From a virus (lineage: Duplodnaviria; Caudoviricetes), in the IMG/VR virus record IMGVR_UViG_3300040985_001289, positions 1 to 63,710 of that record: a stretch of DNA of 63,710 nucleotides. One strand, given 5' to 3'. A program made the position numbers and the translations under genes. How positions within the stretch are numbered: position 1 is the stretch's first letter; each line of letters starts with the position of its first letter. A model generated the notes under the pieces. That model searched no databases. It worked only from the letters and a program-made list of their open reading frames with translations, and was not told where the DNA came from. Shown piece after piece: positions 1 to 63,710 of this stretch.

Positions 1-98
1 CTTGAAGATTACGAGGAACGGCATTGAATGATCTCTGATCTCCGGTAGTTATGTAACTGTATATAGATTGTTTAGAGTCTTTAGGAATTCGTTTCATG
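1..98. repeat. Terminal direct repeat (assembly overlap of a circular contig), left copy
   Basis: Bases 1-98 are identical to 63612-63709; the repeat falls inside one continuous reading frame. Confidence 0.95.
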
Positions 99-3000
99 TG
101 GTCAGCCCATCGAGCAATTGATTCCCTGACAGATCCTTCAACTTGTGCAACCACAACATCCTTTCGTCCAGGGTCAATCTGCATTTGTTTGCCAAGCAGG
201 TCAATCGCAAAGTTCCGTTTCACATAGGCAGCATTCTCATAGATAATATTCCGAACTTCATCGGACAAATCAGGGTGACGTGCCAACACATCTGCGAACC
301 CATCACGAATCGCTTTCCATTTTACGAGCCACTGCACGAACGGGTCATCAGGTTTAACGCCAATCTTATCAGCAATCCAATTTGCGTCGAGATTAGGATA
401 GATTTCTTCAGGTGTAACATCGAGAATCTTTGCTAATGCCACCTTCTCTTCTTTGCTTGCGACAATGCCACCGTCAATCATTTGATCAATGCGACCTTCA
501 AGTGTTGATAGTTCGATACTTGTGATGTTGGTTCGCAACTCTTCCTGAAGCTTTCTGTTGCCATCCTTCTTTGACTCAATAGCATCTTTTTCTTTCTGTG
601 ATTCGGTTTTCTTTTTCTGTTTATTGAGTTCGGTAAACTCTTTTCGCAATTGTCTTATGCGATCTTTTCTGTTTAGTGTTTCAACGGCATCGTCACCACG
701 AACATTAGCGTCTATTCCTGCTTCCTGCATTTGTTCAGCGACATCACGAAGGGTCAACTTCTTCTCAAATATCCTTTCACCGATAATATTATCTTCGATA
801 AACCGACTTACATTGAAGTCGAAATCATTTATCAAGAATGAGTCTAAATTATCGAGTCGAGCCTCTGCCAAATCACGGGATACGCCTTCACGTTGAAGGG
901 CATTAATTCTCTTCTTACGGGATTTCGATCTATCAGACGCTATTCGCATTCGCTGAGTCCCCATCTTCGCATATCCATTATCTGCAAGGAACTTTTGTGC
1001 TATCGGAATTACTGTATCGTTCTGGAGTTTGACCCCATCTTTACGGTCATTATTAAGGTCAAAGTTTATCTGTTGGGCAACTTGTTTTCTGCTCTCTGAT
1101 TCCTGCTGAACATTACCCTGCTCCATCCCTTTGCCCTGACGAAATAGATAGTTATTCCAACGACCTATAAGACCACGTACATTCTGTGGAAGTGGAATCC
1201 CCATATTCAATTCAACCAACCCATCGTCATTAGTCAGGAACGGCTTCGCTTCAGAGTCATCTGCGACTTGTCCCTTCATATCCTCATCAGACATTCCGGA
1301 TTCTTTAGCAACATCTTGGGCAGCAGTTTTTTGAGTCTCTACAATTTGTGTCGGAGTTGCTGGTATAATCGCTTCCTTAGCAACTTTCTTATCAACGGGG
1401 GTTATTGTAGTCTTTCCTGTTTCTTGTTGCTTAGGAGTGATTATAGTGACTCCTGCGACTATTTCCTGTGTTTGTGCCAAAGCCTGTTCGTTCTGAGCAT
1501 CAGGTTCGACTGCTTCGGGAATCGGAACCCCCAAATCTTCAGATAACCGATCTGTCAATACTTGCTTATTACCCGTAGCCTTCAGCCCACGAGACTTCAA
1601 CTCTTTTTGTAGATCACGGAACGTCATTGTTGGTACTTTCTCAGCAAGGGCTGTGGCTTCTTTAATCCGGACCTTCTCTTCCTTTATGGCAATTTTCTTT
1701 TTTCTGCCTTTGGATATTTTCTTAGGTTTCTGCTCTGTGGTGACTTTTGGCTCAGTGATCTTCAGTACAGGATCCTCGACAATCGTTTCGTCCGCAAGAC
1801 CTTCGAGTTTAGAAACTAAATCTTGCATCGGTTTCTGATCAACAATTAAATCGTCAGGTCGGTTATTGTCGATAAACTCAAGTAACTTGCCAGCCTCATC
1901 TGAAGCCTTTTCGTCTTTGCCCTGTCGGATCAACTTGTCGATGAACTTTTCACGGTTCTTATACAGCAATGAAGCATCTTTTTCTATTTCTGTTTGCCGT
2001 TCCTCTTGTGCGAGTGCCTTGTCAAATTCCTTATTGAATGCCTTTTCTGTGCGAACTACTTCATCCTCTTCTTGTCGGATCTCAGCAATAACACTTGCTT
2101 CTTCATCTGCCTGAATGAGTGCGTCTATTTCGGAAGTCTCAATCTCGTCGATTAGTTGCTGAGCACCTTTGCCTGTTACTGTCTTGAAATCGCCATTATC
2201 ATCACGAACAATTTCGGATTCTTCAAGGAGATTAACCGCAAGTTCTTCAACTCTGCCTTTGTCAATTCCCGTCTCTTCAAATAATGATTCTATCTGACCC
2301 AATTGTTCATTTGTGGCGTTGGGCTGATCGACATCTAATATCTTACCTTCTTCGGCAACTTCTTCAGGAGTAACAGCCTCCGCTTCCCTCTGTGCGATCT
2401 CGTCACGAATAGCCTGAACTTCGGGGGATCTGTTAGCGGGGTCTTCGGCAAGGGTCTGATTAAATGTGTTCGTGTAAATCGAGCCACCAGCACCTGTAGA
2501 AAATCCAAGTATTAACCCACCATATCCAGCCTGTGCTGATTTCTGTCTTAACTCTTTCCCTGCTTCAGTAGGCTTGAATAGATCAGCAAGAGTTACATCT
2601 TTTCCAGCCTCTTGAGCTACTGAAATAGCAGTATTCAATTCTTGTATAACTTCAATCCCCGATTCAGTTAATGCTTGTGTAGTTCCAGTAGATCCAATGT
2701 CTTTTGCTGACTTTGCGATAGTTCTACGAATGATCTCTTGCTGGATTTTCTTCCCACCACCGATCTTCTTTATAATCTTGCCAGCAGGCAGAAGCTCAAG
2801 GGCAGCGTTAATTGCACCAACACGCAATGCCATTTCGGCAGCGTTTTCTGGAGATACCCCAAGTTCAATAGCTTCGTCATAAGCACCACCAGTTTCCAGT
2901 GCACCAGTCAATGCAGCAGCGGTAACTGTAGCAGCAACAGGGCTTTTTGTCATAATGCCAACAAGAGCCGTTGGGATAGCAACTCCAGCAAGAAATCCAC

Positions 3001-3574
3001 CACCCTGAGCGATAATCTCACCAGCGATTTCAGGGTTGGCGAAGTTAGACCACTTCAAACCCTCTCTGTCTAATTTGGATTTAGTGATAGTCTTAGCAGC
3101 CTCAGATCCCTTGATACGTAGCTTCTGCCCTTCCTTGAACAAAGGGTCATTGATAAGGGTTTGTATTTTTCGCTGAACGGGGTCAGAAGGAAGTTTCTTT
3201 TCAACTTCCCGAACTTTTTCCGTAACAGCAGGAGGCAGATCATAATAGTTCTGCAAGTCATCAGCCGTTAATTCAGGAGTCTTAACAGCAACAGTCTGAA
3301 TAAATCCACCTGACAACTTAGGCAACTGAACCTTGACAAACTTCTCTGCACCGGATTTTACTCCACCGATAAAGCCAGAGTCTGGCTTAGCCACACCGAA
3401 CATCTCGTTGAATGCCGTCCTGACCTTGACTTGTCTATCTTCATCGAGTGATGTGAATTGGTCAGAAGGTGCAAAGTGTTCATCGAAATAGAGTGCAGCC
3501 ATCTTTGCCTGACGCTCAGGATCAAGAGCCTTGAACTGTTCAGAGTTCGCAATATTTTGGAAACTTGCTGGCAC
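1..3574 (-). CDS. N-terminal part of giant (~1,957 aa) internal virion/DNA-ejection protein, continuing across the join into 63708..61312; contains a SAP-like motif
   Basis: GTG at 3574 just after the 3578 stop (VPASFQNIANSEQFKALDPERQ...), in frame with ATG at 97 (=63708). Probably absent from the ORF track because there is no stop before the edge. Frame spot-checked, not fully translated. Confidence 0.8.
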   Translation of the reverse strand, partial: MPASFQNIANSEQFKALDPERQAKMAALYFDEHFAPSDQFTSLDEDRQVKVRTAFNEMFGVAKPDSGFIGGVKSGAEKFVKVQLPKLSGGFIQTVAVKTPELTADDLQNYYDLPPAVTEKVREVEKKLPSDPVQRKIQTLINDPLFKEGQKLRIKGSEAAKTITKSKLDREGLKWSNFANPEIAGEIIAQGGGFLAGVAIPTALVGIMTKSPVAATVTAAALTGALETGGAYDEAIELGVSPENAAEMALRVGAINAALELLPAGKIIKKIGGGKKIQQEIIRRTIAKSAKDIGSTGTTQALTESGIEVIQELNTAISVAQEAGKDVTLADLFKPTEAGKELRQKSAQAGYGGLILGFSTGAGGSIYTNTFNQTLAEDPANRSPEVQAIRDEIAQREAEAVTPEEVAEEGKILDVDQPNATNEQLGQIESLFEETGIDKGRVEELAVNLLEESEIVRDDNGDFKTVTGKGAQQLIDEIETSEIDALIQADEEASVIAEIRQEEDEVVRTEKAFNKEFDKALAQEERQTEIEKDASLLYKNREKFIDKLIRQGKDEKASDEAGKLLEFIDNNRPDDLIVDQKPMQDLVSKLEGLADETIVEDPVLKITEPKVTTEQKPKKISKGRKKKIAIKEEKVRIKEATALAEKVPTMTFRDLQKELKSRGLKATGNKQVLTDRLSEDLGVPIPEAVEPDAQNEQALAQTQEIVAGVTIITPKQQETGKTTITPVDKKVAKEAIIPATPTQIVETQKTAAQDVAKESGMSDEDMKGQVADDSEAKPFLTNDDGLVELNMGIPLPQNVRGLIGRWNNYLFRQGKGMEQGNVQQESESRKQVAQQINFDLNNDRKDGVKLQNDTVIPIAQKFLADNGYAKMGTQRMRIASDRSKSRKKRINALQREGVSRDLAEARLDNLDSFLINDFDFNVSRFIEDNIIGERIFEKKLTLRDVAEQMQEAGIDANVRGDDAVETLNRKDRIRQLRKEFTELNKQKKKTESQKEKDAIESKKDGNRKLQEELRTNITSIELSTLEGRIDQMIDGGIVASKEEKVALAKILDVTPEEIYPNLDANWIADKIGVKPDDPFVQWLVKWKAIRDGFADVLARHPDLSDEVRNIIYENAAYVKRNFAIDLLGKQMQIDPGRKDVVVAQVEGSVRESIARWADHMKRIPKDSKQSIYSYITTGDQRSFNAVPRNLQ

Positions 3575-3577
3575 TAT

Positions 3578-4435
3578 TTATTTTGTCCCTTCTAAAAGTT
3601 GATTGAATAGCGTTTCGTCTTCTTTGCCGAGGTTGATATTATCCCCACCAAGAACTACCCCACCTGTCAAATCAAGAACCCCACCCTTCTCTTCATGCTT
3701 CTGACTTAGAGATTCATTCAGTATCTTGCGACCTTCAGTTCTCGCCCATTTGTCAGATGCAGTGAGCTTAATTTCCTTCTTCTCAGCAGCAACGACCTCT
3801 GCTGTAAGATCACCAATAGACGCTGTTCGTGGGTTTTTGTCAGAACCAATAAACCGGATAGAAGCCTCCTTGACTTTTGGGGGTTTGCCTTTGCTCGCAA
3901 GGGTCTTTTTCTTTATGTCACGAGTCAACTCTGCTGATTCTGCTGCCACTTTTTCCTTCTTCTTACGTGCCTGAGCACCTTCAAGCTCTAACTCATCCAT
4001 CACATCCAAAATATCATCATCCAGAAGTGGCGTGCGTGACTCTATCCTTGCTGTGGAATCTTCCCCCCTGCGGACTATATCAGCCCTTCGTTGGTCAACA
4101 CGAGTGAGTGCATCATCTGCGAATCTATCAGGGTTTGATACGATAAGGCTTCTGACATTACTGATTCTTGACTCAGCCTGACTAAACAAGCCTTCTCGTT
4201 TTGTCCTGAGTCGATTTGCTTCTTCACGGTCTTGCCGGATGGTTTCAGCAACTTTAAGTCGCTCAATGACTTTTTTCTGCACACGATCTTCCTTCGCGAT
4301 CTCCTGACGAATACCCTGTTCTTGCCAGAAGTTCTGTTCAGCAAATCGAGCCTTTGATCTAATTGGAGCAACCTTTGCCTCTGCAAGCCCTGCCCCAAGT
4401 TGCTGAATACCTGCCACTATATCTCTAACAGCCAT
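3578..4435 (-). CDS. Putative internal virion/ejection protein
   Basis: 285-aa charged, helical ORF translationally coupled upstream of the giant protein; position typical of podovirus ejection proteins. Confidence 0.55.
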   Translation of the reverse strand: MAVRDIVAGIQQLGAGLAEAKVAPIRSKARFAEQNFWQEQGIRQEIAKEDRVQKKVIERLKVAETIRQDREEANRLRTKREGLFSQAESRISNVRSLIVSNPDRFADDALTRVDQRRADIVRRGEDSTARIESRTPLLDDDILDVMDELELEGAQARKKKEKVAAESAELTRDIKKKTLASKGKPPKVKEASIRFIGSDKNPRTASIGDLTAEVVAAEKKEIKLTASDKWARTEGRKILNESLSQKHEEKGGVLDLTGGVVLGGDNINLGKEDETLFNQLLEGTK

Positions 4436-4968
4436 TATGCGAAATCCCCCCCGAATTGAGGGAAGTTACCTTCACCAATTGACTGACGGAGAGTGTCCTC
4501 GTCGATCTGCCCACTGTTGAACAAGTCGATAAGTTCCCGAAATGACTTTGCAGTTCCTGCTGCACCAATACCAGCACCAATCAAGCCAATGCCACCACCA
4601 ACAACGCCCGTTACAAGATCACGCTTAAACCTCAAATCCTCAGCCTTCTTCTGTTCTTCGATCCTGTTAAGGGATAATCCAACTTGCAACAGATTAGAAG
4701 CCTTTTTCTGCACAGCCTGACCACGAAGGACATCAACATTTTCCACAATGTCACCAAATTGACGTTGAGCACCTTTCTCTATATTCCCGAAAAGTTCAGC
4801 AAGAACACCTGGTTCATCACTGCCGATAGTTTCTCTCGCTCGCTGAATCCCTAAGTCTCGTTGACCAGCAACATCACGAGCACCACGAGAAACCATCCGG
4901 TTATGAAGGTTATCCCCTGATATTGAACGCTGAAGGTTAATCGCTTCTTCAAGCAGTCTATTAGCCAT
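4435..4968 (-). CDS. Putative ejection/pilot protein with Gly/Ala-rich hydrophobic segment
   Basis: GVVGGGIGLIGAGIGAAG segment; synteny downstream of tail gene. Confidence 0.55.
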   Translation of the reverse strand: MANRLLEEAINLQRSISGDNLHNRMVSRGARDVAGQRDLGIQRARETIGSDEPGVLAELFGNIEKGAQRQFGDIVENVDVLRGQAVQKKASNLLQVGLSLNRIEEQKKAEDLRFKRDLVTGVVGGGIGLIGAGIGAAGTAKSFRELIDLFNSGQIDEDTLRQSIGEGNFPQFGGDFA

Positions 4969-5245
4969 TTTCGACCTCTTCCAATTTTACTCGATAGATT
5001 TTGTTCCCTAACTGCACTTCAAGTCTCACCCCATCTTTGTCACTCACCATATCTGCACCCTGAAGTTGTTTCCTCCACCCATCGGGATACTTCTTCGCTA
5101 AATCATATTTCACCCCATTTCTCGATTTAGGTCGCTTAATAAACCTCCGCTCACCATCAAAGCCTTCTTTATCATTAGGCAACGAATCTTGGACTTCATG
5201 AGTCTGTGAAACCTTAGTCCGAATTTCTCTTTCTGCATCACCCAT
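4961..5245 (-). CDS. Hypothetical protein in virion module
   Basis: 94-aa ORF overlapping both neighbours. Confidence 0.6.
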   Translation of the reverse strand: MGDAEREIRTKVSQTHEVQDSLPNDKEGFDGERRFIKRPKSRNGVKYDLAKKYPDGWRKQLQGADMVSDKDGVRLEVQLGNKIYRVKLEEVENG

Positions 5246-8200
5246 TATGATCTCGGAAGATTAGTAAATTCATAAGCGAAACCATCCCACTTTAAGTCAC
5301 CGTCTGCGAAGTTCCCGAAATTAACTGAAGCAGCAGTATCTTCCGATACAGATCCAGTTATTGCCTCACCAACCACGAACACACCAACCACAGAGGTTAT
5401 TACAACAACCCCACTCGAATGCGAAACAACCGTTGCTGTTGCCCCTGAAGTACCGCCAGTTAATGTCTCTGCATCGTCATATAAATCCGCTCCATCATGG
5501 TTGATAACAGTAACTTGATCTTCAATAAGGACATCAAACCATTCACCTTTCGCAGCCTTTGGTAACAAAGTAAACTTCCCTCGCACTCCCCCTGATTCAA
5601 TATTAGCCGTCCCAGCATGGGTTACGGGATCATCACTTTCTCCTGACTCGAATGCAACCTCATCGTAAGTTCTTGGAATCGCCTGGAGGATATTATTATA
5701 CCACTTCATTGTTGCCCCGTCGAGTCTCTGTCCTCGGTAGAATACCTTCATTCCCCTGAACATAGCAGATTCGTGCCAGAATTTGCGAGTCCTTAATGCA
5801 ACAGGAATATTGCCATCCACATCAGCACCACCCGTCAGTGTCCATGTGTCAACATATTTGTCGTTTCCGGTTCGTTGACCCCACACGTAGATATAGGCTG
5901 ATTGACCATTAGCAAATAGCATCTCACTATTATCTTTTCCTTTGCCACTTTCCCATTGGACGGGGTATCCAAGAATAAACCCAGCAGCCTGTTTCGTTGT
6001 AAGTTTCGATATGCGCACCCCGCCCTCCGGTATATCCAAGTCAAATACATAGCATTTATCAGCAACATAGTATGTTGGAGAATGACGTTCAAGTTCTCCT
6101 TCAGTCGCAATGTCGGCACGTTCTGTTTCTGCTATCCCCAACACATAGACATTGTGTTTTCCTTTGGCTCGCCACACTAATCCTGTGCAACTTGCCAACT
6201 GTTCCCCATCAAGACCATCGAACACATCGCTAATATTCTTAGACAATTCAAGGAACTCTCCGCCACCAAAGTAGGCGTACAATCCATCTTCGGATAAGAA
6301 TATGTCTGCTTCTCGCCATCCTGCACCGGGAGTTCTTATGCTGGCACGTCTCAGTGTCATTGGTGACACACATCCAATACCTTTCGATTCGTCAACAGGT
6401 GCGTCGTCTGCTATCCATTGTGACAGTTCCCCATCAGTTCTAACCCTGTAAATTCCGTTGTCTTTATATGCAAACACACTTCCGTTTAATTCGGTTATCC
6501 CTGTCCCTTCTCCGGTTCCGTCACCAATCGAACGTCTATTCCTGAAGCTAAACACATGGGGATTATCTCCGTCTGATATTGCGAGTCCAGTAGGCTTCCT
6601 GTCGCCAGAGTCGCCAACGTCCTTATGATCTAATGTGTTGATAGAACAAGTTGCTGTTGCAAGATTCCATCCGTAGCCAGCCCCTTCCACATCACCGTTA
6701 GCGTTAGTTATGTCATAAAAGTACGAATCAAGATTCTGTCGTCTAAATACTTGTTCAGTTTCTTCAGGAGTGTTACAGTATTCTAAAACTGTAAGTTCAT
6801 CGAGATAACCATCTTCCAAACCCCACTGAATAGGGGAGGTTCTTCCAAAGGAGTGACCACCACCCGGAACAGTTATGGCAACAAGGCTCCCGTCGATGTC
6901 ATATGTTATATTACCGCCAACTTCACGATAGTACATATGCTTGTCGTCAGTTCCCCACCCAATGCTCACAAATCTCCAATTCCCATCTGTGACATCATCT
7001 ACAATTTCTGCATTTCCTGTACCCCATTCTATCCTAAGCACGGTTCCAGCAGCCGTGTACTTGACCCTAATGCCAACATCGAGTCCCTGTCTCAAAGGAG
7101 GCATACTCCCGAATATAAGGCTGACAGCAGGAGCAGCATGTATTGTTACAACCCTAAAGAAAAATTGTATAGTTCCAACAGATTGTGGATCAGGCAATAT
7201 TTCAGGGAGGAATAGTGTACTTCTTGCATCTTGTATTCGTAATGTTTTTTCACCAAATGCAGTCCCTGACTTGCCGGGATCGTTAGCATACCGCATTGCA
7301 TCACCATCATTAAGAGACAATTCAGTATCCCATTCTGCATCTTCCTTCGTCATTTCATAAAACTTGATCTTATCCGCAACAGGCGGAACATCAAACGGAA
7401 AGTCAAATTCACTTGGCAAATCGTCGTCGAAATTAAGAAGATTATTCATCCCTGAATGAGCATGTCGCCTGTGATAAACAGCAGTCCAATCAGAAACGTC
7501 CACAACAGGAGATCCAGAATTATAATACGCATACAACCGAGCCGAACTCCCAGCAACAATTTCGGGAACCCGAAGCACAACAACCATCTCGTCAACAGCA
7601 GCATTAGAATGAGTCGCTGCCCCTACTCCTAATCCACCAGCAGCAGGGAAAACATTATTGTACGACTCTATGTAATGAGGAATTATAGTCTTGCCGTCGC
7701 TATCCGTAAATCGAATACGCCTTTCAGCATTAGCAACAGTGTCGTCAAAGTCTATGTACCCCACACCTGTAGATGTGTGCCACTGAAGCTTTATCCGGAC
7801 AATTGCATCTGTGTAGCCACGATTGGTGTTATTCTTGACAACAAGAGTTGATCGCTTCAATAATCCAAACGCTTCGTAATACTCATAAGTCTCGTCAGAC
7901 TGATCAGAAGGAGCAATAATATCATCTTCAGTGTAATTATATAGCATCAGGTGGTTCTTATGCGTCAAGGGGTATCGTGATTTAGGCGGTGCAAAGTTGT
8001 CGATATCCAATGGGGTTCTTGGAGGATCTAAGTCCTGATCAAGAAACTCTTCTCCACCTTCACCTTCAATTATCCTTTCCTCCCCAATTTTTTCCCAACT
8101 CTGGAATAATTCATCAGCAAACCGTTTCACCTGCCGATAAACATCCCGCCTGATAATCCTCTTTATTTGATTGGTGTCAGTTGCTGAAGACTGATATTCT

Positions 8201-9198
8201 GTGCCAACAGGGATGTTGTTGATCTCTAATTGCTCCATGCCAACTTGTTTAAGAATGACAGGGTCTTCTAAGCCCGGAGAGCTAAATGGTATCCCATTAT
8301 GAGCCTTTCCCATCCAGTCGCCAGCGTAGATAGCAGTGCGAGGCGAAGGGTTGCTAAATGACACCTTCCCATCTTCATCTTCATAAACATACACCGTACA
8401 GTATCTTACAAAACCACCATCAATAATTGTATCACTTCCCCACTTGGTCGTTCCAATAGATGACTGCCGTTTCGGAGGTAATGCTCCAAGTCTCCCACGC
8501 ACAATATTCGTTCCATCCTGTTCTTCAAAGAACCGGACATCACCACGTCCGTCTGTTAGAATTAATTTATCACCAAACAGTGCAGTGAAGTAATACGATA
8601 ACTCAGCACCAGTGGCATTGACGTTAAAGTTCTTGTCAATAACCTTCCATCCAACAGGAGGGGTTGAAGGCACTATCGTGTCATTCTTCTTCATTAATAG
8701 ACGGCAATTATGGGTTGTTATATCCACATCCACACAGAGGCTGTATTTATCCCCGTTAGGTTTATAAAGTCGCCACAAACCGAGTATTGTACCCTGAAGG
8801 GGAACTTGAACTTGAGTGACAGTTCCTGAGCCTCCTGAAGGAGCACCACTTATCGCTTCCCCAATAATGAAGTCGCCAGAAACCAAAGTAGATAACCGCA
8901 GATATGTCGCCTGAGTATCTACAACTTGACCAACCGTTCCTGAAACCGCACCTGTTACAGCATCACCATTTGCAAATCCACCAGCACCAGAATAATATAT
9001 CCGATACTGGATATCAGTTGTGTCAGGATTTGAAAGATAGAGATCTTCTAAGCCAAGACGTTTTCTCCATTGTCCATCCTCGAACATGAGGTTCTGTAAC
9101 AATTGGAATTGATCGTCTCTGATAAATCTTCCATCGACCCCAGTGACCATGCCTCCGGTTTGGGGTCGATTAGTCTTCGTTTCAAATTCTAACGGCAA
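5245..9198 (-). CDS. Large tail protein (tail tubular B/stabilization-like) with inserted LamG/concanavalin-like region
   Basis: ~1,300 aa, beta-rich; N-terminal 'LLQNLMFEDGQWRKRLG' resembles tail stabilization proteins; LamG-like 'DGNWRFVSIGW...GYLDELTV'; TTG start after AGAGGA. Confidence 0.6.
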   Translation of the reverse strand: MPLEFETKTNRPQTGGMVTGVDGRFIRDDQFQLLQNLMFEDGQWRKRLGLEDLYLSNPDTTDIQYRIYYSGAGGFANGDAVTGAVSGTVGQVVDTQATYLRLSTLVSGDFIIGEAISGAPSGGSGTVTQVQVPLQGTILGLWRLYKPNGDKYSLCVDVDITTHNCRLLMKKNDTIVPSTPPVGWKVIDKNFNVNATGAELSYYFTALFGDKLILTDGRGDVRFFEEQDGTNIVRGRLGALPPKRQSSIGTTKWGSDTIIDGGFVRYCTVYVYEDEDGKVSFSNPSPRTAIYAGDWMGKAHNGIPFSSPGLEDPVILKQVGMEQLEINNIPVGTEYQSSATDTNQIKRIIRRDVYRQVKRFADELFQSWEKIGEERIIEGEGGEEFLDQDLDPPRTPLDIDNFAPPKSRYPLTHKNHLMLYNYTEDDIIAPSDQSDETYEYYEAFGLLKRSTLVVKNNTNRGYTDAIVRIKLQWHTSTGVGYIDFDDTVANAERRIRFTDSDGKTIIPHYIESYNNVFPAAGGLGVGAATHSNAAVDEMVVVLRVPEIVAGSSARLYAYYNSGSPVVDVSDWTAVYHRRHAHSGMNNLLNFDDDLPSEFDFPFDVPPVADKIKFYEMTKEDAEWDTELSLNDGDAMRYANDPGKSGTAFGEKTLRIQDARSTLFLPEILPDPQSVGTIQFFFRVVTIHAAPAVSLIFGSMPPLRQGLDVGIRVKYTAAGTVLRIEWGTGNAEIVDDVTDGNWRFVSIGWGTDDKHMYYREVGGNITYDIDGSLVAITVPGGGHSFGRTSPIQWGLEDGYLDELTVLEYCNTPEETEQVFRRQNLDSYFYDITNANGDVEGAGYGWNLATATCSINTLDHKDVGDSGDRKPTGLAISDGDNPHVFSFRNRRSIGDGTGEGTGITELNGSVFAYKDNGIYRVRTDGELSQWIADDAPVDESKGIGCVSPMTLRRASIRTPGAGWREADIFLSEDGLYAYFGGGEFLELSKNISDVFDGLDGEQLASCTGLVWRAKGKHNVYVLGIAETERADIATEGELERHSPTYYVADKCYVFDLDIPEGGVRISKLTTKQAAGFILGYPVQWESGKGKDNSEMLFANGQSAYIYVWGQRTGNDKYVDTWTLTGGADVDGNIPVALRTRKFWHESAMFRGMKVFYRGQRLDGATMKWYNNILQAIPRTYDEVAFESGESDDPVTHAGTANIESGGVRGKFTLLPKAAKGEWFDVLIEDQVTVINHDGADLYDDAETLTGGTSGATATVVSHSSGVVVITSVVGVFVVGEAITGSVSEDTAASVNFGNFADGDLKWDGFAYEFTNLPRS

Positions 9199-9203
9199 GG
9201 ATT

Positions 9204-9704
9204 CTATTCCTCTTTTATGAATACTTCGACAGTTGTGTTGTTTGTCCATGTCCCGCCAGCAGCAGATACATCAACGACGAGCCACGGAGCAGGGAATATG
9301 TCAAGGTTAGTATCTACTTTAGCCTTACTCTGGGCTTTGTACCAATACAATGAACTGTCCTGCACAACTGGAGCATAGTATATCTTTTCACCACTTCCAA
9401 TACCATTGGCAGTTCCATACCTTACACTCACAAATACTGAGTCAGAATCCGATGCAGTACTGTATGTTAGCGTCCCAGCATCCATGCCACTTATCGGGAT
9501 AAAGAACCTCGCATAATCATTTGTCGCTAATGTGCGAACCAAGAATGTGTATGAAGTCCCTTTGCCGGAAAAGGTCTGTTGCGTTGCTGTTCGGATAACC
9601 GATGTCGCACTTGATAAAGACTGTGTACTTTTCGGGAACTCAACAGCAAATGCAGTTGTCGTCACAAAGAGTAACAGGAGTATTAAAATGTATCTTATTT
9701 TCAA
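9204..9704 (-). CDS. Signal-peptide-bearing beta-rich protein in virion module
   Basis: MKIRYILILLLLFVTTTAFA with AxA cleavage motif. Confidence 0.65.
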   Translation of the reverse strand: MKIRYILILLLLFVTTTAFAVEFPKSTQSLSSATSVIRTATQQTFSGKGTSYTFLVRTLATNDYARFFIPISGMDAGTLTYSTASDSDSVFVSVRYGTANGIGSGEKIYYAPVVQDSSLYWYKAQSKAKVDTNLDIFPAPWLVVDVSAAGGTWTNNTTVEVFIKEE

Positions 9705-10360
9705 TTTTCTGTCTCCTCTCTTATGAAGTACGGTGATTCAAGGTACTCTGTGCTGAACGGTAGGGACACCATTAGCAATACTTGAAGGGTTGCTGTGTTT
9801 TGAGCATCAACTAATGACTGCGTACATGTCAACTTCATCCTCTCCCAGCCACACAGCAATGTGTCAATGTCTATCTCGCCAACAATCAAGGCATTTGCCC
9901 CAGAAGTATCTGTCAATGCGGTAATCTTTACGGTTGCTTGGTTGTTCCCACTATCATTAAGCGTAACAGCAGTGCCAACCTCAAGATTGGCATTCATCCC
10001 CCGAACAAGGATCTCAGTAAAAAGGGAATCCCCATCTGTAAGTAGTCCTGCCCCAGTATCAGTGACTGATATTGAATATGCAGCCTTAGTTCCCCAATGC
10101 TTCCATAATGGGATATCAACAGCCCCTTGAGTTGATGCGCTATCAGCATCGAGCGAAAAGTAATAAACCTTTCCCGTTGGATACCCATTTACACGGGTAT
10201 AGGTTACAAATGTATTAGAAGCCCAATACCCTTCTTTCTGGTTTTCAGCAGAAGACGCTTGGAACTTATTTCGCTCCTTATTGAGGTCTACTGCAAATGA
10301 CCCACCAGCAATCGTAATCCCTAATAGGATAATTACCAGTATTAAAGTCTTGTGTTTCAA
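9701..10360 (-). CDS. Signal-peptide-bearing beta-rich protein in virion module
   Basis: TTG start after AGAGGA; MKHKTLILVIILLGITIAGGSFA. Confidence 0.6.
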   Translation of the reverse strand: MKHKTLILVIILLGITIAGGSFAVDLNKERNKFQASSAENQKEGYWASNTFVTYTRVNGYPTGKVYYFSLDADSASTQGAVDIPLWKHWGTKAAYSISVTDTGAGLLTDGDSLFTEILVRGMNANLEVGTAVTLNDSGNNQATVKITALTDTSGANALIVGEIDIDTLLCGWERMKLTCTQSLVDAQNTATLQVLLMVSLPFSTEYLESPYFIREETEN

Positions 10361-10371
10361 TGGTTTGTCCT

Positions 10372-10977
10372 CTACTTTATGTTTTCTTTTTTTGGAATGC
10401 AAACATTAGCTTTCGTTTCATTCATGTACAACTTCCGGTAATGATCAGCCAACTCAACAAACTTTGGGATTGGGGCAAGTGACTTCCACATACAATAGTC
10501 GTACAATGCCTCCCTGTAAATATCATCTAAAGTTAGCGTAGATGCCCTTTTTGTAATATCAGTGTTCGGTTCATAACTGTAAATGAACTTTATGTTATAT
10601 GCCGTTGTTGGGTTATGAAATAGCCTCATGGTCAATCTTGTAACCATCGTGTAAATGTCTTCGTATACCTCAGAGTAGAAGTCGCTGATCTTATTGAAGG
10701 CATTCACACTCACTTCATTCATTGGTTCTTCAGCACCAGACACACCATATTTAGCAGAATGAATCGTTATGATCTTCTCTGTTCCGGCTCCACCCAACGC
10801 ATAATCATAAGTGTCTGCCGTAGTTGCCTGAGTACCCTCTTTGAATAAACATCTGGTGTTGTGACAGAAGTTATTTTCAGCCTCCTTCACAAGAGCCAAC
10901 AACCTGCCAGGATTAACAACTATACCCTGTAGATCCAGATCATATTCTACGTCATCAACTACGTCTTGTGCTGTCAT
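10372..10977 (-). CDS. Head-tail adaptor-like protein
   Basis: 'MTAQDVVDDV...YREALYDYCMWKSL' helical pattern of phage adaptors; synteny. Confidence 0.55.
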   Translation of the reverse strand: MTAQDVVDDVEYDLDLQGIVVNPGRLLALVKEAENNFCHNTRCLFKEGTQATTADTYDYALGGAGTEKIITIHSAKYGVSGAEEPMNEVSVNAFNKISDFYSEVYEDIYTMVTRLTMRLFHNPTTAYNIKFIYSYEPNTDITKRASTLTLDDIYREALYDYCMWKSLAPIPKFVELADHYRKLYMNETKANVCIPKKENIK

Positions 10978-11632
10978 CGCTTATTCCTATTTCTTGATAA
11001 AATTCTTGTAGCAAATTTTCAGCCCTCGGATCACCCTCTGCTTTGTATACATATCCAGCAGCACCTTTAGCAGCCAACTCTTCATTCCGTTCAAATGGAA
11101 CTTTAACTGCCCCAAAATTACCCTGATATGAACTTGGCGTGACTTTATATGTCATAAATAAGTTGGAGTCAGTAACTGATTTATAATCAGCATCAACACT
11201 TGCCTTGAGTTGTATCTGCCTGACTTCCCCTACTCCTGTATGGGTTGACGCTGCATAGTACCAATAATGACCATAATCGTAGTTTCTGTTGTCTTTGAAT
11301 TTCAACTGACTAAATGGGATCTCAACAAAGTGGGTATCCGGAGTAAGTGATGTGTTATAAATGTCAACTACACCAAAGAACTTTTCTTCCCCAGCAGGAG
11401 CAAGTTCTGTTGTGATAATCACTCCGCTTGCATCAGTTGCAATCCCTTCAGTATAGATAAGATTCCGGCAATCGTGGTCAGGGAGATGCCGTAACATTTG
11501 CATCTCAGCCCATTTGATCCCCTTCTGACGCAGTGCCTGAATATACCGAACCCAATCACTTGCTGGTTTAGTCCCCGGTTCTTCCAGAAAGTCGCCAACC
11601 ATTTCTTCTAAAGTCGTGTATGTAATTGGCAT
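10955..11632 (-). CDS. Putative head-tail adaptor/tail protein
   Basis: 225 aa between adaptor-like genes. Confidence 0.45.
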   Translation of the reverse strand: MPITYTTLEEMVGDFLEEPGTKPASDWVRYIQALRQKGIKWAEMQMLRHLPDHDCRNLIYTEGIATDASGVIITTELAPAGEEKFFGVVDIYNTSLTPDTHFVEIPFSQLKFKDNRNYDYGHYWYYAASTHTGVGEVRQIQLKASVDADYKSVTDSNLFMTYKVTPSSYQGNFGAVKVPFERNEELAAKGAAGYVYKAEGDPRAENLLQEFYQEIGISDDSTRRS

Positions 11633-12729
11633 TAGCTACTCACCTGAACAATTGGTCTGTTAGTTCTAAATCTTCCACTACTTCCGAGATTTGCATTCGA
11701 TGTGGTTTTTCGTCTGTGAACTTGAATCAACTCGTTAAGCCTGTTCCTGTATTCAGACTCGTAATAACTTGCTTCATTGCGGAACTCTTTATGCCGTCTA
11801 TATAAGTTCCACTTTAAGTAATCTTCCATCAGCCCACGATACTCTTCGGTAAATGCAGACAGAAGTTCGATCTCAACACCGGAATCTATTTGTCCTGAGA
11901 ATGGGGATTCAAAGTACGCAGTCTTATTCGCCTGATCATACTCGTCAATTGTACGAACCTCACCAGCATAGGTTCCTGACTTTATAAGTACATCAGTCCC
12001 TTGATAATGGTCGTCTTCTCTGGTTGGGAAATTCGTGCTAATAATGGTGTCCCCACGAGCACTTCCATTAGACGTTGTTGCAATATCCATACAGTCAGCA
12101 GGTCTACGATAACCAGAAATCTTCAGAATATCCGTAGATGTCGGTTGCGGGTATATCCATAGTCTCTGATTCTCAATCGCATATTTACAAGGTGTTCCAA
12201 CCGGAGCAGAGTTGCTCCTGTATAAATCTTGCATCTCAGGTAAACTGATCGGATCAAGACGCTGGTTATTCCCACCCCAATGAACACCATCATGTTCGTA
12301 AGGTCGAATAACGTACCAGGGCAGATCAACCCACTTCGCAAGTCTCTCAATGGTTATGGCATCACCAGAAGCTTGTCCCGCAATAGCATGTGATAGATAC
12401 AGAACTGATCCCGTTTCAACAGTATCCGTTATGAACGCTTCACCCTTAGCGGTGGAGTTCTTAGCCAACCACCCATTGTGCTCGTCGTCAGTAAACGCAG
12501 ATCCACTCGCATAGATCGCTCTCGTGTCAGTGTTAGCCGTAGCTGTTACTGACTCACTTGTTTGTTTTGTGATTGTGGTTCTGAGATTGAACTTGAAGTT
12601 CTCAAGTTGGGTAACTATTTCCTGATGAGCACGATTGAAAAGTCTCTCAACAAATATTCTGTTAGGGACAATTCCTTCTCGCAACTCATCTAAGAGTACA
12701 GTCAGAACGTCGCTAATAACAGACGACAT
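11632..12729 (-). CDS. Head-tail adaptor/tail tubular A-like protein
   Basis: 'GTPCKYAI...LWIYPQP' motif common in podovirus adaptors; downstream of capsid genes. Confidence 0.55.
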   Translation of the reverse strand: MSSVISDVLTVLLDELREGIVPNRIFVERLFNRAHQEIVTQLENFKFNLRTTITKQTSESVTATANTDTRAIYASGSAFTDDEHNGWLAKNSTAKGEAFITDTVETGSVLYLSHAIAGQASGDAITIERLAKWVDLPWYVIRPYEHDGVHWGGNNQRLDPISLPEMQDLYRSNSAPVGTPCKYAIENQRLWIYPQPTSTDILKISGYRRPADCMDIATTSNGSARGDTIISTNFPTREDDHYQGTDVLIKSGTYAGEVRTIDEYDQANKTAYFESPFSGQIDSGVEIELLSAFTEEYRGLMEDYLKWNLYRRHKEFRNEASYYESEYRNRLNELIQVHRRKTTSNANLGSSGRFRTNRPIVQVSS

Positions 12730-12766
12730 TAGGATGCCGCGCATTTTGGAACTCCTGAAAGGTTAA

Positions 12767-12798
12767 TTGAGGTGGAGATAGTTAAACCTCCACCTCAA
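12767..12798 (-). terminator. Hairpin after capsid genes (probable terminator/attenuator)
   Basis: 11-bp perfect inverted repeat ttgaggtggag/ctccacctcaa; weak U-tail. Confidence 0.5.
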
Positions 12799-12806
12799 AA
12801 GATTAT

Positions 12807-13535
12807 CTACGACAAGATGCCATTAATTCTTGCAACACATAACTTGTCAGCAGCGGGGGATGGGCTAACGACTGTTGCAAAGCAATTTACATCGTCAGCA
12901 GCAGTGGTTGTAGATTCACCAGCAGACCCAGCCGTGTCATCACCAGCGTCAAGCTTCCTGTTTGCAGCACCAGTGCCACCAGTCAATACAGGAGCAAGAC
13001 CAGAAACCTGTCTCCAGAAATACGGGGCAGTTGCCTGAGTTACTGTGGTTGGACACACACCTACAACTCTCTGAAGAACAGTAGATGCTGCCGTTTTCTT
13101 GACATAGTTCGGGTCGTACACCGTTATGTCAAGACTTGCTCCAGGAGTGGTTATTGCAGCAAAAAGGCTAATTACCATTGCTGAACCACTTGCTCCAGCA
13201 GTGTTCCCCTTGACGTAGACTGCATCACCAATGTCATTAGCGTCGTCATCAAAGTGAATAAGTTGTCCAGCAAGTCTGCCTTGAGCGACAGTTGATCCTG
13301 CGTCAGCAATCGTCAAAGTTAACGCTGTCGCACTATATGTCACTGCATCTGTAGCATACAGGAGAACATCAGTAAGGATCATCCCTTTAGTCAAGTCACC
13401 ATTGGCTTCAGTCAGTACAAAGATGCCATTTGGGGTTTCAACACGATCACCGAGTTTGTATCCAGCTCCAGTTTCAATGTCACTGGAACTAAAAGTGTCG
13501 GTGTAATTGAAGTTCATGTGGTTTACGTTCATCAT
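12807..13535 (-). CDS. Capsid decoration/cement-like protein
   Basis: Ala/Gly/Thr-rich, directly after MCP; strong AAGGAGG RBS before ATG 13535. Confidence 0.55.
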   Translation of the reverse strand: MMNVNHMNFNYTDTFSSSDIETGAGYKLGDRVETPNGIFVLTEANGDLTKGMILTDVLLYATDAVTYSATALTLTIADAGSTVAQGRLAGQLIHFDDDANDIGDAVYVKGNTAGASGSAMVISLFAAITTPGASLDITVYDPNYVKKTAASTVLQRVVGVCPTTVTQATAPYFWRQVSGLAPVLTGGTGAANRKLDAGDDTAGSAGESTTTAADDVNCFATVVSPSPAADKLCVARINGILS

Positions 13536-13542
13536 TTCCTCC

Positions 13543-14601
13543 TTATGTTCTGTCTGTTGAAATTCCGGTGATCTTACCTTGCCTACGAGGCTCGGTGCAG
13601 ATGATCTGTGCAGATACACTGAAGTTTCCAACAATGGAATCACCAGCAGAATTCGGTTCAGCAGGTTCATAGGTCATGTCAGACCCTGCGAGAACTTTCA
13701 TATACATGGTGTCCGAATTCAAGAAGAACATTCTTCCGGCAGTACACTTGTTATCACGGTTTACGGGAATACCACCCCACCAGAACGAAGTTACACCAGC
13801 TTTAGCGACTCCATCCTTCGGGTAGCCACCGTCAATACGCATACCACCAACAGTACTTGCAGCCTGTCCAGCATCACCACGACCAACTGCTCGTTTCAAT
13901 GCTTCCAACCCGATCTTGGTGGTTAGAATCTTGTTGATCCCTTTGTCTCCATCATCGAAGTCGGTTTCGGTAATGACATTTTCCATCGCATCAGGCAAGT
14001 AATTCGCATCAGAAGATGAATACATGTCTGCATACGTTGAACCATCAATGGTTACAACAGTTGAATCCAACTGAGTGTAGGTCGTGCTGTCGAACCCAGC
14101 ATAAGTCCTGTCAACACCAACAATACCGTCAATACCAAACAATGGGTTGGCATTGGTCTTACCATTAAATACAGGGTGGGCATAATCGTCACCAACACCA
14201 TACAGATCCTGTGACAGTTGTGCTTTCGCTGATTTTCTGGTTTTCTCCATCGAGGCAAGAGTCAGGTTGATTAACCCATCTTTGCCTGTGACTTTCTTCA
14301 AGAGTGTTTTTGACAACACGAGCGGGAAGATGTAATCTGCCCAAATGATTGAAGCCTGAAGTTCGTCGTCAACTGGGGCTACCAGATAATCTTCGTATAA
14401 CGAAATTGTCTGCCCCTGTTGAGGATCGGATCGGTAAAATATCCAATTACACCTCTCGCCTCCAACTTGCCTTTCGCGCATCGTCCAGAACCAGTCAAGA
14501 CCAGGATTCCCTTCAAAGATATTATCAATCACATTACCTTTATTGAGAATCGAGTCCTGAACAATAGCGTTAATATAGGTTGTTATAGCTCTTGCAGCCA
14601 T
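13543..14601 (-). CDS. Major capsid protein
   Basis: 352 aa after scaffold; 'IDNIF..NP', 'GIDGIV...YAG', 'GRMFFLN', 'QIICTEPRRQG' typical of HK97-fold podovirus MCPs; AAGGAGG RBS. Confidence 0.85.
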   Translation of the reverse strand: MAARAITTYINAIVQDSILNKGNVIDNIFEGNPGLDWFWTMRERQVGGERCNWIFYRSDPQQGQTISLYEDYLVAPVDDELQASIIWADYIFPLVLSKTLLKKVTGKDGLINLTLASMEKTRKSAKAQLSQDLYGVGDDYAHPVFNGKTNANPLFGIDGIVGVDRTYAGFDSTTYTQLDSTVVTIDGSTYADMYSSSDANYLPDAMENVITETDFDDGDKGINKILTTKIGLEALKRAVGRGDAGQAASTVGGMRIDGGYPKDGVAKAGVTSFWWGGIPVNRDNKCTAGRMFFLNSDTMYMKVLAGSDMTYEPAEPNSAGDSIVGNFSVSAQIICTEPRRQGKITGISTDRT

Positions 14602-14627
14602 AATAAACCTCCTTAACTGTTAATGAA

Positions 14628-15389
14628 TTATTCTTTTCCGATGTCGTCAAAGAGGGCATTCAACTTCTCGTTACTCGCAATCTCTGAGGCTATCTTAGCC
14701 CTGCCATCACGACCTGAGAAAATTACCTTCCCTTCATCTTTGGCTTCACCTTCTGGAGACGTGTGGACTCGATCCTTACGTTCCTGTTCTTTTTTATCTG
14801 CTTCTTCTTTTTCTTTTTTCTTTTTGGCTTCATCCTCATCAGTCTTTGATTTGGATTTTGCATCATCAAGAGCCATTTTAAGGACACCCTCAGTAGCGAG
14901 AAGACTGTTGTCTTTACAGTACTTCTCTAACTTTGCCCGTTCTTTCTTCGGCATTGGCTTCCCGTGCTCTTCCTGATATTCACGTTCAACCATTTCCCAA
15001 CTCTGTTCAATAAACTTCGCAGTGTGCTTATCCTGAATCACCTTCTCATCAGCGTTTTTGCGGTCAGTGCGAGATTGTTCTTCTTCCTTCTCAACTGCTC
15101 GCAATAACTTAAATCTGGCAGTGTTGTAGGTTCGCATCTCTTCACCGTTCAGGTCACTCGGATCAAACTTGGTGTCAAATGCGTCGAGTTTCTCTTGAGC
15201 AGTTTGTCCAGTTTTCTTCTGAGCAGGTTTCTTACTCAACTCAGCAATTTTGCCTTTAAGCCCGTCAATCTCCCCGACCTTCTCTGTCAATGATTCGACT
15301 GACTTTTCAAGTGTTCCAACCTTTTCTGACTTTGCCTTATTGTCAGCAATCAACTCTTCAAGAGTATCAAAGTCTCCAAACTTCGGCAT
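14628..15389 (-). CDS. Capsid scaffolding protein
   Basis: Highly charged coiled-coil protein between portal and MCP. Confidence 0.7.
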   Translation of the reverse strand: MPKFGDFDTLEELIADNKAKSEKVGTLEKSVESLTEKVGEIDGLKGKIAELSKKPAQKKTGQTAQEKLDAFDTKFDPSDLNGEEMRTYNTARFKLLRAVEKEEEQSRTDRKNADEKVIQDKHTAKFIEQSWEMVEREYQEEHGKPMPKKERAKLEKYCKDNSLLATEGVLKMALDDAKSKSKTDEDEAKKKKEKEEADKKEQERKDRVHTSPEGEAKDEGKVIFSGRDGRAKIASEIASNEKLNALFDDIGKE

Positions 15390-15409
15390 GGTTCTTCCTT
15401 TGCGTTTAA

Positions 15410-15500
15410 AATAAAAAACCGAGTACCCCTGTATCACTACAAGAACGCTCGGTTCGGTTTTTCCGTAACCTTACGGTATAATCACTTCCCAGAAGGGAAC
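15410..15500 (-). promoter_or_regulatory. Structured intergenic leader upstream of scaffold (three hairpins, the last terminator-like)
   Basis: Minus strand: ttccc/gggaa, ccgtaa/ttacgg, then aaccgag...ctcggtt followed by a U-run. Confidence 0.5.
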
Positions 15501-15511
15501 TTAGTTATCTT

Positions 15512-15781
15512 TTATGTTCCAACTGTGCCAACAGTACGAGTGGCATGTATCTCTTCACCATCGACAATAACTAATGACACTGATCCCCATCGCATGTTTT
15601 GACGCATGTCTAAGATATATTTACTCCACCTCTCTGCATCATGTCCACGAGTGGTTTCCCCTGTCTTTACCTCTATCCGATATTCATTGCCATTCCTGAA
15701 ATGAACAACAACTATTGCAGTATCTGTGACATCCTTAACACTCTCAATCGCTTCTAATATATCTCTATGATCCATTTGCAT
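15512..15781 (-). CDS. Small protein, YezD/DUF2292-like
   Basis: 'WGSVSLVIVDGE' motif; located between portal and scaffold. Confidence 0.45.
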   Translation of the reverse strand: MQMDHRDILEAIESVKDVTDTAIVVVHFRNGNEYRIEVKTGETTRGHDAERWSKYILDMRQNMRWGSVSLVIVDGEEIHATRTVGTVGT

Positions 15782-17840
15782 TCCTTGCTTTGGTCTGAAT
15801 TTCTTTTATCGCATCTTCAAGAGATACCTTCCCATCTGCGAGAGCATCGAATAACCCTGCCTCTTTAGCCATTTCCAATAACCGAGCTTGTTCAGCCCTT
15901 GCCTGTCTGTCTGCGACTACCTGTTCAAGCAAGTCTGGAATTCCAAGTCTAATTAATATCTGATCGCCCAAAGGACTTCCGTCAATAAGTGGTAAAGCTT
16001 CGCCAATTAACTTTATCTCTTCCTGTCGATTAGACGCACCTATAAAGTCCCTGTGGGTTGTGATCGGGAAATGGATAACAGAACCTTCCGTATCGAATAA
16101 TTGAGGCGACTCCCCAGATAACACCATCGGAGCACCTCTTTCTCCACTTCTCCCCTGAACTGGGTACACCTTTCTTTCTCGGTCAAACTGTCTGAGGTTA
16201 GATAACCACATCATGCCAATATAGTGCAATCCGAGTTCTTCACTGACTACAATTGGGTTCTGAAAGCGGATCTCACGTTCATCCATAAGTTGAAGTTTCT
16301 TCCCTGACTCAGAAGCCAACGACTCTCTCGATGCACCAAATATAAATCGCCCTTCATTAATCTTGTCTCTGTAATACATCAACTGCTCTTGCCCAAATAC
16401 AGGAGGTGTCCACCATTCCATAATTTCTTTTATCGGAGCACTCCCGCTTGGCACATTCAACTTAACAGTATCGACATCACCTTCACGCTTTATAACATCT
16501 TCATCAGGGTTTACGAGTGCCTTTGTATTGACACCAAGTACACCGCTCATAGAGTTTACGTTCCTTTGGAACTCCCCGTTCATCTTTGTTATTGCTCGTT
16601 GGGTGTCCCCACCAATATCGGGATCACCGAGGGCAAAGAAGTTAACCCCATCCCATGTGTTATGTAATGGCACACCGGGTCTTAATCCATGTTCATAGAT
16701 AGTTTGCCCGTCATAACACACTTGATCAGCAGCGAACACCATGAGTCTACCTTTTGGATACACCATTCGGCTCGTCTTGGTGTCAAACTTTTCGGTCTGT
16801 GGAACACCATCAACAATGACAGGTTCTTCTACAAAATCCCCATTTCCATCAACAACATCGTTACCGCCTATGTCTTTCTTGATCCGCATAATAGGCACAT
16901 CTAAGATCACCTTCTCTGTCTCCTGATCATCATAAAACACCATCACTTCAGGGATCTTGTCGGTTATGTCATTAAGAGTGCCTGTGTTATATGCGGTATA
17001 ATCCAGTGCGTGCATAAGCGAAAATTCACGAGGATCTACAAAGTTCTTTTTGCTATCTTCTTTAGATAACTTCTTTCCCCATTCACGTTCAATCTCTTTT
17101 GGATCACGCATTCTTACAATAACAAAAGTCTTAGATACTTTGGTTCCTCTGCCATTTATCTTTGTTGATCCAAATTCAACGAGGAATCCAAGTGGATCTG
17201 CAACCTCAAAGAAACTAACACCATCAGGCTCACCCTTTGTCATCGTATGAAGATAAAGAATGATCGACGTTCCGTAAGCACTCGTCTGTGCAATGGCATC
17301 AAGTCGGGCTTCATTGAACCCTTCATCTCTGATCCTCTTTGGGATTATCTGATTAAGTTCATAAATGAAATTAACTTGAGTATTATCAGTCCCGTCAAGT
17401 GGCTCATACCTGAAAGAAGTATTAGCATCCGCAAAGGCGCTGAACTTGTCCCTCATCATCTGTTGAAGAAAGTTCTCTGCTGAATATGCCTTTTCAAAAA
17501 CCCCACCCCTGAAATCAGCATCTTCCAACAACATCCTTTTTAGATCATGGAAATATCCATAATTTTCCACTGTCCGATTAACATAGGCATGTCTGCTGCT
17601 TGATCGAGAACTAACACTTGTGTATCCGTCAGCCACTAAGCTCGGAACCATCGTGTCGCGAGCATCAGAAAGTTGGAGTATCTTGTCCTGTGCCCATGCA
17701 CGAACGTCCTCAACAGATTCCCCATCTATCTTTCCCGAAACCTTATTTATGTCAGAATTGGAACGGCTCGTTTCACCACTCTTTCGAGCGTTAAATTCAT
17801 CTGACGTAAGGTTGTTTTTTCGTGACTTAAAAAATGCCAT
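15765..17840 (-). CDS. Portal protein
   Basis: 691 aa between terminase and scaffold; 'YPKGRLMVFA...YDG', 'TQRAITK' patterns of P22-like portals. Confidence 0.8.
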   Translation of the reverse strand: MAFFKSRKNNLTSDEFNARKSGETSRSNSDINKVSGKIDGESVEDVRAWAQDKILQLSDARDTMVPSLVADGYTSVSSRSSSRHAYVNRTVENYGYFHDLKRMLLEDADFRGGVFEKAYSAENFLQQMMRDKFSAFADANTSFRYEPLDGTDNTQVNFIYELNQIIPKRIRDEGFNEARLDAIAQTSAYGTSIILYLHTMTKGEPDGVSFFEVADPLGFLVEFGSTKINGRGTKVSKTFVIVRMRDPKEIEREWGKKLSKEDSKKNFVDPREFSLMHALDYTAYNTGTLNDITDKIPEVMVFYDDQETEKVILDVPIMRIKKDIGGNDVVDGNGDFVEEPVIVDGVPQTEKFDTKTSRMVYPKGRLMVFAADQVCYDGQTIYEHGLRPGVPLHNTWDGVNFFALGDPDIGGDTQRAITKMNGEFQRNVNSMSGVLGVNTKALVNPDEDVIKREGDVDTVKLNVPSGSAPIKEIMEWWTPPVFGQEQLMYYRDKINEGRFIFGASRESLASESGKKLQLMDEREIRFQNPIVVSEELGLHYIGMMWLSNLRQFDRERKVYPVQGRSGERGAPMVLSGESPQLFDTEGSVIHFPITTHRDFIGASNRQEEIKLIGEALPLIDGSPLGDQILIRLGIPDLLEQVVADRQARAEQARLLEMAKEAGLFDALADGKVSLEDAIKEIQTKARNANGS

Positions 17841-17843
17841 GAT

Positions 17844-18425
17844 CTACTTTGTTTGTTTCTTTAATCGGATGTTCTCTATCAATTGATTAAATTCCGGATA
17901 CCTCTTCATCACCCTATCTTCCACATCAATACCCATCTTCAGTGCTTTTTCGACTGACGACCTGTGTGTTGTGTAAATTCGTTGATGTTTTGCTGCTACT
18001 CTGCCAGGGAGTTGATCAAGATCATAAGCGTCAAAATATTCAGTAGCGGTCATCTTGTACGGAGGAACGCCATCTATTGACCCAATCTCAATCGTCTTTC
18101 TTGGTCTGCCCATTTTCGGCTTCGGTTTTGTTTTTACTTCAGCTTTTGGCACATTGGGAACAACAATTCTCTTAGGTGACTCTATCCCACTTTTGCTTTC
18201 AAGGGCTTCTATCCTGTCATAGATGGTCATCAAGATAATAATAATGCCCCTCAGACAGTTATAAACAAGGTTCTCGAAGTCACCAAGACCTCCCCTTGAA
18301 GTAATTCGCATAAACGGATTACTTATGTTTAGAACGCGACCAAACCGCTCTTGTATCGCTCTATGAAAATCCCTGTCGCCCTTCTGCCTATCCCACTCAG
18401 GATGAAAATTGTGTTCTTCACTCAT
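17844..18425 (-). CDS. Hypothetical protein
   Basis: 193-aa ORF in operon; KMGRPRK AT-hook-like motif. Confidence 0.55.
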   Translation of the reverse strand: MSEEHNFHPEWDRQKGDRDFHRAIQERFGRVLNISNPFMRITSRGGLGDFENLVYNCLRGIIIILMTIYDRIEALESKSGIESPKRIVVPNVPKAEVKTKPKPKMGRPRKTIEIGSIDGVPPYKMTATEYFDAYDLDQLPGRVAAKHQRIYTTHRSSVEKALKMGIDVEDRVMKRYPEFNQLIENIRLKKQTK

Positions 18426-18443
18426 TTGTTTTCCGTTTTATGT

Positions 18444-18740
18444 CTATCGTAAGATATTCTTGTATGTCTGAGCCATCTCAAGTGCTCGCAACTTCGCCCT
18501 CACATCTGTACCGTTCAAAGCTTCATTGATAGTCTTTCGCATTAAATCAGCTCGTTCAGCTCTCCCTTCAGGCGTATACGACAACTCAATCAAGTCGCTC
18601 TTCACAACCACTTTCGGCTGAGGGGTGACAACTATTTCTTTCTTTGGTTCAGGGACGGGCTTCGGTTTCTGGACATTAGACTTATTCCCAGCAGTCTTTA
18701 TTTCTGTCCCTGAAATTTTTTCATCTGCTTTTTTACTCAA
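18444..18740 (-). CDS. Hypothetical protein
   Basis: 98-aa ORF overlapping terminase nuclease stop. Confidence 0.5.
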   Translation of the reverse strand: MSKKADEKISGTEIKTAGNKSNVQKPKPVPEPKKEIVVTPQPKVVVKSDLIELSYTPEGRAERADLMRKTINEALNGTDVRAKLRALEMAQTYKNILR

Positions 18741-19756
18741 AACATTTTCCTCTCGTTAGGATTCCGCTTCTTCTGTTGGAGTTTTTGCCCAATCGTAGAT
18801 AACGGGCGTTTCTTCTTTACAGTCACAGTCTCGTGAGCATGTACTGCTAACATTCGCTCACAGTCACAGAGATGATCATCCTTCTTGCGGACACCCCCTC
18901 CATCTTTGTATTGGTACTTCTTTTTTTCAGCTATAAAATATCTCATATCAGGGAAACAGAATTTTGTTGGGAACCCGATTCCATCTCTGTCTATAACCCT
19001 GTTCGGATGTTGCGATTCAGGAACTAAGTCTTCAAGGCTCTTGACCTTCTCTATGCCACCATCAACATTGGTCTTGGGAGATCCCTTCTCAAGTGTCCTG
19101 ATCCCTTCCTCTTCGTAACGAAGAAAGATTGAGCCAAGATCATTGCTACTCGATTCCCTACGCCATGATGACGGATCCATAAGCGTTGTTTGTATCCACG
19201 CCTGTCCATCTTTTAGACTCTTACCATTGTGATCTTTCCCGAATATCCTGTCACACCAAAGTTGGGTTCTTTCCTTGATCGCTATGGCATGTTTATTCGC
19301 AGAGATACTTTCACTACCTTTAACACCATCCCCGACATAATACTCATCGAAATTTATCACCCAGCCACCAGCACGCCTCCCATCAGGAAGAATCTCAATA
19401 GGAACAATAGCTTGCCACATCGCAGCAGTTATTGTCACTCCAGGATCAATCGCACACTGATATAGCCAGTGCTTCTGTAATGGTATCGGTTTCCAAAGAA
19501 CATGGGTCTGTTTCGCCCACTTGGGATAAACCAGACCACCTTTTACTGCTGCAAAATCTATTTCGTGTTCTTGTCTGAATTCTTTATCAGACATCGAGAT
19601 TTTTTTATTCCTGAGCCATTCTTTACCATCACGCTCAGGATCGTACTTCGGAACCATTGCGTAGTACAGTGGCAATACTGAGTATCCACGACTCGTTACA
19701 TATGGTTTAAACCTTTTCCGCCAATGAATACTTGTGTCGCCAAAGTCATGTGGCAT
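18737..19756 (-). CDS. terL: Terminase large subunit, C-terminal (linker + RNase H nuclease) part
   Basis: 'FRQEHEIDF..GGLVY', 'AIDPG', 'MDPS', 'DDHLCDCERM' nuclease motifs. Confidence 0.85.
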   Translation of the reverse strand: MPHDFGDTSIHWRKRFKPYVTSRGYSVLPLYYAMVPKYDPERDGKEWLRNKKISMSDKEFRQEHEIDFAAVKGGLVYPKWAKQTHVLWKPIPLQKHWLYQCAIDPGVTITAAMWQAIVPIEILPDGRRAGGWVINFDEYYVGDGVKGSESISANKHAIAIKERTQLWCDRIFGKDHNGKSLKDGQAWIQTTLMDPSSWRRESSSNDLGSIFLRYEEEGIRTLEKGSPKTNVDGGIEKVKSLEDLVPESQHPNRVIDRDGIGFPTKFCFPDMRYFIAEKKKYQYKDGGGVRKKDDHLCDCERMLAVHAHETVTVKKKRPLSTIGQKLQQKKRNPNERKMF

Positions 19757-20481
19757 TAGTCACCCTCATCAACAGATTCTACATCATCATAATTCTTTTC
19801 AAGGGGCTTAACGTCAAGGTCATTACCACCATCGTCTTCGGACTCTTCCATTCCAAACTCGCCATACTTGTCGGCAGGTTCTTCTGGTTGTGCAACCCTC
19901 TTTGTTCCGTCAACTTCCTTTCCACGCATAAAGAGGATAATAGGTCTTTGTTCGTGTGGAATAGGTTGCTTTGGTGACTTCAACTCAATTATCGGACAGC
20001 CATCATTTAGACGCATAATGTACTGTACAGCCATTCCAAAGGCTATCCTTAGTTCAACTGGGATAACAGGATAAGGTTCTTCTGTTTTCTTCCCCTTTGC
20101 TAATGGTGGAAGCCCAGCCATTTGTCTCGCTGACTTCGGGTACTTTATCCATACCAACTTATCGTCTGATTCAAAGATCGGATCAAGCTTTGACATCTTG
20201 TAAACATCATAATGAAGATGGTGAAGTGCGTATACTGTTGGTATAAACATCATACTTCGAGTATTTATGACAGCACTATTAATCCCGAAAGACCCTGTGC
20301 CACCAAGAAACTTATCTAACCATCTTCCAACCGCGACCTGATTGTTTTCCGGAGCGTCCTTGCAAGAGAACCCCTCCAGTTTCATTATCGGTTTCCCTTC
20401 CTTCATCGACTGACTCATCTTGACCATCGCAATCTTGCTCAAAGTCGGGCAGATTGCCAAAACCTTCAACGGCTTCGCCAT
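19756..20481 (-). CDS. Gene inserted in split terminase; degenerate RuvC/RNase H-like
   Basis: Starts 'LKVLAICPT' (cf. RuvC VLAIDPG); 'YPKSARQMAG..KGKK' and 'ELRIAFGMA' resemble later RuvC motifs; own GAGGA RBS. Confidence 0.45.
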   Translation of the reverse strand: MAKPLKVLAICPTLSKIAMVKMSQSMKEGKPIMKLEGFSCKDAPENNQVAVGRWLDKFLGGTGSFGINSAVINTRSMMFIPTVYALHHLHYDVYKMSKLDPIFESDDKLVWIKYPKSARQMAGLPPLAKGKKTEEPYPVIPVELRIAFGMAVQYIMRLNDGCPIIELKSPKQPIPHEQRPIILFMRGKEVDGTKRVAQPEEPADKYGEFGMEESEDDGGNDLDVKPLEKNYDDVESVDEGD

Positions 20482-21112
20482 CGGTATCCTCTACTAATCT
20501 CTGAAAGTGTCCAGAATTTGGTGAACTAACACTGATTATTAAGGATGAATTCGCTAAACCGGCTTTCATCGCCTCGTCAAAGTCATCCTGAAAAGCAGAC
20601 TCGTCACTGAAAAATACAGTTGGAACTCTACTCCTTACAACATCACCGCCACTTGGAACAGCCTCTATCCACGAGGCATTGGTTGTTCTAAACTTTTTAG
20701 TGCTCTTCCTGCCACCTGGTTTCCCGACATGATCGTGGAAAATTACAGGAAGATTATCATACATATACTCAACACGGGTCAACTGATATGCACTATCCTC
20801 AACTTTCTTCGATTGGACAATGCAGTAACTCCCGTCAACAAACATGTCAACCCATAACAGGAATGCCATGCTGATCCAACTTATCATTAATTGTCTTGAT
20901 TTCGGGACTAACATAACTTGTGTAAATCCCGTAGACTGTCCCTTCTCTAATAATCCTTGAGCCATCTCACAAAAAACTGGGAATATCTCATCCCAATCAG
21001 GGAAATGCTTCAGGTTCTGCTTGTCATGCTCGTCAAACGTCAAACAGAAGTTTTTTATAAAGTACCACGAATCTTGCTGTGAAAAATAAATGTCATTTTC
21101 GGTTGCTTTCAT
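20312..21112 (-). CDS. terL: Terminase large subunit, N-terminal ATPase part
   Basis: 'PKSRQLMISW' Walker A variant, 'FFSDESAF' Walker B, 'VSSPN' coupling motif. Confidence 0.85.
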   Translation of the reverse strand: MKATENDIYFSQQDSWYFIKNFCLTFDEHDKQNLKHFPDWDEIFPVFCEMAQGLLEKGQSTGFTQVMLVPKSRQLMISWISMAFLLWVDMFVDGSYCIVQSKKVEDSAYQLTRVEYMYDNLPVIFHDHVGKPGGRKSTKKFRTTNASWIEAVPSGGDVVRSRVPTVFFSDESAFQDDFDEAMKAGLANSSLIISVSSPNSGHFQRLVEDTDGEAVEGFGNLPDFEQDCDGQDESVDEGRETDNETGGVLLQGRSGKQSGRGWKMVR

Positions 21113-22143
21113 TATGCAGCATACCGCTTTCTCAACTTTTCGATATATACTTCGAGTGCTTCGGGGTTCTCCCTTTGCAACTGGTCTATCATCCGTTTCG
21201 TCTGCTCAATCAACTGTTCCATCGCCTCTTCAGGGTTCTTCGCTACTTTTGGATTTGCCCCGCTTTCTGACTTTGGTTGCGGGAACACAGATCCCATTAT
21301 TTTGACTGCCTCGTTTCTTATCTTATGATCAGCAACCTCGATAGACATCTTGTATACTTTATCAATTATGAATTGTTCCATAAGGATAGCGGATACCTGA
21401 TTATCTGTCAACTCAGGGGCAATCTTTAATAAATCAGCTTTCTGATCCCTAACAATATGCTTGCCAATCCATTCATGTTTAATAGCATTCAGCGAGTCAT
21501 TAAGTGTTGATAACGCCCGATCACGCATATCATCCGGCTCCATCCCCAATTCTTTAAGAACCTGCGCGTAGATGCCTAATGTCTTTAATTTTGATCGGTG
21601 GTGCTCAATGAGCGAACATGATGTCGGGTAGTCGATGGTTTTCTTATACCCGAATGTCTTGCAAGTTTCTACAGGGTCGTAGCCAGTTGTGAAATAATGC
21701 TTTATAATATCAATTGATTTTTCGGTTGAGAGTCTCTCCTTCTCTTTCTCACTCTCACTTTTCTTCGTCCCCTTCATTCGACCTGCACGACCATATGTAA
21801 ATTCGGTGTCATTTTCCTTCGCCTGTTTCCTACGAACATCAATCTTCTTCATGTTCTTTATGCCAGATGGAGACTTTGCGTATTCTTCATTCTCCCATCG
21901 AACATAATCTTTATGATACGACAACCCGAAATCTTTCATCAGAAGAAGGCACATATAAATAGCGTGTTCGGCAATATCATTCAGCATCAGCATCTCGTGA
22001 TACTTGTGGTCAACCATGTAATCAGATAAGTCCCCAACGGTATTGAGTCCAATAGACGAGAATGCCGTCACCTGTCTACCATTAAACTTGGTATTCAGTG
22101 ACGTTAGTCTAATATTATCTGATATGTCAACCAGTTTACTCAA
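21112..22143 (-). CDS. Putative terminase small subunit
   Basis: Immediately upstream of and coupled to TerL ATPase; helical; 'DHKIRNEAVKIM' resembles TerS C-terminal motifs. Confidence 0.4.
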   Translation of the reverse strand: MSKLVDISDNIRLTSLNTKFNGRQVTAFSSIGLNTVGDLSDYMVDHKYHEMLMLNDIAEHAIYMCLLLMKDFGLSYHKDYVRWENEEYAKSPSGIKNMKKIDVRRKQAKENDTEFTYGRAGRMKGTKKSESEKEKERLSTEKSIDIIKHYFTTGYDPVETCKTFGYKKTIDYPTSCSLIEHHRSKLKTLGIYAQVLKELGMEPDDMRDRALSTLNDSLNAIKHEWIGKHIVRDQKADLLKIAPELTDNQVSAILMEQFIIDKVYKMSIEVADHKIRNEAVKIMGSVFPQPKSESGANPKVAKNPEEAMEQLIEQTKRMIDQLQRENPEALEVYIEKLRKRYAA

Positions 22144-22475
22144 TGCACGCCTTTCCCGAATTTTTCAACACCCTGTGCTGTTGGCTTGACGATTTGTTGT
22201 CCTTGTATCTGTTTCTGCATCGCACTCATCGAAGTAAATACTTGATGAAGCAACATGCCTGATATCTTATTAAGTCCAGCAAGAATTAAGTCTATACCAG
22301 CCTTCTCATTACCCACAACCGAAAATTGGTTTGTCTTCTCATTGAAGTAAACATGGCAAATATCCATGCAATCAGGATCTTCGTTTGGTGGTAACTGTTT
22401 AGGTTCTTCCTTTTGGGTTGGTAATGATTTTACTGGATTATACTTCTTCTTAGATTTACTCATTGGTTCTTCCAC
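22140..22475 (-). CDS. Hypothetical protein
   Basis: ORF overlapping both neighbours in the late operon. Confidence 0.55.
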   Translation of the reverse strand: MEEPMSKSKKKYNPVKSLPTQKEEPKQLPPNEDPDCMDICHVYFNEKTNQFSVVGNEKAGIDLILAGLNKISGMLLHQVFTSMSAMQKQIQGQQIVKPTAQGVEKFGKGVH

Positions 22476-22974
22476 TGAAATAAACGTTCTTGTGATTACT
22501 GCGTAAAAAATCTAACGCTCGTGTTTCTCTAATGCGTCGATGTCTTGCTTGACCTTCTCGTTCTTCATCCTGTTTTTTACCAAGTGTAGGATCATCACCG
22601 AGGTACAGGAAGATATTTGTTGCCCCGTAATCTTCGTTTGGTGTTCGGACAACTTTTCCTTCCCGACCAACCTTCTTCTTCCCATACTGCCTTGTATTGA
22701 CCGTTTTGAACCGTCGTAACGGGAAGTTTAAGTGGTTGACATGTTCCAACCCACGAATAAACTCTTTTTCAATAGGGGTCATTCGTGAATAAGAAACAAG
22801 TTCAAGTTCACCACGTTTTTCTGCTCTCGAAAAGTAATGCCCCCACGAGTCAGTGCCTGTGAAGACACTTAGTGTACCGATTGGTTCAACAGAATATCCT
22901 CCGCGACCATCAGAGACAGTCTTGAAGTTTCTTCCGGAGGGGTTAGTTACTCCTTTGAGCATTCCGTGCTTCAT
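22456..22974 (-). CDS. Hypothetical protein, first gene after promoter at 23039
   Basis: 172-aa ORF. Confidence 0.6.
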   Translation of the reverse strand: MKHGMLKGVTNPSGRNFKTVSDGRGGYSVEPIGTLSVFTGTDSWGHYFSRAEKRGELELVSYSRMTPIEKEFIRGLEHVNHLNFPLRRFKTVNTRQYGKKKVGREGKVVRTPNEDYGATNIFLYLGDDPTLGKKQDEEREGQARHRRIRETRALDFLRSNHKNVYFSGRTNE

Positions 22975-23010
22975 TGAGTTTTTCTCTTTTATGGAAAAAT
23001 ACGTTTCTTA

Positions 23011-23039
23011 ATGGTACATAAAAAAAATCAGAAAGTCAA
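23011..23039 (-). promoter_or_regulatory. Sigma70-type promoter for packaging/virion operon
   Basis: TTGACT-17 bp-TACCAT with extended TG. Confidence 0.6.
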
Positions 23040-23330
23040 GTGGTGGGTGTGAATGATATTCACATGTGTGCTTTTTGTTCGCATGGTGCGAATGGTTTTC
23101 GCAGGCTAACTTGTTAATGTTGGGGGAGTTAATTTAATGTAGAATTATTTTGTCTTTTTTTTAATGGGTCGCAGTCTGTCTCGTGGTGGGTTTGCTTGTG
23201 GATGGCATCGCTTACCCTGCCTAAGTATACAAAAAAAACAATGACTAAGAAGATTATTGGAATTGAAATGATGCCATAGATTGTGATTAATTCATCTGTG
23301 TGTTGGGTTGGTGTGATCACAGTGACAATA

Positions 23331-23567
23331 TCATTCATACGGATCCCTGTGGTTAGCATTACACTTTTCTTGGAGGTCTGCGTAGTGTTCTTCTTCGTAA
23401 TCATCCTCTACTGACTCTACCAATAGGCACATAAGCTTAATGAATATTGCCACCCCTATCACAGCCCACGCAAACGCAATAGTAACAGCCAACGGGGACG
23501 CATCGCCAATAGTGTCGTAAGGCTTATGTCTGCTCAATATCCACTCCATCATATTAAAAATATTCAT
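23331..23567 (-). CDS. Small membrane protein
   Basis: One hydrophobic helix; ATGA overlap with upstream gene. Confidence 0.5.
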   Translation of the reverse strand: MNIFNMMEWILSRHKPYDTIGDASPLAVTIAFAWAVIGVAIFIKLMCLLVESVEDDYEEEHYADLQEKCNANHRDPYE

Positions 23568-24796
23568 TGTTTACACACGAATAGGGATCTAATCCCTCCG
23601 TGTCTCCCAGTGTCCCTAATCCACTCAACACTCTTGAACCCTGCTTTCAGGAGGTGTTCGCGAATATCGTCTTTATTCTTAAACTCTTCGATGACGCAAT
23701 CCCCTTTCGATTCTGCATGTGCCGTTTGGTAGACAAGAGTCTTACAGTGCTTGGCAATTGATTCCATCGCCATTTCAAGCCCATGCCATCCGGATTGCTT
23801 CAGTATCCACATTGAAACATTCATCATAATGCACAGATCATAATCTTGTTCGCACTCAGTAAACATGATGTACTTTATTGTTGGGGGAGTTAATTGTTGC
23901 CAATATCCGTGATCCATAGAATAGTGACCGACAGCCCTTGCCACTCTCAAAGAATGAATATCTGGTTCGTATGCAGTCACAATTGCACCACGCTGAACCA
24001 TTTCGATTGTGTTATACCCCACAGAACAACCTATATCCAGAATTTTCTTCCCTTTGGTTTCTGGGCAAGCATATTTAAGGATCTCATCAAACTCAAATTC
24101 AACTGTATCCTTATGAGTCTTAACCCCCTGGATCATCGGAACTTTATGATAAGCGTGACCATTGAATATGCTTGATCCTGCACTATTATTTGTTCCGAGT
24201 TTAGTGCACAACAACTTTATGCAATCTTCCTGAATAGTGCTAATCGCTGTCTCGTCCGATTCCCATTCATCTCGGTATCGCTTGTAATTAACATCAGCAC
24301 CATCTTCGCAATAGAAAAGCTCAGTTGCCCACGCCCAGTCTATTAAGGTGAATTTTTGGGAGACTTGATCATAGCATATATTCGACGGATTAATATCCCT
24401 GTGCCATACATCAGCCTTCTTCAGTGTTTTCTTTACATGACTCAGCCACGCCACCAACTCAACGAGTGGTATATCCTTCCGAGTGATATATCGTTTGCCG
24501 ATTGGTTCGCCAGCGTAGTCCATCCATAGTTCATCCCCTTCAACCTCCCTTCGGATTGCATTCTGTGGCATGAAGTCAAAGCTGTACTTTTCTATAAAAT
24601 ACAACTCGCCACGCCTGTTGAACTGAATGTTGTTCCGATAGTATAAATCATTATATATCTTTATAATGCGATCTTCGTTTCTGTGTGTTTCTGATTCCAT
24701 CCCCCGATTCTTCCACAGGTACTCTTTCTGGAGGAAACGAATGTAGCCAACTGCTTTTTTGATTAGTGAGTTCAATTCATAAACTCCTTTAGCCAA
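23564..24796 (-). CDS. Kinase-like (APH/protein kinase fold) plus class I SAM methyltransferase fusion
   Basis: 'HRDINPSN...LIDWAWA' catalytic loop; 'ILDIGCSVG...AYEPD' SAM-binding motifs. Confidence 0.8.
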   Translation of the reverse strand: MAKGVYELNSLIKKAVGYIRFLQKEYLWKNRGMESETHRNEDRIIKIYNDLYYRNNIQFNRRGELYFIEKYSFDFMPQNAIRREVEGDELWMDYAGEPIGKRYITRKDIPLVELVAWLSHVKKTLKKADVWHRDINPSNICYDQVSQKFTLIDWAWATELFYCEDGADVNYKRYRDEWESDETAISTIQEDCIKLLCTKLGTNNSAGSSIFNGHAYHKVPMIQGVKTHKDTVEFEFDEILKYACPETKGKKILDIGCSVGYNTIEMVQRGAIVTAYEPDIHSLRVARAVGHYSMDHGYWQQLTPPTIKYIMFTECEQDYDLCIMMNVSMWILKQSGWHGLEMAMESIAKHCKTLVYQTAHAESKGDCVIEEFKNKDDIREHLLKAGFKSVEWIRDTGRHGGIRSLFVCKQ

Positions 24797-25146
24797 TCAA
24801 CGTTAGTGTCATACTCTTCAGTACCATCTCTCATTTGCCAAGTCAGACCAACCACATCAAACTTTGTATGGTCAGCATCGGTTGCTTTCATTTCAATCTT
24901 CACCCCCTTTGCACCAACACCAAAACATCGACTTTGAAGAGCCTTTGTGAATCTTGTGGTTATTTCTTTTTCAGGATATAGCATCAGGAAAGCTTTCTCA
25001 AGTTCTGGCATTTTGCCATAGCACGGTTCCCATGAACTTCCCCTAAGTTCCTCCCATGCCTCAGCACAGTATCTCTGATATTCAATTTCATCTTGATCAA
25101 TAAATCGCTCACTTGTAGAGAACCCTTCAGATTTTAATTCTATCAC
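24772..25146 (-). CDS. Hypothetical protein
   Basis: Likely GTG start overlapping the permease stop. Confidence 0.5.
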   Translation of the reverse strand: MIELKSEGFSTSERFIDQDEIEYQRYCAEAWEELRGSSWEPCYGKMPELEKAFLMLYPEKEITTRFTKALQSRCFGVGAKGVKIEMKATDADHTKFDVVGLTWQMRDGTEEYDTNVDWLKEFMN

Positions 25147-25613
25147 TTCACCACCCTCGAAACAATTTCCGAAACATACCCGACGATAACGGGTACAAAA
25201 AACGAACTTGCCACCCTGATAAATACGAACTTCCAACCGAGTATACTTGACTCGAAGATTAGTCGTCCAGGTGACATCAACGACCAACTCGTAACGAACG
25301 CCATTATCGCACCTACGCTATACCCCATGTCAATAAATCCTTTAGTGAGTGGAGTATTTGTGTAGATCCCACCAAATGTGAATAATCCTGCAATCGAGCC
25401 TTTGATTACCCCGAACTGTTCAACACCCTGACCACCTTGACCGATGATAGCCTTCATCATGCCCACAATGACGAAGGCGAAGAGAATAGCAATCCATGTG
25501 TCTTTTAGTATGCCAAGAGAATTAGACGCCCCTGTGACGGCTACGCCCCTGAATAACGCTATCAGCGTGACAGCAACAGCGAGACAGACGATGATTATGT
25601 TACTCGTTGTCAA
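25143..25613 (-). CDS. Predicted permease (ArsP/DUF318-like)
   Basis: Several TM helices; 'G.SVGAIMAFVTSWSL...E..ILGWKF..IR' signature. Confidence 0.65.
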   Translation of the reverse strand: MTTSNIIIVCLAVAVTLIALFRGVAVTGASNSLGILKDTWIAILFAFVIVGMMKAIIGQGGQGVEQFGVIKGSIAGLFTFGGIYTNTPLTKGFIDMGYSVGAIMAFVTSWSLMSPGRLIFESSILGWKFVFIRVASSFFVPVIVGYVSEIVSRVVK

Positions 25614-25803
25614 CCTTAACCTTCCGTTTGTAATCTGTCTCGTAGAACCCTGAACCGTTGAATTGTGGTGGAGATGTCTGTGTTGGGATCTTCTTCATGT
25701 GTGATCTACACTTCTCGCATTTCTTCCTGTATGAGTCTTTGATCAGGTGGTACACTTCCTTCATCCACCCACACTCTTGACATTTGTATGAATAAAAGGG
25801 CAT
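25600..25803 (-). CDS. FmdB-family zinc-ribbon protein
   Basis: MPFYSYKCQECG...CEKC...FNGSGFYETDY. Confidence 0.85.
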   Translation of the reverse strand: MPFYSYKCQECGWMKEVYHLIKDSYRKKCEKCRSHMKKIPTQTSPPQFNGSGFYETDYKRKVKVDNE

Positions 25804-25805
25804 CT

Positions 25806-26177
25806 CTATTCACCAACTATAGTAAACTTGGATGAATCGGCATCGTACCAAAGCAATGTGGATAAGATTGTATCAGTATCAGTCATTATTAGATTTATTC
25901 TGAAATACCTTGATGTTGTGATAGTGTCTGTGTCGATTAAGTCAACCCACCTAAATAAAACACTGTCAGCAAATTCTTCTCCGTCGATAATGGGACTCGT
26001 CTTGCAAGGTATCCAATCTTCATCGGGTGTCGTTACAAGAATGTCATCTTCTGTCATAACATTCTCAACATGATACTCTGTGTCTTTAATGACGAACCAA
26101 CAGGCAAAGAATATCACCAACATGACGATAGCAATCGCTAAGAATTTCAATCTTTCTCCCATTTGTTTGCGACCCAA
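25806..26177 (-). CDS. Membrane-anchored hypothetical protein
   Basis: N-terminal TM helix. Confidence 0.55.
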   Translation of the reverse strand: MGRKQMGERLKFLAIAIVMLVIFFACWFVIKDTEYHVENVMTEDDILVTTPDEDWIPCKTSPIIDGEEFADSVLFRWVDLIDTDTITTSRYFRINLIMTDTDTILSTLLWYDADSSKFTIVGE

Positions 26178-26553
26178 ACATACTTTGTTGGTAATGGTGA
26201 TCGTCCGGATTTAAGTAACCTGACCCTGACAATTTCACCAGAATAGTCATGTAGCCACTCTTCGTTGTCTTCTTCGATAACAGGTCGCCTTCCGTTCTGA
26301 TCGCAAGTTATTATTCCCGTATCAGTATCTAATGTGAATGTAAATTTGCTCAATGTAGTGCTCGCTGGTTCAAGTCTAAGGTTATCCCTCTTTAGTTCAG
26401 GTCTAATGTGTCCATTCTTCATACTCATCCTCTATCATTTTGAATGTCATATCTGCGATATCATCTTCCTCTGTGTCAATAATCCCATCGAAACCGTTGA
26501 TGAATTGATAGAACACTTCGTTTATATAGCCATCTGGAATGATTAGGATTGGC

Positions 26554-26751
26554 TCACACATAGAGGTCTTCCGGAGAACACCCCATAACATCACAAATTA
26601 CCCTTTCATGTTCGGGTCGGACTTTTAGGTATCCATTTACAAGACTCGCAAGATAGCCATAATGAACCTGTGGTATCTTTAATGACAAATCTTTGAGCTT
26701 CATCTGCCTCTGTGCCAGTAATGTTTTTAACCCTGACATCGGTTTATACAT
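26554..26751 (-). CDS. Cro/XRE-family HTH regulator
   Basis: 'LKTLLAQRQMKLKDLS...YLASLVNG...ICDVMGCSPEDLY'. Confidence 0.8.
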   Translation of the reverse strand: MYKPMSGLKTLLAQRQMKLKDLSLKIPQVHYGYLASLVNGYLKVRPEHERVICDVMGCSPEDLYV

Positions 26752-26875
26752 TTTATCCTCTTTTTTGAAAGCTATTCAAATATACAAATAAAATATCCTT
26801 AACACAACAATTAATGTTTGATTAATAAGATTTTTTTGTTATATTCTTCTATCGACAATAAAAAGAGGGAAAAAT

Positions 26876-27907
26876 GTGATGGGCAATAAACAGTTAGATA
26901 GGGACAAAATAATTGAATTCATCAGGACATACGGACACAATAAGGCGTTATTAGACCTTGACGGTAAGATCACCTCCGGAGCTTTCAACGTTGACCAAGA
27001 AGCACAGAGCCATCAAGTCAATTCATCCTCCACACTACATTTCCAGAAGTTCAGCAAGGGTACGATGCCGGAAGTTATGCAGAGTATAATACTAATACAA
27101 AAGCATAGCAACGTTGGGCGAATTACGAGAATTGGTCACATTGTAGAATATGGCGAAGGGAGTAATCCATTGTTCTGTAATGAGGCTGACCACGAGGCAA
27201 TCTATATTGATGACCCTTACAACTACCGTTGGGCGTACATAGACCACCTGTGGGAGGCGTTCGATGAGAAGGATACTGTACCAGTAGATATGGCGAAAGA
27301 TGGATCTGCTGATAAGCAGTACAGTGTGGATATAGAGGAGCACCCCTCCTTCCCCAAATTCGACGAGAAAGTCCATGTGCTCGATACTGGGGAAATTGAG
27401 AAGAGAATGAATAGTCTTGAATCAACACTCTCTAACTTGGGTAATTTTGTTAAAAAACTTTCTAAAATTTCCGACACAATCTGTGACGTATTGGGTATTA
27501 AGATTGTTGAGAATTGGAGTGGTGGTAAAGATCCAGTAACCCTTGATATGGATGAAGCCAAAGTCGGTGACGAGAAAGAGAATGATCCTCTACAAGAATA
27601 CAACTTCAACCATGTTGATCCGGAAATCCTTAGCCAGATATCCCAAGCAATTGATGACGCAAAATCTAAGATGATGGAGAATCTTTTCAAAATATGTACT
27701 CATCCAACAATTGTCGAAGATAAAACCTACCCAACAAGCCAACCCGACCTCAACAAAGTGTTCTACGAGGCGGAAGATGTGGAAGGGTTCAGAAAAACAG
27801 TACTCTTTTATGCACAATATCCTGCAATTATGTATGTCTGCGACAATTGTTTCGAGTGCATATACGAGAAGGATGCCAAATTTCACAACTGCAAGGACAA
27901 GAAATGA
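26876..27907 (+). CDS. Hypothetical protein divergent from Cro-like gene
   Basis: 343 aa, AGAGGG RBS; no HTH or S24 peptidase motif seen. Confidence 0.65.
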   Translation: MMGNKQLDRDKIIEFIRTYGHNKALLDLDGKITSGAFNVDQEAQSHQVNSSSTLHFQKFSKGTMPEVMQSIILIQKHSNVGRITRIGHIVEYGEGSNPLFCNEADHEAIYIDDPYNYRWAYIDHLWEAFDEKDTVPVDMAKDGSADKQYSVDIEEHPSFPKFDEKVHVLDTGEIEKRMNSLESTLSNLGNFVKKLSKISDTICDVLGIKIVENWSGGKDPVTLDMDEAKVGDEKENDPLQEYNFNHVDPEILSQISQAIDDAKSKMMENLFKICTHPTIVEDKTYPTSQPDLNKVFYEAEDVEGFRKTVLFYAQYPAIMYVCDNCFECIYEKDAKFHNCKDKK

Positions 27908-28173
27908 AACCATACGTCAGACACCTCCACGACGAAGAAGATGCTTTTAAGTTAATCAACTTTCAGATAGACGGACTTGCCAAGAAATATAAACATGAAG
28001 TCTTTGTCGTCTATTTAATTCATAATGACCCTTCTACATGGGAGTTCAATATACTTGGATTCGGATCAGAGTCACAGATCCCAAGAACGACAAAGTTGTT
28101 CCTCGCTAAAGAACTCAAGTACACTGAACTAAGGGTAGCCACAGATAATGAAGTCCTTGACGAAGCGAGGTGA
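27904..28173 (+). CDS. Hypothetical protein
   Basis: ATGA overlap with upstream ORF. Confidence 0.5.
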   Translation: MKPYVRHLHDEEDAFKLINFQIDGLAKKYKHEVFVVYLIHNDPSTWEFNILGFGSESQIPRTTKLFLAKELKYTELRVATDNEVLDEAR

Positions 28174-28551
28174 GTGATGGAGTGGTTAAGAACACTTGAT
28201 AGTTGGATTCATTATGAGATAGAGATACTTGGGCTATGGGATATTGTCTCTGGGATAAAACTTGGGTTCAAGATATTCTGGATAATATTAAAGATCAGCA
28301 TTTATCTCGCTGGGGTATACTACATTATTCAACTCTTTCTTTAAATCCCCAACTTTAATTTCAAAACATAGGTTGTAAAATAATGGCATTAACACCCCCA
28401 TCAATGATTTTTTGGACAAAAACACTTCTTGACGGAACAAGAGCACGGATTAATATTTATGATATATTTGTTATTGCAGACGAATGTATGAGTTCTTGGA
28501 CAATAGAAGTCGATTATCCAGCCATTAAAACTTGGGATCAAAGATTAACAC

Positions 28552-28693
28552 TTGACTCTGCCTCAGAATAGACCTATATTGTAGGTGCGACAAGAATTTC
28601 CAACAAAGTACCTGATAGTCACCCCTCCAATTTCTTGTCGCAAAGAAACCGATATGACTGTTGGGTACTTTGTTGAGAAGAGAGGATGGAATC
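28552..28693 (+). promoter_or_regulatory. Promoter plus A-B-A'-B' structured leader (copy 1)
   Basis: TTGACT-17-TATATT; A 28586-96 pairs A' 28632-42; B 28601-21 pairs B' 28655-75 (21 bp, only G-U wobbles). Confidence 0.7.
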
Positions 28694-29002
28694 ATGAATA
28701 AGCAAGAAACAGAGAAGCAATACCTCCGTAGAATAAAAAAACTCCTACGTGATCACCTATCCAAACCTCCCTCTGAAAGTGAACTCCGACAAAGACGGGT
28801 AAATCTCGACCTTACTCCTGACCAAAAGAAAGTATTCAAGTATTGTGTTGAAAACACTTACGTGATTTGTGAACCGATCATGAAAAGTCCAAGACACATA
28901 TCAACGCTAATAGGGCTTCCGCTTCAGACAGTCAGGACAGCACTCCTCAAAATGATTGAACTTGATATTATCGACACCAGACTGAGTTACATAATCTGTT
29001 AA
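28694..29002 (+). CDS. Winged-HTH DNA-binding protein
   Basis: 'LTPDQKKVFKY...SPRHISTLIGLPLQTVRTALLKMIELDII'. Confidence 0.7.
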   Translation: MNKQETEKQYLRRIKKLLRDHLSKPPSESELRQRRVNLDLTPDQKKVFKYCVENTYVICEPIMKSPRHISTLIGLPLQTVRTALLKMIELDIIDTRLSYIIC

Positions 29003-29005
29003 CCT

Positions 29006-29299
29006 TTGGTGAAGAGAAAATCAAAACGAAAAAATATCCGTATCTTTGAAAATAAGATAATGAGCAGACCAGACCTGTCAAAGTCTGAGAAAGCTATATT
29101 CAGGGCGATTCTAAGCGACTACAACCCCTACGCTACCCCACCGGTATGTGCACCTGAATATAGTTACATAAAAATCCACTCTTCGTACCGATCACACACA
29201 ACAATCAGTAACACGATCAAAAGACTCCAAGATCTTGGTATAATTATAGTTATCAAGCGAAGCAGCGTCAATTATTATTACTTTACAGACCTCCTTTAG
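29006..29299 (+). CDS. Winged-HTH protein (replication-initiator N-terminus-like)
   Basis: 'DLSKSEKAIF...SHTTISNTIKRLQDLGII...NYYY'. Confidence 0.7.
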   Translation: MVKRKSKRKNIRIFENKIMSRPDLSKSEKAIFRAILSDYNPYATPPVCAPEYSYIKIHSSYRSHTTISNTIKRLQDLGIIIVIKRSSVNYYYFTDLL

Positions 29300-30497
29300 T
29301 TGTGAACACATTCACAAGCCAGTCCATTTTATGAACCCACGCGCACGCGCCCGTAATAAGGAAGTATTATATAAGAGCTTGAAGTTTGTTACGCAAAACA
29401 CTCTCTCTTAAAGTTACAACCCAACCCCCAAAATTTTTGGAAAGATCCTACAGAATATGTCCCATAAACGATTACTGTATGTAAAAACGTCAGAATAAAA
29501 ACCATGAATGCGAATGCTGATATATAATGTAAGCAAGGGTCGTCCCGTGAGATGGCGGGGGTACATTGGTGTGGGGGTGGTGTCTCAGATTCCACAGTGC
29601 TGATTGCATAGTGACCTGGCATAGTGAGGTTCGATTTGATTCGGTCTGGAATGTGATTCGCGATATGCCTGTCTGGTATCACATCACATTGTGGGAGTTG
29701 TGTTGGAATTACCAGTAGATTGGCAATGGTATTGTGTGGGAGTTGTCTCGTTCGTTGCTTAGGCGCGCTTTATAGGTGTCATATGTGGGGAGTTTATCGG
29801 AAGTGTAGTTCGGTAGTGCTATTTAATCGGATTGTATTAATTTTTAACTTGATCGGGCTATCAATAGCAAATCGCATGTTCAAGTAACTAATTAATCGGG
29901 ATTGCAATTTACTTGCAAAGGTGTCATACTGCTCTCGTATCGGGATGAATTCAGCTTTCATATGGCAATGAGTCCTCATTCTCTTCTGATTCACACATTA
30001 AATCAAAGTCATTCATAACTTGATAACCTGAGTCCGGAAGTAAATTAGACACAATATCGATATGTGTCCTTTCGGGCAATTCCCTCAGCAACCTGAGTAA
30101 GTCAACTGCTATTACACGAGCTTTCTGTTCTTCAACTTTCACTCTTACCTCTTGAAATTATGTTCACGAATGTGTACCAATACCCCAACTTACTTTACAT
30201 AATACTGGACACTTTCCAACTATCATTGACTTGTACCTTGCACAATTGTTCATGCACTATGCCGGATATATTAAGATTTGAGGTGAAATATCATTTCACA
30301 TGAAATCCTTTCTAATGAAACCTTTTCACATTCAAGGATGTAAGTTCCTCTCGCGCGTATATAGGGTATGTGCGTACCATAGTTGCGTAGTTTACTTGAA
30401 TGCCAGGTTTTGTATTACATGTGGGTTTATTGGGTTGTGTAGTTCTTCCAGTTGTTTCACTTTGTTGGTTAGTTCGGCAATTTGTTCGGATTGTGCT

Positions 30498-30527
30498 TTG
30501 TAGATTTGTAGATTTGTAGATTTGCAG
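30498..30527. repeat. Tandem 8-bp repeat (tgtagatt x3) in largely non-coding region
   Basis: ttgtagatttgtagatttgtagatttgcag. Confidence 0.8.
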
Positions 30528-30842
30528 GTTATGTTGCTCTTCTGCGATAACTTTCTCTTCGAGAGTTTTAACTCGTTTATTAAGGTTGTCTTGGTTTGCT
30601 TGTGATACTTCAGCCTGATTAAAAAGCTTTCTGAAACCTTGTTTTACAAATTCCATGTTCACTTTATTCTCTCTTTGTTAGGTTTTTCCTTTATTCCAAT
30701 ATAGTACAATTTAGACCTGATTACAACTAAATTAAAATAATCGTAAAAAAACATGTTTCTTGTAAGTCAGTTCTATTTCATGTGATACCGTGTCTATCTC
30801 CATGTATATTTCCATGTATATTGAAGGATACTAAAATAGGTC

Positions 30843-30871
30843 TTGACTTTTGGGATTGCATAGTATATCTT
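30843..30871 (+). promoter_or_regulatory. Sigma70-type early promoter
   Basis: TTGACT-17-TATCTT, preceded by tandem 12-mer tccatgtatatt x2 (30799-30822). Confidence 0.55.
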
Positions 30872-30940
30872 GGTGTTGTCTGCTTTGTCAGACGCCTTGC
30901 ACTGTGTGCAGGTTTCGCTAAATATCTTTTAGGAGTCAAC

Positions 30941-31390
30941 ATGAAAGTTCATAACATTATAAAGTTAACAGAAAACTTTGACTTTGATATTATCTCAGCA
31001 AGGTTTACATCACATCACTTGCAAGTGAAGAGCAATATTAGAACTGCAATTGACGGAGACAAGAAAGCTTTTACGGGTTGCGATTTGAAACATATTGCAC
31101 CTTACACTTATGAATTGACAGGTTGCCGGATTGACGTAGAAACAACTTTCGGATATTTTAGCAACTAAATAATTAGATTTAGCCTTTGAAATTTGACAAC
31201 ACAAACAACGGAGAATGAAATGGAAACAAGAGAAAAAGAATACAGTGAACTATCGGACAATGAAAAGAAAGCGCTTCGAGAATATAGGAGCTGGGTTAAA
31301 TCTGACGCGCCACACGAGTACAGAATGAACATGATAGAAAGTTGCTATAAAACATTACAAATTTTAGGTGTGGAAAGTTTCGTAAATTAA
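30941..31390 (+). CDS. Two small early hypothetical proteins (30941-31168; 31220-31390)
   Basis: AGGAG/GGAG RBS before each ATG. Confidence 0.55.
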
Positions 31391-31455
31391 TATCGAAACT
31401 CCCTTCGGGGAGTCTATCGGAGTTAGTTACTTCGATACTGACGAGATAAACTAAC
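31391..31455 (+). ncRNA. Hammerhead ribozyme, type II with pseudoknot
   Basis: TATC-GAAA-CTCCC(TTCG)GGGAG-TC^-TATCGGAG(TTAGTTA)CTTCGATA-CTGACGA-GATA; downstream AACTAA pairs loop TTAGTT; cleavage after C31414. Confidence 0.9.
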
Positions 31456-31528
31456 ATAGTGCCGGAACAAGAAAGCAGGTTCGGGACATTTGAAGTACAT
31501 ACAGTTTAATAAGTGAATAAACCATTAC

Positions 31529-31576
31529 AGCTTGGTACGGTTAGAAGTATATCACGTTCAACTCGTGAACCAAGCT
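31529..31576 (+). ncRNA. Mini tRNA-like element 1 (acceptor-like stem + T-arm, no anticodon arm)
   Basis: AGCTTGGT/ACCAAGCT stem; TCACG-TTCAACT-CGTGA T-arm; ACGG linker. Confidence 0.6.
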
Positions 31577-31607
31577 CAAGCAGTCAATTTACATTTTAGG
31601 AGTTATT

Positions 31608-32207
31608 ATGGAAACGCAAGAAATTACAATATTTGACATTGAAGAGCTTTCGGAAGAGTCACAAGAGAAAGCCTACACAGACTGGTTGCAAAACTTTGAG
31701 TACTTTCACAATGAAGACAATGAAGCAAGCCTTAAAGCCTTTGCAGACGTTTTCCCTATCAAAGTTAAAGACTACTCATATGGATACTGCAATTCGTTTA
31801 TTAACTTTGAATTGATTTATGACACTATTCAAGGTAACGATATCAGAGAATTCAAGGGATTGAGACTCTTGAAACATATCGTAAATAATTACTGGAATGA
31901 TTTGTTTGAAGGTAAGAAATATTACGGGAAAGAGTACAAAAAGTTTAGACAATCCCGAATTCACTTTGAACAGAAAATGCTAACCGGATTCTATCTTGAT
32001 TATGACCTTATGCAACCAATTATTGACTTTCTCAAGAATCCAAGTGAGCATACTGACATTGAAGACATTATGAATGATTGTTTACAAGCTTGGTTATCTG
32101 CTTGCAATTCGGATTATGAAGCTTGTCAGAGTATGGAATATTTCAAAGACACTTCAGAGGCAAACGGTTGGCAATATTACGAGTCTGGCAGGTTCTTTTA
32201 TAAATAA
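31608..32207 (+). CDS. Acidic early hypothetical protein
   Basis: 199 aa, AGGAG RBS. Confidence 0.7.
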   Translation: METQEITIFDIEELSEESQEKAYTDWLQNFEYFHNEDNEASLKAFADVFPIKVKDYSYGYCNSFINFELIYDTIQGNDIREFKGLRLLKHIVNNYWNDLFEGKKYYGKEYKKFRQSRIHFEQKMLTGFYLDYDLMQPIIDFLKNPSEHTDIEDIMNDCLQAWLSACNSDYEACQSMEYFKDTSEANGWQYYESGRFFYK

Positions 32208-32215
32208 ATCAAGGT

Positions 32216-32274
32216 AGCTGATAATACGGAATATTGAGAGGGTTTCAATACTGGATCGTAACCAGGTATCAGCT
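32216..32274 (+). ncRNA. Mini tRNA-like element 2
   Basis: AGCTGATA/TATCAGCT stem; ACGG linker; inner hairpin TATTGAG/TTCAATA; CTGG-ATCGTAA-CCAG T-arm variant. Confidence 0.5.
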
Positions 32275-32304
32275 CTAATTAGTCAACAGAAAAGAGAGGT
32301 TGTT

Positions 32305-32687
32305 ATGTTAGTAACTAAAAACAGAAAACTTTACAACACAGAAACAAGAGAGTATGTGTATTGTAGGCAATGTTCTGAAGATATCAAGAGCAATGAACTG
32401 GCAGAAAGTCTTGACAGCAAGCAAGAGAGCTGTATCTGTGACGATTGTCTCGTAAGTCAAGGCGGTTAACCATTAAAAGAGAGGTTGTTATGAAAACGAA
32501 AACAGATTTCACGATAGTGATAAACGTCACTGCAAAAGATTATTTCGGGAGCGAGAGAGCTACGCTATTAGCCTCAGCATTAACGAGGAGAGCTGAGGAG
32601 AATGTATCTCACTTAGGAGCAGAGGTCAAGGTAACTCTTGGTAATCGGTTGCCATATGCTGACGAGATAGCGTCATTAAAGAGATAA
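32305..32687 (+). CDS. Two small proteins (32305-32469 Cys-rich, 54 aa, not in track; 32490-32687)
   Basis: Both preceded by identical aaaagagaggttgttATG. Confidence 0.55.
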
Positions 32688-32783
32688 CCTTCAAGCCTGG
32701 TCGCACAGCTACGAGAGGAGGTTTGGAGTATTAAACAACTAAGCTACCGAGTCCAAAGTCTCGGTAAAATAAAGGAGTAAGAT

Positions 32784-33089
32784 ATGAGAGAGCAAGTAAA
32801 TTTCAGCGACTTTACAGACAGATTTCGCACAATGGACAGAGACGAGAGTTTCAGTTATGAAGGTAAGAAAGCATTGTTTGACTATCTCGAAGAGTACGAG
32901 GACTCCTGCGGAGAGGAGATCGAGCTTGACGTAATAGCCTTATGTTGTGACTTTACAGAGTATGAAGACCTCGAAGAGTTTCACGGGGTTTATGAAGAGA
33001 GCGAGTATCCTGACCTTGATACAATTAGAGACAATACGACCCTCATTGAGATAGCGGGGAGTGACGGTTTCATAATTCAAGACTTTTAA
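32784..33089 (+). CDS. Very acidic small protein (DNA-mimic candidate)
   Basis: 31 D/E versus 7 K/R in 101 aa; AAGGAG RBS. Confidence 0.65.
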   Translation: MREQVNFSDFTDRFRTMDRDESFSYEGKKALFDYLEEYEDSCGEEIELDVIALCCDFTEYEDLEEFHGVYEESEYPDLDTIRDNTTLIEIAGSDGFIIQDF

Positions 33090-33153
33090 TAATAACCCAC
33101 GCATTCGGCTCCTGGCACGTTGTCGGGAGCTTAACTAACTAAAGGAGCGGATT

Positions 33154-34309
33154 ATGTACGCAAGAAAAACGAGAGACGAGTGGCAATTACATATTAATTA
33201 TGGCTATGGTGACGGGTGGGAACATGAAATCTCAGAGGACACTCGCAAAGAGGCAATTCAGAGACGCAAAGAGTACAGAGAAAACTGTCCTGAATATCCG
33301 GTTAAAATTGTATGCCGGAGAGTTGCAATATGAAGGTTGTCGAGATTAATGATTGTCAATTCTGCCCTTATAGAAACGGGGCAAATCCTGGACAGGCTCA
33401 TGAGTTGTGTATGAAGTCGAAAAGGGAACTTGAGTTATTTAGAGACGGAGCGGGCTTTACAATCCCAACTCCTGATTGGTGCGAATTAAAAACTCTGACA
33501 GATAGGGAAAAATTCGACCGGGAATATCATAATAACCCAAAAGTAGAGAAAGATTGCCAATGTGCTCAATGTAAAGAGGATAGGGAAGGTCAATAGGTTG
33601 CATTTGGTCAGAATTCTTTTAGATACCAAAGCTAAAAACTAACTACGGAGGAGAAATGAACTGCGATTGTTCAATAGACATAGATAATGAGGAGAGTCCT
33701 CAAGTTTACAGGGAAAAGATTGTTACCGCCTACAAAACCCACTGTTGTGTCGAGTGCGGAGAAATCATTACAAGGCGTAGTAAATATCAGGATGTGAGTG
33801 GATTATGGGAGGGGCGGTGGGAACACCACAAAACCTGTTTAACGTGTAAGACAATAAGAGAGGAATATTGCTCTGGAGGGTTTATCTTTGGTGAACTTGC
33901 AGAGCAACTCTATGAGTGTTTTGGATTTGATTATCGGGAGGCAGGATGAACGCATTATCAACTGGAGGATGGTGTTGCATAAACTGTATCTTGTGCGATA
34001 AGTTAGTCGGTGATATCAAGACGTTCGAGAAAGAGGGTGATGAGATTTCCCCAGTCTGTGATGATTGCGCGGAGACTCATATCATCCTGGACGGTTACGA
34101 GGAGGTAGAGAGTGGAATATAAAATAGTCGCGGGAACTCAAGGAAATGTTGAAGAGAAAGTGACAGCACTTCTCAAGAGGGGTTGGGAGGTGAGTGGGAG
34201 TCTCAGAATGTTGCTCGTTCCGGATTATAGATCTACTCTTGATATGCTGTGGTATGCTCAGGCAATGATAAGCTACAAAGAGGAACGACCAAATAAAGGA
34301 GGAGAGTGA
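33154..34309 (+). CDS. Cluster of small early hypothetical/Zn-finger proteins (33154-33333, 33330-33596, 33656-33949, 34112-34309)
   Basis: Consecutive ORFs with GGAG RBS or ATGA overlaps; CxxC pairs in two of them. Confidence 0.55.
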
Positions 34310-34743
34310 AAATGGAGATGCTTAATTTTGTCAATAAAAAACTATGTGAGGATTGCGGAGGGGAGTGCTGTAAGAATCTACCCGGGTCATGCTCTCCGAA
34401 TGACTTCAATAACTCATTGGAGCGAGTCGTTGACGCAATCAAGAGCGGTAGGTATACAATTGACTGGTGGGAAAATCTGGAAGAGAATGGTGGATTAAAT
34501 GGTTACTTTGTGCGACCTGCAATCAAAGGGAAAGAGGGAAAAGTCAAAGACCCCACTTGGGGTGGGGGTCACTGTACATTTTTAACTGATTCAGGTTGCG
34601 AGTTGAGCGACACTGATCGACCTGAAGGTTGTCGAATGCTCGAACCTTCTACTGGTGCGGATTGTGAAATTCACGGAATGGGAAAACATGATTCTGCAAT
34701 TGCATGGATTAATTTTTACGACCTTCTGCACGACTTTAATTAG
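34306..34743 (+). CDS. YkgJ-like Cys-cluster (Fe-S/Zn) protein
   Basis: 'CEDCGGECCK...CTFL...GC....RPEGCR'. Confidence 0.7.
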   Translation: MKMEMLNFVNKKLCEDCGGECCKNLPGSCSPNDFNNSLERVVDAIKSGRYTIDWWENLEENGGLNGYFVRPAIKGKEGKVKDPTWGGGHCTFLTDSGCELSDTDRPEGCRMLEPSTGADCEIHGMGKHDSAIAWINFYDLLHDFN

Positions 34744-34853
34744 CAAAATGAGGATTAGGTAGGGCGAGGGTCTAAAGATCGTTTAGGGGTGTCTTAACGC
34801 GACGTTCAGGGACACTTTTTAACAAACGCAGGATATAAACATTGGAGGGAGTT

Positions 34854-37021
34854 GTGAGTAAGGAAACATATCAGGAGTATTCATTTGCCGAAGAATTTAT
34901 GAGGGATACGAGAAATATGCTCCACGAAATTTACGAGCTTCGGGAAGAGGTCGAGGAGTTGCGAGAATACAAAAAGAGATACACAGCGTTATTAGATAGT
35001 TCAATTAGTCACGGTCAGAAAATGTTGGGACAAGTTGTTACATTAGCGATGAAGGCTGATTTATCTAAACTAAAGGCAGAGGATTTCCCTGCATAACGCA
35101 GTATGCCTCAGCCATCGCAAGGGTGCAACCTAAAAACATCGGAGTCTATCATGTGCAAATAGATACCTAACCCCTCCCAGAACGGTTAACGCGAGTTCGA
35201 TTCTCGTACTGGGAGCTAATCGGAAACATTAACAAGGAGGATAGGATGACACGAGAGGAAATCCAGGAACTGAGAGATCTGATCATGGAGAGACGTGACC
35301 TTGACGGATTTGAGGCGTGTGGAGTGATCGGAAAGTCCGTCAACAAAGAGGCTCGCACAGTGTACGGATGGATGTACAAGGCTCCGTTGCCACTTCGGAA
35401 GACACAGCGGAAATTGGAGGGGATGTTGAAACGAGAGAGGAGGTTGGCTGATGCCACTATCTAAAAATGACATTCGGCAACGGATGCAGAATGCAGAGGA
35501 TTGGATGGAGGTTTATGCAAATCGCTCGGCAGATCCGGACACAGTAGGCGAGGACATTCAACGGAATTTGGATCTCTGGACGACACACGAAAAGAGGTAT
35601 AATCGTCTTTATGACGAGGTTGAGTACGGTATTAAATCAGGAGGGGATAGCCATGAGTAGAACTCAAGGCATGTGGAATCGTGTGCTGAATGTCGCATTG
35701 GTTATGGCGATAACGGCAGTGGCTGTAATATATTTAATCGGGAGTGTAAAATGACTGACCAGAATTGGAAATCGGTTGCGGAGGACGGGTTGCCGGAAGA
35801 GGGGAGAAATATGCAGGTTAAGGCATATTATAAATTTGTGCAAGAACCTACATATTTGTTTATTGATGATATCTGGAGATGTGAGCATAAGGGGATTTGG
35901 AATAATGTTTTAAACCCTGATTACATCACCCACTACCGATACATCGACGAACCTGAGCAAATAACAGAGTCCCCCAAATTCAAGATGCTGAAGATGCGAC
36001 ATGACATTGACAATCTCGCTTTCATGTTAAAGGAGCATTGCGAGTCTCACCCTGAATCGGTGACGGTGAAGGGGTTTGAGGATTCTCCCCTTACTTTGGA
36101 TCAGTGCGAGGTGGGGATGGAGTTGGAGTGCATAAAATATCCTTCTATTCCTAATGCCATTATTGAGAATATTAGTGGTTCTTACATAGATACCCACTCT
36201 TTTCGCATTCCAAAATCCGGTTTAAAATCTTACAGCATCCACAAGCCAGCCCCTGCGGTGGTGCATTATATCGGAAGTTCTGATAATAATCCAGAGTCAC
36301 CGTGTGGATTAGATTACGAGGGAGTAGTCTTATATCTTTTTGAATGCGACTGGAGCCTCGTCACCTGTGCCGACTGCCTGAAGCACAAGCCGGAGACTCT
36401 GAAGCCGAGTGATTGTGTCGGGCGGAAGATTCGGATTATATCAACGGACTTCGAGGGTGCAATGAAAGGATGGGAACGTCATTTTACAATCGGTGGCACT
36501 TATGCATGCTCTTCTGGAAGAGCGAGTAAAACTATTGCAGTATATAACGGCACATCGTACTATTCTTTCAACGCCAAAGACCTCGAATGTTGCGAGCTTG
36601 TCCCCGAGGAGATGATCGAGGTTCCGAAGTTAGAATGGGATAAACTGCAATATGCTCTAAAACAAGTAACTGTGAAGATCCGGGCGTTGGATAAAATGTT
36701 GGGAGGTGGGAAGTGAATTACAAAGTAATACTTGAATCAATATTACTTGTGCTGGCGGGAATATTGATTGCACTTTTTATCGTGATGTTTTTTGCTACGG
36801 ATGACTGTGCAGTTCTCACCATAAGGTGTGGTACGGGTAATGTGTCGTCAGATCGCAATGACTGGATAATGCCAAATATCCTTAACTACTGCAAAGAAAC
36901 CCTTAATGAATCTGGATATTTCAAGCTTGAGTGGCGTGTCCCTGAGACAGGAGATATAGATTCGCAATTGTTCTGGTACGACAAAGATTTATCACAGGTC
37001 ACACCATGCTCTATATTATAG
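34854..37021 (+). CDS. Cluster of hypothetical proteins (34854-35096, 35246-35464 HTH-like, 35451-35660, 35751-36716 with DUF551-like start, 36713-37021 membrane-anchored)
   Basis: Co-oriented ORFs with RBS; 'WKSVAEDGLPEEG' DUF551-like. Confidence 0.5.
35174..35215 (+). ncRNA. Mini tRNA-like element 3
   Basis: CTCCCAG/CTGGGAG stem; AACGGTTAAC linker; GCGAG-TTCGATT-CTCGT canonical T-arm. Confidence 0.6.
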
Positions 37022-37049
37022 GATCTGCATGACGTAGTGTTAAACCAAA

Positions 37050-37083
37050 AATACCCCATCTGATTAACTTTGGATGGGGTATT
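37050..37083. terminator. Bidirectional terminator between convergent gene blocks
   Basis: aataccccatc/gatggggtatt inverted repeat at strand switch. Confidence 0.75.
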
Positions 37084-37614
37084 GTCGTTTTGGGTTAGGG
37101 ATGAAGTAACTCTTGAGCACTTATTGGACTATTCGCTATAACTTTGCGTAAGTCATTCAATGATTTTTCGTGGGCTTGTGACAATTTGACAACACATCTT
37201 TCAAGGAACTCATGATAGCCAATTCCTGCACTTTCGCAAGCCTGAAACATTTGATAAACGATATTACTTTTTATTGTGAACATATCAGAAACATCACAAG
37301 GTGGCTTAGTCGCACCGTACATAATATCCCGAATTTCTGCATTAATTTCTTCTTGGCTAATCACTTTCCCTCCGCCATTTTCGTTACCGCTGCCTTGAGG
37401 TCACTGACGGCAACATAATTCCTGTCATACTCAATGAAATTCTCCTCAACCCAAGCCAGCAGATCGGTGAGCGGGACGGCTTTGGTGGTGAAATAACCTG
37501 ATTCAATGCCGTCAACTATATTCTCAATCCCATTACTGATACTGTCATCATAAGATTGATACTTTACCAGATCCCGCAAAGCTTTGACAAGCTCATCTTT
37601 CTTTCCGTCGATAA

Positions 37615-38070
37615 TCATTTCGCCTCCTTTAAGTCCATTTCCCAATCACGAGCAACCTTCCCTATATTCTCTATCGTCCACGGATCTGATTTCTTTTTTC
37701 GAGTCACCAACCTGAACCGGAACCAAGAGAATCGAGACGCACACACTAATAATCTTATCCGATCAGGTGCCCTCATAAACCCTTTAACTTCGTCAAGAGT
37801 GAACGTCCCGTCAGGATACTCAACAAGAAAATCAGGTTTATACCAAACTTGTCCGATATCCTTATCCGCCAATCTGAAAGAAAGGGGTTCATATTGCCAC
37901 ACTAAGACCTTTCCTGCCATCTTTAGTGCATCGAGATACAGTGCATAGTCCCTCTCCAAAAGAGACGCGTAGGGGTGATCCTTTGGCTTCTTAGGACGTG
38001 TTTTCTTTTTATCCACGATAGTTAGTGCAGGATTTCGTTTCATAATTGTATCTAAATCATCCTGATTCAT
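37615..38070 (-). CDS. PD-(D/E)xK nuclease (DUF1064-like)
   Basis: 'SLLERDYA...YEP..F.L...YKPDF...DEVKG'. Confidence 0.75.
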   Translation of the reverse strand: MNQDDLDTIMKRNPALTIVDKKKTRPKKPKDHPYASLLERDYALYLDALKMAGKVLVWQYEPLSFRLADKDIGQVWYKPDFLVEYPDGTFTLDEVKGFMRAPDRIRLLVCASRFSWFRFRLVTRKKKSDPWTIENIGKVARDWEMDLKEAK

Positions 38071-39029
38071 TTCTTCCTCTTCCTGTATTTATTAATCTTC
38101 CTGAATCTCGGCAACTCCAACGCGTAGAGGTCAGATAACCGTTGAACCTCGTCCGGTTGCCCCAACGTGTACCGAGCCTGAATCGCCTTAACGAGTTGAC
38201 GTTTGATTATTGTGCGAGTTGTCATTCTCCCAACGTATCCCGCAACCGGAATGACTTGTTCAGGATCTCGGTGGCTGAGTCGATTGACTTCTGAGATACA
38301 CGGTCAGTATTCTTTAACTCCTTCAGGTACTTAACATGTGTCCCCGTCTCTTTCATGTTCGCGGATATCACAATTATCGCAACTTCCCCGATGATTTCCT
38401 TGACCTTGCACCTTTGGCTCTTTGTCCTGAACTCGGCAGGAATAGCTCCATTGTGGCGTAAGTCTGCGTCAACCATCATACCAATTTCGCATTCACTTCT
38501 TTCCATTGTTTCGCCCTTTATTTAAGAATTAACATTATCACTAATCCCGCAACACACACACACCATAGCACCACTCTGACAATTTTCCACCGCTTCTGTT
38601 GTGCGAACCACTCGTCGGAATTACGACGGTACTTTGTCATCATTTGCCTCCAAATAGGTTACGCACTCTGATAAACAGCGGGCGAGAGATTCTATTAGGG
38701 TTGATCTCAAGAAAGTAAATTTAGAGTTGTCTGTCTTCCCAAATGTGATTGTCACATCCCACCCAATATCAAAATAAAATGAATGGTAACCTCCTGATTT
38801 AACAGCCCCATCCTCAATCAACTTCTCCAGCACAGAGAAGAGGAAGTCGTGGGTGAGTTTATCCTCTATTTGAGTTATATGGGGATTCTTCACCATCCAC
38901 TCACCCATAAATTTCTTGAGCTTTTTTAATATCTCAAGTGCCTCCTCTGTGGCAAGGAAAGGGGTTGGTTTTCCAAGCCATGCATTAGGATCTCTTCGCA
39001 TGGCTTTTTCTTCTTTAATTAGAGTATCT

Positions 39030-39218
39030 TCAGGGTGTTCCATTGATTCTCCCCATCAAACAGGTCATTAGCGAGTTCCACTTCTTTTTAGCATACTGCT
39101 TTTCCCCGAACAGGGTGGTCTGTCCACAATTACTACATTGGTAACGATACCAAGTCTCATCAATGTCCCTATCGGATACAAGTGTAATATTTTTTGATCC
39201 ACATTCACACGCTTTCAT
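39030..39218 (-). CDS. Lar-like restriction-alleviation zinc finger
   Basis: 'MKACECGS...QCSNCG......AKKKWN'. Confidence 0.55.
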   Translation of the reverse strand: MKACECGSKNITLVSDRDIDETWYRYQCSNCGQTTLFGEKQYAKKKWNSLMTCLMGRINGTP

Positions 39219-39896
39219 CTTTAGTTTCTCCTTTTTCGAGTTCATCCCTTCGCATCTGGTGGATTGTCTCTGCGAGTGCGAGGAATTTTTGTTCAGGATC
39301 AAAGTCTATATAATTTACAGTGAATTTTGCTCCGCCACCTAAACAAACATCCCTGTAATAAACGAAAGGGAATTTATTGTTAATTAGTGTGTTGTTAACT
39401 CTTTTTAGTCTCAACTCCACACTTCGTAAGGCATCGTGGGAGGTGAGGTAGTCAATCTTCTGAGTTGTTACATGTCTTTGAAAATATTTACATATAACAG
39501 AGGAATCATTCCAAGCCAGTGAGTGTGTTTGTATAAACTCATCCCCATGATTAAAGTGATATTGCTCTACACCTCGTTCTTTAGATACTACGTGTTCATA
39601 AGTTGCACCATCCATCTCCGCCAGAAACCAGAACATCTCTGCCTCTGTGAGATCCTTGAATTTCTTCAGTGCCATGTCCTTCGTCAAGTCATTCATTTCC
39701 AGCCTCCGGTTTGTCTTCTATTTCTTCCAGTAAATGCCTCGCATTCAGGTCTAACTCACACAACATCGTGTAGAATGTAAATGCTAAACTTTCCCATTTA
39801 TCATCGTCTGAAGAGAACATTAGCCCACGATCTCGCATGATTTTAACTGCTCGCTCCTGCTTAGACTGCACTTTCTTCAGGAACTCATCCATCTCT

Positions 39897-40976
39897 CTAA
39901 CTGTCATTTCTGCTCCTATTGATTGCCTTCATTATCTCGTAGGCGATTTGGGGAACTATCGCATTCCCAAGACCTTTTAATCGATTCGTGCGAGTTCCGA
40001 GACGCTTCCTTTCGTCATTAAGTCTGTCCAAGAAGGTGGATAGCCCATCATCCATTCGACAAAGGCGGGTTGCAACTTCAACCCAGTTTCTTTCCCACGT
40101 TCGATACAATCTGGAAGGCTGTTTGTTTCGAATTTTCTCCCCTTCAATTCCGTTCTGCTTGAACTCCCCTTGTAATCCCTCGTTGCTGGAGTTGGTAACA
40201 TTTTTATCACCTTCCCCAATCTCGGAACTTGCTTTCCATTTGATACTTGATACCCTTCCTGATTCTGAGCCTCTGGAGTTGGCAGCATTGTCCGACTCAT
40301 CACAATTTCCAGATTGTTGAACTTGTCCTTCTTCCTGGATTCGGTTATGTCGCCGGTCATTGATTTGCGAGGTGTTGGAATTAAGCTCACCTGATCCGCC
40401 AGTCCCAAACTGTGCGAATTCCCGTTCTTCGCTACACGCCGGCCGGCTTCCGTCAACTCGGCTTCCGGATGTTCTACTTCTTGGGTTGTTGGAGTAGCCA
40501 ACAATCCAGACTCTATCCCTTCTGTGCGGGGCGTTTTTGGCACAAGCTGGAATAATAATCGGTTGGACTTCGTAACCTTCCATTTCCAACGAAGTACACA
40601 CCTCGTCGAGTCCCATGTTGATGAGACCAGCAACATTTTCACCGATGACATAAGTGGGCTTGAACTTTTTAATAACTCCGAGCATTTCTTCCCAGAGCCA
40701 ACGGTCATCTTCCGTGCCGCGTCGTTTCCCGGCTTGACTGACTGGCTGGCATGGAAACCCCCCGGTAATAATGTCAATTGGTTGCTCAATTTCCCACTCC
40801 TTATAGTTTTTAATATCCCCCAAGTTCGGCACTCCTGGCATACGGAGTTTGATCAACTCACAACAGTAGGGGTCAATTTCTGACACTGCAACAGTCTTCC
40901 ACCCAGCCCAATGTGCTGCGAGTTCAAAACCAAGAATCCCTGCGAAAAGCCCCAAGTGATTTAGTTTATTTAACAT
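39897..40976 (-). CDS. C5 cytosine DNA methyltransferase, alpha polypeptide
   Basis: Motifs I FAGILG, IV GGFPCQ, VI ENV, VIII RDRVW, X LGNAIVP; motif IX degenerate. Confidence 0.9.
   Translation of the reverse strand: MLNKLNHLGLFAGILGFELAAHWAGWKTVAVSEIDPYCCELIKLRMPGVPNLGDIKNYKEWEIEQPIDIITGGFPCQPVSQAGKRRGTEDDRWLWEEMLGVIKKFKPTYVIGENVAGLINMGLDEVCTSLEMEGYEVQPIIIPACAKNAPHRRDRVWIVGYSNNPRSRTSGSRVDGSRPACSEEREFAQFGTGGSGELNSNTSQINDRRHNRIQEEGQVQQSGNCDESDNAANSRGSESGRVSSIKWKASSEIGEGDKNVTNSSNEGLQGEFKQNGIEGEKIRNKQPSRLYRTWERNWVEVATRLCRMDDGLSTFLDRLNDERKRLGTRTNRLKGLGNAIVPQIAYEIMKAINRSRNDS
39977..40789 (-). CDS. Nested alternative-frame beta polypeptide of the C5 MTase (motif IX + repeated TP modules)
   Basis: 270-aa open frame inside alpha; 'LQPAFVEWMMGYPPSWTD' motif IX; four (L/I)xTP repeats. 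Confidence 0.75.
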   Translation of the reverse strand: MSNQLTLLPGGFHASQSVKPGNDAARKMTVGSGKKCSELLKSSSPLMSSVKMLLVSSTWDSTRCVLRWKWKVTKSNRLLFQLVPKTPRTEGIESGLLATPTTQEVEHPEAELTEAGRRVAKNGNSHSLGLADQVSLIPTPRKSMTGDITESRKKDKFNNLEIVMSRTMLPTPEAQNQEGYQVSNGKQVPRLGKVIKMLPTPATRDYKGSSSRTELKGRKFETNSLPDCIERGKETGLKLQPAFVEWMMGYPPSWTDLMTKGSVSELARID

Positions 40977-41559
40977 CTGTTGACTCGTCTTTAAGCCCAA
41001 TTTCTTCTAGTGCGTATCCTTTTCTGTCAAGCAAAGAGTGACACGTAGGGCATAGTATCCACACCATATGTAGTTGCGTGTTTGCTACAGTTCTCCACGC
41101 CCCTTGTCTTCTATATTCTGGTTTGTGACATATTTCCAACACCCTATTTTCACCACAGGCTTGACATTCTTTTGGAGCATTTGGGTATCTTTTCAAAAAT
41201 CTTTTCATTTTTGAGTCTTTGCCATTCTTCTTTGAATATACCTTTTGTTGCTTTTTTTGTTTCTCTGATTTATTTGTTGACCAGTACTTAGACATCGAGT
41301 TTCTTGCGCTTTTTCTTGAACACTCATCCGAACAATGTTGCCTATTTTTACCGTCCTTGTAGTTGGGATAGAATTTCTTGCCACACTGCTTGCAATACCT
41401 ACCGTCTTTTAATTTTATCCCTTTCTTTTCCCTATAAACCTTAGAACTGCATTTCCTTGAGCAATATTTTTGCCGTGCCGTTTTAGCAACAAAAGATTGA
41501 CCACAAACAATACAGTATCTAATTTTATCAGCAAAAGACACTTGTTTTCCCTTAGCCAC
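40966..41559 (-). CDS. HNH-like endonuclease with N-terminal zinc-ribbon repeats
   Basis: CxxC...YCS..C repeats; 'CQACGE...LEICH...LCPTCH'; GTG start after GGAGG. Confidence 0.7.
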   Translation of the reverse strand: MAKGKQVSFADKIRYCIVCGQSFVAKTARQKYCSRKCSSKVYREKKGIKLKDGRYCKQCGKKFYPNYKDGKNRQHCSDECSRKSARNSMSKYWSTNKSEKQKKQQKVYSKKNGKDSKMKRFLKRYPNAPKECQACGENRVLEICHKPEYRRQGAWRTVANTQLHMVWILCPTCHSLLDRKGYALEEIGLKDESTDVK

Positions 41560-41692
41560 AATCCCTCCAAAAGCAAAACCCCAATTCGCTGTTACCTTTG
41601 CACGGTATGTGTAAAGACGAATCGGGGCAATGACTAAACTCATCGTACAAAGGTAACACAGGAAATATATGATAAAAATATCCAAAAGTCAA
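41560..41692 (-). promoter_or_regulatory. Promoter plus A-B-A'-B' structured leader (copy 2)
   Basis: TTGACT-17-TATATT; A 41644-58/A' 41590-604; B 41618-28/B' 41578-88; mismatches are G-U on minus strand. Confidence 0.7.
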
Positions 41693-42371
41693 GTTTAATT
41701 CCCTGTGAATAAATCTAAATGGTTCATATCCGATCCCCGTTATTGTCCAGGTTCACGATCCCTCCTCTTAATACTTGAGATGAACATCTGATTTACTCAT
41801 TATCCGGATCAACTCACTATCAATCCACTCCAAACTGAGTGGGGTTTTATTATCACCAGTTACTCGGTCGTGTACCATCTGTTGCAATATATCCAGTTGG
41901 TGACGTGTCCACCCGTGAACAGTGTTGACCGTGTACCCATCTTTGACTAATTGATTATCGAATAACGGGCTACTGCACTTGTGACATGTTAAGTATTTGA
42001 TTCTGTCGTTACTCACGATCCCTCCTCGTCTTCAAAATAAACGTAGCCTATGCCCTTGCGTGGGCGGATGTTGCGGTGAAACCTGAAGTGTCTCTCGCCC
42101 AACTCTGACAACTGACACCGATAAACACCATACCCGACGCGACCTAAATAATCTGATACCACATATCCGATCTCGAACAAATCTTCAAAGACACTATTCG
42201 GTACGGTAGTAGTTCCGATCTTGAACCTTGCACGATGTTGGGAATCTCCCCGTTTCCACTTTCCGCCACCGACTTTCTTACACCCGCAGACCTTGTAGAC
42301 ATCCATTTGGATCTCCCCTACCTGTCCGAGTGCCATGATAGCGATGTGTTGGGCTATTGTGATCTTGTGGG

Positions 42372-42995
42372 TCATGATGCACTCCTGATTTCAGTCAGGT
42401 TAAGAATATTCTTTCCATTTCCATCAATCCGTCTCATCACATTTTCCCCGTATCTTTCAGCAAGTTTTTCTGGTGCAAGGTTAGTGGTTAAGCATATCGG
42501 AATACCTGCGCTATGGCACTTGTAAATAATTTTCATGTACCAATCAGGGGCAAGCCTACCTTCACGCCCTAAGTCGTCCAGAACGATGCCTCTTGCCGAA
42601 TTTGTGAGGGTGTGATACAGTAGTGGAGCCTTTGCAAAGTCATTCGTATCGAATTCTATTTGATCTGTGCAATCTACGAATCTGTACTTGTCTACACGAT
42701 GCCATTGTTTCTCTTCGTAGTCTTCATACCAACCAGTGTCAGGATTTCTCTTCTCCAGCGTCTTCATGTAGGTATCAAATCCCCACAATGAATAAAGCCA
42801 CCCGACAGATAGCATTGTTTTCCCGATCTCAGTCTCTTGAGCACAGATTATGATATTCTGTTTATCGACTGCGGACTTTTGTACTCTATCCCGAACTCCA
42901 GTAAGCCCATGTCGATTATCATCGAATCTATCTAATAACATCCCTTGATACGCTACAGGGATTCTCATCTTCTGGTGAATTTCATTTATATTCAA
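42372..42995 (-). CDS. DnaC/IstB-like helicase-loader ATPase
   Basis: 'EIGKT' (atypical Walker A), 'IVLDDLG', 'TTNL', 'YGENVMRRI'. Confidence 0.75.
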   Translation of the reverse strand: MNINEIHQKMRIPVAYQGMLLDRFDDNRHGLTGVRDRVQKSAVDKQNIIICAQETEIGKTMLSVGWLYSLWGFDTYMKTLEKRNPDTGWYEDYEEKQWHRVDKYRFVDCTDQIEFDTNDFAKAPLLYHTLTNSARGIVLDDLGREGRLAPDWYMKIIYKCHSAGIPICLTTNLAPEKLAERYGENVMRRIDGNGKNILNLTEIRSAS

Positions 42996-43792
42996 TTTCT
43001 CATCCTCGTGGTTGGTATCTTGTTGACCGATTCGGTTTTGATGGTAGGTTTACGATTCAACAACTTTGCTTGGTCTAGAATATAAACCGATTTCCATTCT
43101 GTACCATTCTTAATTCTGCCATCCATTGACTTTAATGTTAGTTGCCCTTGCCTCATCCAAGCATAATTATCATCCATGGTCTTCCTGAGATATTTAAGAA
43201 TTTCATCCATTTCTCCCATGGTATGATTTCTTTTTCGCATAATGTCCATGGCTGATACTGATTGACCATGGAGATCATCCATGGTTTTTCCCCTCACTTC
43301 AACAACCAGATCATTAAACCGTTTCGTGTAGTCGAGAATCTCGTCAGGGATCTCGACAAGAGGTTTGTTATTCTTCTTTTCCTTTCCCTTCCTTTCCAAT
43401 CCTTTCCTTTCTCCACTCCCACTGTCCGGCTTTCGGTCTCCCACTGGTCTCCCACTGTCCGCCCATTGTCTTTCGATCTGTTTTCTACGTGCAAGTTTTT
43501 TACGCACATACGGAGGAACATGATCTTCCCAATCATGTATTTCATATTCACCAGAATCACCAATCTCGTCAATAAACTCCGCTTCTTTTAATGCTTCAAA
43601 GAATACCCCGTCCTCTCCAACCCACTCAGCAAGCCCCTCAATATCTAACATAGATCCAACATTAGGATCGCAATTACTGTGAGTTGAATGCCAGAGATAT
43701 TCGAGGTGTCCAAGGACATGAGGTTTTGGCATCTTAAGCAACCGGGAAAGTTTATTAAACTTCTTGTTGGTGAATAGTGAATTAAGAGCCAT
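42992..43792 (-). CDS. Phage replication initiator protein
   Basis: 'VLGHLEYLW...EIHDWEDH' N-domain, low-complexity linker 'GERKGLERKGKE'; adjacent to DnaC-like gene. Confidence 0.7.
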   Translation of the reverse strand: MALNSLFTNKKFNKLSRLLKMPKPHVLGHLEYLWHSTHSNCDPNVGSMLDIEGLAEWVGEDGVFFEALKEAEFIDEIGDSGEYEIHDWEDHVPPYVRKKLARRKQIERQWADSGRPVGDRKPDSGSGERKGLERKGKEKKNNKPLVEIPDEILDYTKRFNDLVVEVRGKTMDDLHGQSVSAMDIMRKRNHTMGEMDEILKYLRKTMDDNYAWMRQGQLTLKSMDGRIKNGTEWKSVYILDQAKLLNRKPTIKTESVNKIPTTRMRN

Positions 43793-43872
43793 TACTCATC
43801 CCTATCGAGTATCTCTTTCCGCTTATCCTTCCAGCGGTGATCGCGGAGTTTGGTGGCATACTCTTTACTCAC
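43792..43872 (-). pseudogene. 26-codon remnant of an HNH endonuclease N-terminus
   Basis: MSKEYATKLRDHRWKDKRKEILDRDE-stop resembles 'Y..KL.DPRW...R..IL.RD' HNH starts. Confidence 0.5.
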
Positions 43873-44626
43873 TTTTGACCTCGAATTTTGAGCAATACCA
43901 ATGGGGTTCAATATATGGGAAGCTGGTTTGGAAGTCGTGTATAATCCCAACACCCCTTGAGTCTTTCATTGTTGGTATCGCGGTTACGTTTGGGGGATTG
44001 TATCTGCACTCCCTGTAAATAACTTTTTCAAGTTTTTCGCCCCCCAAATATCCTAATGAATATTTGCAATTTTCACAGCGCGGATCTTTCAACTTATCAG
44101 CATACTCTTTACTGCTCATGATTCGTCCTTATAGGGTATTCTGCCTTTACTCCAACTCTTATTGACAAAACCAAATAACTCTACTGTGTAATGAAACAGC
44201 GTGTCACCAGAAGCTTTTTCAATCTTATAAGCGTCGATGCGTTCTGTGTCGCTAATTTTAATATCAACATTAACTACAGGCGTGTATTTTTCTCTACCAC
44301 ATACGACAATCAGTAGTATAACAATTAAGAGTAAAATAATAAAGCCTTTCATTAATTTCTCCTCTGTTTCCATTTCTTACTCATGATTTCTCCGGTGGCG
44401 AGGGTTTTAAGTGACTGGGCTTCCGAAATTCAGCAAGAACGCGTGTCAGATCAAGGCTTGCTCTTCGCAACGCCCCTGTTTCTTTTGGATGATTTGAGTA
44501 GAACCTCGTATCGTATCCATTAATTAAATACCCCTTATCAGCATTGATAGCATCTTTAAGGGTTTTAGCCTTCTGTCGAAACCTCTTAATCTCAACTTCT
44601 ACAATTTCAATATATTTTAAGTTCAT

Positions 44627-44777
44627 AGTCCCTCCCAAAAACAAAAATCCAACCTGTGTGTATCGCCCGGTAACAAGCGACCCTGATCCTCGCGGAGTCA
44701 GGCAGGTTGGAAAGTCAAAATCATGTTACCGTACTTCTACACGTATATATCTTACAACAATTATCCGCCAATTGCAA
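44627..44777 (-). promoter_or_regulatory. Promoter plus A-B-A'-B' structured leader (copy 3) before ORF 44626-44381
   Basis: TTGCAA-17-TAAGAT; A 44724-31/A' 44668-75; B 44703-11/B' 44648-56; then U-rich tract and GGGAGG. Confidence 0.6.
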
Positions 44778-45301
44778 CTGTTGAATCACTTTTTTTCTTT
44801 TTGTCTGAGCACATACATAACTCTGGATTAAAATCGGGGTGTTCACAACAGGTTATGTGGTGTTCCCCGTCTCTTTCGTCACACATGTAACATTCGTCTT
44901 TCCAACCAACAGAGACGCGTTCACCTGTAAAGGTTTCGACACACACCTTGAACTCATTCTTAATTGTGTCACGATCTTCTTCGTCAGGTTTCCCGTCAAA
45001 TACAAGTCTGACTATTGTTGATTCATATAATCCATAATCAATATGTGCTATTAATTCGGGTATTTCCTTGCTCACAACTCCTCCTTTTTCTTTCCCTCGC
45101 AATCGGCACGGGTGTTCTTTTTAAGCCAATCCTGGAACGCGGATTCGAGTTCGTCGGAGCCACAATTGAAATGCCATAATGGATACCATCCGTCATCACC
45201 TTGACATGTCCAATCACCACTTTCATTACGCGCATATGAATCGTCACCACTCTGAAAATATTCGACCATCTCTTCGTGCGTCTTCTTCAGTTCAATAGCC
45301 A

Positions 45302-45748
45302 TCATTCACCCCTGTCAAGGATTTGGTTCTCTATGTCCGACAGGGCTTTCCTGACTTGTAACAGTGTAAAGCACTCAGGTTCCATTGTCGGTGGTTGAAG
45401 TATCGAATACGGGATACCGTTATCTTTAGCAAACAGTATTTCCCCTTGCGTACCTTCTGACTCTGCGAATCCAGGAAGGACAATCATCCCGTCGCAACAT
45501 GCAAGCAGTGACAGCGTCCCTTTATACCAAACGTCGTCATCACAGGCACAGCCCTTGTATTGGTGCTCCTTGACCTTCTGCCATATCGCTGAAGTCATTG
45601 TATGCGGAGTCATTGGGAACCAACTATCATCACCACAGTCAATCACCATAGCTGAGACAAGTGCTGCCCTGTTAATGTTGTTGTAAATTTCTTCGGTAGT
45701 ATCCGCAGATAACCGTCCCGCGATATAGACCAAGCTCGGTAATCTCAC
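45302..45748 (-). CDS. DUF4406/nucleoside deoxyribosyltransferase-like protein
   Basis: 'VYIAG...PH...CDGMIVLPGF..SEG...E..FAK..GIP'. Confidence 0.7.
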   Translation of the reverse strand: MRLPSLVYIAGRLSADTTEEIYNNINRAALVSAMVIDCGDDSWFPMTPHTMTSAIWQKVKEHQYKGCACDDDVWYKGTLSLLACCDGMIVLPGFAESEGTQGEILFAKDNGIPYSILQPPTMEPECFTLLQVRKALSDIENQILDRGE

Positions 45749-45938
45749 ATTGAACTCCTCTCGACAGATCCTCTATCGAGTACTTTGTGATTTGAATCGT
45801 ACTTGTCAGGGTCAATACCCCACCCCTGTCCGTGAACTGACTTCTTGTTCGCAATAGCCTCTGCTGTCTTATCCTTTGTGAATCCTTCCCACCTACTTTT
45901 TGGAAAGTTTGTCTTTTTGCACTTATCCATGAACCGGC

Positions 45939-46346
45939 TCACAGCATCCTCCATATGATAATTATGTCGGTCAGCATCCATGTGAATGCGACTAACTTGT
46001 TGAATTTTCTCATATCAAACACCCACACTGCTATAAAATACATTGAAAATATGATAATTGTCACAGGCAGTAAACTTGCCACAATATCAATGCTAACTAA
46101 TCGCCATGAGAACCAAATATACACAGCGTATTTAATCCCCTTCAGAAAGCCGTAGCAAGTTGTCCCATAGTCAACATCCAAATACCGATTAAAGATGTCC
46201 CACGCAAGCCTGAATGCGATTAATCCGGCTATCCAGAAGCCGTAGTCTGTCCCGATCTTCAAGGATAGCAATAATGATCCCCCCATCCCTGTAAAGTACA
46301 AAGCAGATGGGGAGTCCATTTCTTTATGTAAGGTTCCGAAAAACAT
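45939..46346 (-). CDS. Multi-pass membrane protein
   Basis: Several hydrophobic segments. Confidence 0.55.
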   Translation of the reverse strand: MFFGTLHKEMDSPSALYFTGMGGSLLLSLKIGTDYGFWIAGLIAFRLAWDIFNRYLDVDYGTTCYGFLKGIKYAVYIWFSWRLVSIDIVASLLPVTIIIFSMYFIAVWVFDMRKFNKLVAFTWMLTDIIIIWRML

Positions 46347-47277
46347 TACGAAATTGCGAATTCGACGGAGTTTATACCGTCACCCAAGACTGTGTATACG
46401 TCAGCGAATGTTGCTCGTTCGGTATCGTTTGCATGTGCAAATCCATAAACATCAAAGTTGTATGCGTTGCCTCCGATATAAACACCAGTTGCCGTCGATG
46501 TCCCTTTCTTTTTGCAGAATGGAACTACACCAATCTGTGCCTTGATAAATGTAACACAGTTTTTTGACAGAAGCCCGTCCCAGTCATTCTTGTAAGTCAT
46601 TTGTTACTCCGTTTGGTTTACCCGTTAAGGGTGGTTTATGTTATTAACAATTCAGCCCATCGAGCAATATGGCTGTTATTCCAAACCACTTCTTTCGTGC
46701 CAAAAATCGTTGGGTGAACATCTGCTTTGATATCTCGCTTCAGATCCATTCGGGTTTCAATGCTGTTCTTTTTTAATGCTTTGACATTTTCCTTCCGACA
46801 GAACAATATCACCCGTCGATAAAGGTCATTCACAACTTTGCGAGATTTGTTTTTCTTCCAGCCTTCCCTGTCTAAGTACTTTCTGTTTGCTGGTTGGTTC
46901 TTGGTGCTTCGCTTTGTTTTCTTGCCCTGCGTTGTACCTTCTGACATTTCGTGCCTCTTTATAAAATGTTATACCGAGTCCTCGTATTCCTGATTCCGGT
47001 CTTGGATGAGAAGGTCTGACTCGGCTTGGTCGGCTTGCTCTGCTTGTGTGCGTAGATCATAATGTGAACTAAAACACTCTGCTATCTCGTGGAATAAATC
47101 ATGGTGCTCATGGAAGTCTCCATCAGAGTAGTTGCTCTTGAAGTGTTCCATCAGGGATTCACATAGTTCGATTAGCGGATAATCCCTTCTCCGTTCACTG
47201 CAAATGTCATCTAAGCCAACAATTAGACTTTCGTGTACTTCTTCAGTCTGCGACATTTCTTACTCCTTTGTTAATGT

Positions 47278-47353
47278 TGGTGGCAGTGGGTTGAATCGAA
47301 CAACCGTCTTTGTCCTTGTTAGGGATTATGCTCCTCCACTGAGCTACACTGCC
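47278..47353 (-). tRNA. tRNA, anticodon AAC (nominal Val), distorted anticodon stem, encoded CCA
   Basis: GGCAGTG/CACTGCC acceptor, GCTC/GAGC D-stem, GGTTG-TTCGATT-CAACC T-arm, ACCA end; 76 nt. Confidence 0.85.
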
Positions 47354-47483
47354 ATCCGCCAGGTAACATTGATACCCAGCGACACTGTAAAGTATTAGAA
47401 CTTGCGATTCCTTACTTCCGCATAAACATTGCCTCCTTGTTTGTGAATGTTGTTGTTAATGTGTTAATGTTAGAATGGTAATA

Positions 47484-47879
47484 TCAAAAAGGAAGCAATT
47501 CTCCATCATCTACAGGCTTTGGTGCAGAGTTGTTCACCACATGCGTCGCGGTGCTCTGCGGGGCTGGTTGTGAGTCGCTTCTGCTACCAAGCAATTTCAT
47601 TTTATTGGCTATGATCTCAGTGGAGTACTGCTTGACCCCCTCTTTTTCATAGTCATTGTAACTGATCTCACCTTCGATGTAGATCTGTGATCCTTTGCGG
47701 ACATATTTTTCTACGATTTCAGCCAGCTTTCCGAATGCAGTTACCCGATGCCATGCTGTTTCCTTCTTGTAATTCTCTGTTGCGAGAGAGAACTTTACTA
47801 TTTTTATCCCACTTTTTGCAACCCTTGTTTCAGGGTCTTTGCCAACCCTTCCAATAAGTATTGTTAAACTGACTGACAT
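47484..47879 (-). CDS. ssb: Single-stranded DNA-binding protein
   Basis: 'ILIGRVGKDPE...WHRVTAFGKLAE...KGSQIYIEG'; C-terminal DDGELLPF. Confidence 0.95.
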   Translation of the reverse strand: MSVSLTILIGRVGKDPETRVAKSGIKIVKFSLATENYKKETAWHRVTAFGKLAEIVEKYVRKGSQIYIEGEISYNDYEKEGVKQYSTEIIANKMKLLGSRSDSQPAPQSTATHVVNNSAPKPVDDGELLPF

Positions 47880-47880
47880 G

Positions 47881-48618
47881 TTATGCTCCTTCAAATCCCA
47901 AGTCCTCAGTAGCATCTTCTTCCGATATTTCGTACTGTGGTTCGGGTACTGGTTTACGAACAGGATTAAAATCAATCCCCTTTCCTTCGAGTAGCTCTTT
48001 GGCTATATCCCAGTTATTCCAGAATATCTCCAGAACTTCTCTGAGCTTATCTGTGGTTTCGTCCGGCACAACGTCTATGATAACCGGATCTAATCCAGGA
48101 AAGTAGCTCATCAGTTTCCAGTTCTCCAAACCTGACACCAAGAGGCTCGCATGAACCTGAATCTTGTACTTCTTCAGGAGGTCGGCAGGATACCGCATGT
48201 AACCGATGTGGGTATGTGGCAACGGGCATTTTAACTCAAGCCCACCAACATATTCACCATCTTTATTAACAATTAGACCATCCGGTGAACATCCGAACCG
48301 ACCACACTCTGACTTGATGAATCCGACCTCTTGAACTTTTAGATCAGTAATAAAACTAAAAGCATCTCTTGCTTCCGGCTCGGTATCTGTGCCATCCTGC
48401 ATTGCCCGTGATGTAAAAGCCCCAACAGCTTCAGGAGCCCCGGGCAAGAATACCTCTGCCATCAGTGTATTGATCAAGGTGTCAGCCCCACTTGCATATG
48501 TCATCTTTGCGGGTGTGCATACCTGACTCATTCTGGAAGCGGTCAACACTCCTGACCTGAGCAGAAACCACTCAATTGTCCCCTGTTCAACATCTGAAAT
48601 CCGGTCTATGAGGTTCAC
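47881..48618 (-). CDS. YqaJ/lambda-exonuclease family recombination nuclease
   Basis: 'QGTIEW...R.G.LTAS', 'GCSPDGL', 'ELKCP'. Confidence 0.9.
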   Translation of the reverse strand: MNLIDRISDVEQGTIEWFLLRSGVLTASRMSQVCTPAKMTYASGADTLINTLMAEVFLPGAPEAVGAFTSRAMQDGTDTEPEARDAFSFITDLKVQEVGFIKSECGRFGCSPDGLIVNKDGEYVGGLELKCPLPHTHIGYMRYPADLLKKYKIQVHASLLVSGLENWKLMSYFPGLDPVIIDVVPDETTDKLREVLEIFWNNWDIAKELLEGKGIDFNPVRKPVPEPQYEISEEDATEDLGFEGA

Positions 48619-49403
48619 TTGGGCTTCCTCCTCAATTCAGTAAGTTTTCCCCTGAGTTGACCTGTAGCCTTTTTGTAATCATCTACTGAGAAATCTTTAA
48701 GGTTAGTATCTTCATCAATATTGAGTCCCTTAAGCCAAACTCCCATATTAACTTTCCTACCCAACTCGTGCTCAACATCCCCTATCAAAGACTCAAGAGC
48801 CATTGCTTCATCTTCTGTGATTCCACCATCAAGACCCTGAGCATCCTTGTCCTCGTCCTCTGTGACGATGTTTAATGCGTTCATAAGGCAATACCGCTTT
48901 GCATATGAAAGGGTAGCACCTGTATTTCTTGCATCGTTTGCCGTCGTCTTTGGCAGGGCATGAACACCTAATTCAAACTCAGATATCTCTGTATGTGAAC
49001 CCACTGAAATATACCCCAAAACGTGCATCTTAGTCGGGCTTTCCGATGCTGGGAAGCTGAACCGAATTGCTATCCCATGCTTTGAGAGAATCGGTTGTAT
49101 CACAAACATCACATCATCATAAGGTGAATATTTGTAATTGTGACCATCCTTATTCTTTTTGATTCGCGGACATTCAGATTGGAATTTGCTAATAGCATCG
49201 TTATATACTGCTTTCGCACTCCACTCCCGTTCCGCCCGCAGAAACTTAACCATTGTCTCAAAGTTGGCAGGGTTAAAATTCTTATCCTTCGCCAGTTCCA
49301 TAACCTGACTAATCGGACTTGCCGGAAGGTGGCTTTCAACATGTTCTATTGCCGATGAACCCTTTTTCGGGATGAGTTCGACCTGTGTGTTTTTCTCATC
49401 CAT
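48615..49403 (-). CDS. erf: ERF-family single-strand annealing protein
   Basis: 'YKYSPYDD...PILSKHG', 'GATLSYAKRY.L...LNI...EDKD'. Confidence 0.85.
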   Translation of the reverse strand: MDEKNTQVELIPKKGSSAIEHVESHLPASPISQVMELAKDKNFNPANFETMVKFLRAEREWSAKAVYNDAISKFQSECPRIKKNKDGHNYKYSPYDDVMFVIQPILSKHGIAIRFSFPASESPTKMHVLGYISVGSHTEISEFELGVHALPKTTANDARNTGATLSYAKRYCLMNALNIVTEDEDKDAQGLDGGITEDEAMALESLIGDVEHELGRKVNMGVWLKGLNIDEDTNLKDFSVDDYKKATGQLRGKLTELRRKPK

Positions 49404-52400
49404 TATTCTGCTTCCTTAACAATAGCTTCGATAGCCAGTATCATTTGCGAGCGAAGGATAGGATTGCTTCTTAATGTATTGACTGCCTTCTCCACGGAAC
49501 CACTCAGTTTTGATACGAGTGTTTTAGCAACCTTGTGTTTGAACTCTTCCAAGACAATTACCTTGAATAATTCGTCCCTTATGGTGTCTGTGAATGCAGT
49601 TCCGATAATCGTCTTCAACTCATCTGCGTTTTCACTCACGACCTGCTCGACGATTGTTTTTAGCGGTGAACCATATCCAACCAAGCTGCTTTTGATAGCA
49701 TCGGCAATTGAATGCTTTGCTTGACGCACTATCTGCACTTCGAGTTCTGTTATATCAGCCATCACTCGCCCCCGCCATCAGGCTCGCTGTCAGGGTGGAC
49801 TATCGGGGTTGACATGTCAGTGGACATTGGTTCTGGTTTGGACGGAGGCTTAAAATAATCATTAAACCGATCTTCTGTCTGTTTCTTAGCTTTAGCAAGC
49901 AATGATTCAGGATCAACGATGTCGAGTTCGACCTGTTCGCTCTCAACAACGAATCTCTTTTCAACCTTAATCCGAACAGAATCAACCAACTTGAGTATGT
50001 GGTAAATGTTACCATTTTCTTTGATCCCTGAGATGAACTTCCGAGCGTCTTCAACCTTGTCGAACTTGCCCACGATCATCTCTAACGGGTTGTGTCCTGC
50101 TTGCACTACGATAATGTCTTTCATGTTACTTCTCCTCTGTATCTGCGTCTCCGCAGGTGATTGATTTGATTTTTCTTACAATCTTGTCCTCATACTCTAT
50201 TTTGCAGGACGAGTTGCTTGGGCTACAAGATATAGTAATTGATAAGCTCGCTCCCCTTTCAACAACTATCTTAGATCTCCACGAATTGTAGGAGTCTGAA
50301 AATTCAGGGTCAGATCCTTTTGCTACAATACCCACGCTATCAAGACCCTCTAAGACGTGGCGTAGTAAGTTTTTTGATGTTGTTAGCGTCTGGTCTTCAA
50401 CATAAATTTCAATACTGTTGGTAACAACAAAAAGGAAGTGGTATACATAACCACTATTACCAACAAAGTCTCTAATCAAGTCATAGGCATGAGAAGCCGC
50501 TCCAGCATCAAACATTGGTACTACTTTAAGAAGTTCCTCTTGGTCGCGCTTAATCTCTTCTCTTAACTCCATGTCAATCTCCCTTTTCCGTTGAAAATTC
50601 ATAATACTGTTTTTCTTTTTCTTCAAGTTCTATCTTCGTAGACATGATTTCCGATAGTGCCACTGACAGAGAATCAATGGCATTCCTTGTTGCTATCTCC
50701 AAGTGTAGGTACTTCGCCTGAAGTTTGCCCTCGCACTTGTTCATATCTGTTCTGAGGTCGTCTAATTTATTTGCCATTGGTTGCCTCCAACATTTTAACC
50801 GTTCCCCGAAGAAACTCAATGTCGTCAAGTCGGTCATTAATCTTCTCAGCAAGAACTTTCTTTGCGTCATAATGCTCTTTGTTACAGCAATACAAGGCGT
50901 TGTTAATGTTCATGTGCCATGAATGTCTCCACTCGTCCATATCTAATGCCTTAGTAAGCATGTCTTGTTTTTCTTTAAGATCCATTATCAGCCTCATTTG
51001 GGTAGTTTTCTATCCTTACAATAACACCTATGTCTGTGGTTAGTTGAAGGAAAACCAAGTTCATCTTCGATCTATGAGGCCATGTGTTACTCCTTCTCAT
51101 GTACCTAAAAGGAACGACAATATTCCTATCATTCATAAAAAGATAACTTTGGTTAACCCACCATTCAATTTCGTAGTCAATTCCCAACGCAGTAAATTTT
51201 CTTGTCCGTACAAAATCACTTGGGTCTTTTTTCTCTGGTATCGTTGCTTTGATAGATTCATAATCAAGCATTAGATCAATCTGTTCAAGTGTTATAGGTT
51301 CATTCATTATCAGCCTCCAAAGGGCAATTATCGTAGTTATCCTTGCACTTCCTGAAGGACATTAGCTCGCAACCGCCACCATTGTCTCTGTGGTAGCAAT
51401 CATTATCTTCTGGTCTTGGGTCGAATCTGTCAGCCAAGAACTTTTTAGTATCAATCTCATGTCTTAGTGCCATAATCTTCTCCTGCTATTGGTTGTTAAA
51501 GTAAGCCTGAATAAAATAGCCGTATCTTCATCTAAGGCACCGAGGTTTCGATGTGTCGCAACGAATCTGGCGGGAGTGAAGACACGGCTAATGTCTGAAT
51601 AAAAATCTGTGTTTGGTTTAATTTTCGTTGCGACGTTACTACCCACTAACTTACTGAATCTTTTCCCAAAAGTCAATACCCCGCCCGCAACTTTTTTCAC
51701 TATTTGAAATTTAGCACGGTTTGGGATAGACGGTTGGCGATCATTTCTTATCCCGATAAATTAACTTAGGTCGCTTGGTCGAGTCTGGCTGGACGAATAC
51801 CCCACAACGAATAACGCCACCTGATCCATCAATGATTATATGGGATTCCCCATCAAACCACATGACGCACTCTTTAATGTCAGCAGGTGTCCACTCCTTA
51901 TTAATCCCCCAATCTTCGGGGAATATCGCTATCCAGAGAAGGGTAATCACAACGATGTAGACCATTGACCAGAAGGCATATAGTGGCACATTTGATATCA
52001 TTTCTTCTCCCCTTGAATATAACACCATCCCATAACGGTTACTCCAGATGGAATCTGTTTCCACTCACCTTCAGACTCGCACATCCATCCAGCATTAGTC
52101 CACTTGTAGGGATGATCATCTTGATACTGTCCACCGAACCACCGTGCGAAGTGGTCGAAAATTATTGCCCGTACTGGTCTATGGTCATCGGGGAATTTTG
52201 GACGGTAGAATTTCATTTCTTTTCCTTGTTTAAGTTAGCCTCAAGCGATTCCCAATGGGATAAAGCATCCTCTTGGGAGGCGAACCTTCCTCCAAGAGTC
52301 AGGACTCCCCAATCATCCAAGTAATCGTAACACCACTTGCCTTCGCTTTGATAGGTGCTAACAAATTTCAGTTTTCTACCCGGTGAATACCTCATTTCTT

Positions 52401-54638
52401 CTCCCCGCTCGTTACGAACTTCACGCCTGGAAAGCACTGCTTCAGCCCTTCTTCGAGAAGGTTCGGTTTATGTGCTAAACAACCGGGGCATGTCACTTCA
52501 TTCCAATTAAGCCTATAATACTCTGTTATTGTCCCACAGAAGCAAGTCGTCGGTCTATCATCAAATTGCATTGGTTTGGGGTAGTGTATAAAATCGGGTT
52601 CACACCGAATATGATCATCGTGGTCTTCAATTGTAACTGTTTCCCCACAGTTCACGCATAGAAAATCTTTTACGGGATCGGGGTCGAGTTCGCCTGATTC
52701 GATTTTTCTGATTAGTATCCAAATTGCAACACCCGGAACATGACCATTATTACTCGCAGTCATACCGTCAATCCACTCCAGCAACTTCTTCTTGTCAACT
52801 ACTTCGCTCATGGCTCTAACCCCAGTTTGGTGATCTCCTCTTTTATTTGACCGATTTTTAGACATAAGTACTGGTCAATAGCATCAGACGCTTTCGTTTC
52901 ATCCGACGTGCCAGAAGTACATCTAATTTCAACACTTTCGTCACCGTCACCCACTGACCCGTATAAAATGCGAACTCCACTTTTAAGCAGTGCCTCGCAC
53001 GATCTTCTTTCACTGATTAGACCATTTAATTTATCCTGCATTTCCTCCGCTTTCATAATCTCTCCTTTAGTTCTTTGCGCAATTTGCGCCAGTTGATCTT
53101 ACACCCACAATTCGGGCAGTGCTGAAACAGGGTTGATAGACCACGTCTATTGTCGATAATACTTGATGGAGTAAACTTTCCCCTCTTTGGATAAAGAGAA
53201 CTACCTAAGACCTCGCTAAAATGTTCGTTGGTTTCATTCATGTCTTTCGAGTACTGTTCGCAATAGGTTATGTAATTCCCGCTGTAGATACGCTGGTTGG
53301 TCGTGCCTTCATGTATCCAGCCTAACCAGTGATTGCAGACTTCTTCAGCCTTCATGCGTCCTCCTTTGGACTTGCGAGTTTGTTGATCTTATACTCCATC
53401 CTGTCAAGTTGCGACATCTTCAGGTGTTTAGGATCACACTCGTGACCGATACTCCACCATTGTTTACATGAAGGGCAAGTTGCATGTGGAGGATTATCCC
53501 CCCTATCAAGCAAATCTTCAATATAAACCATGCGGGATTTTTCAAGTTCGTATACTGCTTGATCAATAGAGTCACCATATCCCGCAAATGTTCCACTCCC
53601 AAAATCAGGGTGATACGCCTTGAAATTGTACTCACCATCCCACTCCACCTCTTCCCTTATCGGTAGCACCATAACCGGATACTCTGCGTCTAAATAACTC
53701 TGTCGTATTGTATCGTTCATACTTCCTCCTCTATTGGTTTTCTGACAGATACCTGAACACATACCTGATCGCAACGCCCTCCGCAATCTGTTTCAGTATG
53801 TCAATGTCCTTCTTGCTCTCTATGAATTCACAAAACACGTCTTCTTTGTCAGTGGTGACGATAAGTTCTTCGCTGATGTGATCTATCGTCAATTTACACC
53901 CATTCCAATTGCAGGTATAAAAATCATCCTCTCTCTTCCACTCAAACTCTGGTATTCTATAAGTACACATACTTCCTCCTTTTTATCCGACCCCGAAAAG
54001 GGCGGTTAGTCTGTAATACTTTCAGTAGAAGATTCATGAATCGCTACCTTTAAATGGAACGATACTTGATCAAGGAATAATGCCTCTGCCATACTCCATA
54101 ATGGATTCAAAGCCTTCCCCCCGTCAAGGTCTTCATAAGGGATATACTTCGGGACTTGGTTCTTTCTCATTATCCCATGAAAGATATCAGCTAATTCGCC
54201 ATTTGTTTTGCATTCATTGAATTTCACTTCATGAATCTCATCTCCAACTTGTCTTGTTTTTACCATTTCCTTCTCCTTTAGTTAAAGTTTACTTGGTTCA
54301 CTTTCAAGATGCGATCCTGTGTTAATGAGTGGGCACTTTTCTTTAGTGCAGTTGTCAGGTAAATTTCCGCAATTTCCCCAATCCTTATGCCGACAAAATC
54401 CACTCATTATTATTGTCGGTATTGCAAAACCGATTTTAGTCTTGTGCTCTTCGTTTGTGTAGCAATCGCAAGATTCAGGATCATAGGGTTCTGCATCAAA
54501 TTCATAAATATCGTCACAGTTCCTTTTATCAGGCAATCTCCCCTCAGCAGACTCAAGAGCCTCGTTAATACTTGGGAAGTCTGAAACCTCACACCCACTC
54601 CCGAATTCTCCAAACCATTCATAATGGAACAATGGCAT
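49403..54638 (-). CDS. Dense cluster of small hypothetical ORFs (accessory region)
   Basis: Co-oriented, overlapping 70-170 aa ORFs with GGAG-type RBS. Confidence 0.55.
53352..53720 (-). CDS. HicB-like antitoxin-domain protein
   Basis: 'YPV...F.AYHPDF.....GYGDSIDQAV.EL......IE.LL..GDNPP'. Confidence 0.6.
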   Translation of the reverse strand: MNDTIRQSYLDAEYPVMVLPIREEVEWDGEYNFKAYHPDFGSGTFAGYGDSIDQAVYELEKSRMVYIEDLLDRGDNPPHATCPSCKQWWSIGHECDPKHLKMSQLDRMEYKINKLASPKEDA

Positions 54639-54639
54639 A

Positions 54640-55164
54640 TCACTTCTCCTTGTACTGTGTTGAATCTATCTCATTTAGCCGAGCAAACTCCCCAAAGTTC
54701 TCTTTTGCAAACTCATTATAGGCGAGTGCTGCGTCTATCTCATTATTAAATAGACCAAGATACTTGTTGACTCCTGCAATTTTTGCCTGAGCCATCCACT
54801 TGTTTTCGAGTTTCACCCATGTCACACCCTTGTACTTTGATGACAGGGGCTTTCCTTTAAAAGTTTTTTTCTTTCTGGCATTTATTACGTTTTGTGAATT
54901 CGTGCAAGTTCTTAAATTATCCCTGCGGTTATCAAGCCCATTGTCGTTAATGTGATCAACGTAGACTTGGCGATCAGTCACCCCCATTATTAGTCTGTGC
55001 ATAAGAAAATGAGTCCCGTCGAAATTTCTTCTTGCATAATATGTATCCCTACCTTTCTGGGCATTCCACCTAAACTGATTCAGCCATTCATAATCAGCAT
55101 CATCAACAAGAGCTACGTAAAGCCCCTTATATTTACCCAACTTAGACAATTGTATCTCTTTCAT
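54640..55164 (-). CDS. HNH endonuclease with C-terminal AP2 domain
   Basis: 'MHRLIM...VDHINDNGLDNRRDNLR' and 'SKYKGV.W....KWMAQ...YLGLF..E.DAALAYN'. Confidence 0.9.
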   Translation of the reverse strand: MKEIQLSKLGKYKGLYVALVDDADYEWLNQFRWNAQKGRDTYYARRNFDGTHFLMHRLIMGVTDRQVYVDHINDNGLDNRRDNLRTCTNSQNVINARKKKTFKGKPLSSKYKGVTWVKLENKWMAQAKIAGVNKYLGLFNNEIDAALAYNEFAKENFGEFARLNEIDSTQYKEK

Positions 55165-55331
55165 CATCCCTCCAAAAGCCAAAAGCGCACACCGTCGGAC
55201 TCGAAAGTTGAGAGACAACCGAGTTGGTGAGCGATGTGCGCTTCTGAAAAGTATGTAAAAAATCTGGAATCTAATCTTGCGGTTGTCTCTCAACGACTCT
55301 TTAATATAGTTCCAATATTCCCCAAATGCAA
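55165..55331 (-). promoter_or_regulatory. Promoter plus A-B-A'-B' structured leader (copy 4)
   Basis: TTGCAT-17-TATATT; A 55280-94/A' 55207-21 (15 bp perfect); B 55232-43/B' 55183-94. Confidence 0.7.
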
Positions 55332-55364
55332 GCGAAAAATGCGGGGGGGTGAGAAAAAGATTAC

Positions 55365-55447
55365 AAAAAAGGAACTCCCAGCATGTAGGTTGGCGACGCT
55401 GGGAGTGATATTAACTAAAAAACAATCGTTAAGGAAAAACGAGTGTC
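55365..55447 (-). ncRNA. Candidate ~80-nt small RNA
   Basis: Promoter TTGACT(55481)-17-TATATA, then intrinsic terminator (hairpin 55374-55406 + U6); no ORF between. Confidence 0.5.
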
Positions 55448-55645
55448 ACTTATATATAATCAATCAAACCCCAAAAGTCAACCCTGAGAAAAAAGATTAC
55501 GAAACGTGCAGAATCGTTATCAACTTCTGGCCCTGCACCAAAACGCTTGTGGCATTACAAAAGGCCAGTGTCAAACATGGATTATTAGCATGTTCTGGCC
55601 CGTCAAAATAGTTGAATATGTGCAATTGAAATGCTTAATAGTCAT

Positions 55646-56208
55646 TATCTCGTCAGAATGACTCGAATAGTGACGAGATAGTTTAGACGTTTTACTTACT
55701 CTTGTTTATTTCTGTCGGGACATAATGCAGGATTCTATGATTTAAAGACGACAATTTGTCTTTAATATATTGGACATTAACCCGGTTGTGTCTCACAATG
55801 TGACGTTTCGTGAGACAATACGCAAGTACAATATGTCCTACACTAACCACATAATCGCACAATAACGTAGGCAATGTTATATGCAAGTTTAATGTTAAAG
55901 TGGAAACTTGACATCACAGATTGTGATCTCAAAAGAGAGACCCTCGGCAAAGGAGAACCGAGGGTCATGGGAGTATCACTGCAATTAAGCGGATGCAGTC
56001 AACGCAATAGTCCAGCTATCAAGTTTTTCTTGACAACTCATGTTTCAGTATTTCTGATACACAGCCCGATGTTTCAGTAAAAGTGAACTATTAAGGATTT
56101 CCTAATAGTTCAAATTCACCAACAGAACTGTTGCCAACAAAAGTGGTATTGAAATGAGTTGCACAGGATTACTTGATAACTCAGTTATTAGGAAATCCTT
56201 AATAACTC
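55646..56208. repeat. Array of palindromic operator-like sites, including four copies of a 27-bp motif
   Basis: Inverted repeats at 55646-80, 55742-65, 55789-817, 55908-32, 55939-66; 27-mers at 56013, 56085, 56156, 56182. Confidence 0.75.
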
Positions 56209-56300
56209 AAATAAAGCCCGTAGCGAAGACTTTAGCTTTAAGTACACATTATATCCTCTTTCTCATTAGAATCCAAAACAGGCACGGTACAGCGTCTATT

Positions 56301-56690
56301 TTACGCCTTATTTCGTATATTCAGAATGAAGTCTTCACGACCCATGACATTATTGAACGCACCCAATGCGATCTTACTCGAATACACGGCATCCTCCCCA
56401 CGAGTCAACCCAATGAGCACACATCCTTTCGTGTTGCGCGGAAAGTTCCCAACATGGATCAGAACCGAGTCCCGTTCAAAGACTCCCTTTATATGCCACA
56501 CATTCTTTCGCTTAACCGCCTTCGGGAGAAACTTACACAGATAGTTGCCCAACGGAATGCAACTCTTGAAAGGTTCATTACCGCTCCACGGAAGTTCTAA
56601 CGTGTGGAATACTTCTCCGGTATCACACTCCAATAATCCAAGTGTGCTGTCTTCTGTGAACTCGTCACGGGTTAGGGTTACTTGTCTCAT
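56301..56690 (-). CDS. DUF5675-family protein (candidate endolysin)
   Basis: 'TLELPW..N....SCIP.G.Y...LIHVGN....TKGCVLIG'. Confidence 0.75.
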   Translation of the reverse strand: MRQVTLTRDEFTEDSTLGLLECDTGEVFHTLELPWSGNEPFKSCIPLGNYLCKFLPKAVKRKNVWHIKGVFERDSVLIHVGNFPRNTKGCVLIGLTRGEDAVYSSKIALGAFNNVMGREDFILNIRNKA

Positions 56691-57538
56691 CGGGGAATAA
56701 TCTCCCTTGTCGAAATGTTCTTATGACAATTGTCGCTCCCAGAGAACCAGAATTTTATCAGGTATCCACCCTTCGGCTTCAGAGACATCCCTGAGCGAGC
56801 ACCATAATTCCCCTTCTTGTAACTTAGATAACTCCCCGTCTTTACCCACTTCTGGTTACGCCTTGCCGGATTACCAACACCATCTTTCCTGAAGCAATCA
56901 TGTGGTAACGCAAACTTCTCGTGGTTATGACCTGATGTTAAAATATCAAATCCCTCAATGTCAGCAGACCATCGGCTATAATCAATTACACCTTTTGTTA
57001 CAGGGGTGTTCCCACTTTTACCGTGCGACCAGAATGTTGTTAGATCCTTAACCCCTCCGCCCTTTGGATACTTAAACCGATAAGTCAAATATCCCTGATA
57101 CTCTCCTTGCCTTATGTGCGGATACCGATTGATAAGACGGGCAATCATGTTTGTACTCGCCCCGTGTGAGGCTAATGAATACTCGTGATTCCCCATACTT
57201 AAAACATCAATATTATCTGCGTATGGTTCAAGGAAGTTCGATGCGTAGTCAATTGTTGCATCAGCCATGTAATCATCACCACGTATCTCTGGAACAGGGA
57301 CACTCGGCATGAATCGGAAGTCGCGGGGGAAGATGCAATCGAACACGTCACTATTGACATGTATCCTTGCATTCTTTTCTTTTAATATGTCAAGTTCTTC
57401 TTTCAGCCTACCATAATCTGTGTAGTCTGAACCTAAATGCCAGTCAGACATTAGCCCTAAATAGAAAGGGTTATCTTTCTTTGGCATAAAGTCTTTGCGA
57501 AAGAGTACTCCAGATACTCCTGATAAGTCATCTGCCAT
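56687..57538 (-). CDS. Calcineurin-like metallophosphoesterase
   Basis: DWH, GNHE, HG, GHNH motifs. Confidence 0.85.
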   Translation of the reverse strand: MADDLSGVSGVLFRKDFMPKKDNPFYLGLMSDWHLGSDYTDYGRLKEELDILKEKNARIHVNSDVFDCIFPRDFRFMPSVPVPEIRGDDYMADATIDYASNFLEPYADNIDVLSMGNHEYSLASHGASTNMIARLINRYPHIRQGEYQGYLTYRFKYPKGGGVKDLTTFWSHGKSGNTPVTKGVIDYSRWSADIEGFDILTSGHNHEKFALPHDCFRKDGVGNPARRNQKWVKTGSYLSYKKGNYGARSGMSLKPKGGYLIKFWFSGSDNCHKNISTREIIPR

Positions 57539-57571
57539 TTCAAAACTCTCCTTTTTTAATGACGATATCCT

Positions 57572-57600
57572 ATATTACTAAAAATATCGGCAAAAGTCAA
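57572..57600 (-). promoter_or_regulatory. Sigma70-type promoter for phosphoesterase/DUF5675 genes
   Basis: TTGACT-17-TAATAT. Confidence 0.6.
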
Positions 57601-57601
57601 G

Positions 57602-57979
57602 TTAGCCGTTTGCATCCCAAGATTTCTTCCCGAACCATTTGACGGCATAATACATGGTTTTCCGCTTCCACTTCTTAACCCCGTAGTGCGTCATAATCGC
57701 AAGAAAAACGTTATCTGCGAACTCTTTGGTGCATGGTTTATTATCGAACCGATGTACTCTATATAGATAATCGTGAACCAACGCCCCCCAAGAATACCTT
57801 CCGCGAGGGGGAATGATGTTCCAGAAGACACGAGGTATAGAAGCCCAATCGAAGACAAACCCTTCAGGAACCGAACTCCTGACACCATCCAGTTCAAAGA
57901 TAAATGGGTCTACGAGGATTGACTTAAAGCCCTTGTCTCCAAGAGTTGTCTTTACCTTATTAAGTGCCTTGAACTTCAT
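57602..57979 (-). CDS. DUF1353-family protein
   Basis: 'VPEGFVFDWASIPR...ALVHDYLY...ADNVF...MYYAVKWFG'. Confidence 0.85.
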   Translation of the reverse strand: MKFKALNKVKTTLGDKGFKSILVDPFIFELDGVRSSVPEGFVFDWASIPRVFWNIIPPRGRYSWGALVHDYLYRVHRFDNKPCTKEFADNVFLAIMTHYGVKKWKRKTMYYAVKWFGKKSWDANG

Positions 57980-58262
57980 CGTCAGTCTCCGGATAATTCG
58001 AGTTAAACTTCCCCATAGAGGCATCATAGATCCCCTTAGAAGCATCGGTAATTGTGTTGTGATGAGCTTTGTCGCTACCCGTCTTCCTCTCTGGAGTAAA
58101 GATCATAATCAAATGTGCGAGACTATGAAACAACTCGTACGTCTTTGGTCGTGATTTGAATATCACGCTAATAGGGGAACCACCAACCAAGACAGCAATT
58201 GTCCCAACCGATCCGGAAAGCACCTCCCAATTTCCTGTAACAAACTGAACTATGGTGTCCAT
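57960..58262 (-). CDS. Holin-like small protein
   Basis: N-terminal hydrophobic segment in lysis region. Confidence 0.4.
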   Translation of the reverse strand: MDTIVQFVTGNWEVLSGSVGTIAVLVGGSPISVIFKSRPKTYELFHSLAHLIMIFTPERKTGSDKAHHNTITDASKGIYDASMGKFNSNYPETDDEVQGT

Positions 58263-58265
58263 AAT

Positions 58266-58604
58266 TTACCCCAAAAAGATATTTCCGAGAATAGTCAGAG
58301 ATGTCCCAACCAGAACGATGAACAATGCCCACTTCATCTTCCGATCCTCTGTCCGTTCCTTATCTCGTGCAATGCGTTCATCCCTTAAAGCTTCTTGTCT
58401 CATTTTTATGTATTCCTCAAACTGTTCAGATTTTTCTTCTTGCAAGAATAACCGAGTTTTTATGCCAGGTTCCCCATTGCCATGAATAGCCTCAACGATC
58501 TTCTCAACTTTGTCATCAAGGTTGCTAAACTTATCATCAAGAGAATCTATTTTACCTGCAATATCAATATATCCATTCCTGCGCTCTTTTTTCGGATCAC
58601 TCAT
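58266..58604 (-). CDS. Coiled-coil protein with C-terminal TM helix (holin/XhlA-like)
   Basis: 'GNGEPGIKTRL' motif plus C-terminal TM. Confidence 0.55.
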   Translation of the reverse strand: MSDPKKERRNGYIDIAGKIDSLDDKFSNLDDKVEKIVEAIHGNGEPGIKTRLFLQEEKSEQFEEYIKMRQEALRDERIARDKERTEDRKMKWALFIVLVGTSLTILGNIFLG

Positions 58605-58685
58605 TTCAGCAAACCCAATGTATAGAAAAATAAATAAAAATTAACGAAACCAATATCAAACAAATCCAACTGAGGACAGTCTGGC

Positions 58686-58982
58686 TCAGTCTGAGACAAC
58701 TTCAGGAACCCAACTCTCAGGCAAATCCTCAACTCTTTCGATCTGAGATTGCGTTAGATACTTTAGAACATGATCCTCAACCGGAATTGCGTAATCACCT
58801 GAAACTGGATGAATAATCGGATCTGACCACCTTTCCTCCACAGCACCATCCTCTATCCTACCCGCGTGGATGACTGCCTCAATCGCGTTATACTCTGCCT
58901 CGTTCTCACAGATTATGACATCCATGCCAGCCGTCAACGCAATTACCCACAACGCCACCATTCTGACCATTAATATTTTCAT
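58686..58982 (-). CDS. Small tail-fibre-associated protein
   Basis: Coupled to LamG-like gene; 'WSDPIIHP..G.YAIP'. Confidence 0.45.
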   Translation of the reverse strand: MKILMVRMVALWVIALTAGMDVIICENEAEYNAIEAVIHAGRIEDGAVEERWSDPIIHPVSGDYAIPVEDHVLKYLTQSQIERVEDLPESWVPEVVSD

Positions 58983-59803
58983 TAGTATACCGCCCATTTA
59001 TTGTTAAGATATAATAAAACCTGTGCTCGCTCTGTTGCGTCGTGGTCGTCTGAATAGATAATCAACTCAAGGATATGCCCCGTCAACATCCACAGATTAC
59101 CACTATCTATCGCTCCTAAATCCAAATCAGCAGCGGTATCAGTTATGTCAGTCACAGCTAAGGTCGATGACCCGACAAGTGTCCCGTTTTCATAAGCAGT
59201 CGGTTTCCCACCAGGGAGCCATGTCCCTGTCAATATCTTTGCCCCAATGGAAGGGGTCAAAGTAACCGCAGTGCTGGGGTCAAAAGCCCCCGCAGCCTCT
59301 TGGGTGGTATATCTATCTGTCTTAATATACCATTCCCTCGCCCCGCCAGCGGTATTGTACTTACTGATAAAGATGTCGTCAGCAACGGCTCCTGCGGTCT
59401 TTTTCACCACATAAACAGTTAACCCTCTTGTGTTGGAGTAGCCGTCCACGTCACCAGCAGACATAAAATCAGTGCCATCAAATAATACACCAGGTAATCC
59501 GTTCTGTACAGACGCAGCCAATGATGGTTGATTAGCCCCTGTCGATTGGGAAAAATCATTGCCATTACCGGATTGATCTGTCCATAAATTTGCAGCAAAA
59601 CCTAAATCAGCCTTAATCCACACCTCAATATTGGCGTAGTCGGTTGGACTCCAAGTGGATGACGTTGGTTGGTGATTACGCCCCCATCGGACATCTATCC
59701 TGCTCCACCGACCATCTCTCCCATATGGTCGTTGCTGGGCAAAACAATTTGAGGCTAATAGTATCAACACCACAAATACTATAACTTTTGTAAGAACTCT
59801 CAT
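58982..59803 (-). CDS. LamG/concanavalin-like virion protein with signal peptide
   Basis: 'WTDQSGNGND...QP...NGLPGVLFDG...GHILELIIY...YLNNKW'; N-terminal MRVLTKVIVFVVLILLASNCFA. Confidence 0.75.
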   Translation of the reverse strand: MRVLTKVIVFVVLILLASNCFAQQRPYGRDGRWSRIDVRWGRNHQPTSSTWSPTDYANIEVWIKADLGFAANLWTDQSGNGNDFSQSTGANQPSLAASVQNGLPGVLFDGTDFMSAGDVDGYSNTRGLTVYVVKKTAGAVADDIFISKYNTAGGAREWYIKTDRYTTQEAAGAFDPSTAVTLTPSIGAKILTGTWLPGGKPTAYENGTLVGSSTLAVTDITDTAADLDLGAIDSGNLWMLTGHILELIIYSDDHDATERAQVLLYLNNKWAVY

Positions 59804-59829
59804 CACGCCCTTTCCTTTTATGTGCGCCA

Positions 59830-60699
59830 TTATTCTATCCAACACTCAAGTCCTCCACCAACATTAGCTCCGGCAAGAACCCCCATAACCCGATACTCAA
59901 TATCTGTCTTTTCGGAGATACTTAATGGAAAATTTATATCCAAGTCAAGGACACTACTAAGAACAGGAACCTCCCGTTTATTATACCAAAGACCGCCAAA
60001 TGGTCTAATCCAAAGGCTCAGGTCAGTCCCTTTATTGCTTGATTCACCACCTACCCAGTGTGTCACAAAAAGGGTTTTCCCTGATGGGACAGTATATATA
60101 GCACAATGGGACTCGTTATCTTGTATCGGGATTGTCATGATAGTGTTAGATGCTCCGTTATCCTTCACAGATATAATGCCCTCGTTCCACCCCGTAGCCC
60201 CTGCTGTTAATACCCTTATAAGATGCACTCTTAGGTAAGCCTTGCTTGTTGGCGAATTAGTTACCCCATCCATAGTCACTGTTTCACTCTGGATTACATA
60301 GGAAGCATCTAACCCCTCTATATAGACAGTAATTGCTCCATCGCCCCCAACATCATCCTCAATATCACTACTTGAGAACTGCAACACCTCAGCAGAAGAC
60401 ACATAATGTTGCACTCCTCCATTATGCGAGAGGACTTCCCATGCAGTCCCAATATTGTCATTGTGACCAAAGATCCTGATAGCCTCATGTCCAGAGACGT
60501 TCCCCTCTGCGATATCATAGGAGTAAGGCATGGAAGACGTTCTGATTTTCCCGTCTACCTCTTTCACCCCATAGGGGTCACCGTTCTCGTCCAAGAGCCC
60601 CACATTCTTCACTTGGCGAACTGCACTGTGAGTCCCGTTTTGGGCTAAACACTGGGAATAGACACACAGGGTAATTAATATAATAAGGATCTTTTTCAT
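59830..60699 (-). CDS. Putative virion structural protein with signal peptide
   Basis: MKKILIILITLCVYSQCLA; 'GA.TV.IEGLD', 'YTVPSGKT', 'ISEKTDIE' typical of phage structural proteins. Confidence 0.6.
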   Translation of the reverse strand: MKKILIILITLCVYSQCLAQNGTHSAVRQVKNVGLLDENGDPYGVKEVDGKIRTSSMPYSYDIAEGNVSGHEAIRIFGHNDNIGTAWEVLSHNGGVQHYVSSAEVLQFSSSDIEDDVGGDGAITVYIEGLDASYVIQSETVTMDGVTNSPTSKAYLRVHLIRVLTAGATGWNEGIISVKDNGASNTIMTIPIQDNESHCAIYTVPSGKTLFVTHWVGGESSNKGTDLSLWIRPFGGLWYNKREVPVLSSVLDLDINFPLSISEKTDIEYRVMGVLAGANVGGGLECWIE

Positions 60700-60709
60700 A
60701 CTAATCTCC

Positions 60710-61315
60710 TTAGTGCTTGCACCAGAATACCCAGTTGAATATTGTTGCATCGGCAATGTCACTCGGGGTCGAGAATATAAACCTCACATATCCCCCACGT
60801 TGTATCGCAAGCTTGTAGTTGTACCCCCGTTCAGCTTTTGTCGTTGCACTAAGACTCAGTGGGTTATAGATTGATATTCCATAAAGAGTTGAGTCATAAG
60901 CTCCAGTTGCGATGAAATAGTTAGAAAAATCGCCATTCCAAATCGGGGTGGCTGTTGTATCCCACGCACACTCAAAGTAAGCCGAGTCAACGCCAGCACT
61001 ATCCGCCCCACCATAGGTAATGTCTATCCCAAAGTATGCAGGATCTTGCCACCCAAGTTCTCTGTAGGAGATCTTCTCTGCTTTAGATGTTGTGTCTGCA
61101 AAACTATAACTAATTTGCAGCCAAGCGGTAGTTCCAGCAGTTGCACTCGCAACAGTAGTCGCCCCCACATAGAAGAGCGGGAATGCTTGTCCAACAATAA
61201 ACAAGTCAGACCTTCCCATTGCCTTGAGGGGTGGTCTGGTAATATCTTCCCCTATTGCGTACCCACCTATCAGGATGATACTCACGATAGTTAGGTATGT
61301 TAGTATCTGCTTCAT
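60710..61315 (-). CDS. Signal-peptide-bearing beta-rich protein
   Basis: MKQILTYLTIVSIILIGGYAIG. Confidence 0.6.
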   Translation of the reverse strand: MKQILTYLTIVSIILIGGYAIGEDITRPPLKAMGRSDLFIVGQAFPLFYVGATTVASATAGTTAWLQISYSFADTTSKAEKISYRELGWQDPAYFGIDITYGGADSAGVDSAYFECAWDTTATPIWNGDFSNYFIATGAYDSTLYGISIYNPLSLSATTKAERGYNYKLAIQRGGYVRFIFSTPSDIADATIFNWVFWCKH

Positions 61316-63710
61316 TTTGTTTCCTCTATTAAAGTTTCAATGTAATCGTCGTAATCGAAGCCCATGTCCTCGATGTGTTTTATCTGTGACTTGAATGCCA
61401 ACTGGAACGAGTCATTAATATTCTCGTCGTGGATTGAAGCCCCAAGTCGTTTTCCAAACTTATCTATGAAGTCCATCTGCGAATCGTATTTTGGGAAGGC
61501 AACCTTGCCTTTGTTCGCAGTGGTCATAGCCTCCCGAACCTTACTGCCCATCAATAAGTGATTCTGATGTAATTGATCGTAAAGTTTACTCCTGTCGCGT
61601 TCGTTATTGGCAATCTTCTTTTTGTCAGTTAGCTTCCCGATCTGTGCGTCTATATCGTCAATCTTCCTGCCAGTCCCTGATGCTAATGTTCGGGAACCAC
61701 TGAATACTGTTGCGTTATTCCTGACCTTGTCGCCTACACTCTTTTCTGGATCTTGTGCTCTAATTTTGAACGGAACTACAATTCTTTGAAGAGCCTCATT
61801 GGAACTTTTAACCCAACCGTCCTGTCTCCCTGTTTTTTCACGCCATAATTGATCAAATAGTGTCGCCAGCTTTACTGGCAATGCAGGGGCAATATCCTTG
61901 AGTGCTCTTCCTGACCTCTCAATAACCGTCGTCTCTTTCTTGAATTTGGCAACACGCTCACCCTTCAATTCGTCCGATGTCTGCTCAATTATGTCAAGTG
62001 CATCAATCTCAGACCCGAAGAATAGCTTGACGGCAGCAGTTGCGGTCATACCTGGTATCTGACCAACCATCTCTTCGATAATTTTCCCTTGAGCAGCCTT
62101 CATATTACCTTGCTGAATAGCGGCAGCAGGGATTGATAAGTGTGGAAAGAAGTTCACGTAATCATAAATAGCCAGTACCGGAGTCCCGTCATTCCTGTAC
62201 CATCCTGATTCAACAGCATCTTGCCAATATTCAGGTTGGAAGTGACGGATAGCATTCATCTCGTCTTGGTTAACAGCTCTGTCGTATTCTTTTCTATCTT
62301 TATCATCAAGGCTTATTTTGGATAACGCTTTGCCAAGAATTTCACTCCCTAACTCTGCGGTTGTTGCAGCAGCAATCCCAAGAACGCCATTAGCGAGAGT
62401 GAATCCAATCATCGGGCGAATGTCGCCCTTCTTGAACTGTTTCTGAGCATGAACCAGCCCATTGTACCATATTCGAGCAGCGTCGAACTTGAAACTCATA
62501 AAGTCAGCGAGTCCAGCCTTCGACATCTTCTTCGCAATTCGAGAAGTCCTATCTGTGTATTGATAGTGCTGCTTTACAAATTCAGCAGCAGACTCTTCAG
62601 CTTGCTTCGTTTCCATCCCTGCTTCAAGGTTCAACTCTTTGTGAAGTTGGAACGACGCTATCTTGGTCGGGATATCCATTAACTGATACATCTCACCAGC
62701 CTTCTGAAGCACTTTCTTTTCAGCGTCTTTCAATTTTCCAAGTTTACTCGTACTCGCTATTTCTGGGTTGACCGTCAATGACACGCTGTTTAGATAATCA
62801 GCCCCGATTTCAATCTGGGTTTCCTGAACCTGTGACTGTGCATTCTTGGCAAGAACACCTAACCCGATCATCTTTGAGATTTCTGCCTGTGCTGTTTTAT
62901 CTCCCTCCCAAGATTTCGCTAACGTCTTTACGCCCTTGTTGTGATGTTTTGTAAACTTAACAGGATGGGTAGTTATGTCCCCGTTTGCAAGTGACATCAC
63001 ATACGATGTGCCGAAGTTTCGCATCATAGGCGTGAGGTCAGCCAGTTTCCCAAGCCTGACACGAGCCAATAACCCCCTATGCAAATCTGATACTGTCTGA
63101 ATCCACTGTGTTTGAATGAAATCTCCAACAACTACATCGTATGTCCCTTGTGATACATATTTACCGCTCAGGTTCCCATATCGTTTAGGAATTTCAGGTA
63201 TCATTTTGACATGACCAGCCTTCGTATCTTTAGATCCAGACCACACCACACCTTCATTTGATTGCAACCCAATCTGCTGAAGGAAGTTTAGATTATTGAA
63301 CAGTTGTTGCTGTGCGAGTGACGTAGACATTAACCGATCAACAGGGTCTATAACCTCGCCATACATTGCTCTGAACTCCCGACTCTCAAGGAACCTCTTC
63401 AGGATTGAGTCAACAGGCACTCCGTGAACCGTCTGACCTTTGGTTTTCTCAGTACGCTTGATTATGTAATTATCAACCATGTCAAGGGCTGATAAATGTA
63501 TTGCCTGTGCCGATTGACTGTATGTGAATTCGTCTATATTTGGGTCAAACTGTAAATCAGTAATCTGCCTGTGCATGGAATTGTATGTATTACGCAATGC
63601 CTTTGCTCGTTCTTGAAGATTACGAGGAACGGCATTGAATGATCTCTGATCTCCGGTAGTTATGTAACTGTATATAGATTGTTTAGAGTCTTTAGGAATT
63701 CGTTTCATGC
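61312..63710 (-). CDS. C-terminal 798 aa of the giant ejection-type protein
   Basis: In frame with 1..3574 through the terminal overlap. Confidence 0.8.
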   Translation of the reverse strand, partial: MKRIPKDSKQSIYSYITTGDQRSFNAVPRNLQERAKALRNTYNSMHRQITDLQFDPNIDEFTYSQSAQAIHLSALDMVDNYIIKRTEKTKGQTVHGVPVDSILKRFLESREFRAMYGEVIDPVDRLMSTSLAQQQLFNNLNFLQQIGLQSNEGVVWSGSKDTKAGHVKMIPEIPKRYGNLSGKYVSQGTYDVVVGDFIQTQWIQTVSDLHRGLLARVRLGKLADLTPMMRNFGTSYVMSLANGDITTHPVKFTKHHNKGVKTLAKSWEGDKTAQAEISKMIGLGVLAKNAQSQVQETQIEIGADYLNSVSLTVNPEIASTSKLGKLKDAEKKVLQKAGEMYQLMDIPTKIASFQLHKELNLEAGMETKQAEESAAEFVKQHYQYTDRTSRIAKKMSKAGLADFMSFKFDAARIWYNGLVHAQKQFKKGDIRPMIGFTLANGVLGIAAATTAELGSEILGKALSKISLDDKDRKEYDRAVNQDEMNAIRHFQPEYWQDAVESGWYRNDGTPVLAIYDYVNFFPHLSIPAAAIQQGNMKAAQGKIIEEMVGQIPGMTATAAVKLFFGSEIDALDIIEQTSDELKGERVAKFKKETTVIERSGRALKDIAPALPVKLATLFDQLWREKTGRQDGWVKSSNEALQRIVVPFKIRAQDPEKSVGDKVRNNATVFSGSRTLASGTGRKIDDIDAQIGKLTDKKKIANNERDRSKLYDQLHQNHLLMGSKVREAMTTANKGKVAFPKYDSQMDFIDKFGKRLGASIHDENINDSFQLAFKSQIKHIEDMGFDYDDYIETLIEETK
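63612..63709. repeat. Terminal direct repeat, right copy
   Basis: Identical to 1-98; final base 63710 (c) differs from base 99 (t). Confidence 0.95.

Follow-up and report, generated by a model that had tools for sequence, protein, structure and literature searches.

In plant mitochondria, the so-called t-elements are tRNA-like structures with edges at mapped mRNA ends, and once released they carry a non-encoded C or CCA; in the relevant sections of Forner et al. (2007, PMC1920247), RNase P and RNase Z are taken to be the processing enzymes, and real tRNAs are described as serving other genes in the same way. The t-elements appear to be the closest analogues of the phage elements described here.

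In phage T7, the early polycistronic mRNA is cut by host RNase III at structured intergenic sites. The bacterial Y RNA YrlA and tmRNA have acceptor-like and T-arm-like parts together with a D-loop mimic, joined to a part which is not an anticodon arm. mascRNA/MALAT1 is an example of tRNA-like 3'-end processing of a long non-coding RNA. That such processing of long non-coding RNAs exists is stated in the corresponding section of PMC4810234. In prophages, according to the part of Perreault et al. (2011, PMC3088659) that deals with them, arrays of hammerhead ribozymes flank genes and have been proposed to chop long transcripts into gene-length mRNAs.

The genome of a marine phage, studied here over a stretch of 63,710 nucleotides (the window), contains three RNAs of about 40–60 nt which have the shape of the top half of a tRNA, each located just 5' of a gene. 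Comparative evidence shows them to be members of a genuine, conserved RNA family which also occurs in unrelated phages; no description of such elements was found in the searched literature. We propose, with a probability of roughly 0.5, that they are cis signals at which host RNase P and RNase Z cut an early polycistronic mRNA into units.

Anatomy of the three elements

The first-pass annotation had placed three anticodon-less mini-tRNAs in intergenic gaps of the window, and all three (e1, e2 and e3) are present at the claimed coordinates, on the plus strand, with 31–32 nt between the acceptor end and the next ATG (Table 1). Element e1 has eight outer pairs, a linker of 15 nt which begins with ACGGTTA, and a 5-bp T-stem closed by the loop TTCAACT; its discriminator is paired to position 31529. 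Eight outer pairs are also found in e2, whose linker contains ACGG and an additional hairpin and whose T-arm consists of a 4-bp stem and the loop ATCGTAA. Element e3 has seven outer pairs, ACGGTTA in the linker, a 5-bp T-stem with the loop TTCGATT, and an A-A layer adjoining the T-stem. The T-arm was said to be stacked directly on the 3' strand of the acceptor stem; this is the case in e1, whereas e2 and e3 each have one unpaired or mismatched nucleotide separating the two.

Table 1. Positions of the mini-tRNA elements, their leaders and the associated RNA features in the window; cut positions are predictions
Feature	Position	Strand	Acceptor strands	GG	T-arm	Discriminator	Predicted RNase P cut	Predicted RNase Z-type cut	Remarks
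Hammerhead type II-like ribozyme (candidate)	31391–31455	+							73 nt upstream of e1; Rfam RF02276
Mini-tRNA e1	31529–31576	+	31530–31536 with 31569–31575	31539–31540	31552–31568	31576	31529/31530	after 31576	Model R1, 52.5 bits
Leader after e1	31577–31607	+							31 nt, Shine-Dalgarno; then ATG 31608 of a 199-aa gene
Mini-tRNA e2	32216–32274	+	32217–32223 with 32267–32273	32228–32229	32251–32265	32274	32216/32217	after 32274	Linker carries an extra hairpin
Leader after e2	32275–32304	+							30 nt, begins with CTAA; then ATG 32305
Mini-tRNA e3	35174–35215	+	35175–35181 with 35208–35214	35184–35185	35191–35207	35215	35174/35175	after 35215	Top match to model R1, 61.1 bits
Leader after e3	35216–35245	+							30 nt, begins with CTAA; then ATG 35246
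tRNA-Val(AAC)	47278–47353	−							Full-size, encoded CCA; ARAGORN; Rfam tRNA 49.4 bits

The bare shape (a 7-bp stem enclosing a hairpin of 4–5 bp with a 7-nt loop) is common, since it occurs at about 30 places per strand. A stricter descriptor, in which the loop must also contain xTC and the linker A[AC]GG near its start, has three matches in the window, all on the plus strand, compared to a mean of 0.035 in 200 Markov-1 random sequences (one match in 7 of the 200, three in none); this descriptor was composed after the elements were known, so the chance figure is flattering. The independent support is comparative. The z-scores of single-sequence folding are −3.8, −2.4 and −1.8 for e1, e2 and e3, respectively.

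The 7-bp acceptor on a 5-bp T-stem and the 7-nt UUCRA-type T-loop are features of tRNAs, but the elements are not cloverleaf tRNAs: they have neither D-arm nor anticodon arm, ARAGORN in bacterial mode finds no tRNA at their positions, even at a lowered threshold, and the Rfam tRNA model (RF00005) has no match in positions 31000–35600 of the window at E-values up to 10. In mitochondrial mode ARAGORN calls e2 alone, which it takes for an mtRNA-Leu(gag) that lacks the D-arm and whose anticodon stem is weak. They were also rejected as domains of tmRNA or of a bacterial Y RNA, for lack of an Rfam match and of room for a second domain. The PeSL cassettes of T4-type phages consist of an early promoter joined to a stem-loop and flank exchangeable ORFs. 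Cassette exchange at the element borders is indeed observed between the window and a relative, but this class was rejected because a consensus scan found no sigma-70-like site at e1 or e3; the same scan gave a 9/12 match overlapping the start of e2.

A conserved and covarying family

The first-pass annotation suggested a scan of phage genomes, and kin exist in other phages, both in a mosaic relative of the window phage (L002/L003) and in IMG/VR contigs. The relative has kept e1, with a 1-nt deletion in the linker and one G-C to G-U change, and e2, whose T-stem differs from that of the window by two compensatory double changes (32251/32265 and 32252/32264), from C-G to U-A and from U-A to C-G. 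It has two further members of unrelated sequence; in the slot of e3 lies a different mini-tRNA, unrelated in sequence.

IMG/VR was scanned with a sequence-only pattern which demanded ACGGTTA, a UUCRAYU loop and CTAA. The 84 instances obtained, in 80 loci, mostly have two T-stem pairs or fewer (67 instances); ten have at least five, and in eight of these the acceptor stem, too, reaches 6 bp or more. Only paired hits were retained, which adds eight further contigs with complete pairing to the family. A search with model R1 found a second copy in L071, and a structural descriptor found a second copy in L008. One to three copies are detected per genome. In L023 and at 6113–6157 of L013, the linker and a perfect T-arm are present and the acceptor pairing is absent. 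The G+C content of the phages is 32–37% and 43%, and a Mu-like prophage in a Bacteroidales MAG is among them; because of this spread the family is not the curiosity of a single genome.

The members share a stack of 12 layers, seven in the acceptor and five in the T-stem, which ends with the discriminator followed by CTAA. All 18 elements have GG in the linker, and the 7-nt T-loop is of the UUCRA type, with UC at positions 2–3 in 17 of the 18, bearing in mind that in 8 of the 18 the features demanded by the pattern are not independent observations. The proposed mimicry of a tRNA top half, from acceptor, T-arm and GG linker, thus extends to the family. The T-loops of e2 and of two elements of relatives depart from the type, with A or C at position 1 and U at position 5. 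The linker had been described as always containing ACGG; as a unit this is not conserved, since in relatives it is AAGG or ATGG, which leaves GG as the only invariant part.

The shape is maintained while the stem sequences differ, as had been noticed within this phage, and the same applies to its relatives; the acceptor sequences are not conserved among members. In an 11-member alignment, which was fitted to the model, 96.9% of the pairing cells are paired compared to 54.6% in shuffles, both sides have changed in 11 of the 12 pairs, and the covariation score is 1.115 compared to 0.258 in shuffles, none of 500 shuffles reaching the observed values. Alignments slid as a control score at most 0.16. 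Position 7:66 is mismatched or absent in several members. There are five G-U pairs and one A-C pair, which favors a function in the sense RNA.

Genomic context

Small co-oriented genes flank the elements, which are on the coding strand. A tRNA-like fold with a conserved T-arm, set in an mRNA precursor, is a trait of t-elements that they share. An ATG-led ORF begins 15–33 nt past the acceptor end in 18 of 18 cases (30–33 nt in all seven of the window's lineage), and the element often directly adjoins the stop codon of the gene before it. The gene that follows may vary: the same element precedes different genes in L027, L042 and L055. Gene content suggests that the operon of e1–e3 is an early one. 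The member found in an Odoribacter MAG lies 17 nt 5' of a Mu-type transposase gene and behind a CI-like repressor, which also points to an early operon. In the other long gaps of the operon of e1–e3, plain hairpins occupy the equivalent places.

Real tRNAs are found in the same type of slot. The tRNA-Val of the window is 21 nt 5' of the ATG (47256) of a minus-strand gene, and its leader is homologous to that of e3, with a common run of 14 nt. Similarly, behind the tRNA-Arg of L042 and that of L013 come A, CTAA and a short leader, before an ATG. CCA is encoded by the tRNA-Val of the window and by none of the mini elements.

The hammerhead noted next to e1 is probably genuine. It matches the full Hammerhead_II model (RF02276) with 34.0 bits (E 3e-4), which falls short of the gathering score of 37, and the copy in L002 (1489–1555) gives 30.7 bits (E 1.5e-4), against the same gathering score. 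Between the two phages the core is kept, 31442 C>A being at a free core position, and one stem is swapped for a different, compensating paired stem. A self-cleaving ribozyme in the same operon would suggest a transcript that is built to be cut.

Possible functions

RNase P, RNase Z and CCA-adding enzymes recognize the tRNA elbow on a stack of this length, according to the relevant part of PMC4810234. In the mechanism that we propose, the 7-layer acceptor stem would stack on the 5-layer T-stem and the T-loop would dock on the GG linker standing in for the D-loop, giving the top-half fold that these host enzymes would grip and measure. RNase P would act at the 5' edge, and an RNase Z-type enzyme would cut behind the discriminator. 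The upstream mRNA would then end at or near its own stop codon, the downstream mRNA would begin with a defined leader of 15–33 nt, mostly with CUAA first, and a minihelix of 40–60 nt would be set free. The unit made of element, leader and gene would be expressed independently of its neighbors, which would fit the cassette-like exchange of early genes between relatives. A Pfam scan of the 87 ORFs of the window found no tRNA-processing enzyme, so that processing would rest on those of the host.

Anatomy and context are what point to recognition, cleavage and insulation. Covariation and compensatory changes argue that the structure is under selection, and what is kept includes tRNA-specific nucleotides (the GG and the T-loop), beyond the needs of a mere hairpin; real tRNAs occupy the same slot, and the position before the ATG on the coding strand is fixed. 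The proposal is weakened by the lack of CCA in the mini elements, by the two copies without acceptor pairing, by the selection biases and the mismatches at 7:66, and by a 630-nt assembled contig of an RNA library (run X17) which crosses e1 of the relative, beginning 445 nt upstream of it and ending 114 nt downstream. These data are assembled contigs of one library, which cannot show RNA ends; the contig means that uncut RNA, or carried-over DNA, exists.

The same contig is what one would expect if the element stayed uncut in the mRNA and formed a folded bumper just where the ribosome-binding region begins, which would prevent upstream sequence from pairing with the leader and may shield the cistron before it from 3' exonucleases, or the one behind it from decay that depends on the 5' end. 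That the start codon follows at a short, fixed distance in all 18 elements, and that plain hairpins stand in equivalent gaps, agrees with this explanation. It is nevertheless unlikely, because a plain hairpin would suffice, which leaves the GG, the T-loop, the 12 layers, the discriminator with CTAA, and the real tRNAs in the same slot without explanation. If instead the main product were the released minihelix, acting in trans as a decoy or sponge for factors that read the elbow or the acceptor end (defense nucleases, 3'-end toxins, host processing enzymes), the resemblance to their minimal substrate and the presence of several copies per genome, in early-type regions, would make sense. However, a molecule without an anticodon arm is useless against anticodon nucleases, the unconserved acceptors form no identity set, only one to three copies per genome are detected, and a trans-acting RNA does not need tight coupling to the next start codon. 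This fixed position argues for a primary role in cis, and we consider the decoy improbable.

It is very improbable that the elements are functionless, decaying tRNA genes with internal deletions. Phage tRNAs do occupy the same slots, GGTTA and the T-arm resemble remnants of a D-loop and a T-arm, and two copies have lost the acceptor pairing, but unrelated sequences converge on one architecture, covariation is strong with compensatory changes between close strains, and in the relative a member is replaced by another member rather than lost. A role at the DNA level, as short conserved boundaries where gene cassettes recombine, is just as improbable. The homology between the window and L002 breaks beside elements and leaders, the 199-aa gene is present in one and missing from the other, and different genes follow the same element in three contigs. 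Against this, the stem sequences differ among members and would give recombination little homology to work with, the stems stay paired by way of G-U pairs, which exist only in sense RNA, and any conserved functional element should form a conserved island with mosaic borders beside it. Leaders, too, recombine in the absence of an element, as the e1 leader does in L002, where it lies 5' of a different gene.

Cleavage by host RNase P and RNase Z remains our preferred reading. A broader version of it is rather doubtful: armless mini-tRNAs would be an unrecognized class of phage genes, excised by RNase P and RNase Z and provided with CCA, which would serve both as cis insulators for cassette swapping and as abundant top-half mimics in trans, misleading readers of the elbow or acceptor end such as 3'-end toxins and host tRNA maturation.

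Comparison with known systems

If the elements are cut as proposed, tRNA punctuation is not limited to organelles, and bacterial viruses have shrunk its signal to a 40-nt minihelix placed one leader-length before the start codon. This would provide a rule for the cutting of early phage operons and for the context-independent expression of newly acquired genes. It would also give virome annotation a new RNA family that is overlooked by Rfam and by present tRNA finders, offer operon design a small natural part, and supply a defined substrate for asking which determinants RNase P and RNase Z minimally require in vivo.

Compared to t-elements, as described in the sections of PMC1920247 used above, the phage elements have in common a conserved T-arm and a tRNA-like fold inside mRNA precursors. 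The t-elements are, however, non-canonical cloverleaves of roughly tRNA size in an organelle, whereas the phage elements are 39–57 nt long, their cutting is only predicted, they have no D-stem and no anticodon arm, and they are located 15–33 nt before start codons; no homology is implied. Mitochondrial tRNA punctuation and the processing of long non-coding RNAs also use a tRNA-shaped cut signal in a longer transcript, as proposed here, but with full cloverleaves instead of the armless minihelix of a bacterial virus. Like the prophage hammerhead arrays, to the extent covered by that part of PMC3088659, the elements are candidate cut signals between small phage genes, and one probable hammerhead lies in this very operon; hammerheads cleave themselves without a host enzyme, whereas the mini-tRNAs would borrow RNase P and RNase Z. 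The RNase III sites of T7 are long irregular hairpins without tRNA features, cut by another enzyme. YrlA and tmRNA, unlike the phage elements, are independent non-coding RNAs and carry a second functional domain.

The mini-tRNAs of the window and their surroundings

The mini-tRNAs e1, e2 and e3 consist of an acceptor stem, a linker with GG and a T-arm, without an anticodon arm, and all three are found at exactly the coordinates proposed in the first-pass annotation. The stem length of up to 8 bp proposed there holds in part: in e1 and e2 the discriminator does pair with position -1, but the acceptor proper has seven layers. An acceptor stem followed by a hairpin is, as a shape alone, frequent by chance in the window. 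A descriptor which also requires a T-loop with "xUC" and a linker with an early A[AC]GG, defined post hoc, has three matches in the window, all on the coding strand, compared to 0.035 expected. ARAGORN and Rfam give no tRNA or other call at the three elements, which match no Rfam family. The mitochondrial mode of ARAGORN reads e2 as a D-armless tRNA-Leu(gag), both in the window and in L002, a contig of a related phage; the two copies of e2 have the same extra hairpin, whereas their T-stems differ in four bases.

The window record (63,710 bases, with an estimated completeness of about half) has near-identical DNA in seawater metagenomes. Its + strand carries, between about 26.9 and 37.0 kb, some twenty small genes of mostly unknown function, and a strong terminator-like hairpin closes this block. 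The minus strand encodes structural proteins, including a major head protein, and proteins of DNA metabolism (a C5 methylase, ERF, a YqaJ nuclease, a helicase loader and an HNH endonuclease). No tRNA-processing enzyme was found among the 87 ORFs scanned in the window. Rfam detects a probable type II hammerhead upstream of e1 (34 bits, E 3e-4, slightly below the curated threshold).

Between 31.3 and 35.3 kb, every intergenic gap of the + strand longer than 55 nt contains a hairpin, be it a mini-tRNA or not. Hairpin 3 (see table) is followed by CTAA, as the mini-tRNAs are, and folds no better than shuffled sequences; hairpin 4 is followed by a T-run, resembles an internal terminator and is conserved in L002. 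On the minus strand, 70 nt within a 52-codon ORF show a loose acceptor plus hairpin shape with ACGGTTA. The stretch is conserved in the relative, where one small inner stem persists with an altered loop. This shape may be due to chance, or the ORF may not be a gene.

Coordinates of the mini-tRNAs and of the features discussed with them
Feature	Location	Counterpart in L002
Probable type II hammerhead	window 31391-31455	
e1	window 31529-31576 (+)	
Leader of the 199-aa gene	window 31572-31602	2753-2783
199-aa gene (PHROG 10310)	window 31608-32207	absent
e2	window 32216-32274 (+)	
tRNA-Leu(gag) call at e2	window 32217-32275	3413-3471
Hairpin 1	window 32745-32766, + strand gap	
Hairpin 2	window 33107-33131, + strand gap	
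Hairpin 3	window 33600-33632, + strand gap	
Hairpin 4	window 34781-34823, + strand gap	
e3	window 35174-35215 (+)	6416-6470 (unrelated element in this slot)
e3 leader	window 35216-35248 (+)	
Terminator-like hairpin	window 37050-37083	
Shape in 52-codon ORF	window 38107-38176 (-)	9957-10026 (-)
tRNA-Val leader	window 47254-47281 (-)	
Additional member		1638-1685
Gap before 101-aa gene		4080-4133
Odoribacter member	L095 1821-1859	
Odoribacter member	L096	
T-arm with linker	L023 3622-3661	
T-arm with linker	L013 6113-6157	
St11Ph5 T-arm-rich stretch	L110 700-2050	
St11Ph5 64-nt element	L110 1143-1206	

Conservation in a mosaic relative

A relative was found through public contigs aligned to the region and then through the metagenome contigs L002 and L003, which share with the window blocks of 82-99% identity separated by different genes. 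Parts of the region to which no run aligned, and the small word shares of runs X6-X17, do not count as evidence here. The e1 element is kept; its linker has lost 1 nt, and one G-C pair has become G-U. The e2 element is also kept, and its T-stem pairs 32251/32265 and 32252/32264 are swapped in a compensatory manner. The slot of e3 is occupied by an element that shares its architecture but is unrelated in sequence. The relative has an additional member, directly behind the hammerhead and upstream of two genes that are absent from the window; the core of this hammerhead is kept, while the free core position differs and a different paired stem stands in for one of the stems. Thus the shape and the GG of the linker persist in relatives, but the ACGG that was thought to be constant does not, since the linker of e2 in the relative reads AAGG.

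The gene contents of the window and of the relative diverge at element and leader borders. The relative lacks the 199-aa gene of unknown function that follows e1; the leader of this gene stands in the relative ahead of an unrelated 107-aa gene, with no element. Early genes are exchanged as cassettes between the two genomes. In the gap of L002 before a 101-aa gene, an outer stem and an inner hairpin (8-nt loop) beside its 3' strand have the layout of a mini-tRNA; the homologous gap of the window folds otherwise.

A wider family

A sequence-only pattern (ACGGTTA, gap, UUCRAYU loop, gap, CTAA) retrieved 82 stretches from IMG/VR, and the 80 loci fetched contain 84 instances of its first two motifs. 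The loop is flanked by at most two pairs in 67 of these 84 instances and by at least five in 10; this bimodal distribution is an unbiased sign of a real family. Eight of these ten also have a 6-7-bp acceptor stem in register. The eight IMG/VR contigs have a G+C content of 32-37%, compared to 43% for the window. A structural descriptor revealed a second, divergent copy in L008, and the model R1, built from seven members, a second copy in L071 (48.7 bits).

In 11 members aligned to the model, 96.9% of cells are paired and both sides vary in 11/12 pairs. Covariation scores 1.115, compared with 0.258 in shuffles (0/500 reach the values) and at most 0.16 in slid controls, for an alignment fitted to the model and members retained for being paired. 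Model R2 gives one to three matches in each of five entire virus records. R1 is blind to e2, to e2r and e3r of the relative and to the L008 element L008a, and detects e0r of the relative only at E 0.06-0.4. R1 thus covers the ACGGTTA/UUCGAUU subtype only, and the e2-type subtype lies outside the detection of both R1 and R2.

In 185,579 species genomes, a narrow family pattern has no match and a wider one has 15, of which 13 are chance matches and two are structured, both in Odoribacter MAGs. There, a 713-aa transposase-type gene starts 17 nt after the element, and the neighbours are a CI-like repressor on one side and, on the other, an AAA ATPase and a DUF3164 protein. This context looks like a Mu-like early operon, apparently that of a transposable prophage of Bacteroidales, and the copy hints at the hosts of the family's AT-rich branch. 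Two other loci, in L023 and L013, combine an ACGGTTA linker with a perfect T-arm, then CTAA and ATG, but their acceptor is unpaired; they represent decayed copies or else a shorter subtype.

Searches of IMG/VR with three proteins encoded nearby (199, 347 and 80 aa) gave no close relatives, and the exact e3 pattern has no match there. The 199-aa protein has only distant homologues, in Brevibacillus phage Sundance and Pseudomonas phage UAntarctica. Among GenBank phages, a DNA search with the 4-kb region gave no match, and BLAST with two family members no match with at least 80% query coverage; the matches obtained are mostly T-arms of genuine tRNAs. The best one, in coliphage St11Ph5, is a T-arm-rich stretch and not a family member (best R2 score 13.6 bits, T-arm only).

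St11Ph5 (MG208881) is a cultured, N4-like Escherichia phage in which an unannotated 1.4 kb behind tRNA-Ala contains five T-arm-like motifs. One 64-nt element there combines an 8-bp acceptor stem with a T-arm and an encoded CCA. It is called a tRNA by neither ARAGORN nor Rfam, and may represent a different kind of tRNA-like RNA, in a phage that is amenable to experiments.

Shared anatomy and genuine tRNAs in equivalent slots

With the base that precedes CTAA taken as the discriminator, seven acceptor and five T-stem layers give the 12 layers of tRNA. The linker has GG in 18/18 elements, mostly as A-N-GG-UU-A, T-loop positions 2-3 are UC in 17/18, and position -1 is A in 15/18. The discriminator is followed by CTAA in 15/18; the search imposed this motif in eight, and it was found freely in six of the seven window-lineage elements and in L008a. 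All the elements lie on the coding strand, amid small co-oriented ORFs, often touched by the upstream stop codon, and the wobble pairs (five G-U against one A-C) favour the sense RNA. In 18/18 an ORF of at least 37 codons begins with an ATG 15-33 nt past the acceptor end: 30-33 nt in the window lineage, with a Shine-Dalgarno sequence, and 15-26 nt elsewhere, with A/U-rich leaders.

Genuine tRNAs occupy similar positions. Behind the tRNA-Arg of L042 and that of L013 come A, CTAA, a short leader and ATG, and the tRNA-Val of the window (minus strand, encoded CCA) has an ATG 21 nt after it. The tRNA-Val leader and the e3 leader have in common a run of 14 nt with the Shine-Dalgarno sequence at its end, which suggests that leaders may be copied or exchanged along with the tRNA-shaped element.

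Possible function and comparison with known systems

Plain hairpins would suffice for mRNA stability or insulation. However, the part conserved here is the tRNA elbow with its 12-layer stack, which RNase P, RNase Z and the CCA-adding enzymes bind and use as a ruler (PMC4810234). Promoters and terminators were also considered and rejected: the spacing from the loop to CTAAT is 14-15 nt and a promoter scan gives no site at e1 or e3, and the elements are not followed by a T-run.

The best explanation, with a probability of about 0.5, is that the elements are tRNA-type punctuation of early phage mRNA, whose cleavage by host enzymes we infer. It is favoured by the conserved elbow and stack, the place equivalent to that of tRNAs, the ribozyme in the transcript, and the precedents of t-elements and hammerhead arrays. 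Points against it are an RNA-library contig that crosses e1 uncut, the lack of a processing enzyme among the ORFs scanned and the two copies without acceptor pairing. It can be speculated that the CU after the discriminator could still pair with RNase P RNA and, at the same time, escape the CCA block on RNase Z.

In the full-text library searched, no paper was found to describe anticodon-less acceptor/T-arm elements in phage operons. A further precedent for the punctuation reading is given by the hammerhead arrays around phage genes (PMC3088659). In general, tRNA-like processing marks are a kind of signal already known, with a precedent in the t-elements of plant mitochondria (PMC1920247).

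What the first reader, a model, noticed from the sequence alone, without database searches (positions are those of the whole stretch)
55646..56208. Gene-free array of diverse operator-like palindromes: possible DNA decoy (sponge) for host DNA-binding proteins
Seen: ~600 bp without a credible gene holds at least nine inverted repeats. Four are 27-bp variants of one motif (cagctatcaagtttttcttgacaactc, gaactattaaggatttcctaatagttc, gagttgcacaggattacttgataactc, cagttattaggaaatccttaataactc), the last two head-to-tail. Read as codons, two give TIKDFLIVQ and SVIRKSLIT, and the 55908-32 palindrome gives LTSQIVISK. From recall, these match short palindromic segments embedded in RhuM-family and ORF6N-family genes, neither of which I see in this genome. 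Inference: the phage has collected binding sites for several unrelated host or mobile-element proteins and titrates or recruits them as it replicates, i.e. a non-coding counter-defence cassette.
Basis: partly seen in the sequence, partly recalled or inferred. Interest (0 to 1): 0.8.

Follow-up and report, generated by a model that had tools for sequence, protein, structure and literature searches.

The report
Orphan RhuM/ORF6N palindromes in phage gap
A non-coding gap in a marine phage holds stray copies of a DNA palindrome that normally sits inside RhuM, ORF6N and Bro-N genes, where it is kept symmetric even at the cost of amino-acid changes; its function, and any decoy role, remains untested.

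Summary
Window 55294-56300 is an ORF-poor gap between two minus-strand genes (DUF5675, HNH endonuclease). It has the highest palindrome density in the 63.7-kb window.

Covariance models built only from bacterial RhuM or ORF6N genes hit the window in this gap and nowhere else below E=0.1:
- 56179-56211, E 3e-7
- 56082-56114, E 7e-6
- 55903-55937, E 3e-4

No such gene, or remnant beyond the palindromes, is in the window.

The larger result concerns the genes. Nearly every RhuM and canonical ORF6N gene examined, and about half of the Bro-N genes, carries a palindrome at one fixed position. Compensatory changes that alter both amino acids maintain it, and one identical 15-mer is read in two frames. 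Orphan arrays also occur in bacteria and in other viral contigs.

Function is not shown. My best reading (0.4) is that these are gene-derived, self-maintaining palindromes kept as stem-loops in a strain-variable 3' region that also holds two real terminators. A binding-site or decoy array (0.2) is not excluded and was not tested.

The parts
54640..55293 (-). HNH_3 + AP2 homing-endonuclease gene, the low-coordinate border of the gap. The listed TTG start is probably too far upstream; an internal Met lies near 55165.
   Evidence: ORF; PF13392, E 2.9e-7; AP2 below its cut-off; phrog_99, E 5.6e-38
55355..55410 (-). Intrinsic-terminator-like hairpin (GC-rich stem at about 55375-55406) followed by a U-run, read on the minus strand.
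   Evidence: RNA fold -17.7 kcal/mol, z -5.1, 0 of 200 shuffles as good. The scan did not list it because its loop exceeds 8 nt.
55354..55504 (.). 15-nt direct repeats (55354-68 and 55490-504) bound a unit of about 137 bp. One contig of a strain variant skips that unit.
   Evidence: D5, spacing 136; table 5 (joint 55353->55491 in X3, one contig)
55646..55680 (.). Inverted repeat with 10-bp perfect arms and a 15-nt spacer. Type not assigned.
   Evidence: I16; z -2.4; R2 only 11.4 bits, E 3.7, i.e. no support for ORF6N type
55742..55765 (.). Palindrome with core GACAATTTGTC. It may belong to the ORF6N/DinD-like '..TNC..' subtype, but support is weak.
   Evidence: z -5.1; R2 13.3 bits, E 1.1; likeness by eye to L194/L195/L252
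55789..55817 (.). Inverted repeat with 8-10-bp arms and an inner TCACA-A-TGTGA. Type not assigned.
   Evidence: (z -2.1)
55908..55932 (.). ORF6N-type orphan palindrome (reads LTSQIVISK / LRSQSVMS).
   Evidence: R2 best hit of the window: 55903-55937, 26.3 bits, E 3.2e-4. In one search a foreign X2 contig matches 55905-55939 only.
55939..55966 (-). Strong intrinsic terminator for minus-strand transcripts: 10-bp GC-rich stem, then UCUCUUUUG.
   Evidence: -20.5 kcal/mol, z -6.5; z -5.5
56013..56039 (.). RhuM-type orphan palindrome, copy 1 (reads AIKFFLTT). It has two arm mismatches on the plus strand, which become G-U pairs in minus-strand RNA.
   Evidence: R1 17.3 bits, E 0.07; minus-strand RNA -11.2 kcal/mol, z -4.3. 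In one search, one X3 contig has a joint at 56010->56029 and one X24 contig runs on as unlike letters before 56029, which I read by eye as a different, better-paired left arm.
56040..56079 (.). Two exact 11-nt direct repeats (ATGTTTCAGTA) 29 nt apart, plus a small hairpin at 56045-57.
   Evidence: D14; partial R1 match, 12.5 bits, E 1.2
56085..56111 (.). RhuM-type orphan palindrome, copy 2 (reads TIKDFLIVQ).
   Evidence: 56082-56114, 33.0 bits, E 6.8e-6; minus-strand RNA -19 kcal/mol, z -6.5. In one search a foreign X2 contig matches 56079-56114 only.
56116..56213 (.). Segment of about 98 bp that holds a small palindrome (56119-32, not significant) and copies 3 and 4. It is absent from a strain variant and is one unit of a 97-bp direct duplication.
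   Evidence: D1, spacing 97; tables 5 and 5c (joint 56115->56244 with 33 letters between, in X3 and X24); (56116-48, z -0.4)
56156..56182 (.). Degenerate RhuM-like copy 3 (reads VAQDYLIT). It is a poor palindrome and the RhuM model does not detect it.
   Evidence: 16 of 27 self-complementary; no R1 row at E <= 10; z -1.7; likeness by eye to L090
56182..56208 (.). RhuM-type orphan palindrome, copy 4 (reads SVIRKSLIT). It is closest to the reverse complement of copy 2.
   Evidence: 56179-56211, 38.5 bits, E 2.8e-7, best hit of the window; I1, 92% complementary to copy 2. In one search a foreign X1 contig matches 56174-56207 only.
56301..56690 (-). DUF5675 gene, the high-coordinate border of the gap and the last gene of the upstream minus-strand block.
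   Evidence: PF18925, E 2.6e-25; phrog_1501

Best explanation
The stretch is the non-coding, strain-variable 3' end of a minus-strand gene block, 55294-56300.

**What it holds**
- Two ordinary intrinsic terminators.
- Orphan copies of one particular dyad-symmetric DNA element. Its normal home is a single fixed position inside genes of the RhuM (PF13310), ORF6N (PF10543) and, less regularly, Bro-N (PF02498) families.

**Shown**
- The phage copies are sequence relatives of those gene-internal palindromes. RhuM type: 56085-111 and 56182-208, weakly 56013-39. ORF6N type: 55908-32.
- They carry no coding context.
- In the genes, complementarity of the two arms is maintained by paired substitutions, whatever peptide results.

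**Inferred**
- Origin: short pieces copied from such genes. They outlive their genes because a palindrome keeps itself intact, each arm serving as template to correct the other (quasipalindrome template switching). They are duplicated and deleted locally.
- Function in the phage: they are tolerated or kept because stem-loops are useful just upstream of the strong terminator at 55966-55939. There they would fold in the late transcript, protecting its 3' end or causing pausing.
- I do not think they work as sequence-specific operators of a protein encoded in this window.
For: **Relatedness to the gene-internal palindromes**
- R1, built from 61 distinct RhuM-gene hairpins, hits only this gap below E=1: 38.5, 33.0 and 17.3 bits.
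- R2, built from 21 ORF6N-gene hairpins, has its best window hit at 55903-37.
- The 3' flank CAAA of the RhuM 'IVQ' subtype is retained in copies 2 and 4 (alignments). That points to descent rather than convergence.

**No gene remnants**
- PF13310, PF10543, PF02498, PF04383 and PF10547 give nothing in six frames.

**The palindrome in the genes is maintained at nucleotide level: RhuM**
- 67 of 68 anchored loci, out of 80 fetched, have a stem of at least 9 bp at the same codons. Control windows in the same genes reach that in 12 of 544 cases. Synonymous resampling of the same peptides reaches it in 120 of 1360.
- 7 of 11 pairs change on both sides, 93.4% of cells are paired, and 0 of 500 shuffles do as well.
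- 20 further RhuM genes that R1 had missed, out of about 25 full-length PF13310 matches without an R1 hit, were checked separately. 16 of the 20 have stems of at least 10 bp of other sequence exactly at the start of the domain.

**The same in ORF6N**
- 19 of 19 canonical genes have stems of 9-17 bp with at most 2 mismatches, and 2 more loci were found by eye.
- 9 of 12 pairs change on both sides.
- With at most 1 mismatch, 15 of 18 genes reach 9 bp. Control windows reach that in 3 of 116 cases and synonymous resampling in 26 of 900.
- The same 15-mer is read as SQIVT in L139 and as VTNCD in L155.

**A DNA-level or self-correcting signature**
- Stem mismatches on the sense strand are G.T 9, A.C 20 and other 14. 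There is no G-U excess.

**Palindromes outlive their genes**
- Decayed RhuM pieces keep the hairpin (L209, L210, L215).
- ORF6N profile matches end at positions 61-62, just after it.
- Orphan arrays occur in bacteria and in other viral contigs (L038, and the L014/L033/L041 family).

**Local turnover in the phage**
- There is a 97-bp duplication.
- One or two contigs each of variant strains have joints at 56115->56244, 55353->55491, 55520->55840 and 56010->56029.

**Position and folding**
- The copies lie between the DUF5675 stop at 56301 and the terminator at 55966-39.
- Copies 1 and 2 fold best as minus-strand RNA, z -4.3 and -6.5.
Against: - A stem-loop role needs no particular sequence. It does not explain why three unrelated viral contigs carry mixed subtypes of specifically RhuM-type hairpins side by side.
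- Copies 3 and 4 pair worse in minus-strand RNA than on the plus strand.
- Only one of the RhuM-type hairpins (copy 2) has even a short U-run after it.
- In a divergent strain, the laid intergenic pieces carry fewer differences than pieces in the neighbouring gene. The counts are 4 in 235 letters against 21 in 320, 5 in 203 and 8 in 136 (table 8). That suggests constraint beyond mere pairing. But the pieces overlap, cover is patchy, and phage mosaicism could give the same result.
- Transcription of the gap is not shown. The only RNA-library contig across it may be DNA.
- Template-switch self-correction is taken from the literature (abstract of PMC7202029). It was not tested here.
Confidence: 0.4

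Rival explanations
1. Binding-site array, possibly a decoy. On this reading the palindrome is the DNA site, duplex or cruciform, recognised by the KilA-N-like N-terminal domains of RhuM, ORF6N and Bro-N proteins. Each gene carries its own site inside itself. A phage array of several subtypes would then recruit or titrate such proteins. They could come from the host, from co-resident elements, or from the unseen half of the phage.
For: - The sites belong to at least two sequence families that correspond to two protein families.
- Mixed-subtype arrays recur in other viral contigs. They also recur next to ORF6N genes in type I R-M loci: L168, L196 and L190.
- In L168 the orphan nearest the ORF6N start codon has the same 15-bp core as that gene's internal palindrome.
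- Only Watson-Crick complementarity is kept, centres are A/T-rich, and symmetry often runs to a single central base. These features fit a DNA-level dyad or cruciform.
- RhuM-like proteins were predicted to be toxins inside R-M/defence loci (PMC3710099, passages read).
- The intergenic pieces differ less between strains than the neighbouring gene does.
Against: - There is no binding evidence of any kind.
- 18 of 21 ORF6N loci have no second copy within 1.5 kb.
- In most of the 22 genomes with R2 hits, the intragenic site is the only one. So there is no regulon or upstream operator as a rule.
- The palindrome sequence drifts freely, even between reading frames. A sequence-specific binder would have to co-vary with the very residues the site encodes.
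- The window encodes no such protein.
- The host is unknown. The foreign RhuM-like contigs in the same samples match at only about 86-89% over 35-36 letters.
Confidence: 0.2
2. Inert debris. On this reading the gap is a graveyard of accessory-gene turnover beside a homing endonuclease. The palindromes are scars that persist only through self-correction and have no role.
For: - Presence or absence of whole modules varies between strains.
- Decayed gene pieces in bacteria retain the hairpin.
- Copy 3 is already degenerate.
- The strict tandem pattern found only one other family in IMG/VR, 3 of 13 stretches.
Against: - Phage genomes rarely keep 1 kb of useless DNA.
- Between strains the laid intergenic pieces differ less than the adjacent gene does.
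- In one variant contig, by my reading of the loose letters, copy 1 has a different left arm that pairs better with the same right arm.
Confidence: 0.2
3. Antisense or sponge RNA. A palindrome is its own complement, so a phage transcript of either strand could pair with the conserved hairpin region of RhuM or ORF6N mRNAs. It could silence them, for example through RNase III, or soak up a factor that binds that hairpin.
For: - Sequence-level likeness to the gene hairpins.
- Several subtypes are present.
- The copies lie in a region likely to be transcribed as a 3' UTR.
- Precedent in kind: phage solitary repeat units that mimic CRISPR repeats (PMC10651486, abstract seen in the listing).
Against: - The gene hairpins show no G-U excess on the sense strand, so an mRNA-level role for them is not indicated.
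- Two stable hairpins pair slowly.
- No expression data exist.
- Rfam has nothing here.
Confidence: 0.08
4. Replication origin or other DNA-handling site (ori, packaging or injection signal) built from inverted and direct repeats.
For: - A dense mix of inverted and direct repeats in about 1 kb of non-coding DNA.
- The three well-spaced RhuM-type copies start 72 and 71 bp apart.
Against: - No replication genes lie next to it.
- No repeated iteron of a single sequence is present.
- Whole modules are dispensable in strain variants.
- GC skew simply follows gene orientation.
- This reading does not explain the likeness to RhuM/ORF6N genes.
Confidence: 0.07

Closest known systems
REP/BIME extragenic palindromes of enterobacteria
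   Same: Short imperfect palindromes sit in clusters, in both orientations, in 3' untranslated or intergenic DNA. There they can stabilise upstream mRNA. They also vary in copy number between strains.
   Different: - REPs are one sequence family present in hundreds of copies per genome, and a RAYT transposase mobilises them.
- Here the copies occur only in this one gap of the window.
- They belong to at least two sequence types.
- Their relatives lie inside protein-coding genes.
Rickettsia palindromic elements inserted in frame in protein-coding genes (search listing only; the original report is recalled)
   Same: A palindromic DNA element lives inside an open reading frame. The protein tolerates whatever peptide the element encodes.
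   Different: - RPEs are about 100-150 bp and were inserted sporadically into many unrelated genes.
- This palindrome is 25-35 bp.
- It sits at one homologous position in nearly all members of related families.
Lambda ori iterons inside gene O (recalled, not checked)
   Same: Dyad-symmetric DNA sites are embedded in the coding sequence of a DNA-binding protein's own gene. Site and binder are therefore inherited together.
   Different: - For lambda, binding and origin function are proven and there are four tandem sites.
- Here there is usually one site per gene, though L154 has three in frame.
- No binding is shown.
- The host genes are not known replication initiators.
Phage RNA anti-CRISPRs: solitary repeat units that mimic CRISPR repeats (PMC10651486, abstract in the listing)
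   Same: Phage non-coding DNA carries orphan copies of a nucleic-acid element that belongs to host loci. This is the best analogue for the decoy reading.
   Different: - Racrs copy a known functional RNA with a known protein partner.
- Here neither the function of the gene-internal palindrome nor any partner is known.
- The units are about 60-80% alike and lie in mixed orientation.
Quasipalindrome template-switch hotspots (PMC7202029, abstract in the listing)
   Same: Imperfect inverted repeats are corrected arm against arm during replication. That would produce exactly the paired 'compensatory' changes seen here, without selection on structure.
   Different: The phenomenon is known as a mutational hotspot in laboratory genes. 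It is not known as a feature conserved across a protein superfamily or one that leaves orphan arrays.
Intrinsic (Rho-independent) terminators
   Same: 55966-55939 and about 55410-55355 on the minus strand meet the definition of a GC-rich stem followed by a U-run.
   Different: The RhuM-type and ORF6N-type palindromes have AT-rich stems. At most they have a 4-U run after them.

Membership tests
   56179-56211 at E 2.8e-7 and 56082-56114 at E 6.8e-6. 56010-56042 reaches only E 0.07. 56156-82 is not detected.
   PF13310 finds nothing in six frames of the window at E <= 10. The copies are therefore orphans. In genes, the profile starts exactly at the hairpin.
   55903-55937 at 26.3 bits, E 3.2e-4, the best hit in the window. 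55737-70 (E 1.1) and 55642-84 (E 3.7) are not supported.
   PF10543 finds nothing in six frames at E <= 10.
Operator array of a phage repressor or regulator | A cognate DNA-binding protein gene lies adjacent, and several near-identical sites overlap promoters. | tested here: not met
   - The neighbours are HNH, DUF5675, a metallophosphoesterase-like protein and DUF1353.
- No KilA-N, Bro-N, ORF6N, RhuM or P22_AR_N is in the window.
- The sites are 59-81% alike.
- Promoter-like sites occur at chance level, 4 found against 4.0 expected.
- Other HTH families were not scanned.
DNA decoy / sponge for host proteins | Demonstrated binding of a host or mobile-element protein, and a fitness effect of the array. 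| not testable with these tools
   No tool here models protein-DNA binding. The host is unknown.
Intrinsic terminator | GC-rich stem-loop followed by a U-run on the transcribed strand. | tested here: met
   Met for 55966-55939 and about 55410-55355 on the minus strand. For the RhuM/ORF6N-type hairpins it is inconclusive: only copy 2 has CUUUUAC after it.
REP/BIME-like repeat family | Many dispersed copies of one palindrome family across the genome. | tested here: not met
   R1 and R2 give no other hit below E 0.1 in the 63.7-kb window. Only about half of the genome is held.
CRISPR array or solitary repeat units | Near-identical direct repeats of 24-40 nt separated by unique spacers of similar length. 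| tested here: not met
   Start-to-start spacing is 72, 71 and 26 nt, but the units share only 16-18 of 27 positions in direct orientation. Copies 2 and 4 are closer in inverted orientation.
Known structured RNA (Rfam 15) | A match at the family's gathering score. | tested here: not met
   for the window. for five RhuM loci: no match at E <= 1.
Replication origin | Iterons of one sequence, an A/T-rich unwinding element, and an adjacent initiator gene or mapped initiation. | tested here: inconclusive
   Repeats are present. But there is no single iteron family and no replication gene nearby, modules are dispensable in variants, and the skew is uninformative.

The most novel reading that the evidence does not exclude
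The palindrome at the fixed position of RhuM, ORF6N and Bro-N genes is a functional cis-element: a cruciform-capable DNA site, or its transcript. Through it these widespread regulator and toxin proteins of prophages and R-M/defence islands would be controlled, or would recognise nucleic acid. Phages and bacterial loci carry gene-free arrays of mixed subtypes that act as nucleic-acid decoys or competitors for that element. This would be a counter-defence principle analogous to RNA anti-CRISPRs, aimed at a different and so far uncharacterised class of systems.
Probability: 0.15. Interest if true: 0.9.

Novelty: new variant of a known kind. Interest (0 to 1): 0.66.

Why it matters
**For the phage.** The gap by itself may be no more than a decorated 3' end.

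**For the gene families.** Following it up exposed something I could not find in print: the full-text searches showed no paper on it. Three very common families of phage and defence-island proteins (RhuM, ORF6N, Bro-N) carry a DNA palindrome at one homologous position.
- It is preserved by paired substitutions that override the amino-acid sequence.
- It is preserved even across reading frames.

There are two ways to read this.
- It may be a striking case of self-perpetuating DNA symmetry, with molecular drive shaping protein sequence over deep time.
- It may be an unrecognised cis-element of systems whose function is still unknown. RhuM has been predicted, not shown, to be a toxin.

**Testability.** Orphan arrays in phages and beside ORF6N genes in type I R-M loci make the question directly testable. 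The palindrome can be broken synonymously, or the arrays removed, and the effect on expression, toxicity and phage plating measured.

**Annotation.** The palindromes mark breakpoints of gene fragments and the boundary of a Pfam domain.

Tried and rejected
1. **Close relatives for comparative analysis: none found.**
   - No DNA match in GenBank phages.
   - tblastn with the two neighbouring genes finds only relatives at 24-40% identity.
   - The search for related loci with the 283-aa protein found nothing in viral or metagenome contigs.
   - The protein search found only the identical protein and one fragment.
   - So I could do no synteny or covariation test on the phage gap itself.

2. **Pattern scan of IMG/VR for the 25-mer core: not evidence for a special phage family.**
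   - It gave 47 stretches. Only 3 lie in RhuM-like ORFs.
   - Most of the rest look like ordinary intergenic hairpins placed just after genes.
   - By my rough estimate that number is compatible with generic hairpins, so I do not count it.
   - A stricter tandem pattern gave 13 stretches. Ten are unrelated iteron-like direct repeats.

3. **Pseudogene of a whole RhuM or ORF6N gene: rejected.** There are no six-frame profile matches.

4. **Upstream auto-operator as a general rule: rejected.**
   - Only 3 of 21 ORF6N loci have a related second copy within 1.5 kb.
   - Most genomes hold a single site.

5. **Sense-mRNA hairpin in the genes: not favoured.** Stem mismatches are G.T 9 against A.C 20. 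This is a small sample and the cases are not independent.

6. **Protein-level explanation (a peptide motif that happens to be palindromic): rejected.** Synonymous resampling and the two-frame 15-mer both argue against it.

7. **CRISPR-like array: rejected**.

8. **Known RNA family: none**.

9. **Solved structure of a RhuM protein: none** by sequence.

10. **Metagenome and RNA-library cover of the gap.**
    - Cover is patchy and consists of contigs only.
    - Uncovered parts, depth, and the RNA-library contig across 56029-56563 say nothing firm about absence or transcription.

12. **First literature search:** wasted on word-start matches to 'rhum...'.

13. **Assigning the palindromes at 55646-80 and 55789-817 to a gene family: failed.** R2 gives E 3.7 for 55642-84 and lists no match over 55789-817.
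Full report
**Setting**

The window is an IMG/VR virus record of 63,710 bp, estimated to be 51% complete. It is found in seawater metagenomes. It has no close relative in GenBank phages. It has few PHROG matches among its large proteins.

The finding lies in an ORF-poor gap at 55294-56300, between two minus-strand genes.
- On the high-coordinate side is a DUF5675 gene (56301-56690). Before it come a metallophosphoesterase-like gene and a DUF1353 gene.
- On the low-coordinate side is an HNH_3/AP2 homing-endonuclease gene (54640-55293).

On the minus strand, the gap therefore follows the stop codon of one gene block and precedes the next.

- The four 27-mers are at the stated coordinates.
- I scanned for stems of at least 9 bp, at most 1 mismatch, loops up to 9 nt. 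The two 500-bp bins covering 55.5-56.5 kb hold 8 and 6 hits. Every other bin holds 0-3.
- The motif consensus never occurs in 100 shuffles.
- Seven of eleven stretches fold, as single strands, at z <= -2.1.
- The small ORFs in the gap match no Pfam or PHROG family.
- Rfam has nothing.

Two elements are ordinary. Both are intrinsic terminators for minus-strand transcripts.
- The strong one is at 55966-55939 (-20.5 kcal/mol, z -6.5).
- The second is near 55410-55355.

**The recalled link to RhuM and ORF6N genes is correct**

The first hint came from laying metagenome contigs on the gap. Three short foreign contigs match nothing but a palindrome: 56174-56207, 56079-56114 and 55905-55939. I read the letters that flank those matches by eye, in the frame of the palindrome. 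They continue as the conserved RhuM sequence (..ASDGKNY.. and ..KEGDR..) or as an ORF6N-like F.F......LRSQ context.

I then built independent models.
- I took a RhuM gene found in a viral contig (L025) and fetched 80 RhuM loci from many phyla.
- I aligned 61 distinct 33-nt hairpin segments and built covariance model R1.
- I searched the whole window with filters off. R1 hits 56179-56211 (38.5 bits, E 2.8e-7), 56082-56114 (33.0 bits, E 6.8e-6) and 56010-56042 (17.3 bits, E 0.07). Outside the gap no hit is better than E 1.4.
- The alignments even share the 3' flank CAAA of the RhuM '..IVQ' subtype.
- Model R2 came from 21 ORF6N-gene hairpins in two phyla. Its best window hit is at 55903-55937 (26.3 bits, E 3.2e-4).
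- The fourth 27-mer (56156-82) is not detected. The palindromes at 55742-65, 55646-80 and 55789-817 are not assigned: R2 gives E 1.1 and 3.7 for the first two and lists no match over the third.

The window encodes no RhuM, ORF6N, Bro-N, KilA-N or P22_AR_N domain in any frame. So these are orphan copies, not decayed whole genes.

**What the palindrome is in its home genes**

This turned out to be the most unexpected part.

*RhuM*
- My anchor found the segment in 68 of 80 loci. In 67 of those 68, the codons for (S/A)(V/T)I(K/R)x(Y/F)(L/R/F)I(T/V) form a stem of 9-16 bp.
- Control windows of the same genes reach 9 bp in 12 of 544 cases.
- Synonymous resampling of the same peptides reaches 9 bp in 120 of 1360 cases and 11 bp in 16 of 1360. 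The observed figure for 11 bp is 48 of 68.
- 93.4% of cells pair, 7 of 11 pairs change on both sides, and no shuffle of 500 does as well.
- The paired changes alter both amino acids: K..L to R..R, and V..T to T..V.
- Those 80 loci are relatives of one query, so I also looked at an unbiased sample. Among PF13310 matches in 151 proteobacterial genomes, about half of the full-length genes have an R1 hit at the first residues of the domain.
- I fetched 20 of those that do not (20 of about 25). Of these, 16 carry a stem of at least 10 bp of quite different sequence at exactly that place. The other 4 carry a 6-7-bp core.
- The Pfam RhuM profile begins at the palindrome.

*ORF6N*
- All 19 canonical genes examined have a 9-17-bp dyad, at most 2 mismatches, 10-12 codons after the RFPxxFxFQL motif. 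Two more loci were found by eye.
- 9 of 12 pairs change on both sides.
- With at most 1 mismatch, 15 of 18 genes reach 9 bp. Control windows do so in 3 of 116 cases and synonymous resampling in 26 of 900.
- The encoded peptides differ wildly: NLKSQFATSS, HLRRHFGTSN, MVSQNAIPS, ELVANCDRL.
- The identical 15-mer GTCACAAATTGTGAC is read as SQIVT in L139 and as VTNCD in L155.

*Bro-N*
- 18 of 28 loci have a stem of at least 8 bp. About 15 of these sit at the equivalent place, just before the conserved T(L)GGxQ turn.

*What kind of constraint*
- Stem mismatches on the sense strand are G.T 9, A.C 20 and other 14.
- Centres are A/T-rich, and symmetry often runs to a single central base.

Together these results say that the conserved thing is complementarity of the two DNA arms at that spot. 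It is not the peptide. It does not look like a sense-strand RNA helix.

I found no paper describing this (passages read in PMC3710099, PMC9881135, PMC5704556 and PMC5771137). I opened no supplementary files.

**Orphans elsewhere**

R2 over 151 genomes gives 32 distinct sites:
- 21 inside PF10543 matches
- 2 inside DinD/Bro-N-like genes
- 1 in a gene fragment
- 8 orphan sites, in six places

Several orphan sites form arrays of two or three different subtypes between hsdM and the start of an ORF6N gene (L168, L196, L190).
- In L168 they fill a 51-codon ORF that overlaps both neighbours by ATGA.
- There the orphan nearest the gene shares the gene's own 15-bp core.

But 18 of 21 ORF6N loci have no second copy nearby, and most genomes hold only the intragenic site.

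Decayed RhuM pieces keep the hairpin. ORF6N fragments end just after it. One ORF6N gene has three in-frame tandem units.

Two other, unrelated viral contig families carry adjacent RhuM-type orphans of different subtypes in intergenic DNA: L038, and the L014/L033/L041 family. Most single matches in IMG/VR look like generic hairpins, and I do not count them.

**Dynamics in the phage**

- Copies 2 and 4 are the ends of a 97-bp direct duplication.
- A strain variant seen in a DNA run and in an RNA library lacks that unit (joint 56115->56244).
- Single contigs also skip 55354-55490 and about 55521-55839.
- One X3 contig has a joint at 56010->56029, and one X24 contig runs on as unlike letters before 56029. 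By eye, the left arm of copy 1 there is replaced by one that pairs better with the unchanged right arm.
- In that divergent variant the laid intergenic pieces differ at 4 of 235 letters. Pieces in the DUF5675 gene differ at 21 of 320, 5 of 203 and 8 of 136 (table 8).
- This is a weak hint of constraint. It is confounded by overlap of pieces, patchy cover and possible mosaicism.

**Interpretation**

Shown:
- Homology of the phage palindromes to a gene-internal element.
- Their orphan state.
- Nucleotide-level maintenance of the element in three gene families.
- Two terminators.
- Strain-level turnover.

Inferred:
- My preferred reading (0.4) is that these are gene-derived palindromes that persist because the arms correct each other. 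This is quasipalindrome template switching (abstract of PMC7202029). On this reading they are kept in the phage as stem-loops of the late transcript's 3' region.
- Copies 1 and 2 fold best as minus-strand RNA.
- The binding-site or decoy reading (0.2) is coherent. RhuM-like proteins are predicted toxins of R-M loci, arrays of mixed subtypes recur, and the constraint looks DNA-level. But it lacks any binding evidence, and the free drift of the palindrome sequence and the absence of regulons do not fit it easily.
- Inert debris (0.2), a self-complementary antisense or sponge RNA (0.08) and an origin (0.07) remain.

**Verdict**

- The recalled gene link is confirmed.
- The decoy mechanism is untested.
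- The region itself may be mundane.
- The gene-internal palindrome it points to appears to be undescribed, and it is directly testable.

Noticed in passing
L139 and L155 (ORF6N loci); L136-L164: The identical 15-mer GTCACAAATTGTGAC lies at the same place in two ORF6N genes but is read in different frames, as SQIVT and as VTNCD. Among 18 genes, the central base is in codon phase 0 in 15, phase 1 in 2 and phase 2 in 1.
   Followed up: partly
L168:1150-1305 (G204) and L196:1054-1124 (G304): A 51-codon ORF sits between a type I hsdM gene and an ORF6N gene. It overlaps both neighbours by ATGA and consists largely of three hairpin units of different subtypes. A related arrangement occurs in a second genome. 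It may be a translated mini-protein or an operator array.
   Followed up: partly
L154 around 560-660 (G269:C285): One ORF6N gene carries three tandem, in-frame copies of the palindrome unit: ILKTQSATSN, PGLKSQNGTSN and PSLRSQSVTAN.
   Followed up: partly
L191:882-916 (G159:C10): An orphan ORF6N-type palindrome (38.6 bits) lies within about 50 nt upstream of the start codon of a gyrA gene, which is known to be supercoiling-sensitive. It is 1.1 kb from an ORF6N gene.
   Followed up: no
PF13310 matches; L025:1058-2101: The Pfam RhuM profile starts exactly at the palindrome (residue 75 of the L025 protein). Many proteins of about 320-340 aa share only its first 58-87 positions. In one locus (G181:C66) the hairpin abuts profile position 112. 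The palindrome therefore marks a module junction or breakpoint.
   Followed up: partly
window 56692-57530: One X3 contig joins 56692 to 57530 and so skips the whole 283-aa metallophosphoesterase-like gene. The gene may be accessory in a strain variant.
   Followed up: no
window 47278-47353 (-): A tRNA-Val (anticodon AAC) is the only Rfam or ARAGORN hit in the window.
   Followed up: no
window 54640-55293 (-): The HNH/AP2 ORF as listed starts at a TTG. That start gives an N-terminal extension of about 43 residues with no family match. The real start is probably the internal MMKEIQ.., which would widen the non-coding gap to about 1.1 kb.
   Followed up: no
L260, L262-L267 (IMG/VR contigs): A family of viral contigs has 2-3 tandem 34-nt direct repeats containing TTATACACA-like words. 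The repeats lie between a terminator and a conserved 162-aa gene. They look like iterons or DnaA-box-like sites and are unrelated to the present element.
   Followed up: no
window 39897-41000 (-): A DNA methyltransferase gene (phrog_363, E 2e-71) is one of the few large proteins of this phage with a clear family.
   Followed up: no
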